A DNA stretch of 26,362 nucleotides, taken from positions 1,613 to 27,974 of the forward strand of contig CAZHVX010000005.1 of assembly GCA_964536295.1 (NCBI GenBank), given 5' to 3'. The notes beneath the pieces were generated by a model. It did not search any database, was not told the origin of the DNA, and saw nothing but the letters and a program-made list of their open reading frames with translations. Positions 1-26,362 of this stretch are shown one piece after another (positions within the stretch are counted from its first letter, which is position 1; each line of letters starts with the position of its first letter). This DNA comes from an uncultured Pseudomonadota bacterium (GTDB taxonomy: Bacteria > UBA10199 > CAZHVX01). Position numbers and translations under genes: made by a program.

Positions 1-71
1 CTTCAGTGGAAACATATTTGAAGTATGCCGAAGCTATTGGCTTAACAGCTTCAGCCGCAACTCCTGCATAG
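1..71 (+). CDS. gvpA: Partial gas vesicle structural protein GvpA. Only the 3' end is present, truncated by the window edge. The C-terminus reads ...[22 protein letters not shown].
   Basis: In-frame translation of 3-71 matches the C-terminus of the complete gvpA at 330-545 residue for residue. Synonymous nucleotide differences (gcc/gct, cct gca/cca gcg) show a tandem paralog rather than an assembly duplicate. Stop codon TAG lies at 69-71. Confidence 0.8.
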   Translation, partial: SVETYLKYAEAIGLTASAATPA

Positions 72-79
72 AACCGTTT

Positions 80-145
80 AGCAACGCAGTCCGCAAAAGG
101 CGGACGAGGAGCTTAGCGGTTCTTGCCCCGATATTTATCGGGGCG
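80..145 (+). other. Nested or tandem RNA hairpins in the gvpA1-gvpA2 spacer: GTCCGCaaaaGGCGGAC and CCCCGATAtttATCGGGG, enclosed by GAACCG...CGGTTC.
   Basis: Perfect inverted repeats are visible directly in the sequence. There is no T-tract immediately after them, so they look more like processing or stability elements than a clean intrinsic terminator. Confidence 0.45.
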
Positions 146-329
146 TAAATAGTGAACTGCTTAGCTAGGGATTGAAACATTGTGGAGGGTATGCCGAGAT
201 ATCCTGCAAACGCAAAAACGCAAAGAATATTTTTCGCGATTTCGCGGTTACAGCACATCCCGCCAGGAGTCTTCCCGACGGTCAATCCAACAAGGAGAAA
301 AAAATCCATAATAAAGGAGGTGAGTGATC

Positions 330-545
330 ATGGCAGTAGAAAAAAATATGGCATCCTCGAGTCTAGTTGAGGTTATCGATCGTATTTTGGACAAGGGCGT
401 TGTAATTGACGCTTGGGCAAGAGTTTCATTGGTCGGTATCGAACTGTTATCCATCGAAGCAAGAATCGTTTTGGCTTCAGTGGAAACATATTTGAAGTAT
501 GCCGAAGCTATTGGCTTAACAGCTTCAGCTGCAACTCCAGCGTAA
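330..545 (+). CDS. gvpA: Gas vesicle structural protein GvpA.
   Basis: The protein [63 protein letters not shown]... carries the canonical GvpA signature ([43 protein letters not shown]). The RBS AGGAGGTG sits 7 nt upstream of ATG 330. The ORF-track start at 324 is a GTG just upstream in the same frame. Confidence 0.92.
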
Positions 546-650
546 TAGGGGTTTTTTAGTATTGGGCGATGTTTGTCAATGCACCCTAGAAAATAATTTG
601 TAGTGTGTATCGCCAAGTATTCGCACATTCATCATCATGGTGGGGGAAAT

Positions 651-1274
651 ATGTCAGCAACAAATACAGCAACAAAACTAGCGCCGGAAGAAGTAATGGA
701 TTTGAGGGCCTTGGCCGAAGAGATCGTTGCTTCGTATGAAGCACGCGTTGAGGCGGTTGGAAACATTATCGACGCAACTCACGAGATGTTAGAAGGCTAT
801 CGTAACGAGCGGCAAAAAGTGGGTATCGAACTCAAAGAAATCTTGGCCAACGGGGCTTCACTCAGGCGGAAGGATTTTGACAAGATGATGTCTGAGATCT
901 TTGCAAAGCAAGATGAGGCCGAAAAAGAGATTCGCAAGGTTCTAAAGGTGTTTTTACGTGAGCAAAAAGAAATTGCATCGCAGCTAAAGGCCGCTTTGGC
1001 GGGAGGCGATTTTGAAATGCTGAGAAAGATGCAGCTAGAAGTTATTGATATGGTTGAGAAAATGAAAAAAATACTATTGTTGTTTCACAATGAACAACAA
1101 AAATTTACAAAGATTCTTAAAGATTTAAGAAACAAAGGAAGTTCTTTAACAATAAGAGAGTTCAAAGAAGTGATAAGTCAGATGCGAGAACGCGAGAAGC
1201 GAACATCTCCAGTTCAGGAAATGACTGTACCTGATATGGCGGAGATGAGCAGGGTAGCATCGGCAGTGACCTAA
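651..1274 (+). CDS. Coiled-coil, charged hypothetical protein. It is a paralog of the N-terminal and repeat region of the 1377-2369 protein and may be gas-vesicle associated.
   Basis: The RBS GGTGGGGG lies before ATG 651. The ORF-track start at 603 has no RBS and adds an unlikely MCIAKYSHIHHHGGGN leader. It shares the motifs ASYEARVEAV / EAMYENRVKF and EKEIRKVLKVFLREQKEIASQL ~ EIKARTKEVASLLKFFHTEHAKMAKEL with the downstream repeat protein. Confidence 0.5.
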   Translation: MSATNTATKLAPEEVMDLRALAEEIVASYEARVEAVGNIIDATHEMLEGYRNERQKVGIELKEILANGASLRRKDFDKMMSEIFAKQDEAEKEIRKVLKVFLREQKEIASQLKAALAGGDFEMLRKMQLEVIDMVEKMKKILLLFHNEQQKFTKILKDLRNKGSSLTIREFKEVISQMREREKRTSPVQEMTVPDMAEMSRVASAVT

Positions 1275-1376
1275 GGTGAAACGTGTGTGACTGGGTGCGC
1301 AAGCGCTTGGGCTATTATTTAGTCGAAGGGCCTACGCGCTTAGGCACTTAACATAAGCAATCAAGGAGGTGAGATT

Positions 1377-2369
1377 ATGGGGATGTCAGATGATATAAGA
1401 AATTTGGGCAAAGAAATTGAGGCGATGTATGAAAATCGAGTCAAATTCTGCGGACAAATGATAAAAGACGAGTCTGATCGCGTGAAAATGACACGTGATG
1501 AGATCCGCAAACGAATCAAAGAGGTTGGTGGGATGCTCCTAAATTTCAACAAGGAACATTCTGATATGGCAGATGTGCTCCTGAGCACACTTGATAAGAA
1601 TGAAAAACAGAGACAACGCGAAACCAAGGCTGAAAACAAACAGCGTCGCAAGGATGTATTTGCATTCTTGAGCGAAGAAGAGACAAGGCGTTTCAAGGAA
1701 GCCTCAGCCGAAATTAAGGCTCGGACTAAGGAGGTTGCTAGCTTATTGAAGTTCTTCCACACCGAACATGCCAAGATGGCCAAGGAATTGTGTGCGAAGC
1801 TTTCAACTGAAGAGGCTCAAAGATTCAAAGAGACAACTCAAGAGATCAAGCAGAGGATTGTCGAGGTTAGTGAACTCCTGGCCCTTTTCGACGAAGAGCA
1901 TGCCAAGATGGCAAAGGAACTTCGGAGGAAGTTGTCTACTGAGGAGGCACAGAGAGTAAAGGAGACAACCGCTGAAATCGAGGCACGTATCAAGGAGACA
2001 GCAAAACTGCTTAGGTTCTTCCACACAGAACATGCCAAGATGGCTAAAGAACTGTTTAAGAAACTTTCTACTGAGGAGACTCAGAGGGTCAAAGAGACTC
2101 AGGCTGAAATCGAGGCCAGACATCGTGATGTTACCAAGTTCCTGGCTGATTTTCATGCCGAAATGGATGCATTGCACGATGCCTTCGAAAAGATCTTTGC
2201 AACGATGGGCAGGAAAAGATCAGGTGGCGCACGTCATTTGAAGACGGAAAGCAAGCAAGCTCATAGCCAGCTGACTACTACAACCGGGGAGGCAAAACCG
2301 GCGACAAAGCACAAAAAGACCGCACATAAACAGAAGAAAAAAACCAAAAGAAGAACGAAACGTAGTTAA
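1377..2369 (+). CDS. Repeat protein with four tandem 44-aa units (LSTEEAQRxKETTxEIxxRIxExxxLLxFFHTEHAKMAKELxxK) and a basic K/R-rich C-terminal tail. Candidate functional analogue of GvpC.
   Basis: Strong RBS AAGGAGGTG precedes the start. Four near-identical 44-aa repeats span residues 98-273, with degenerate copies further N-terminal. Predicted amphipathic helices resemble the ~33-aa repeat architecture of GvpC, though the unit length differs. The assignment is by analogy only. Confidence 0.55.
   Translation: MGMSDDIRNLGKEIEAMYENRVKFCGQMIKDESDRVKMTRDEIRKRIKEVGGMLLNFNKEHSDMADVLLSTLDKNEKQRQRETKAENKQRRKDVFAFLSEEETRRFKEASAEIKARTKEVASLLKFFHTEHAKMAKELCAKLSTEEAQRFKETTQEIKQRIVEVSELLALFDEEHAKMAKELRRKLSTEEAQRVKETTAEIEARIKETAKLLRFFHTEHAKMAKELFKKLSTEETQRVKETQAEIEARHRDVTKFLADFHAEMDALHDAFEKIFATMGRKRSGGARHLKTESKQAHSQLTTTTGEAKPATKHKKTAHKQKKKTKRRTKRS
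1668..2195 (+). repeat. In-frame 132-bp tandem repeat, four units, encoding the 44-aa repeats of the 1377-2369 protein.
   Basis: Repeated nucleotide strings are visible directly, for example gaacatgccaagatggc(c/a)aa(g/a)gaa(t/c)t three times and ctactgaggag several times. Confidence 0.8.
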
Positions 2370-2439
2370 TATCGATTTTTATCCAGAATCGGCAGGGAGC
2401 CTTTAGAGTTCCCTGTCGGTCAACTGGAGGGAGGATATT

Positions 2440-2754
2440 ATGGGGAACTTGAGATGCGCATTTTGCCACGGCTCTGGAAAGGATCCCTTTGAAATATTAT
2501 CTAAGATGTCAACCTGTCAGGTCTGCAACGGCGTAGGCAAGAATAACATTGAGGATCCAACTCGAACGTGCGTCTTTTGTCAGGGAACAGGGGTTCATCC
2601 TTTTTCAAGGCTTTCTTGCACGGTGTGCAAAGGTAAGGGCCAGATTACATCTAAAGGTAAAGGAAAGAAGTGTTCCGATTGTCATGGGACAGGAAAATCT
2701 TTCGGCGAAAATATGCCGTGTTTGACATGTAAGGGAATGGGGGTTCTCAAATGA
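2440..2754 (+). CDS. Small zinc-finger protein made of six CxxCxGxG repeats. This is the DnaJ cysteine-rich-domain motif, here as a stand-alone DnaJ-like zinc-finger protein.
   Basis: The motifs CAFCHGSG, CQVCNGVG, CVFCQGTG, CTVCKGKG, CSDCHGTG and CLTCKGMG are present. The RBS GGAGGGAGG precedes the start. CxxCxGxG is the defining repeat of the DnaJ/Hsp40 CR domain. Confidence 0.7.
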   Translation: MGNLRCAFCHGSGKDPFEILSKMSTCQVCNGVGKNNIEDPTRTCVFCQGTGVHPFSRLSCTVCKGKGQITSKGKGKKCSDCHGTGKSFGENMPCLTCKGMGVLK

Positions 2755-3215
2755 AACCCAAGATTCTCAAAAAAAGCAATGGAAGGGCCACAATTAAGTG
2801 TACCTTTTGTCATGGTAAAGGCACGGATCCCTTTGAGGTTATGTCTAAGCTATCCCGTTGTTCGATTTGTCATGGCAAAGGTGAGGTGATGATCCAAGAA
2901 CCGTTTGCCCCCTGTGCCTATTGTCATGGTACGGGAGTCCACCGGGACAGCCGTATGAGCTGCCTGGTTTGTCATGGCAAAGGGGTTGTGCATATTGATA
3001 GATCATCGAACACCTGTGAACTTTGTGGCGGAACCGGCAGGCAGCCAGGGGAATATCTCCCTTGTCTAATGTGTAAAGGAAAAGGATTTCTTGTTCCGGG
3101 TGAAATTGTGGCCAAGCGAAAAATTAAGAGTACAGACAAAACAAAGAAGCTGGGCAAAAGTGATAGGTTGAAATTGATGAAAAAAAGAGCAACTTTTGTT
3201 AAACGTGAAACCTGA
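2751..3215 (+). CDS. Second stand-alone CxxCxGxG-repeat zinc-finger protein (six repeats) with a K-rich C-terminal tail.
   Basis: The motifs CTFCHGKG, CSICHGKG, CAYCHGTG, CLVCHGKG, CELCGGTG and CLMCKGKG are present. It shares a 4-bp ATGA overlap with the upstream paralog. Confidence 0.7.
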   Translation: MKPKILKKSNGRATIKCTFCHGKGTDPFEVMSKLSRCSICHGKGEVMIQEPFAPCAYCHGTGVHRDSRMSCLVCHGKGVVHIDRSSNTCELCGGTGRQPGEYLPCLMCKGKGFLVPGEIVAKRKIKSTDKTKKLGKSDRLKLMKKRATFVKRET

Positions 3216-3275
3216 GTTCCTTAAGTAAGGAACCAGTTATCTGTTGGGTTCGTTGTTTTCGTTGTTTTAGTTAGC
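3216..3275 (+). terminator. Candidate intrinsic terminator: hairpin GTTCCTTAagTAAGGAAC followed by a T-rich tract (gttgttttcgttgtttt).
   Basis: A perfect 8-bp inverted repeat sits immediately after the stop at 3213-3215, with T-runs downstream. Confidence 0.5.
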
Positions 3276-3304
3276 TAAATCAACCAACCCAACCGAGGTT
3301 AGAG

Positions 3305-3748
3305 ATGTCAGAGCCCACTAAAAAAGAAGTTTTACAGGAACTCTCCGATTTTTATGACAGAGCTACTTCTCGTACACAATTCTTGAAGAAAAAAACCCAA
3401 GAGGCCTTAAGAACAGGTGAGATTTCCGATGATGTAGATCCACATACACGTGAAGTTATTCGCATGACGATCAATGCCCGTATGAGCCGTCTAAAAAGAA
3501 AATCAGATGTCAAAGAAATAATGCAAAAAATCCATAAAGATAAGATGAAACGACAAGGAGCGGATGAATCTCGTCAGAAGGAAGTTAAAGAATTACTCGG
3601 TGCCTTTCATAAGGACAGGATGAAACTGAAAAAAGCATGGCAAGAGTTGGATGAGACAATGCAACGCCTCAGGCAAGAGGCAGGAGGCACGAAGCAGAAA
3701 TCAGGAATCAGGACGCAGGAAGCGATGATCAAGAAGGCGGGAACGTGA
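3305..3748 (+). CDS. Hypothetical charged, helical protein.
   Basis: The ORF is long with no recognisable motif. Its RBS is weak (GAGGT). Confidence 0.4.
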   Translation: MSEPTKKEVLQELSDFYDRATSRTQFLKKKTQEALRTGEISDDVDPHTREVIRMTINARMSRLKRKSDVKEIMQKIHKDKMKRQGADESRQKEVKELLGAFHKDRMKLKKAWQELDETMQRLRQEAGGTKQKSGIRTQEAMIKKAGT

Positions 3749-3845
3749 ATCATGCCTCATGTTTCGTGTTTCATGCTTCATAAAATTAACAATGGTCGCG
3801 GCAACCGTCCGCCGGACGTTTGAAGCGCCCAAAAAGGAGGGTAAA

Positions 3846-4766
3846 ATGGTAGAAGAATTAACAACAGTATTGGAGCCACAATCACTACCTAATTTTGTAG
3901 AGACACCATATGTAAAAGGGGTTACTGAGCGAGCTTTAGACTATATCAAAGCTGGCTTTCCAGTCCATTTTCGTGGCGTCTCCGGCACAGGTAAGACAAC
4001 CTTGGCCATGCATGTCGCTAGTATTCTTGGCAGACCCGTGGTTATGATCCACGGTGATGAGGAATTCTCTACATCAGACCTGGTGGGAGGTGAACATGGC
4101 TACAGCATGCGGAAGGTGGTCGATAATTTTATCCATTCGGTCTTGAAGACACAGGAAGATATGACCAAAAAGTGGGTAGATAACCGCCTGACGGTTGCAT
4201 GTAAATATGGTTTTACATTGATCTATGATGAATTCACGCGGTCCCGTCCAGAGGCAAACAACGTCCTGCTTTCAATCTTGCAAGAAAAGATGATGGACCT
4301 TCCAGCGGCAAGGGAGGGTGGAGAAGGTTACCTGAAGGTAGACCCAAATTTTACCGCCATCTTTACAAGCAACCCCGAGGAATATGCCGGCGTTCATCGT
4401 TCACAGGATGCCCTTCGTGACCGGATGGTAACACTGGATCTAGATTTTTTCGATGAAGAGACAGAGGTAGAAATTACTACGGCCAAATCTGGTTTGATAA
4501 AACCGGATGCAACAAAGATAGTCAGGATCGTTCGTGACCTAAGGGAATCGGGCGTATGCGAATTTGAGCCGACCGTTCGTGGTTGTATCATGATTGCAAA
4601 GACGTTGTCCGTATCGGATGGAAATAAAGCGATTTCAGCTGATAACCGCAGGTTTGTGGCTATAGCTCAAGATATTTTGGCATCAGAGACATCACGAATC
4701 GGCTCTAAGAGCAATGAAAAGAAGGTAAAAGAAGCAATATTAAAAAGTGTTGAAAAGTACTGCTAA
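3846..4766 (+). CDS. gvpN: Gas vesicle AAA+ ATPase GvpN, copy 1.
   Basis: It has the Walker A motif GVSGTGKTT and Walker B motif LIYDEF. Its length and arrangement match GvpN, and it is ~60% identical by eye to the second copy at 5110. The RBS AAAGGAGGG precedes ATG 3846. The ORF-track start at 3759 adds an implausible leader. Confidence 0.9.
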   Translation: MVEELTTVLEPQSLPNFVETPYVKGVTERALDYIKAGFPVHFRGVSGTGKTTLAMHVASILGRPVVMIHGDEEFSTSDLVGGEHGYSMRKVVDNFIHSVLKTQEDMTKKWVDNRLTVACKYGFTLIYDEFTRSRPEANNVLLSILQEKMMDLPAAREGGEGYLKVDPNFTAIFTSNPEEYAGVHRSQDALRDRMVTLDLDFFDEETEVEITTAKSGLIKPDATKIVRIVRDLRESGVCEFEPTVRGCIMIAKTLSVSDGNKAISADNRRFVAIAQDILASETSRIGSKSNEKKVKEAILKSVEKYC

Positions 4767-4802
4767 TGGCTGATGTAGAAAAATGATCATAGGAGGTAAA
4801 TT

Positions 4803-4973
4803 ATGTCACTACTAAGAGGATTTTCAAATGTGGATAAGGAAGGAAAGATTCCGATTCCCAATAATATTAAAAGGGAATTGAAGCTAAAACCGGGCGCAAT
4901 GGTGGAGATTAGGGTAAGCGGACCCAATAATGCCCCATACATCATTGTCCGACCGAAGAAGACATTACGTTAG
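4803..4973 (+). CDS. Small protein of 56 aa with an AbrB/MazE/SpoVT-type swapped-hairpin-like motif. Candidate DNA-binding regulator or antitoxin-like protein. It is absent from the ORF track because it is under 60 aa.
   Basis: The RBS is strong (AGGAGGT, 7 nt upstream). The protein MSLLRGFSNVDKEGKIPIPNNIKRELKLKPGAMVEIRVSGPNNAPYIIVRPKKTLR contains 'G.I.IP..IR..L.L..GD.VEI' resembling the AbrB-N/MazE signature. Confidence 0.45.
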   Translation: MSLLRGFSNVDKEGKIPIPNNIKRELKLKPGAMVEIRVSGPNNAPYIIVRPKKTLR

Positions 4974-4980
4974 TTGTGTA

Positions 4981-5087
4981 CGCGGATCTAACGCCGATCT
5001 GCTACACGGATCTAACGCGGATCCATCTATTATAAATGAAAAGATCGGCGTTTGATCAGCGTTGTCGGTCTGCGTTTGATCAGCGCC
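4981..5087 (+). repeat. GATC-rich imperfect palindromic element, copy 1 of 3. It is built from GATCTAACGC / GCGTTTGATC half-sites around an AT-rich centre TTATAAAT, and ends about 10 nt before the gvpN2 RBS.
   Basis: The element cgcGGATCTAACGCcGATCTgctacacgGATCTAACGCgGATCcatctattataaatgaaaaGATCggcgtttGATCagcgttgtcggtctgcgtttGATCagcgcc has at least 8 GATC sites and dyad symmetry. Confidence 0.8.
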
Positions 5088-5109
5088 ACAAAAATATAGG
5101 AGGTGAATC

Positions 5110-6063
5110 ATGGACTTTTTAGAATCATGTGCTATTCAAATTTCCCCGGATCAACCATCATTTGTTAAATCTCCATATATTGAGGAAATTGTTGGCCGTG
5201 CCATGAACTACATTAAAATTGGGGCACCTGTCCACTTTCAGGGACCGTCCGGTACGGGTAAGACCACATTGGCCATGTACATTGCGGGTAAATTGGGGAA
5301 GCCCACAATACTTATACATGGCGATGAGGAATTTGGCACATCAGATCTGGTTGGGAAAAGCAATGGATATCGTTCCAAACGGGTTTATGACAACTTTATA
5401 CAATCGGTTAAAAAGTTTGATGAAAAGTTCGAATCATCATGGGTTGATAACCGCCTCACCTTGGCCTGCAAACATGGCTGCACTCTTATTTACGATGAAT
5501 TTACTCGTTCGCGACCAGAGGCCAATAATGTCCTTTTATCGGTCCTGGAAGAAAAAATACTTGATATTCCAACTGCTGCTGGTTCCGAAGATGCAAACCT
5601 ACTCCACGTTCATCCGGATTTTACAGTCATTTTTACAAGCAATCCTGAAGAATATGCCGGTGTTCATAAATCGCAGGATGCCTTAAGGGATCGGATGATA
5701 ACGATTAACCTGGATCATTATGACCGGGATTCTGAAATTACTATTACAGAGAAAAAGGCGCAGGTCCCGCGAAAACAGGCCTCGATAATAGTAGATCTGG
5801 TTCGTGATTTTCGAAAAACTGAACAATATAAATTCAGTCCCACGGTGCGCGCTTGCATTATGATTGCAAAAATTTTAAAACTTGGCGGTGCAAAACCAAA
5901 CAGCAAAGACGATTTATTTATGAGGACCTGCTTTGACATCCTTGATCCGGAGACATATCGCGTTGTCGGCACTGGAAAGGAAGAGATGAATAGAAACAAG
6001 GCACGTACAATCATAACGAAGTTGGTGGCAAAACACTGCGATAATGGGGGAAAGACAAAATAA
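5110..6063 (+). CDS. gvpN: Gas vesicle AAA+ ATPase GvpN, copy 2.
   Basis: It has the Walker A motif GPSGTGKTT and is collinear with copy 1 (the motifs NRLT.ACK.G.TLIYDEFTRSRPEANNVLLS and FTSNPEEYAGVH.SQDALRDRM are shared). The RBS AGGAGGTG is present. Confidence 0.9.
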   Translation: MDFLESCAIQISPDQPSFVKSPYIEEIVGRAMNYIKIGAPVHFQGPSGTGKTTLAMYIAGKLGKPTILIHGDEEFGTSDLVGKSNGYRSKRVYDNFIQSVKKFDEKFESSWVDNRLTLACKHGCTLIYDEFTRSRPEANNVLLSVLEEKILDIPTAAGSEDANLLHVHPDFTVIFTSNPEEYAGVHKSQDALRDRMITINLDHYDRDSEITITEKKAQVPRKQASIIVDLVRDFRKTEQYKFSPTVRACIMIAKILKLGGAKPNSKDDLFMRTCFDILDPETYRVVGTGKEEMNRNKARTIITKLVAKHCDNGGKTK

Positions 6064-6076
6064 AAAGAGGTGTCCT

Positions 6077-6406
6077 ATGAAAAATAAATTTCAGGGTTTA
6101 GACGCTATTCCCACAATGCAGAAAAAGAAAATTCGCTCTATGCCCAAAACAGAAGGACAGGACTATCTGGATCTTTATATCCTGGAGAAGGAGAAAAATA
6201 GATTAAAGCAGGAGGAACATCAGGCAAAGAAGCGTTCCAAACAGGTTGAGGAAGGATTAAAATTTGCGGAAGAAGAGATAGGGAGATTAGAAAAAGAACT
6301 GCCTGAGAGAAGTAAGGAAACAAGAGAGGGAAAAGGCAAGAAAAAAGACGAGTTCAAAAAACGGCTACCAAAAAAACCGTTTAAGGTGATGAAACTTGAC
6401 TACTGA
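6077..6406 (+). CDS. Hypothetical K/E-rich coiled-coil protein.
   Basis: The RBS AAAGAGGTG precedes ATG 6077. No recognisable motif is present. The sequence is strongly charged (EKEKNRLKQEEHQAKKRSKQVEE). Confidence 0.4.
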   Translation: MKNKFQGLDAIPTMQKKKIRSMPKTEGQDYLDLYILEKEKNRLKQEEHQAKKRSKQVEEGLKFAEEEIGRLEKELPERSKETREGKGKKKDEFKKRLPKKPFKVMKLDY

Positions 6407-6407
6407 T

Positions 6408-6504
6408 GCCGCTGATCTAACGCGGATCTACTACGCTGATCAAGCACAGATCTTTATAATAAAGGATCAGCGTTAGATCGGCGTTGTGGATCAGCGTTAG
6501 ATCC
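6408..6504 (+). repeat. GATC-rich imperfect palindromic element, copy 2 of 3, ending about 10 nt before the RBS of the 6525 gene.
   Basis: The element gctGATCTAACGCgGATCTactacgctGATCaagcacaGATCTttataataaagGATCaGCGTTAGATCggcgttgtgGATCaGCGTTAGATCcg has the same half-sites and AT-rich centre as copies 1 and 3. Confidence 0.8.
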
Positions 6505-6524
6505 GTGTTTACAAAGGAGGGAAA

Positions 6525-6923
6525 ATGGAAAAACATACCGAAGAATTCACATGGCAACCATATCGACATGCAGGTGGAAAGGCTAGAGTTGGGAAAAAAG
6601 GACAACTATTAAAAGGCTCGACGTTCGATTGCGCCTTTTGTAATGGCACCGGAGAAAAGCCGCGTGGATCAAAGTGTTCAGTTTGTCGGGGCGAAGGAAA
6701 GATAAAGGTTGATCCACCAGCTGTATATTGCGCCTATTGTCATGGACGGGGTGAGACTCCACCACGCAGCAATTGTACCTGTACCGTTTGTCGTGGTAAG
6801 GGCGTGGTAAGTATCCAACAGCCGGTTGAGGCCTGTGCTCATTGTCGTGGAACGGGGGCCGAACCGGGCAACAAACTGCCTTGTTTAAAGTGCCGCGGTA
6901 AGGGTGTTGTAGCGAAGAAATAA
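6525..6923 (+). CDS. Third stand-alone CxxCxGxG-repeat zinc-finger protein (DnaJ CR-like), with an N-terminal extension.
   Basis: The motifs CAFCNGTG, CSVCRGEG, CAYCHGRG, CTVCRGKG, CAHCRGTG and CLKCRGKG are present. The RBS AAAGGAGGG precedes the start. Confidence 0.7.
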   Translation: MEKHTEEFTWQPYRHAGGKARVGKKGQLLKGSTFDCAFCNGTGEKPRGSKCSVCRGEGKIKVDPPAVYCAYCHGRGETPPRSNCTCTVCRGKGVVSIQQPVEACAHCRGTGAEPGNKLPCLKCRGKGVVAKK

Positions 6924-6924
6924 G

Positions 6925-6952
6925 ATCCCCTCTTCCCTTGGGGAGAGGGTCA
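6925..6952 (+). terminator. Imperfect GC-rich hairpin (CCCCTCTTCCCttGGGGAGAGGG) just after the stop at 6923. Possible terminator or attenuator.
   Basis: The inverted repeat is seen directly. There is no clear T-tract, because the next gene's RBS follows. Confidence 0.3.
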
Positions 6953-6967
6953 GAGTGAGGAGGAGAT

Positions 6968-7285
6968 ATGCCCAACGGAACAGAAAAAAAGGCCTTAGAG
7001 GCTATGTATGAATTGGGCGGCAAGGCAGATATCCGTACAGTAAGCCGTCATATCAGTGTAGATACAAACTATGCGCGTCTTCTTTGTAATGCCTTAGGGA
7101 GGGCGGACTATATCGATATCGATCGGACCGGGCTCTGCGTCCTGGCACCTAAGGGTAAGTCAGAGTTGAAGGCCATGGGAAAGTGGAAAGTCGCTGAAGG
7201 TGATTCAGAAACCAGGCCGGATCCGATGGATGTCGATATCCAAGAACGAATCGATGCATATCAGAAAAAACACCGAGCGTCTTAA
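6968..7285 (+). CDS. Small protein with a winged-helix-like region. Candidate transcriptional regulator.
   Basis: The RBS GAGGAGGAG precedes the start. The segment KALEAMYELGGKADIRTVSRHISVDTNYARLLCNALGRADYIDIDRTGLCVLAPKG reads like an HTH plus wing, but the assignment is by pattern only. Confidence 0.4.
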   Translation: MPNGTEKKALEAMYELGGKADIRTVSRHISVDTNYARLLCNALGRADYIDIDRTGLCVLAPKGKSELKAMGKWKVAEGDSETRPDPMDVDIQERIDAYQKKHRAS

Positions 7286-7297
7286 GGAGTATATGTT

Positions 7298-8092
7298 ATG
7301 AAAAAAGCCTTTGGGAGAGAACCCATTAGAACAAAGTCAGAGAAGGTTGGCAATGTCAGTCGTGAGGCCCATGCCGCCATGCGCGCGGAAAAGGCACGAA
7401 TAATCAGCGACATAGAGGTGCCGAGATTGTCAAAGATGAAGTATACCGTTCAGCACTGGGAGGAAAAACAAAAAGAGATTGCTGAAGAGGTTACTAAGGA
7501 CGAAGGAAAAATTGAAGTGGTAAGCGAAGTGGTCGAACCAGATGAAGAAAAGCAATCCTTAGAAGAGGGACAGCCCTTAAAGGAGATGGCAAACGATAGT
7601 TTGGAAAAATTTATCTCTAAGAAGGACGTGAAAGCAGGTATTAAGGGCGATTTGGAAACCTGGCAGCCCGTAGTCATAAATTTGAATGGCCAAAAGGTAG
7701 ATAAGGACAAAAAGGAGCCGCCTATAAAGGTAAATACGGCCTCGATATGGAGAGTTGCCCGAGCGGCGATGGCCCAGGAGTGGAGAAGAGCCTTGGGTCG
7801 ACCGCAGAAGAGTAGAACAGAATCGTATTATGAACGAGAGGCACGGGAGTGGGAGAAGAAGAAGATAGAGGAAAAAGAGCGGGTAGTGCGGGAAAAAGAA
7901 GAGGTCATGAGAAAGAGACAGGCCAAAATTGAAGCAAAAAGGTTGGAAAAAGAGAGGAAAGAGGCAGAAGAGAAGATGCGTAAAATGGAGAAGGCCCATA
8001 ATTGGGCAAGCGGTGGAAAAGGTGACTTAGGTATGGAGACGTCAAATTGGGATAAGAAAATTGCAAATGCAAAGGATGGAAAATTATTATAG
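7298..8092 (+). CDS. Hypothetical highly charged (E/K-rich) protein with a coiled-coil C-terminal half.
   Basis: The ORF is long and has an upstream RBS (AAGGAGTAT). No recognisable motif is present. Confidence 0.45.
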   Translation: MKKAFGREPIRTKSEKVGNVSREAHAAMRAEKARIISDIEVPRLSKMKYTVQHWEEKQKEIAEEVTKDEGKIEVVSEVVEPDEEKQSLEEGQPLKEMANDSLEKFISKKDVKAGIKGDLETWQPVVINLNGQKVDKDKKEPPIKVNTASIWRVARAAMAQEWRRALGRPQKSRTESYYEREAREWEKKKIEEKERVVREKEEVMRKRQAKIEAKRLEKERKEAEEKMRKMEKAHNWASGGKGDLGMETSNWDKKIANAKDGKLL

Positions 8093-8101
8093 GAGGGGAA
8101 A

Positions 8102-8383
8102 ATGAATGAAAAGTGTTTTACAGCAAAGGAGGTCGTAGCGACCATCACCAAGTTCTTTGAAGATGACCTGGGCAAGGTAGGGCGTGTGATCGAGGTGACC
8201 AACAAGGGAAATGGTGATGGCTGGAACGCCAGAGTTGAGGCCCTGGAAGAAAGCGCCTATATGCGTTCAATGGGCCGGGGAGACATGCTGGGTGTTTACG
8301 ACGTAACGCTGGATAATAATTTAAATGTTATGACTTATTCACGAAAAAAACTCCGTGAACGGACGTCGTTGGAAGAAGAATAA
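8102..8383 (+). CDS. gvpO: GvpO-like gas vesicle protein, paralog 1.
   Basis: The C-terminal motif ...GDGWNARVEALEESAYMRSMGRGDMLGVYDVTLDNNLNVMTYSRKK matches the GvpO pattern (GW.V.VEV.ER......D..G.Y.V..D....V.GYE). It is paralogous to 14739-15005. Confidence 0.6.
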   Translation: MNEKCFTAKEVVATITKFFEDDLGKVGRVIEVTNKGNGDGWNARVEALEESAYMRSMGRGDMLGVYDVTLDNNLNVMTYSRKKLRERTSLEEE

Positions 8384-8387
8384 ACGC

Positions 8388-8490
8388 GTTTATCCCCCTC
8401 CCTTGAGGGGAGGGGTTAGGGGAGGGTGGTCACGTGATCACCCCCACCTAGCCTCCCCCATCTCCGCCAAAGGCGGATCAGCCTCAGGCT
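8388..8490 (+). other. Hairpin-dense spacer: CCCCTCCCttgaGGGGAGGGG, a GGTGGTCACGTGATCACC region with the palindromic core TCACGTGA, CCGCCaaaGGCGG, and AGCCTcAGGCT.
   Basis: Four separate inverted repeats lie within about 100 bp between gvpO1 and hsp20. They could act as terminators, RNA-processing elements or operators. Confidence 0.4.
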
Positions 8491-8546
8491 GAAAGGATAT
8501 AATGGAGGTAGACTAAGGATGGAAAATTATTATAGGAGGAAATAAA

Positions 8547-9110
8547 ATGACCGAAAAGAAAAAAGAAAAAGAAAAGGATGGAGCCGATTTTGACATTGGT
8601 AGTCTTGGAGATTTGGGTGGAACAATTGGCGGTATATTTAAGGGACTAGGTGGTTTGATTGATTTGGCTTCAAAGTTAAAAGAAGCCGGTGGTGAGATGA
8701 ACAAGGCCGGTGAGTTCGATTTAGGTGAGAAGTTTAAAAATCTCAAAGGCGCCTATGGTTTTAACATCCGAACGGCAACTGGTAAAGATGGTACGGAAAA
8801 ACCGATAGTTGAACCCATTGGCAGAAAGGTGAGGGAAACTCCCGAAGGGCCGGTGGTGGAGGAAGAACTAGAACCGATTGTCGATGTATTCGATGAGGTC
8901 GATAAAATACAGGTAGTTGCTGAATTACCGGGCGTTACAGAAGATAAGATTAGTTATGAAATCGAAGGTGATATCCTAACCTTACATGCCGAGGGAAAAA
9001 AGAAATACAGCAAGGAGATATTGCTTTCATCCGCAGTTGATAAGGATGGTGTTACTACTTCGTACAAGAATGGAGTCTATGAATTAAAGATGAAGAAAGT
9101 AAAGCAGTAG
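8547..9110 (+). CDS. Hsp20/alpha-crystallin family small heat-shock protein, with a G-rich N-terminal region.
   Basis: The C-terminal alpha-crystallin-like fold VDVFDEVDKIQVVAELPGVTEDKISYEIEGDILTLHAEG...YELKM carries the 'AELPGV' and I-x-I/V-like motifs. The RBS AGGAGGAAA precedes the start. Confidence 0.75.
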   Translation: MTEKKKEKEKDGADFDIGSLGDLGGTIGGIFKGLGGLIDLASKLKEAGGEMNKAGEFDLGEKFKNLKGAYGFNIRTATGKDGTEKPIVEPIGRKVRETPEGPVVEEELEPIVDVFDEVDKIQVVAELPGVTEDKISYEIEGDILTLHAEGKKKYSKEILLSSAVDKDGVTTSYKNGVYELKMKKVKQ

Positions 9111-9119
9111 GAGAACAAA

Positions 9120-11309
9120 GTGGCAGACAAAAAACCAAAGAAATCGCAAAAAGGCACGACAAAAAAGAATGGCCTTCCGCTCAAGGTGGCCGAGGCCTTG
9201 AGTAAAGACGTCGGTCGCGGTATTGCCAGAATTGATCCTGCTTATATGGAAAACCTGGGCGTTTCTATCGGAGATATCGTTCAAATCGATGGGAAGCGTA
9301 AAACTGTTGCCAAGATTATGCCCACATATATGGATGACCGCGGCAAGAAGCTTATACAAATAGACGGTGTTGTCAGGGAAAATGCCAAATCTGGTCTTGA
9401 TGACAGGGTGTTTGTTGACAAGGCATCACATAATCCGGCCAGTCAAATTGTCCTGACTGCGTTGACTGCGGCTCCGGCACGTGGTGAAGATGCCCGTTAT
9501 ATTGGCAGGCTTTTCGAAGGGCTTCCTTTGGTGTCGGGCGATAGGGTAAGGGCCACACTCTTTGGTACACGCTCGCGTGATTTTAAAGTGGTCAGCACCA
9601 GCCCTGAAGGTGTGGTTTTGGTAACACCCACAACAAACATAAAGATCAAGGGTGAAAAGAAGGCTGCAGAGGAAAGGGGACCTCACGAGGTTTCATATGA
9701 AGACGTTGGAGGCTTGGGTAAGGAAATAAATAAGATTCGCGAGATGATCGAACTTCCATTACGGTATCCGCAGGTCTTTGATCGTCTGGGCATTGATCCT
9801 CCAAAGGGCGTGTTATTACACGGACCTCCAGGAACTGGAAAAACTTTAATTGCAAGGGCGGTTGCCCATGAATCGGAGGCAAACTTTTTTTCCGTTAACG
9901 GTCCTGAGATTGTGCATAAATTTTACGGTGAATCAGAGGCGCATCTTCGATCCATTTTTGAAAAGGCGGCGGAGGCGGCTCCTTCAATAATCTTTATTGA
10001 TGAAATAGATGCCATTGCGCCCAAACGTGCCGAGGTGACTGGCGATGTGGAAAAGCGCATCGTTGCTACACTTCTGGCTATGATGGACGGGCTTAAAGGT
10101 CGGGGTCAAGTCATTGTTATTGGCGCCACAAATATTCCAGATGTTATGGATCCGGCGCTTCGTCGTCCGGGCCGTTTTGATCGAGAGATTGTGATCGGTA
10201 TTCCAGACAAGAATGGCCGTGAACAAATTTTAGATATTCACACGCGAGGTATGCCACTGACCGAAGATGTCGACATTGGACATTTTGCGGCAATTACGCA
10301 TGGCTATGTTGGCGCCGATTTGGAAGCGCTTGCTCGTGAAGCAGCTATGATTTCGCTTCGTAAGGTCTTCGATAAGGTGGATTTTAATCTCGATGAAATA
10401 CCTTATGAAACATTGGTTTCTTTGGAAGTCAACATGGATTGTTTTATTCGGGCGCTCAACGAAGTTACACCCTCGGCCATACGCGAGGTCTTTGTAGAGG
10501 TTCCGGATGTTAAGTGGGAAGATGTTGGCGGTCTTGAAGATACGAAAGAGATCCTTAAAGAAACAGTGGAGTGGCCTTTAAAATATGAAAGACTTTTTGC
10601 TCATGCGAACGCCAAGGCGGCCAAAGGTATTTTGTTGGACGGCCCTCCGGGAACGGGTAAGACCTTGCTAGCAAAGGCCCTGGCCAATGAGAGTGAGGTG
10701 AACTTTATCTCCATTAAAGGACCTGAGCTCATAAGTAAATGGGTCGGCGAAAGTGAAAAGGGCGTTCGTGAAATATTCAAAAAAGCCAGACAGGCTGCTC
10801 CTTGCATTTTGTTCTTTGATGAAATCGACAGCATTGCACCAAGACGCGGTGGAGGCGAAGGAGATTCCGGTGTTACCCAAAGGGTTATAAGCCAATTTTT
10901 GACTGAACTCGACGGCCTTGAAGAGTTAAAGGGCGTGGTGATCCTGGGGGCAACCAACCGAAAAGACATCCTTGATCCAGCATTGATTCGTACCGGCAGG
11001 TTTGATTTATCAATAACACTCCCGATACCCGATTTCAAATCCAGAGAGGCAATATTCGAGGTCCATACAAGGAATAAGCCATTGGAGAAAAAGATCAATT
11101 TTAAGGAGATGGCCAGGGCAACTGAAGGTATGGTTGGGTCCGATATCGAGGAAGTGTGCCGGCAGGCTATCATGTTGGCGTTAAGAGAGTTTATCCACAA
11201 ATATGAGGATGACGCCAACAAGGAATGTGAGAAGTTCAAGGTCAAGGCCTCTCATTTTACAGAGGCATTAAAATACATAAAGAAGCAAAAAAGAGGTACA
11301 AGCCAATGA
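9120..11309 (+). CDS. Cdc48/VCP/VAT-type ATPase with two AAA domains and an N-terminal Cdc48-N domain.
   Basis: N-domain: [37 protein letters not shown]1 has Walker A GPPGTGKT, Walker B IIFIDEID and the SRH motif [14 protein letters not shown]2 has [17 protein letters not shown] and [10 protein letters not shown]. The start is GTG with AGGAG 8 nt upstream. Confidence 0.9.
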
Positions 11310-12346
11310 AATATTTTCATGGTATCATAAGTAAGGGGGAGGAAATAAATTTCGGCTCCATTGGATTTCCACTTGCGGATTTTGAAACAAAATTTGGTAA
11401 TGTATTTACAGTTCCCTATGAAAATATGGGGGCAGTAGTCAGCGACATAGACGATATGGATTTTCAAACCCCGGATAAAGAGATGTTGGTACGAAGACTT
11501 TTGGTTCATCAAAAGGTGTTGGAGCATGTTGTTAAAGAAGGTTGTGGAATTTTGCCTGTGAAATTTGGTACGTGTCTAAATGATGTCGATGAGGCCTTGA
11601 AAGTTATGAAGATTGGTTATTTTAAATTCGAAGATGCAAGCAGAAGAATGGGGAAAAAACACGAGCTGGATTTGGTGGTTACATGGGATACTAATAAGAA
11701 GCTTAAAGAGGTAGCCCTGGAAAGTCAGGAAATACAACACTTTAAGCAGAAGATTGAAAAGATGCCAGAATCTAAATCTGCCGCTGAAAAGATGAAGATA
11801 GGGATGATGCTTCAAAAAGAGCTTCATCACGTCCGGGACGGAATTTCACGTGAGATTTTGTCGACCCTGGTTGATATTACCAAGAGTCGATCGGACCACG
11901 AGCTTATGGATGATAATATGGTAATTAATTCATCTTTTCTTTTGAATGACATGGAGGAAAAGACATTTGATAAAATATTGGCTGGGCTGGATTCCAGGTT
12001 TAACGGCGAATTGAATTTTAAATGTTTAACACCACTACCACCATATAGTTTTGCTACTGTTGAAATCAAAACGATAGAATTTGAAGAAATAGAAAAGGCC
12101 TGGAACTTGTTTGATTTTGGGAAAAAGACAACACTTAATGAAATTAAGGAAGTTAATCGGAAACTAACCAAGGAATGGCATCCTGATAAAAGGCCAGGGG
12201 ATCATGAGGCCCAGATCAAATTTGAAGGCCTGAACACCTCATATAAAACACTTTTGGATTATTGTGAAAGTGGGAAGGCCTCCCTTCCCAAAAAGGGCGA
12301 GAAGTTTTTTAAAGTAAATGTCGTTAAGGCAGAGGAGATGTTATGA
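11306..12346 (+). CDS. gvpF: GvpF/GvpL-family protein fused to a C-terminal J-domain (DnaJ-type, HPD motif).
   Basis: The N-terminus and core (YFHGIIS...AVVSD..., LVHQKVLEHV, LPVKFGT, and C-terminal LNFKCLTPLPPYSF) are collinear with the GvpF paralogs at 12343 and 13201. The C-terminal 75 aa, NEIKEVNRKLTKEWHPDKRPGDHEAQIKFEGLNTSYKTLLDY, carries the J-domain HPD tripeptide. There is a 4-bp overlap with the upstream cdc48-like gene. Confidence 0.8.
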   Translation: MKYFHGIISKGEEINFGSIGFPLADFETKFGNVFTVPYENMGAVVSDIDDMDFQTPDKEMLVRRLLVHQKVLEHVVKEGCGILPVKFGTCLNDVDEALKVMKIGYFKFEDASRRMGKKHELDLVVTWDTNKKLKEVALESQEIQHFKQKIEKMPESKSAAEKMKIGMMLQKELHHVRDGISREILSTLVDITKSRSDHELMDDNMVINSSFLLNDMEEKTFDKILAGLDSRFNGELNFKCLTPLPPYSFATVEIKTIEFEEIEKAWNLFDFGKKTTLNEIKEVNRKLTKEWHPDKRPGDHEAQIKFEGLNTSYKTLLDYCESGKASLPKKGEKFFKVNVVKAEEML

Positions 12347-13092
12347 CTACAGAAGGCAAGTATATATATTGCATCATCGGAACCAGTGATCCAAGGCACT
12401 TTGGTCCCATCGGCATCGGTGAACGGAACGATGAGGTGACTACAATTGGTGCCAGGGATATCTCTGCCATTGTCAGCAATACTCCGATGGAAAAGTATGT
12501 TGTCAGTAGAGAAAATCTAACTGCCCATGAAAAGATAATTGAAAAGGTGATGTCAGAATATACGGTGTTACCCGTCCGCTTTTGTACCGTTGCTACCAGT
12601 ACGCAGGAGGTGATGGATTGCTTGAAGAGGCGTTATCCCGAGTTCAAAAACCTGCTAAGAGATATGGATAACAAGGTAGAAGTTGGTTTGAAGGTAGTTT
12701 GGAATGACATGCAAACGGTGTTCGATGAACTTGTAGCTGAAAATGATGATATAAGACAGATGAAAGAAGCTGGCAAAATAAAGAAACGTAATGATTTAAT
12801 AAATGCTGGTAAAATTGTCGAAGCCATCTTGGAAGAGAAAAGAAGTATGGAGGAGGGAAGATTATTTCGTGACTTAAAGAAGGTTGCATCAGATTTTAAG
12901 AGTGCCAAGCGACATGGTGATAATATGTTGACCAATGCTGCGTTTCTGCTCGATAAGGGACGGCAGCGAGCATTTGATAATCAAGTAGAAACTTTGGTGG
13001 AGGAGAATAAGGATCGATTTACGGTTAATTATGTCGGTCCGGCACCTCCGTTTAATTTTGTAAACATTGAGATAAAATTTGCAGGGGAATAA
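12343..13092 (+). CDS. gvpF: Gas vesicle protein GvpF/L family.
   Basis: The N-terminus KYIYCIIG... and the C-terminal VGPAPPFNFV are typical GvpF features. There is a 4-bp overlap with the upstream gene. Confidence 0.85.
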   Translation: MTTEGKYIYCIIGTSDPRHFGPIGIGERNDEVTTIGARDISAIVSNTPMEKYVVSRENLTAHEKIIEKVMSEYTVLPVRFCTVATSTQEVMDCLKRRYPEFKNLLRDMDNKVEVGLKVVWNDMQTVFDELVAENDDIRQMKEAGKIKKRNDLINAGKIVEAILEEKRSMEEGRLFRDLKKVASDFKSAKRHGDNMLTNAAFLLDKGRQRAFDNQVETLVEENKDRFTVNYVGPAPPFNFVNIEIKFAGE

Positions 13093-13200
13093 AAAGTGTA
13101 TAGGTGTATAAGTGTATGAGTTTTTAAGTTAGGAAATGAAAAATTTAGACATTTTAACTTATATACTTATACACTCAAAAACTTATACACTAGTAAAGAT
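13093..13200 (+). promoter_or_regulatory. Intergenic module 1. Forward 8-bp tandem units (GTGTATAG GTGTATAA GTGTATGA GTTTTTAA) are followed by a central AT-rich segment and then the same units in reverse orientation (CTTATATA CTTATACA CTCAAAAA CTTATACAC).
   Basis: The direct and inverted octamer arrays are seen directly. The module lies immediately upstream of the gvpF at 13201. Confidence 0.55.
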
Positions 13201-13959
13201 ATGACAGAGCTTGGACAATACATATATTGCATAATAGGGGCCGACGAACCGAAACAGTTCGAATCGATTGGAATAGACGATTCTCATCCAGAGATATATA
13301 CTGTTAATTATGAAGGCTTGGCTGCCGTGGTGAGCGATTCGCCGGTGAAGACATATCAACTCTCACGCGCCAATATGATGGCCCATCAAAAGGTCTGTGA
13401 AGAGGCAATGAAAGGACATACAGTCTTGCCGGTCAAGTTTTGTACGATTGCCGAGAAGAAAGGAATGATAGAAGAAAAGGTCTTAAAGAGACGCTATAAA
13501 GAATTTCAAAAAATGATGATAGATATGAATGGTAAAACTGAACATGGCCTTAAGATGCTTTGGATGGATATAGACAAGGTGTTTGCACAGATCGTGGAGG
13601 AAAACGAGGATATCAAGGGACTGCGTGATTCTTTAAAATGGAAGCCGCATACGAAAATTCACTACGATATGATTCATGTGGGTGAAATGGTTGAAGCGGC
13701 CCTGAAGGAAAAGAAGAAGAATTTCGTAAAGGAAATAGTTAAACCTCTTAAGTTGCTTGCTGAGGATTGCCGTGAAAATGATACTCATGGAGACAAAATG
13801 ATCATAAATGCATCTTTTCTAGTGAGTGAAGAGAATCAATCCGAATTTGATAATCGAATTGGTGAATTAGAAGCTTCTTATAAAGAGGATATAAAAATAA
13901 AATACGTAGGTCCCATTCCACCATTCAATTTTGTAGAAATTGTGGTGCATTGGGACTGA
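13201..13959 (+). CDS. gvpF: Gas vesicle protein GvpF/L family.
   Basis: QYIYCIIG..., AAVVSD, LPVKF.T and C-terminal VGPIPPFNFV are present. It is paralogous to 12343-13092. Confidence 0.85.
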   Translation: MTELGQYIYCIIGADEPKQFESIGIDDSHPEIYTVNYEGLAAVVSDSPVKTYQLSRANMMAHQKVCEEAMKGHTVLPVKFCTIAEKKGMIEEKVLKRRYKEFQKMMIDMNGKTEHGLKMLWMDIDKVFAQIVEENEDIKGLRDSLKWKPHTKIHYDMIHVGEMVEAALKEKKKNFVKEIVKPLKLLAEDCRENDTHGDKMIINASFLVSEENQSEFDNRIGELEASYKEDIKIKYVGPIPPFNFVEIVVHWD

Positions 13960-14061
13960 TGGGAGTGTATGAGTATATGAGTGCATAAGTACATAAGCAT
14001 ATAAGTTGAAGTGATTGAAATTTCTATAATCTAATTTAGAAACTTATACACTGAGGTTAAT
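13960..14061 (+). promoter_or_regulatory. Intergenic module 2. An octamer array (GTGTATGA GTATATGA GTGCATAA GTACATAA GCATATAA) is followed by the conserved core AGTTGAAGTGATTGAAATTTCTATAATCTAATTTAGAAACTTATACAC, which contains a perfect TATAAT at 14025-14030. Candidate gvpG promoter or operator.
   Basis: The ~48-bp core is ~90% identical to 17126-17173. TATAAT is present. The -35 is ambiguous: TTGAAG sits 13 bp upstream. Confidence 0.55.
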
Positions 14062-14427
14062 ATGGGTTTAATATTAAACATACTGGGGGCACCGATAGCG
14101 GGGCCAATTAGGTTCTTACAGTGGACGGCCGAAAAGGTAAATGAAACCGTTCATAAAGAAAGGACTGACAAATCTAAGATCCAGGCGGAACTTCTATCGC
14201 TCCAGATGCGCATGGAAATGGATGATATTACCGAAGAAGAATTTACAAAGAGAGAAGATGAACTTCTGGCGCGATTAGATGAAATTAATAAAATCGAAAC
14301 AGGTGAACCAATAGAAAAGAAAACAAAAAAGAAAAGGGGGGCTTATGCCAAAGAAAAGAAAGCTGGGCAGGTCGATCAGCAAAAAGAAGAAAACGACAAA
14401 GAAAGTGACGAAGAAGAAGACGTTTAA
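14062..14427 (+). CDS. gvpG: Gas vesicle protein GvpG, with an acidic/basic low-complexity C-terminal extension.
   Basis: The N-terminus MGLILNILGAPIAGPIRFLQWTAEKV..., followed by EEEF..RE.EL...L, is the conserved GvpG pattern. The last ~35 aa come from purine-rich low-complexity DNA that is also read in another frame by the 14345 ORF. Confidence 0.75.
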   Translation: MGLILNILGAPIAGPIRFLQWTAEKVNETVHKERTDKSKIQAELLSLQMRMEMDDITEEEFTKREDELLARLDEINKIETGEPIEKKTKKKRGAYAKEKKAGQVDQQKEENDKESDEEEDV

Positions 14428-14716
14428 GAAAGCAGCAAAGAAAAAGACAGCGAAGAAGGCGACAAAGAAGACAACAAAGAAGACGACAAAGAAGACAACG
14501 GCAAAGAAAAAGACAGCTAAGAAGGCGACAAAGAAGACAACCAAGAAGAAAGCGGCAAAGAAAAAAACAGCTAAGAGAAAAGACAAAGCCACTTTACTAA
14601 AAGTAGAAAAGAGGCAGGTCCTTTCAGAAATTCAGGCATTACGTGAAAAGTTAAGAAAAGCACGTGCTAAGAATATTAAGCAAAGACAAACAGATTTTAC
14701 TAAATACACACGCTGA
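14345..14716 (+). CDS. Lysine-rich, histone-H1-like basic protein with K-K-T/A-T/A-K-K repeats. Candidate DNA- or surface-binding protein. It overlaps the 3' end of gvpG in the +1 frame.
   Basis: An independent RBS-like run AAAAGGGGGG sits 5 nt before ATG 14345. The protein MPKKRKLG...KKTTKKVTKKKTFKKAAKKKTAKKATKKTTKKTTKK... has a non-repetitive C-terminal 40 aa (LLKVEKRQVLSEIQALREKLRKARAKN), which suggests real coding. Low-complexity DNA gives open frames easily, so caution is needed. Confidence 0.45.
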   Translation: MPKKRKLGRSISKKKKTTKKVTKKKTFKKAAKKKTAKKATKKTTKKTTKKTTAKKKTAKKATKKTTKKKAAKKKTAKRKDKATLLKVEKRQVLSEIQALREKLRKARAKNIKQRQTDFTKYTR

Positions 14717-14738
14717 AACGCAAAGGGAGGTGAGCCTT

Positions 14739-15005
14739 ATGGCCGATTTATCAAAAGCAAAAGAAAAGATAGGTCAGTTTTTCACTGACGAACTCAAGAA
14801 GGATAAGGATGCTCTCAAGTTCCTAGAGGTTACTAAAACAGATGCCGGTTGGTGTGGAAGGGTAGAAGTGGCCGAGAGAAACATCTATCTTAAGAAAATG
14901 GGTTTTCCCAATGTGCTCGACAAAAATACGTACAACGTTCAGTTAGATCCCAGTCTTAACGTTATTGGGTACAAGCAGGAAGGCAACGAAAAAGAAGAAG
15001 AATAA
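14739..15005 (+). CDS. gvpO: GvpO-like gas vesicle protein, paralog 2.
   Basis: The RBS AAGGGAGGTG precedes ATG 14739. The motif DAGWCGRVEVAERNIYLKKMGFPNVLDKNTYNVQLDPSLNVIGYKQ parallels 8102-8383 and the GvpO pattern. The ORF-track start at 14664 lacks an RBS. Confidence 0.6.
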   Translation: MADLSKAKEKIGQFFTDELKKDKDALKFLEVTKTDAGWCGRVEVAERNIYLKKMGFPNVLDKNTYNVQLDPSLNVIGYKQEGNEKEEE

Positions 15006-15112
15006 AACGTAGAATCGCGGTGCCCCCCGATGTGTAGGGTGCGCCATGCGCCCTTTGACAAGGAAGCAAATAAAGGCAGCTTCTTTGTTAAAGCGCCCAT
15101 GAAAGGTGATTT

Positions 15113-17089
15113 ATGGAGAATAAAAAATCTCCATCCTTTTTGACTAATGGTCAAAAAAGACTGATATTTTTTGGTGGCAAAGGCGGCGTGGGTAAAACCA
15201 CCACCGCCGCCGCGTCAGCCATTTTTATAGCCAGGCAATTTCCTCAAAAAAAGGTTCTTGTTCTCTCCACCGATCCCGCACATTCCTTGTCCGATTGTTT
15301 TGAGATATTGCTTAATGATGAGGTTTCTTCGATAAATGGGTTGTCGAACCTCTTTGCTAGAGAATTAGATGCTGCTCGTTTATTAGATGCGTTCAAAGAT
15401 AAGAATGAAAAGATTATCAAGGTGTTGGCCGAAAGGGGAACCTATTTTGATAATGAGGATATTGAAAGTTTCTTTTCTTTATCACTCCCCGGTATGGATG
15501 AAGTAATGGCGGTTATAGAGATATATAATCTTTTTGTAAAAGGTGAGTATGAAACGATTATTATCGATACCGCGCCTACCGGCCATACTATGAGACTGCT
15601 TTTACTTCCTAACCAACTGGAGCAATGGATAGATCTTTTTAACTTGATGCAAGAAAAGCATCGGATCATGACTCGCCGTTTTTCCGGAAGATATGCGCCT
15701 GATGAGGCAGATAAATTTCTTGAAGATTTGACTCATGACCTGAAAGAAATGAGGAGCCTGCTTTCCAATCCTGCTATTACGGAGTTTGTTCCAATCACCA
15801 TCCCTGAGAAAATGAGCTTTAATGAAACGTGTAGACTTCTTGGGGTCTTGAGAGATTGTCATATGCCGGTAAGGAATATTATTGTTAACAACGTGATAAA
15901 GTCTGAGTCTTGTGAATATTGCCAAAAACAATATGAGGCACAAAAATCTGCCATAGAAAAAATCAGGAATTTATTTAAAGATTTTAATATAATGCACATG
16001 CCGCTATATCCGAAGGAGGTGCGGGGAGTCAATGCGCTCAGCGAATTTGCAGGCAGTTTAGTGGGTGAAGAAGTAAACTTTCAAGGGATGGTTCATAGGT
16101 CCAAAAGGAGTGATGGTGATCAACGTATCAAACTTGAACGTTTTCTAAACGACGATTTACAGATGTTGCTTGTTGGAGGCAAAGGAGGAGTTGGAAAGAC
16201 ATCAATTGCAACTGCACTTGCATTAAAGTTTTCCGGGAAATATCCAGATAAAAAAGTCTTACTTTTTTCTACCGATCCTGCCCATTCCTTGTCGGATAGC
16301 CTTGGGCAAGAAATAGGGAATAAAGTAACACAAGTCCAGGCAAGGCCTCTTGCTTCAAATTTATTTGCCATCGAAATCAATGCTGAAAAACTATTTGATG
16401 ATTTCGCAAAAAAATACAAAAGAGAAATAGATGATGTATTTGATGGTTTTTTCAATAGCTCATCTACAGCGGGAATGGATTTTAGCTACGATCGAAGTCT
16501 GATGAAAAAACTTATAAACGTATCGCCTCCTGGACTGGATGAATTGATGGCCTTAAAGGAAATCATGAATTACATAGATAAAGATACATACGATTTCTAC
16601 ATCTTGGATACCGCTCCAACTGGGCATTTGCTACGTTTTTTGGAGCTGCCTTCATTGGTACAAGGCTGGCTGAAGGCAATCTTTAGGCTTTTGATTAAAT
16701 ATGAAGGTATGGTGAATTTGAACAGTGTGGCAGAAAAGATGGTGGAACTTTCAAAGAGTGTAAAGCGGATCAAGGCGATCCTTTGCGATTCCAAAAGGGC
16801 CAAATTTCTTGCAGTTACTATTCCTGAAGCAATGGGGTTTGAAGAGACAAAAAGGCTTGTGGATTCACTTCACAATTTGGATATAGCGTGCACGGGTCTT
16901 GTCATTAATAAAATTTTCCCCAGTGTAAAGTGTGGCTTTTGTGGAATAAAAAGGGACGAACAATTAGAATATGCTAAAAAGATAGAGAAGAAACTTAATA
17001 TAAAACATGTTGCCCGCGTACCTCTGTTTCCATCAGAGATCGTGGGGGTTGAAAAATTAACAAAGTTTGGAGACAGAGCTTTTTATTAG
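15113..17089 (+). CDS. Fused tandem ArsA/Get3-family ATPase (two complete ArsA-like halves).
   Basis: There are two deviant Walker A P-loops (GGKGGVGKTTTAA and GGKGGVGKTSIAT). There are two STDPAHSLSD motifs. Two A-loop or signature motifs, DTAPTGHT(M/L)R(L/F)L, are present. The fused-dimer architecture is typical of ArsA and Get3 anion-pump or tail-anchored targeting ATPases. Confidence 0.85.
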   Translation: MENKKSPSFLTNGQKRLIFFGGKGGVGKTTTAAASAIFIARQFPQKKVLVLSTDPAHSLSDCFEILLNDEVSSINGLSNLFARELDAARLLDAFKDKNEKIIKVLAERGTYFDNEDIESFFSLSLPGMDEVMAVIEIYNLFVKGEYETIIIDTAPTGHTMRLLLLPNQLEQWIDLFNLMQEKHRIMTRRFSGRYAPDEADKFLEDLTHDLKEMRSLLSNPAITEFVPITIPEKMSFNETCRLLGVLRDCHMPVRNIIVNNVIKSESCEYCQKQYEAQKSAIEKIRNLFKDFNIMHMPLYPKEVRGVNALSEFAGSLVGEEVNFQGMVHRSKRSDGDQRIKLERFLNDDLQMLLVGGKGGVGKTSIATALALKFSGKYPDKKVLLFSTDPAHSLSDSLGQEIGNKVTQVQARPLASNLFAIEINAEKLFDDFAKKYKREIDDVFDGFFNSSSTAGMDFSYDRSLMKKLINVSPPGLDELMALKEIMNYIDKDTYDFYILDTAPTGHLLRFLELPSLVQGWLKAIFRLLIKYEGMVNLNSVAEKMVELSKSVKRIKAILCDSKRAKFLAVTIPEAMGFEETKRLVDSLHNLDIACTGLVINKIFPSVKCGFCGIKRDEQLEYAKKIEKKLNIKHVARVPLFPSEIVGVEKLTKFGDRAFY

Positions 17090-17214
17090 TGCAAAAGTGT
17101 TTAAGTGTATAAGTGTATGAGTATATAAGTGTAGAAGTTGAAGTAATTGAAATTTCTATAATCTAACTTAAAAACTCATACACTTAAACACTTATGGACT
17201 TAAGGGAGGTATTT
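17090..17214 (+). promoter_or_regulatory. Intergenic module 3. An octamer array (GTGTTTAA GTGTATAA GTGTATGA GTATATAA GTGTAGAA) is followed by the conserved core AGTTGAAGTAATTGAAATTTCTATAATCTAACTTAAAAACTCATACAC, with TATAAT at 17156-17161, and then reverse octamers. Candidate gvpJ-K-L promoter or operator.
   Basis: The core is near-identical to module 2. It sits immediately upstream of gvpJ. Confidence 0.55.
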
Positions 17215-17571
17215 ATGACATTAGAAGCCAGGCGAGAAGGGTCAGATAGCCTTGCCGATGCAATCGATCGTATATTGGATAAGGGATTAATTATTAATGC
17301 CGATATTCAGGTATCTTTGGCAGGCGTGGAGCTCTTAGGAATAAAGATACGTGCGGCGCTGGCGTCCTTTGAGACGGCGGCCAAGTATGGCCTGGAATTT
17401 CCGTCAGGTACATCTATCGAAGGACCTGCTTGGGAAGAAGCAAAGATACCAAAGGAAGCATGCCCGCAGTGTGAAAAGCGCGTGCCAACTGAGCATCTTA
17501 TGAATGGAGGTTGTCCGTGGTGTGGTTGGATTAGCGCAAAGGCACTTAAAGCAACACCTGAGGCTAAGTGA
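17215..17571 (+). CDS. gvpJ: Gas vesicle protein GvpJ (GvpA-family core with a C-terminal Cys-rich extension).
   Basis: The segment [49 protein letters not shown] is the GvpA/J/M-family core. The RBS AAGGGAGGT precedes ATG 17215. The C-terminal CPQC...CPWC forms a putative Zn-ribbon. Confidence 0.85.
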   Translation: MTLEARREGSDSLADAIDRILDKGLIINADIQVSLAGVELLGIKIRAALASFETAAKYGLEFPSGTSIEGPAWEEAKIPKEACPQCEKRVPTEHLMNGGCPWCGWISAKALKATPEAK

Positions 17572-17885
17572 TGCCAATAAATATAGATGAAAAAAATCTA
17601 AAGCATGGTCTCTTAGGTTTGGTGCTAGCCTTGGTGGAAATCATAAGAGATACGTTAAAGATCCAGGCTACAAAAAGAATGGATGGAAAAAGTCTTACCG
17701 AGGAAGAGATCGAACGGTTAGGGCGGGCCTTGATGGAGTTGGATGTGGCCATCGAACAAATGAAGGAAGACCAAGGCGTTTCTGAGGCAGTAGCTTCCGT
17801 CCGTGACGGACTGGACGACATTGTTAATGATGCAATTCATACAATTATTAATCCAGTTGAAGGGAGGCAAATTGATAAATCCTAA
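17568..17885 (+). CDS. gvpK: Gas vesicle protein GvpK.
   Basis: The motif LKHGLLGLVLALVEIIRDTLKIQATKRMDGKSLTEEEIERLGRAL is the conserved GvpK pattern. There is a 4-bp overlap with gvpJ. Confidence 0.85.
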   Translation: MMPINIDEKNLKHGLLGLVLALVEIIRDTLKIQATKRMDGKSLTEEEIERLGRALMELDVAIEQMKEDQGVSEAVASVRDGLDDIVNDAIHTIINPVEGRQIDKS

Positions 17886-18651
17886 AGTTGCAAAATATCT
17901 CTATTGTATTGTCGACGCGAGTGAAGAGGTTAATTTGGGCAACGTTGGTATTGAAAGAGGTGAGGTTTATACAATTGTTTACAAAGATATCGCAGCAATA
18001 GCGCACGATTGTCATCCTGAGCCTTATCAATCGGATGATAAGCAGGTGGTAGAGAGCTGGGTCAAATCTCATCAAGCGGTCATTGATCTATGCTGGGAGC
18101 GATTTGGTACAATACTGCCTTTTGGATTCGATACCATAATCCAGGGGAGTGAAGAAAGAAATCCTCTTGAAAACACAAAAAAATGGATTAGCGATGATCA
18201 TGATAAGTTAAAGGGACAAATTGAGAAGCTTCGTGGAAAGGCGGAATATGGGATTCAGATTTCCTGGGATCCAAAAATTATCATAAATGAATTTTGCAAA
18301 ACCAACAAAGAGATTAAAGCCTTGGAAAAAGAGATATCTACAAAATTAGAAGGTGCGGCATATATGTATAGGCAAAAGCTGGAGGGGTTGTTTCGCAGCG
18401 AATTGGAGAAAAAGGCAAATGAGTTTTTTAAAGAAGCATTCGATAATTTTAAGGTCTATCTGAAAGATGTCAAAGTAGAAAAGGTCAAGAAAATGGATGA
18501 CGGTAGGCAGATGCTGATGAACCTTTCGTGTCTTTTAGAAAAGGGTGAAACTAAAGATCTTGGGGACGAATTGGAGAAAATTGATAAGCGGGAAGGCTTC
18601 TTTGTGAAATTTACCGGCCCATGGCCACCTTATTCTTTCGTAAGTGCATAA
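17872..18651 (+). CDS. gvpL: Gas vesicle protein GvpL/GvpF family.
   Basis: The N-terminus AKYLYCIVD... and the C-terminal FTGPWPPYSFV are GvpF/L hallmarks. The start is taken as TTG 17872, preceded by GAAGGGAGG 5 nt upstream. The ATG at 17803 is an alternative in-frame start that would overlap gvpK by 83 nt. Confidence 0.75.
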   Translation: MINPKVAKYLYCIVDASEEVNLGNVGIERGEVYTIVYKDIAAIAHDCHPEPYQSDDKQVVESWVKSHQAVIDLCWERFGTILPFGFDTIIQGSEERNPLENTKKWISDDHDKLKGQIEKLRGKAEYGIQISWDPKIIINEFCKTNKEIKALEKEISTKLEGAAYMYRQKLEGLFRSELEKKANEFFKEAFDNFKVYLKDVKVEKVKKMDDGRQMLMNLSCLLEKGETKDLGDELEKIDKREGFFVKFTGPWPPYSFVSA

Positions 18652-18682
18652 GTGTATGAGTGTATGAGTTGGAGAGTTGAAT
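18640..18682 (+). promoter_or_regulatory. Intergenic module 4 (short): GTGCATAA GTGTATGA GTGTATGA GTTGGAGA octamer units upstream of the four-helix-bundle gene.
   Basis: The GTGTATRA unit family is the same as in modules 1 to 3. Confidence 0.45.
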
Positions 18683-19048
18683 ATGAAAATAGAGAGATTT
18701 GAAGAATTAGATTGCTGGAAGGCAGCACGGGAACTAGTGACAATAGTTTACAAACTTACACGAGAGAAAATGTTTAGTAGGGATTTTGGATTGAGGGATC
18801 AAATTCAAAAAGCTGCTATTTCAACAATGGCAAATATCGCCGAGGGGTTTGCTGCCAATTCGGATAGGGAATTCATTAGATTCCTAGGATATGCAAGTCG
18901 TTCTGCTATTGAAGTTCAATCACATTTATATGCTACCCTCGATTTAGAATATATAGAGCATGATCAATTTGATAAGGCCTTCAATAAGGCTCAAGATTGT
19001 ACAAATTTATGTAGAGGTTTAATTCGATATTTAAAAACAAAAACTTAA
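18683..19048 (+). CDS. Four-helix-bundle protein of the '23S rRNA intervening-sequence / S23 ribosomal protein' family.
   Basis: The protein MKIERFEELDCWKAARELVTIVYKLTREK...RDQIQKAAISTMANIAEGFAANSDREFIRFLGYASRSAIEVQSHLY is the characteristic pattern of this small, widely scattered family (..W..A..L...IY.LT..FP..E...L..QL.RAA.SI..NIAEG....S..E...FL..A.GS..E....L). The assignment is motif-based. Confidence 0.6.
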   Translation: MKIERFEELDCWKAARELVTIVYKLTREKMFSRDFGLRDQIQKAAISTMANIAEGFAANSDREFIRFLGYASRSAIEVQSHLYATLDLEYIEHDQFDKAFNKAQDCTNLCRGLIRYLKTKT

Positions 19049-19096
19049 AAACAAAAACTTATGGACTTATAAACTTATACACTCATACACTTATTT
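19049..19096 (+). promoter_or_regulatory. Intergenic module 5: reverse-orientation octamers (ACTTATGG ACTTATAA ACTTATAC ACTCATAC ACTTATTT) directly abutting the gvpM start.
   Basis: These are the reverse complement of the GTGTATRA family. There is no RBS between the module and ATG 19097. Confidence 0.45.
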
Positions 19097-19369
19097 ATGG
19101 AACCAACAAGAAACGGTAGAGCGACATTAGTAGACCTTCTTGACAGGGTGTTGGACAAGGGGTTGGTTATCAACGCCGATATCATCATCTCCTTGGCCGG
19201 TGTGCCCTTAATTGGCGTGAACTTGCGGGCAGCGCTGGCGGGCATGGAGACTATGGTTAAATATGGAATGATGCGCGATTATGATCTCAAGTCACGCAAG
19301 TGGGAGAGCGAAAAACGTCGCGAAGAAGAAAAAAAGAAAATAACACCACAGCCATTGGTGCAAAAGTAA
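19097..19369 (+). CDS. gvpM: Gas vesicle protein GvpM/GvpJ-type (GvpA family).
   Basis: The segment TLVDLLDRVLDKGLVINADIIISLAGVPLIGVNLRAALAGMETMVKYGMM is the GvpA-family core. The C-terminal tail is basic and acidic. Confidence 0.8.
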   Translation: MEPTRNGRATLVDLLDRVLDKGLVINADIIISLAGVPLIGVNLRAALAGMETMVKYGMMRDYDLKSRKWESEKRREEEKKKITPQPLVQK

Positions 19370-19380
19370 CAGGGGGATTT

Positions 19381-19560
19381 ATGACATTTGATCCATTCAA
19401 AATAGTAAAAGAGATTCAAAAAGGTTTGAGAGGTTTGTCCAAAAAAGCCGGAAAATCTGGAAATCCGAAATTCAAAGAAATTGAAAAGCGCCTCAAAGAA
19501 ATCGATGAAAAGTTGGAAGAGAAGTTTAGTGACAAACAAGGTGATGAAGAAAACAAGTAG
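19381..19560 (+). CDS. Small hypothetical K/E-rich protein of 59 aa.
   Basis: The RBS ACAGGGGGA precedes ATG 19381 (MTFDPFKIVKEIQKGL...). The ORF-track start at 19300 lies inside gvpM, so it is less likely. Confidence 0.35.
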   Translation: MTFDPFKIVKEIQKGLRGLSKKAGKSGNPKFKEIEKRLKEIDEKLEEKFSDKQGDEENK

Positions 19561-19568
19561 GGGGCTCG

Positions 19569-19952
19569 ATGGCGAGGATTCCTTCAAAAAGTGGGCTGGA
19601 TACATTAAAGGTGCGCAGGGAGCCAAGGCTCGTTAATAACGAACCGGTCCTTTTGTGGCAACAAGGTTCTTACGATTGCGGCAGCTCCTTATCGTCAAGC
19701 TGGAAGCTGGGATTTATATGCTTAACAAAGAATAACATATACTTCCTCCAGGGAAAGCGATGTGTCCTGGAGATAGACTCTCAGCAGATAAGAGAAATTA
19801 CTATTCTAAAAAGAAGTTGGGTCTTGGGGAAGGTGATTGATCAATTGTTTATTAGGATCGTAGACGCAATACAAAGGACAAAGAAATATTACTTTGGTGT
19901 CGATAAACCTGAAAGGTGGAAAGAGGCAATCGAGGGGGTAATAGATGGCTAA
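19569..19952 (+). CDS. Bacterial PH/GRAM-like domain protein, translationally coupled to the DnaK-like gene by an 8-bp overlap.
   Basis: The segment PVLLWQQGSYDCG...WKLGFICLTKNNIYFL resembles the N-terminal PH/GRAM-like module of 21678-22550 (EKVILKSKGGLNDG..WRMGEICLTNERLLFL). It is shared by two proteins flanking dnaK. Confidence 0.5.
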   Translation: MARIPSKSGLDTLKVRREPRLVNNEPVLLWQQGSYDCGSSLSSSWKLGFICLTKNNIYFLQGKRCVLEIDSQQIREITILKRSWVLGKVIDQLFIRIVDAIQRTKKYYFGVDKPERWKEAIEGVIDG

Positions 19953-21681
19953 AGTCATAGGTATAGACCTAGGGACAACGTATTCAGTAATGGCTTACTT
20001 GGATAACGGTAAGGCGAAGATCATCCCTAACGCCGAAAAAGAGCACCTAACTCCTTCTGTGGTGGGCTTTGATGCCTTGGAACACGCCTTTGTTGGGGAT
20101 CTTGCCAGGCGCCAATCTGCCATTCATCCCGATCGAACGGTTGCATCCATCAAACGAAAGATGGGAACTAACCATCGTGTAAAAATAGGATCGAAAGAAT
20201 ATTCGCCTCAAGAAATCTCGGCGTTTATACTCAAAAAACTAAAAAGGGATGCAGAAAAATATCTTGGCGACGAAGTCAAGCAAGCTGTGATTACAGTTCC
20301 AGCATATTTTAACGATTCACAACGTCAAGCTACCAAAGATGCAGGAAAGATTGCAGGGCTAGAAGTGCTGCGTATAATCAACGAACCAACGGCAGCATCA
20401 TTGGCTTATGGTCTTGGCCACGGCGGAACACAAACCGTTTTGGTGTGGGACTTAGGAGGTGGAACATTTGATGTTTCCATACTGGAAATTGGCGAAGGGG
20501 TGTTCGAAGTTAAATCAACTTGTGGAAATACACAGTTGGGTGGTGACGATTGGACGGAACGGATTGCCGATTTTGCCATAAAAGAATTTGAATCGAAACA
20601 TGGCGCCTTTCCCAAAGATAACCTGATTGCAATGCAAAGGGTAATAAATGCTGCGGAAGAGGTCAAAATAAAAATTTCTCATGCAAGGGAAGTGAATATA
20701 AACGTACCGTTCATATCTAACAATGGAGATAAACCAGAGCATTTGGATTGTAATCTTTCCAGAGAAGTTTATGAAGACTTTACCGCTGATCTTTTGGAGA
20801 AGCTGATTGGTCCTACCAGGCGAGCTTTAGAAGATGCCGGGCTTACGCCGGAAAAAATAAACCACGCGGTTTTGGTTGGCGGCTCTACCAGGATGCCTGC
20901 GGTTCAAGCTAAAGTCGCTGAACTGATGAGCAAACAGCCTTTTAAAGGTGTAAACCCAGATGAGGTGGTTGCCATTGGTGCGGCAATTCAGGCCGGGGTC
21001 TTAACCGGAGAGGTGACCGATGTAGTCTTGGTGGACGTTGTTCCACTTTCATTAGGGATTGAGACACTCGGCGGTATATTTGCCAAAATAATGAGTCGCA
21101 ATACCACCGTTCCTACTTCCAAGAGCCAGATATTTACAACTTCGGCAGACAATCAAATCGAAGTCGATATCCACATCCTTCAAGGTGAACGTGAGCTGGT
21201 TGCAAATAATACTTCATTAGGCAATTTTAAACTGGTGGACGTTTCACCTGAAGCTCGGGGCGTTCCTAAAATTGAAGTGACCTTTGATGTTGATGCCGAT
21301 GGTATTCTAAGCGTTTCTGCAAAAGATCTATATACAGAGAATGAACAACGAATTCAAATTAGCTCACCAACGGCATTATCTTCTGAAGAAGTGGAACAAA
21401 TGGTTACGGAAGCCAAGTCACATGCCGAAGATGATCGCAAAAAACGAGAGGAAATAGAACTTACTATCAAGGCAGACAATGTTGTTTATGCCGCATTGGA
21501 AACAATGGAAGAAAAAGGCGATTTGTTTGACAAGGTTGAATTGAAACAGGCAAATACGTTGGTGAATAAAATAAAAGCAGCCTTGAAAGAAAACAACTGC
21601 GAACCTTTACCAAGTTTGATGGAAGAGTTAAGGGTGTTGATGGAAACCGTGTGCAACAAAAAAACTAAGGAAAAGGTATGA
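19945..21681 (+). CDS. dnaK: Hsp70/DnaK-family chaperone, a short paralog of 578 aa.
   Basis: The Hsp70 signature motifs IGIDLGTTYS, DLGGGTFDVS and VVLVDVVPLSLGIETLGG (substrate-binding domain) are present. It lacks roughly 50 to 60 C-terminal residues, including the lid end, compared with canonical DnaK. Confidence 0.9.
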   Translation: MAKVIGIDLGTTYSVMAYLDNGKAKIIPNAEKEHLTPSVVGFDALEHAFVGDLARRQSAIHPDRTVASIKRKMGTNHRVKIGSKEYSPQEISAFILKKLKRDAEKYLGDEVKQAVITVPAYFNDSQRQATKDAGKIAGLEVLRIINEPTAASLAYGLGHGGTQTVLVWDLGGGTFDVSILEIGEGVFEVKSTCGNTQLGGDDWTERIADFAIKEFESKHGAFPKDNLIAMQRVINAAEEVKIKISHAREVNINVPFISNNGDKPEHLDCNLSREVYEDFTADLLEKLIGPTRRALEDAGLTPEKINHAVLVGGSTRMPAVQAKVAELMSKQPFKGVNPDEVVAIGAAIQAGVLTGEVTDVVLVDVVPLSLGIETLGGIFAKIMSRNTTVPTSKSQIFTTSADNQIEVDIHILQGERELVANNTSLGNFKLVDVSPEARGVPKIEVTFDVDADGILSVSAKDLYTENEQRIQISSPTALSSEEVEQMVTEAKSHAEDDRKKREEIELTIKADNVVYAALETMEEKGDLFDKVELKQANTLVNKIKAALKENNCEPLPSLMEELRVLMETVCNKKTKEKV

Positions 21682-22550
21682 AAAAAGTAGCATTAAATCC
21701 CAATGAAAAAGTAATCCTCAAAAGCAAAGGCGGCCTAAACGATGGTAGTCAGTCACGTTGGCGAATGGGAGAAATTTGTCTTACAAACGAGAGGCTTTTA
21801 TTTCTCCAACCCTTTGGAATTACTTGTGAAATAGCATTATCCTCGATGGACGAAGTGGGTGTGGAGAAAAAGGACTATGCCTTCGGTCAGAAAAATGCGT
21901 TGTTCTTGAAATATAAGCACAATAATGAGGGCAATGATAAGCATGGCACAATTTGGGTAGTTACGCCAGAGCTGGATAGGTGGAAGGAAAAGCTTTGTGG
22001 TTGGATGCTGATTCAAGTGACTGAAGAAGATTTGGGCAAGGTCTGTGAAAAATTAGATCCGGACTCGGAACGAATTGTTTGGCACTTTTGGGAGGTATCG
22101 CACGCTCGCATCGATGAGCTGGCAACTCTCATTGGTGCTTCGGCGCATATGGATGTGCTCATAAAGATAAGGAACGAGATCAACAAGGTTGCCAGTGAAA
22201 TATTAGGATATCCGTTATTGACATTTGATGTATCCAAAAAAGATCCGGAAACCGAAAAGGATGTTACCTATAGTTGGTGGCTGATAGGCCGTGGCGGTAG
22301 GACAATATCCAAAGAGACTTTTTGCGATGTGTTTGACGAGGGAAAACAATTGGTGGTGGTGGTTGAATTGCTTGGCGTTGATGATAAAGACCTCGATCTT
22401 CAAATAGATCAAAAACGTATTCGGATCAACAATTCAAGTAATGGGAATTGTGAAAAGGAGGTATTCTTGCCCGTCGAAATTGTAGTCGATAAGATCCAGC
22501 AACGTTTTAATAATGGGATTTTGGAAATCAGGGCAACAAAAAGGGGCTGA
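21678..22550 (+). CDS. Two-domain protein: an N-terminal bacterial PH/GRAM-like domain and a C-terminal Hsp20/alpha-crystallin-like domain.
   Basis: The N-terminus parallels 19569-19952. The C-terminal segment QLVVVVELLGVDDKDLDLQIDQKRIRINN...VFLPVEIVVDKIQQRFNNGILEIRATK resembles an alpha-crystallin beta-sandwich. There is a 4-bp overlap with dnaK. Confidence 0.55.
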   Translation: MKKVALNPNEKVILKSKGGLNDGSQSRWRMGEICLTNERLLFLQPFGITCEIALSSMDEVGVEKKDYAFGQKNALFLKYKHNNEGNDKHGTIWVVTPELDRWKEKLCGWMLIQVTEEDLGKVCEKLDPDSERIVWHFWEVSHARIDELATLIGASAHMDVLIKIRNEINKVASEILGYPLLTFDVSKKDPETEKDVTYSWWLIGRGGRTISKETFCDVFDEGKQLVVVVELLGVDDKDLDLQIDQKRIRINNSSNGNCEKEVFLPVEIVVDKIQQRFNNGILEIRATKRG

Positions 22551-22657
22551 AATGGTAGAAAAATCTAGCGAGATTAAATGTTCAATATTTCAAAAGGAAG
22601 AGTGGGTTGCAAAACAACTAACTTCCTACATTATATTGATGTAAAATAAACGAACTT

Positions 22658-23380
22658 ATGAAAGATTATTACGAAATATTGGAGGTGCATCCACGAGCTA
22701 GCCAGGAGGTTATCAAAAAGGCCTATCTGGTTTTGTCCAAGCGTTATCACCCGGATGCCCATGACAGTGAAAGGGCTGGCTGGGCCGAGGAAAAGTTCAA
22801 GGTGATAAATGAGGCCTTTCAGACATTGGGTGATTTAGTTAAGCGCAAGGGGTATGATTTGGATCGAGAGGGTAGCGATGATTATGAATACTGCGAGGAA
22901 GAAGAAGTTGAAATCGATGAGAAGGCATATTTTCACTATCGCTTAGGGTTAGATCATTTTGAAAAAACGGATAAAAGAAGATTCATGTCGGTATTGCTGG
23001 GTAGTTGGCAACGAAACTTGAAGTTGGCTCAAAAATATTTTTTAAAGGTTGTTCGTACATTCCCTACTAGTTATTATACTGACCAATCTCAGTATCATTA
23101 TATAGTATGCTTGATGCGTGAGTATGATTACTCAGAAAAACATGCACAATTGGTAGAAAAAGAGACAGAAATGTTTTTAAAATGTTATCCGGAAAGTGAA
23201 TGTAGAGACATTTTTTACTATCAACTAGGTCAGTTTTATTTGTTAAAGCGACAAGACTATAATAAAGCCATTGAAAACTTGAAGCTATTTTTGGCAGCCT
23301 GTCCTGAATCCTCTAATGCAAAGGATGCAAGATGTTTGCTAAAGTATACTATCAGTCGTCAGTCATCAGCTGACAGCTGA
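22658..23380 (+). CDS. J-domain protein (N-terminal DnaJ J-domain with HPD motif) with a C-terminal helical, TPR-like region.
   Basis: The segment DYYEILEVHPRASQEVIKKAYLVLSKRYHPDAH...KFKVINEAFQTLGD is a canonical J-domain. The remainder is helical with Y/L/K-rich repeats resembling TPR. Confidence 0.75.
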   Translation: MKDYYEILEVHPRASQEVIKKAYLVLSKRYHPDAHDSERAGWAEEKFKVINEAFQTLGDLVKRKGYDLDREGSDDYEYCEEEEVEIDEKAYFHYRLGLDHFEKTDKRRFMSVLLGSWQRNLKLAQKYFLKVVRTFPTSYYTDQSQYHYIVCLMREYDYSEKHAQLVEKETEMFLKCYPESECRDIFYYQLGQFYLLKRQDYNKAIENLKLFLAACPESSNAKDARCLLKYTISRQSSADS

Positions 23381-23396
23381 AAGCTTAATTAACGAT

Positions 23397-23732
23397 ATGA
23401 CTTGGATAATTATTATTAGTGTAATAATCGGCATTCTGAGCGGTGTCATGCTGGGTGCATGCCTCGGTAGAACAGGTGTCGTTGAGATGTTTCTGGCTAT
23501 ATGTCGGATCCCTGCATTATTAATCAAATCTCCAAATAAGATAAAATCGATATGGCGGCAATGGCACGAGGAAAGGGCAAAGGTTGCCGTTGCATTCATG
23601 AAGCGCAAAGAACAAATTGCCACGTTAGGAGAGCGGATTGCCAAAAAGAAGGAGGAAATTTGTGGATTAAAGCGTGATATCCGCAAAGTAAGATGGCAAA
23701 TGAAGGAACCGCGGAAAGATAAAACTGTTTGA
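23397..23732 (+). CDS. Small hypothetical protein with an N-terminal transmembrane helix and a charged C-terminal half.
   Basis: MTWIIIISVIIGILSGVMLGACLG is hydrophobic, followed by a K/R/E-rich region. No RBS is evident. Confidence 0.3.
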   Translation: MTWIIIISVIIGILSGVMLGACLGRTGVVEMFLAICRIPALLIKSPNKIKSIWRQWHEERAKVAVAFMKRKEQIATLGERIAKKKEEICGLKRDIRKVRWQMKEPRKDKTV

Positions 23733-23813
23733 TAAAGATGTTGACTGTTACAAAAACTCACCGTAAAAAGATAATTTCAATTTGAAAGAAAATAATTCAA
23801 AGAGGTGTTTTTA

Positions 23814-24200
23814 ATGAAAACGGTATTTATTGTAGATGATAATAGTGAAATTAGAAAGCTTTTCACCAAAGTATTAAAAAAAGAAGGCGTAACGCGTATA
23901 CTTACTGCCTCCAATGGCGAAGGTGCCGTTAAAATAGTGAAAAAGAGGCGAAAAGGGAGCATTGACCTGGTGTTGTTGGACCTGCGGCTTCCAGATATGA
24001 ATGGAATTGAGGTTTTAAAACAGATAAAGTTGATTGATAAAAAGATTAAAGTGATCATAGTGAGTGGAACCTTGAGCGCTGCCCTTGTTGTACAAGTCGG
24101 AAAACTTGGAGCATTTGACATCTTCGGCAAACCCTTTGATTTATTTGAACTGCAGGATGCCATCAAAAAAGCGCTGGCGGCTAATCCGCGTAAACAGTGA
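23814..24200 (+). CDS. Stand-alone response-regulator receiver domain (CheY-like).
   Basis: The segment VFIVDDNSEIRKLF...DLVLLDLRLPDMNGIEVL...IIVSG...KLGAFDIFGKPFD contains the conserved DD, phospho-acceptor D (LLDLRLPD), and S/K residues. The RBS AAAGAGGTG precedes ATG 23814. Confidence 0.8.
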   Translation: MKTVFIVDDNSEIRKLFTKVLKKEGVTRILTASNGEGAVKIVKKRRKGSIDLVLLDLRLPDMNGIEVLKQIKLIDKKIKVIIVSGTLSAALVVQVGKLGAFDIFGKPFDLFELQDAIKKALAANPRKQ

Positions 24201-24379
24201 TTTTCCCGTCCCTGTTGTCAAGAAAATAATTTTACAAAACTCCAATTTATTAATAATATCAAGCAGTTATACGCGCTCAAAAGATCAGAGATTGTTCGTT
24301 TCAACTTGACTCTACGTCTGTATAAGAGTAAAAACGACGTTGCTCAAAACCAATAATTTTTAACAAAAAGGAGGAATTT

Positions 24380-24778
24380 ATGGCAAAAGCAGTATTAGTA
24401 AAAGGGCTTGGCGTTCGTGTACCAGATGCGATTGGTTCGCTTCAAAGTGTCCTGACACCTTTGGCAGAGGCTCGTGTAAATATTGACGCCTTGATAGGTG
24501 GAAGCGTAATTGGCGAAGGCCAGGTTACAGTGGTGTTGCAAGATGTTGTCAAGGCTGTGGATGTACTCAAAAATGTGAACATCGTTCCTTGGGAAACCGA
24601 TGTAGTAGCGGTGGAAGTGAACAATGAGCCAGGTGCGTTGGCCGAGGTTGTATCCAAAGTTACCCAAGCGGGTGTGAATATCCGTTCAACCTGGGTGACC
24701 ACAGGCATTAGTGATGCACTAACACGTCTTTACTTGATCACCGATGACAATACAAAAGTTCTGAATGTCATTGTGTAA
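24380..24778 (+). CDS. ACT-domain protein.
   Basis: The RBS AAAGGAGGA precedes the start. The G-rich loops and beta-alpha-beta pattern ([23 protein letters not shown]...[23 protein letters not shown]) are typical of tandem ACT domains. Confidence 0.55.
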
Positions 24779-24789
24779 TTCTTTTGAAT

Positions 24790-24892
24790 CGCGGATCTAA
24801 CGCCGATCTGCTACACGGATCAAACGCTGATCTATTTATTATAAAAGGATCTGTGTTAGATCTGTGTAGTAGATCTGCGTTAGATCGGCGGC
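24790..24892 (+). repeat. GATC-rich imperfect palindromic element, copy 3 of 3, ending just before the aminotransferase start.
   Basis: The element cgcGGATCTAACGCcGATCTgctacacgGATCAAACGCtGATCTatttattataaaagGATCTgtGTTAGATCtgtgtagtaGATCtGCGTTAGATCggcggc has a left arm nearly identical to copy 1. Confidence 0.8.
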
Positions 24893-24900
24893 TTCAAAAA

Positions 24901-26070
24901 ATGAAATTTAAAAGAATACAACAACTTCCTCCATATCAGCTAGGTGTAGTCTCACAGTTAATGAAAGAGGCGCGTCGAAGGGGTGATGATATCATCAACT
25001 TGGGGATGGGTAATCCTGATTTGCCCACACCGCAAAGAATCGTGGATAAGCTCAAAGAGGCTGTGGACAAGCCCCAGAATCATCGCTATTCGCTTTCGCG
25101 TGGAATTCCTAAGCTTCGCGAGGCCATCTGTGACTGGTACCGGCGCAAGTTCGGTGTAGAACTCGACTATGAGACCGAAGCCATCGTTACAATCGGTGCC
25201 AAGGAGGGGATTTCAAGTCTGATGCCGGCGATAACCGAACCCGGTAATGTGGTCTTGGTTCCCGATCCTGGTTATCCAATCCATCAATATGCTTCGGTGA
25301 TAGCTGGCGCCTTTGCAGAGAGTATTAGGGTCGATGACATGTCTTCCTTTTTTCCAAACTTAGATCGGGCAGTTGCCATGCATGGATCTCAGGCAAAGGT
25401 TTTAATTATAAGTTTTCCATCAAATCCAACGACAACGGTAGTAGAACGTCCCTTTTTCGAAGAGATAGTCGCGTTTGCTAAAAAACACAATATATTGGTT
25501 ATTCACGATTTCGTATATGCAGATTTTGTATTTGATGGATACAAGGCTCCTTCTATCCTTGAAGTTCCTGGTGCCAAGGATGTTGCCGTGGAGATCATGT
25601 CTTTGTCTAAGAGTTACAGTATGCCAGGTTGGCGGGTTGGATTTGTATGTGGAAATAATGAAATGGTTTATGCCCTTGCAAAGTTAAAAGGGTACATGGA
25701 TTATGGAGTGTTTCAACCCATTCAGATTGCAGCAACTGTTGCGCTGAATCATTCCGAAGAGAATGTCAAAGAAATCATCACAACGTATCAAAAACGACGG
25801 GATGTATTGTGTGACGGTTTGCAAAAGATTGGTTGGGATGTCCCGAAACCCCTTGCGACAATGTTTGTTTGGGCAAGGCTACCCGAACGATTCACCCTCA
25901 TGGGGTCACTCGCTTTTAGCAAACTTCTTCTTGAAAAGGGGAAGGTTGCGGTGAGTCCCGGAGTTGGGTTTGGAAAATATGGTGAGGGTTACGTTCGATT
26001 TGCCCTTGTCGAGAACGAACACCGCATCCGTCAGGCCATTCGGGGCATAAGAGAGGTTCTTAACGACTAA
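24901..26070 (+). CDS. Class I pyridoxal-phosphate-dependent aminotransferase (AlaT/AspC-like).
   Basis: The N-terminus [15 protein letters not shown]...[13 protein letters not shown], the PLP-lysine region [15 protein letters not shown], and the C-terminal RFAL are all present. The ORF-track start at 24784 reads through the palindromic repeat and is rejected. Confidence 0.85.
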
Positions 26071-26080
26071 CTCTCTATTC

Positions 26081-26125
26081 CAACCTCGGAGGTTGGGGTG
26101 GTACAGATTTTATCTGTACGGAAGC
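26081..26125 (+). terminator. Two hairpins downstream of the aminotransferase: CCAACCTCgGAGGTTGG and GTACAGATtttATCTGTAC, followed by a T7 run at 26132-26138.
   Basis: Perfect inverted repeats are seen directly. The T-run is not immediately adjacent, so this is only a moderate terminator candidate. Confidence 0.5.
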
Positions 26126-26216
26126 TGTTTTTTTATTGACGGATGTTGGATTTCTAACTAGTTGTAATTATTGGTAGTAAGTTCCATATTTCAATTTTTT
26201 CTTACATACGATAGTG

Positions 26217-26245
26217 TTGACAAAATTTCACCCTTCGTGTAGATA
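26217..26245 (+). promoter_or_regulatory. Sigma70-like promoter candidate: TTGACA, a 17-bp spacer, then TAGATA.
   Basis: The -35 TTGACA at 26217-26222 is consensus. Spacer: aaatttcacccttcgtg (17 bp). The -10 TAGATA lies at 26240-26245. It would drive a gene beyond the window. Confidence 0.45.
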
Positions 26246-26362
26246 AACAAAACTTTGATAGTTCTTTTAAAGTAAATAATATTCCGCAGTAGTCCCGAAG
26301 TTTCGTCAGAATTTCAGAAGGAAATTCTTACAGGAAACTTCGAGGATCTCGCCGAAGCCCAC

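Follow-up and report, generated by a model that had tools for sequence, protein, structure and literature searches.

The window analyzed here, i.e., the whole stretch of 26,362 nucleotides, carries three overlapping forward-strand genes at the 3′ end of an approximately 23-kb gas-vesicle (gvp) operon. They encode PHs, a single-domain PH-like protein of 127 residues (positions 19569 to 19952, with a GGGGG ribosome-binding site); a tail-less DnaK-type Hsp70 of 578 residues assigned to a gvp-linked subfamily (19945 to 21681); and PMA, a protein of 290 residues composed of a PH-like, a middle, and an alpha-crystallin domain (21678 to 22550). As reported in the first-pass annotation of this DNA, the first two genes overlap by 8 bp (ATGGCTAA) and the last two by 4 bp (ATGA) at the Hsp70 stop codon. 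A G-rich ribosome-binding site lies 5′ of each overlapping start (Hsp70 and PMA), and the three genes are translationally coupled.

Gene content of the gvp operon

The gvp genes of the window all lie on a single strand and comprise gvpA, two gvpN, four gvpF/L, gvpG, gvpJ, gvpK, gvpM, and gvpO, together with genes for a small heat-shock protein (sHsp), a Cdc48-like ATPase, and ArsA in the same orientation. The major shell protein gene, gvpA, is at the 5′ side of the cluster (324 to 545, forward strand; phmmer E = 5e-34 against the small GvpA of the related locus L010). Just upstream of the PHs-Hsp70-PMA genes is a gene for a 90-residue GvpM/J-type GvpA homologue (19097 to 19369, forward strand; Pfam Gas_vesicle, E = 8.5e-18; NCBIfam GvpM, E = 7.7e-27). 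The sHsp gene, separate from PMA, encodes a GvpH-like protein (8547 to 9110, forward strand; Pfam HSP20, E = 4e-5; GvpH, E = 1.5e-3) with a weak resemblance to the alpha-crystallin domain of PMA. No terminator-like site was found on the forward strand between positions 17000 and 24500. The operon extends from gvpA (position 324) to at least position 22550 and probably to position 23380, which would take in the gene directly downstream of PMA. The cluster also encodes J-less CXXCXGXG zinc-finger proteins, and response-regulator genes are found at 23805 to 24200 in the window as well as beside PMA in many related loci.

The gene directly downstream of PMA (22658 to 23380, forward strand) encodes J-TPR, a J-domain protein with a TPR/YfiO-like C-terminal half (Pfam DnaJ, E = 8.8e-21; YfiO, E = 1.6e-6) and a candidate Hsp70 co-chaperone. 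Except for copies of the same contig, no J-TPR homologue was found in the related loci. A second J domain is located at the C terminus (residues ~273 to 318) of a GvpF/L-family protein (11306 to 12346, forward strand; Pfam GvpL_GvpF, E = 2e-41; DnaJ, E = 4.2e-9), a fusion we refer to as GvpF-J. Both exceed the Pfam DnaJ cut-off of 27.8 bits (J-TPR, 74.2; GvpF-J, 36.8), and both keep the HPD motif (YHPDAH and WHPDK, respectively). The GvpF-J fusion with its HPD recurs in 14 related loci, and GvpF-J probably recruits Hsp70 to GvpA-family clients. Scanning 30 window proteins gave no GrpE match, and the Hsp70 gene has no full-length dnaJ of Type I (J domain plus G/F region, zinc finger, and C-terminal domains) next to it. 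J-TPR, GvpF-J, and the middle domain of PMA were all absent from the first-pass annotation.

Domain structure of the three proteins

The identification of the middle gene product as an Hsp70 with the family's signature motifs, made at first pass, is borne out by Pfam (HSP70, E = 5.8e-207) and by the NCBIfam DnaK equivalog NF001413 (PRK00290), for which the protein scored 778.4 bits (cut-off, 648). With the stricter equivalog TIGR02350 (prok_dnaK) it scored 760.4 bits, below the cut-off of 822.55. Its scores with the HscA models were below all cut-offs (TIGR01991, 582 versus 708; NF003520, 577 versus 620). The motifs DLGTT, PAYFNDSQRQATKDAG, DLGGGTFD, GGSTRMP, VLVDVVPLSLGIET, and QGER are all found, and the protein has the nucleotide-binding motifs, the hydrophobic interdomain linker, SBD-beta, and the helical lid. 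With its nucleotide-binding domain (NBD), substrate-binding domain (SBD), and lid complete, it is an active-looking DnaK-type chaperone by its sequence.

The Hsp70 had been described as stopping about 60 residues short of canonical DnaK, with a truncated lid and no tail. Only part of this description stands. Residue 565 aligns with residue 594 of Escherichia coli DnaK, the last aligned position, and is followed by 13 further residues; because the alignment reaches that far, the lid helices are all present, contradicting the proposed lid truncation. What is missing is the disordered C-terminal tail with its acidic end, the protein stopping ~13 residues past the last aligned lid position. A further ~24 residues of the shortfall correspond to an N-terminal NBD insert that is likewise missing from Geobacillus and Mycobacterium tuberculosis DnaK. 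The protein is therefore short for want of both the tail and the insert.

The same C-terminal ending characterizes the gvp-linked Hsp70s in general, all of which end 206 to 230 residues past the PLSLGI motif. A housekeeping DnaK fragment in locus L010, in contrast, retains a long acidic tail (...DADFEEVKDDKK). The short C terminus and the sequence VWDLGGGTFD are common to every gvp-linked Hsp70 open reading frame (ORF) having that motif (27 ORFs plus that of the window); the W position is occupied by Y in Geobacillus DnaK and by F in M. tuberculosis DnaK. By these sequence features, tail loss and the VWDLGGG signature, the gvp-linked Hsp70s are a distinct subfamily. By overall identity they are not a tight clade, with values of 48 to 63% to the window protein compared to 58.5% for Geobacillus DnaK over the aligned 509 residues.

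The two flanking proteins had been noted to share an N-terminal module, and the alignment shows a similarity beyond chance (E = 2e-10; 103 residues aligned at 32% identity) that takes in W..G.ICLT...FLQ. Neither was recognized by the Pfam PH-clan families: PHs had no matches and PMA remained below the gathering scores (bPH_3, 18.0 versus 23; Vps36, 17.2 versus 24.1; GRAM, 13.9 versus 23.6). Structure prediction with AlphaFold2 (AF2) agreed with the PH/GRAM-like fold suggested at first pass. The PHs model (pLDDT 87.4) has seven strands and a C-terminal helix, and its Foldseek matches in the PDB are PH domains (GRK2, TAPP1 [TM 0.70], Btk, and Vps36). DSSP on the models delineated a seven-stranded beta sandwich closed by a C-terminal helix at residues 25 to 126 of PHs and 12 to 109 of PMA (model pLDDT 89.7), structurally similar to solved PH, GRAM, and GLUE domains. 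A PH-like fold is thus confidently predicted for both flanking proteins. Searching 1.84 billion proteins with a profile of the two modules gave 219 cluster representatives at E ≤ 1e-3, and the PHs family is made up of standalone proteins of 113 to 186 residues.

PMA has a three-domain architecture that is conserved in the family alignment. Its PH-like domain (residues 12 to 109; 21711 to 22004, forward strand) is followed by a middle domain of ~90 residues (residues 116 to 202; 22023 to 22283, forward strand), modeled as four helices and a beta hairpin. This is the best-conserved part of the family (HMDVL.KI..INP...G.P.L.F...FSWW), and it is acidic, with a net charge of −8 in the PMA of the window and a mean of −3.8 over the family. 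No Pfam family covers it, and a profile search against the PDB gave no sequence match. The C-terminal domain (residues 216 to 288; 22323 to 22541, forward strand) has a predicted alpha-crystallin (Hsp20-type) fold, consistent with the alpha-crystallin-like ending ascribed to the protein at first pass. The Pfam HSP20 score of the window protein is 13.3 bits, below the gathering score of 20.8; among 28 relatives, 14 matched HSP20 at E ≤ 0.1 (best, 9.8e-9). A C-terminal IXI extension is absent, the sequence ending ...GILEIRATKRG two residues past the last strand. Pfam GvpH (PF05455) did not match PMA and matched one of the 28 relatives (E = 0.0028).

Distribution and gene order in related clusters

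We compared the window with 99 related loci, 19 from genomes of about ten phyla and 80 from metagenomes. At least two gvp genes were present in 36 of the 39 loci having at least 3 kb of upstream sequence, and the recurrent order is gvpA/J-sHsp-gvpK-gvpL-gvpM(+PH)-[Hsp70]-PMA. These genes hence lie inside gvp operons with a linkage conserved across lineages, as expected for gvp accessory genes. In 33 loci with a single-PH PMA, a tail-less Hsp70 bearing the VWDLGGG signature adjoins PMA in 25 (20 upstream and 5 downstream), and Hsp70 is nonadjacent in 8. In the 38 loci in which PHs and PMA are fused into one protein of ~420 to 450 residues, Hsp70 is adjacent in 1 and nonadjacent in 37, a difference with p = 3e-11 by Fisher's test for loci that are not phylogenetically independent. 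In loci L003 and L105 to L109, the PHs gene immediately precedes that of Hsp70, often with an overlap, and in L110 one gene separates the two; in all seven an ArsA/Get3-type ATPase gene adjoins PHs. Roughly half of the related clusters encode PH proteins and GvpF-J with no Hsp70 of their own, so Hsp70 is an optional addition. Like the window, many related loci have a Cdc48-like ATPase and an extra sHsp.

The first-pass annotation suggested looking for the triad in other genomes. Linkage and adjacency hold in the proportions given above, but the exact compact PHs-Hsp70-PMA order was observed in the window alone, the relatives having permuted orders (GvpM+PH-Hsp70-PMA, ArsA-PHs-Hsp70...PMA, or the PHs+PMA fusion). 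Both points on which that annotation had staked its idea, a PH/GRAM-like fold and conservation with gvp linkage, were found. Its remark that the module had not been described also stands, as Pfam, NCBIfam, and the searchable literature yielded neither a family nor a paper describing it. Overall, the PHs-Hsp70-PMA genes are a real, widely conserved, unnamed chaperone module. They define two unnamed protein families (PHs and PH-middle-alpha-crystallin) and an orphan middle domain, currently labeled "Hsp20 family" or "hypothetical" in databases.

PH-like modules were also found fused to a Gas_vesicle domain (PF00741) in P0187, P0190, and P0192 and in the GvpM proteins of ~370 residues, and in most relatives the GvpM/J-type GvpA homologue bears a zinc ribbon together with one or two PH-like modules. 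It is plausible that, as proposed at first pass, the PH proteins serve as adaptors recruiting Hsp70 to the gas vesicle. The best indirect support for this idea comes from the fusions to GvpJ/M-type GvpA homologues and from the PHs+PMA fusion where Hsp70 is missing. The net charge of the modules is +1 and +3 for the two window proteins, with family means of +5.8 and +7.0; being basic on average, they could bind membranes or nucleic acids instead of Gvp proteins.

Proposed function and alternatives

We favor, with a probability of roughly 0.55, a gas-vesicle-dedicated Hsp70/J-protein chaperone module with PH-like adaptors and an sHsp-like holdase as the inferred function. In model systems, GvpF binds the hydrophobic shell protein GvpA. 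The hand-off from sHsps to DnaK is established chaperone biology. GvpF has been proposed to be a chaperone of GvpA (PMC11445434), and ArsA and Hsp20 have already been noted in gvp operons (PMC2963123). In the favored scheme, the J domain of GvpF would load GvpA/J/M-type clients onto Hsp70, where they would stay soluble until insertion into the growing shell. The alpha-crystallin domain of PMA would act as an ATP-independent holdase or docking module, like the sHsps that operate upstream of DnaK. The PH-like modules, as protein-protein adaptors, would link the Hsp70/alpha-crystallin pair either to the vesicle surface or to the assembly complex that contains GvpJ/M. The physical interactions, the identity of the clients, and the direction of action (assembly versus repair) are likewise putative. 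A more specific version is tentative, and we regard it as possible at best: a client-dedicated Hsp70 machine building a gas-filled shell, in which GvpF-J would deliver nascent GvpA-family subunits to the tail-less DnaK while the gvp-specific PH-like modules, in a pICln-like manner, would cap or pair exposed beta edges of GvpJ/M/A and dock Hsp70 and the alpha-crystallin domain at the growing rib. If this holds, the module would be the first case of an Hsp70 system devoted to a protein organelle of prokaryotes, and its adaptors would form a previously unrecognized functional class among bacterial PH-like domains.

Among the other readings, the one that comes closest, though rather unlikely, is quality control or disassembly. 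Here, Hsp70 and PMA, together with the Cdc48-like AAA+ ATPase and the sHsp, would extract, disaggregate, or recycle GvpA-family protein that had misassembled or collapsed, with the PH modules recognizing damaged vesicles. It would account for the recurrent Cdc48-like ATPase and extra sHsp, for an sHsp-Hsp70 pairing typical of disaggregation pathways, and for the dispensability of Hsp70 in many clusters, as for a factor that improves fitness rather than being essential. It fits less well with a J domain carried by GvpF, treated in the literature as an assembly-stage GvpA binder, or with the apparent cotranscription and translational coupling of the three genes with structural genes. Membrane anchoring strikes us as improbable; in this reading, the PH-like modules would attach to the cytoplasmic membrane and, together with the Get3-like ArsA ATPase, localize vesicle nucleation or the chaperones to it. 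Many PH/GRAM domains do bind membranes, the modules are positively charged, and the ArsA/Get3-type gene adjoins PHs in the seven loci mentioned; against this, gas vesicles arise in the cytoplasm and contain no lipid, the modules showed no canonical phosphoinositide-binding motif, and many PH-like domains (pICln, GLUE, PTB, and CheF) bind proteins.

A regulatory device would be about equally improbable: PMA, binding DNA through its middle domain as a winged helix, would be a gvp transcription factor whose activity is set by Hsp70 (compare DnaK acting on HspR and sigma-32) and the neighboring response regulators. The predicted helix-helix-helix-helix-hairpin topology, single weak HTH_20 and HTH_DeoR matches among the 28 family members, and the response-regulator genes beside PMA point in this direction, but the domain is acidic, its long third helix is neutral, and no helix-turn-helix match was significant in either Pfam or the PDB. 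The fusion of PH modules to a shell-protein homologue also better suits a structural or assembly role. Least credible of all, to the point of being hardly tenable, is that the Hsp70 is an ordinary housekeeping DnaK that happens to sit beside a gvp cluster. Its NF001413 score and its identity to Geobacillus DnaK would be compatible with this. The placement nevertheless recurs in several phyla (25 loci beside PMA and 7 beside PHs), the gene overlaps its neighbors on both sides, neither grpE nor a canonical Type I dnaJ adjoins it, the tail loss and W signature are common to other gvp-linked copies, and its TIGR02350 score is below the cut-off.

The favored reading, a dedicated chaperone module, touches on how the very hydrophobic GvpA stays soluble and enters the growing gas vesicle. 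GvpA solubility and insertion also constrain gas vesicles as acoustic reporters in foreign hosts, where their expression is proteotoxic (PMC12848028; PMC11445434), including in E. coli (PMC12848028). The data suggest that the building of gas-vesicle shells involves an Hsp70 machine in many uncultured bacteria: widespread gvp clusters of uncultured anaerobes encode their own Hsp70, a GvpF-fused J domain, J-less DnaJ zinc-finger proteins, and an sHsp-like protein with putative PH-like adaptors. The GvpF-J fusion makes the idea of GvpF as a GvpA chaperone directly testable, and the genes are candidate helpers for heterologous gas-vesicle expression.

Several known systems share parts of this arrangement. 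The GvpH/sHsps of gvp clusters, which occur with ArsA (Castillo and Saier 2010, PMC2963123), are, like PMA, alpha-crystallin proteins in gas-vesicle operons and presumed Gvp chaperones; PMA differs in carrying, where sHsps have their N-terminal region, a PH-like domain and a conserved orphan middle domain, in lacking the IXI extension and a GvpH match, and in being paired with an Hsp70. HscA-HscB, of Fe-S cluster assembly, likewise combines a specialized Hsp70 in a client-pathway operon with a client-specific J protein, and HscA too has a shorter C terminus than DnaK. The window Hsp70 scores far better as DnaK than as HscA, however, and here it is the client-binding protein, GvpF, that carries the J domain. 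With canonical DnaK-DnaJ-GrpE and IbpA/B-type sHsps, the window shares the NBD, linker, SBD, and lid, the HPD of both J domains, and the logic of an sHsp holdase feeding Hsp70; it differs in lacking the disordered tail, grpE, and a full-length Type I DnaJ and in having J-less CXXCXGXG zinc-finger proteins, a gvp-operon setting, and the VWDLGGG substitutions. The resemblance of the PH-like modules to pICln, the Vps36/EAP45 GLUE domain, the myotubularin PH-GRAM domain, and archaeal CheF, with no sequence relationship above Pfam thresholds, is a lead. The gene at 19097 to 19369 is of the same type as GvpJ/GvpM, minor GvpA homologues required for vesicle initiation, and it is the relatives' version that bears PH modules. 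To our knowledge, PH-like and zinc-ribbon extensions are not part of the GvpJ/GvpM proteins studied in haloarchaea, cyanobacteria, and Bacillus. The gvp-specific PH-like modules thus occur in three settings: free, fused to GvpJ/M, or fused to the alpha-crystallin protein.

An Hsp70 gene between two PH-like protein genes

Three open reading frames (ORFs) lie on the plus strand, at the positions assigned in the first-pass annotation: PHs (19569-19952), encoding a 127-aa PH-like protein; the Hsp70 gene (19945-21681; 578 aa); and PMA (21678-22550), whose 290-aa product combines a PH-like module, a middle domain, and an alpha-crystallin domain (ACD). The two overlaps described there were also recovered, i.e., 8 bp between the PHs stop and the Hsp70 start (ATGGCTAA) and 4 bp (ATGA) between the Hsp70 stop and the PMA start, with a G-rich ribosome-binding site (RBS) at each of the three starts. 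PHs and PMA indeed have an N-terminal module in common, with 32% identity over 103 residues (E=2e-10), including W..G.ICLT...FLQ.

A single gas-vesicle cluster, with all its genes on one strand, takes up the entire window. It encompasses gvpA (324-545), coiled-coil proteins, three J-less proteins with DnaJ-type CXXCXGXG zinc-finger repeats (2440-2754, 2751-3215, and 6525-6923), two gvpN genes, gvpO-like genes, a GvpH-like small heat shock protein (sHsp), a Cdc48-like double-AAA+ ATPase (9120-11309), four gvpF/L genes plus gvpG, a two-domain ArsA/Get3-type ATPase (15113-17089), a gvpA/J-like gene, gvpK, a gvpM-like gene, and then PHs-Hsp70-PMA, after which comes J-TPR (22658-23380), a J-domain/TPR protein. 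Both ATPases are also found in many related loci, and so are homologues of the J-less zinc-finger proteins. No terminator-like site was detected on the plus strand between 17000 and 24500.

We considered whether gvpM (19097-19369), a 59-aa ORF, and PHs represent a single frameshifted GvpM+PH gene. This was rejected because each has its own RBS and PHs falls into the standalone PHs family, matching the standalone/N-terminal PHs proteins at E~1e-20 to 1e-27 versus E~1e-6 for the GvpM-fused PH modules. The short (90-aa), PH-less GvpM of the window also has counterparts in related loci (L008, L021, L051, and L054). The 59-aa ORF (19382-19560) is Lys/Glu-rich, has a strong GGGGGA RBS, and has no homologue in the 110 fetched loci.

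Several further genes of the cluster deserve mention. The GvpA/J-like protein at 17194-17571 ends in a CxxC...CxxC zinc ribbon (ETCPQCG...GCSSCGW), as do long GvpM+PH fusions of relatives (L010 8368-9483 and similar). Between gvpL and gvpM lies a "23S rRNA intervening sequence" four-helix-bundle gene (18677-19048), with homologues in the gvpA/J-gvpK-gvpL-gvpM block of L014, L048, L068, L071, L095, and L096, where they either separate gvpL from gvpM or immediately precede gvpK. A small protein without a Pfam family (6968-7285) is encoded 12 kb from the PMA/PHs genes; its homologues adjoin PMA or PHs in L004 (1129-1608), L017 (6208-6621), L107 (8298-8720), and L110 (8095-8718).

Predicted folds and relatives of PHs and PMA

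The AlphaFold2 model of PMA, obtained with a 28-sequence alignment (mean pLDDT 89.7), consists of seven strands plus a C-terminal helix (residues 12-109), a middle domain of four helices and a beta hairpin (residues 116-202), and a beta sandwich (residues 216-288). Strands and helix follow the same order in the PHs model (pLDDT 87.4) as in the PH part of PMA. The PH-like nature initially proposed for these modules was borne out by Foldseek, the matches of the PHs model being essentially all to the PH superfamily (PH, PTB, talin F3, and GLUE). Pfam matches to the PH clan (bPH_3, Vps36, and GRAM) and to HSP20 were all under gathering scores; "HSP20-like domain found in ArsA" matched weakly in 3 of 28 PMA relatives. 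A C-terminal IXI extension is absent from the PMA ACD.

PH and ACD matches dominated both whole-protein fold searches. The middle domain is the best-conserved part of the PMA family alignment; a Pfam scan of 28 family members assigned it to no family, and its profile returned only noise against PDB sequences (E>=0.22). PHs, the middle domain, and the PMA architecture are all without a model in Pfam or NCBIfam.

With PHs or PMA as query, word-index homology searches recovered nothing beyond the query. When a profile of PH plus middle domain was run in an exhaustive HMMER search, 219 cluster representatives were retrieved at E<=1e-3, 98 of them at E<=1e-10. These included many proteins of ~290 to 340 aa with the PH-middle-ACD architecture, short PH-only proteins, middle+ACD proteins, and PHs-PMA fusions (e.g., P0003, 422 aa). 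A further search brought in PHs proteins that stand alone as well as fusions of PH modules to Gas_vesicle PF00741 (P0187, P0190, and P0192). Database names of the family members were only "Hsp20/alpha crystallin family protein," "HSP20 family molecular chaperone IbpA," and "hypothetical protein." The gvpM-type GvpA homologue of most relatives has 250 to 390 aa; such long forms combine a GvpA-like domain with one or two PH-like modules and end in a CxxC..CxxC zinc ribbon. Precomputed GRAM/Vps36 matches are listed for some GvpM+PH proteins. A different N-terminal domain of ~100 residues precedes middle+ACD in proteins of ~260 to 280 aa (P0075, P0090, P0112, P0117, P0122, P0123, P0125, P0126, P0128, and P0143).

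Gene order in related loci

Because the 28-sequence alignment was too diverse, related loci were sought with an 8-sequence alignment and annotated by phmmer with the window proteins as queries. Species-representative genomes contributed 19 loci, belonging to Chloroflexota/Dehalococcoidia, Aminicenantes, Desulfobacterium sp. N47, Actinomycetota, Atribacterota, Ignavibacteria, Clostridia/Eubacteriales, Planctomycetota, "Ca. Hakubella," and "Ca. Aerophobus," and metagenomes contributed a further 80; among plasmids, PMA had no tblastn match. The recurrent order was gvpA/J-sHsp-gvpK-gvpL-gvpM(+PH)-[Hsp70]-PMA.

Hsp70 adjacency differed with the form of PMA. For single-PH PMA, the Hsp70 gene was upstream in 20 loci, downstream in 5, and not adjacent in 8; for PHs+PMA fusions (~420 to 450 aa), it was upstream in 1 (a 49-aa hit), downstream in none, and not adjacent in 37 (Fisher's exact test, p=3e-11, a value that overstates independence as many loci come from related organisms). 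The window Hsp70 gene looks as if it had been placed precisely where PHs and PMA are joined in the fusion known from relatives.

A third arrangement reads gvpK-gvpL-gvpM+PH-x-ArsA-PHs-Hsp70, followed by B12-radical-SAM, TPR, and zinc-finger genes, with PMA also present in L107; here an overlap of 4 or 8 bp joins PHs to the Hsp70 start, like in the window. The expectation that the triad would be conserved and gvp linked elsewhere held for the gene set, at least two gvp genes being present in 36 of the 39 loci whose sequence extends 3 kb or more upstream of PMA, but not for the compact PHs-Hsp70-PMA order, which the alternative arrangements reveal to be one permutation of a conserved set.

The B12-binding radical SAM and TPR genes after PHs-Hsp70 (L003 4553-6870, L105 12234-14644, and L107 6673-8285) are absent from the window. 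A response-regulator gene (23805-24200) lies just 3′ of the window module; in Atribacterota-type loci (listed for L013, L014, L053, L063, L064, L095, and L101), a response regulator is found between gvpM+PH and the PHs+PMA fusion.

The gvp-linked Hsp70 and its putative role

The window Hsp70 matches Pfam HSP70 at E=5.8e-207 and, as first noted, has all the usual nucleotide-binding, linker, and substrate-binding motifs. The accompanying description of a truncated protein was correct for the missing disordered tail but not for the lid, which is complete, since residue 565 of the query still aligns with E. coli DnaK residue 594. Like Geobacillus and Mycobacterium tuberculosis DnaK, the window Hsp70 lacks the N-terminal insert (~24 residues) found in E. 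coli-type DnaK. The protein passes the NCBIfam DnaK equivalog NF001413 (778 versus a cutoff of 648), fails the stricter TIGR02350 (760 versus 822), and scores far below the HscA cutoffs.

All gvp-linked Hsp70 ORFs containing the region have VWDLGGGTFD, with Y and F at the W position in Geobacillus and M. tuberculosis DnaK, respectively, and all end 206 to 230 residues past the PLSLGI motif, 10 to 25 beyond the last lid helix. Judged by overall identity, they do not form a tight clade, being 48 to 63% identical to the window protein versus 58.5% for Geobacillus DnaK. Over the C-terminal 200 residues, the two housekeeping DnaKs are 58% alike, whereas any gvp-linked copy is 27 to 50% identical to either, a pattern that suggests altered constraints on the substrate-binding domain and lid.

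The first gvpF/L gene (11306-12346) encodes GvpF-J, a GvpF/L-family protein with a C-terminal J domain containing HPD (Pfam DnaJ, 36.8 bits versus a cutoff of 27.8). The HPD-containing fusion recurs in 14 loci, 7 with and 7 without a cluster-encoded Hsp70; hence, GvpF in this cluster type appears to engage an Hsp70 in general, and about half of these clusters carry a paralogue of their own in addition. GvpF has been proposed as the chaperone-like first binder of GvpA (Iburg et al. 2024, PMC11445434). We found no description of the GvpF-J fusion in open-access papers.

The cluster's chaperone set comprises Hsp70, two J proteins, zinc-finger modules, and two alpha-crystallin proteins; no GrpE is encoded in the window cluster. 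Given the observed gene structure, predicted folds, motifs, synteny, and fusions, the best-supported reading, to which we assign a probability of about 0.55, is a gas-vesicle-dedicated Hsp70 system, the interactions and client of which we infer. GvpF-J, perhaps also J-TPR, would load GvpA-family clients onto the tail-less DnaK, the PMA ACD may act as holdase or docking module, and the PH-like modules may be protein adaptors to a GvpJ/M-containing assembly complex or, as originally suggested, the vesicle surface.

A role in quality control or disassembly with the Cdc48-like ATPase is possible, if clearly less probable than this dedicated system. We consider it doubtful that the PH modules anchor the proteins to membranes, and similarly improbable that PMA is regulatory: the order of elements in its middle domain is winged-helix-like, but the acidity of the domain (a net charge of -8 in the window protein and a family mean of -3.8) argues against DNA binding and makes a DNA-binding regulator unlikely. 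That a housekeeping DnaK came to lie here by chance was considered and rejected as very improbable.

Dedicated pairs of Hsp70 and J protein are already known, as is the occurrence of chaperone-type genes in gvp clusters, ArsA and Hsp20 within gvp operons having been noted in 2010 (PMC2963123). As to the module itself, the first-pass annotation's view that it is undescribed is supported by the open-access literature, where no paper was found on Hsp70/DnaK, J domains/DnaJ, or pleckstrin/PH domains in gvp clusters.

A housekeeping-type DnaK fragment with a long Gly/Gln-rich acidic tail, used as a comparison sequence, is encoded in L010 of Desulfobacterium sp. N47 (20144-20758, minus strand). This tailed DnaK adjoins a gvp cluster without a gvp-linked Hsp70, probably by coincidence.
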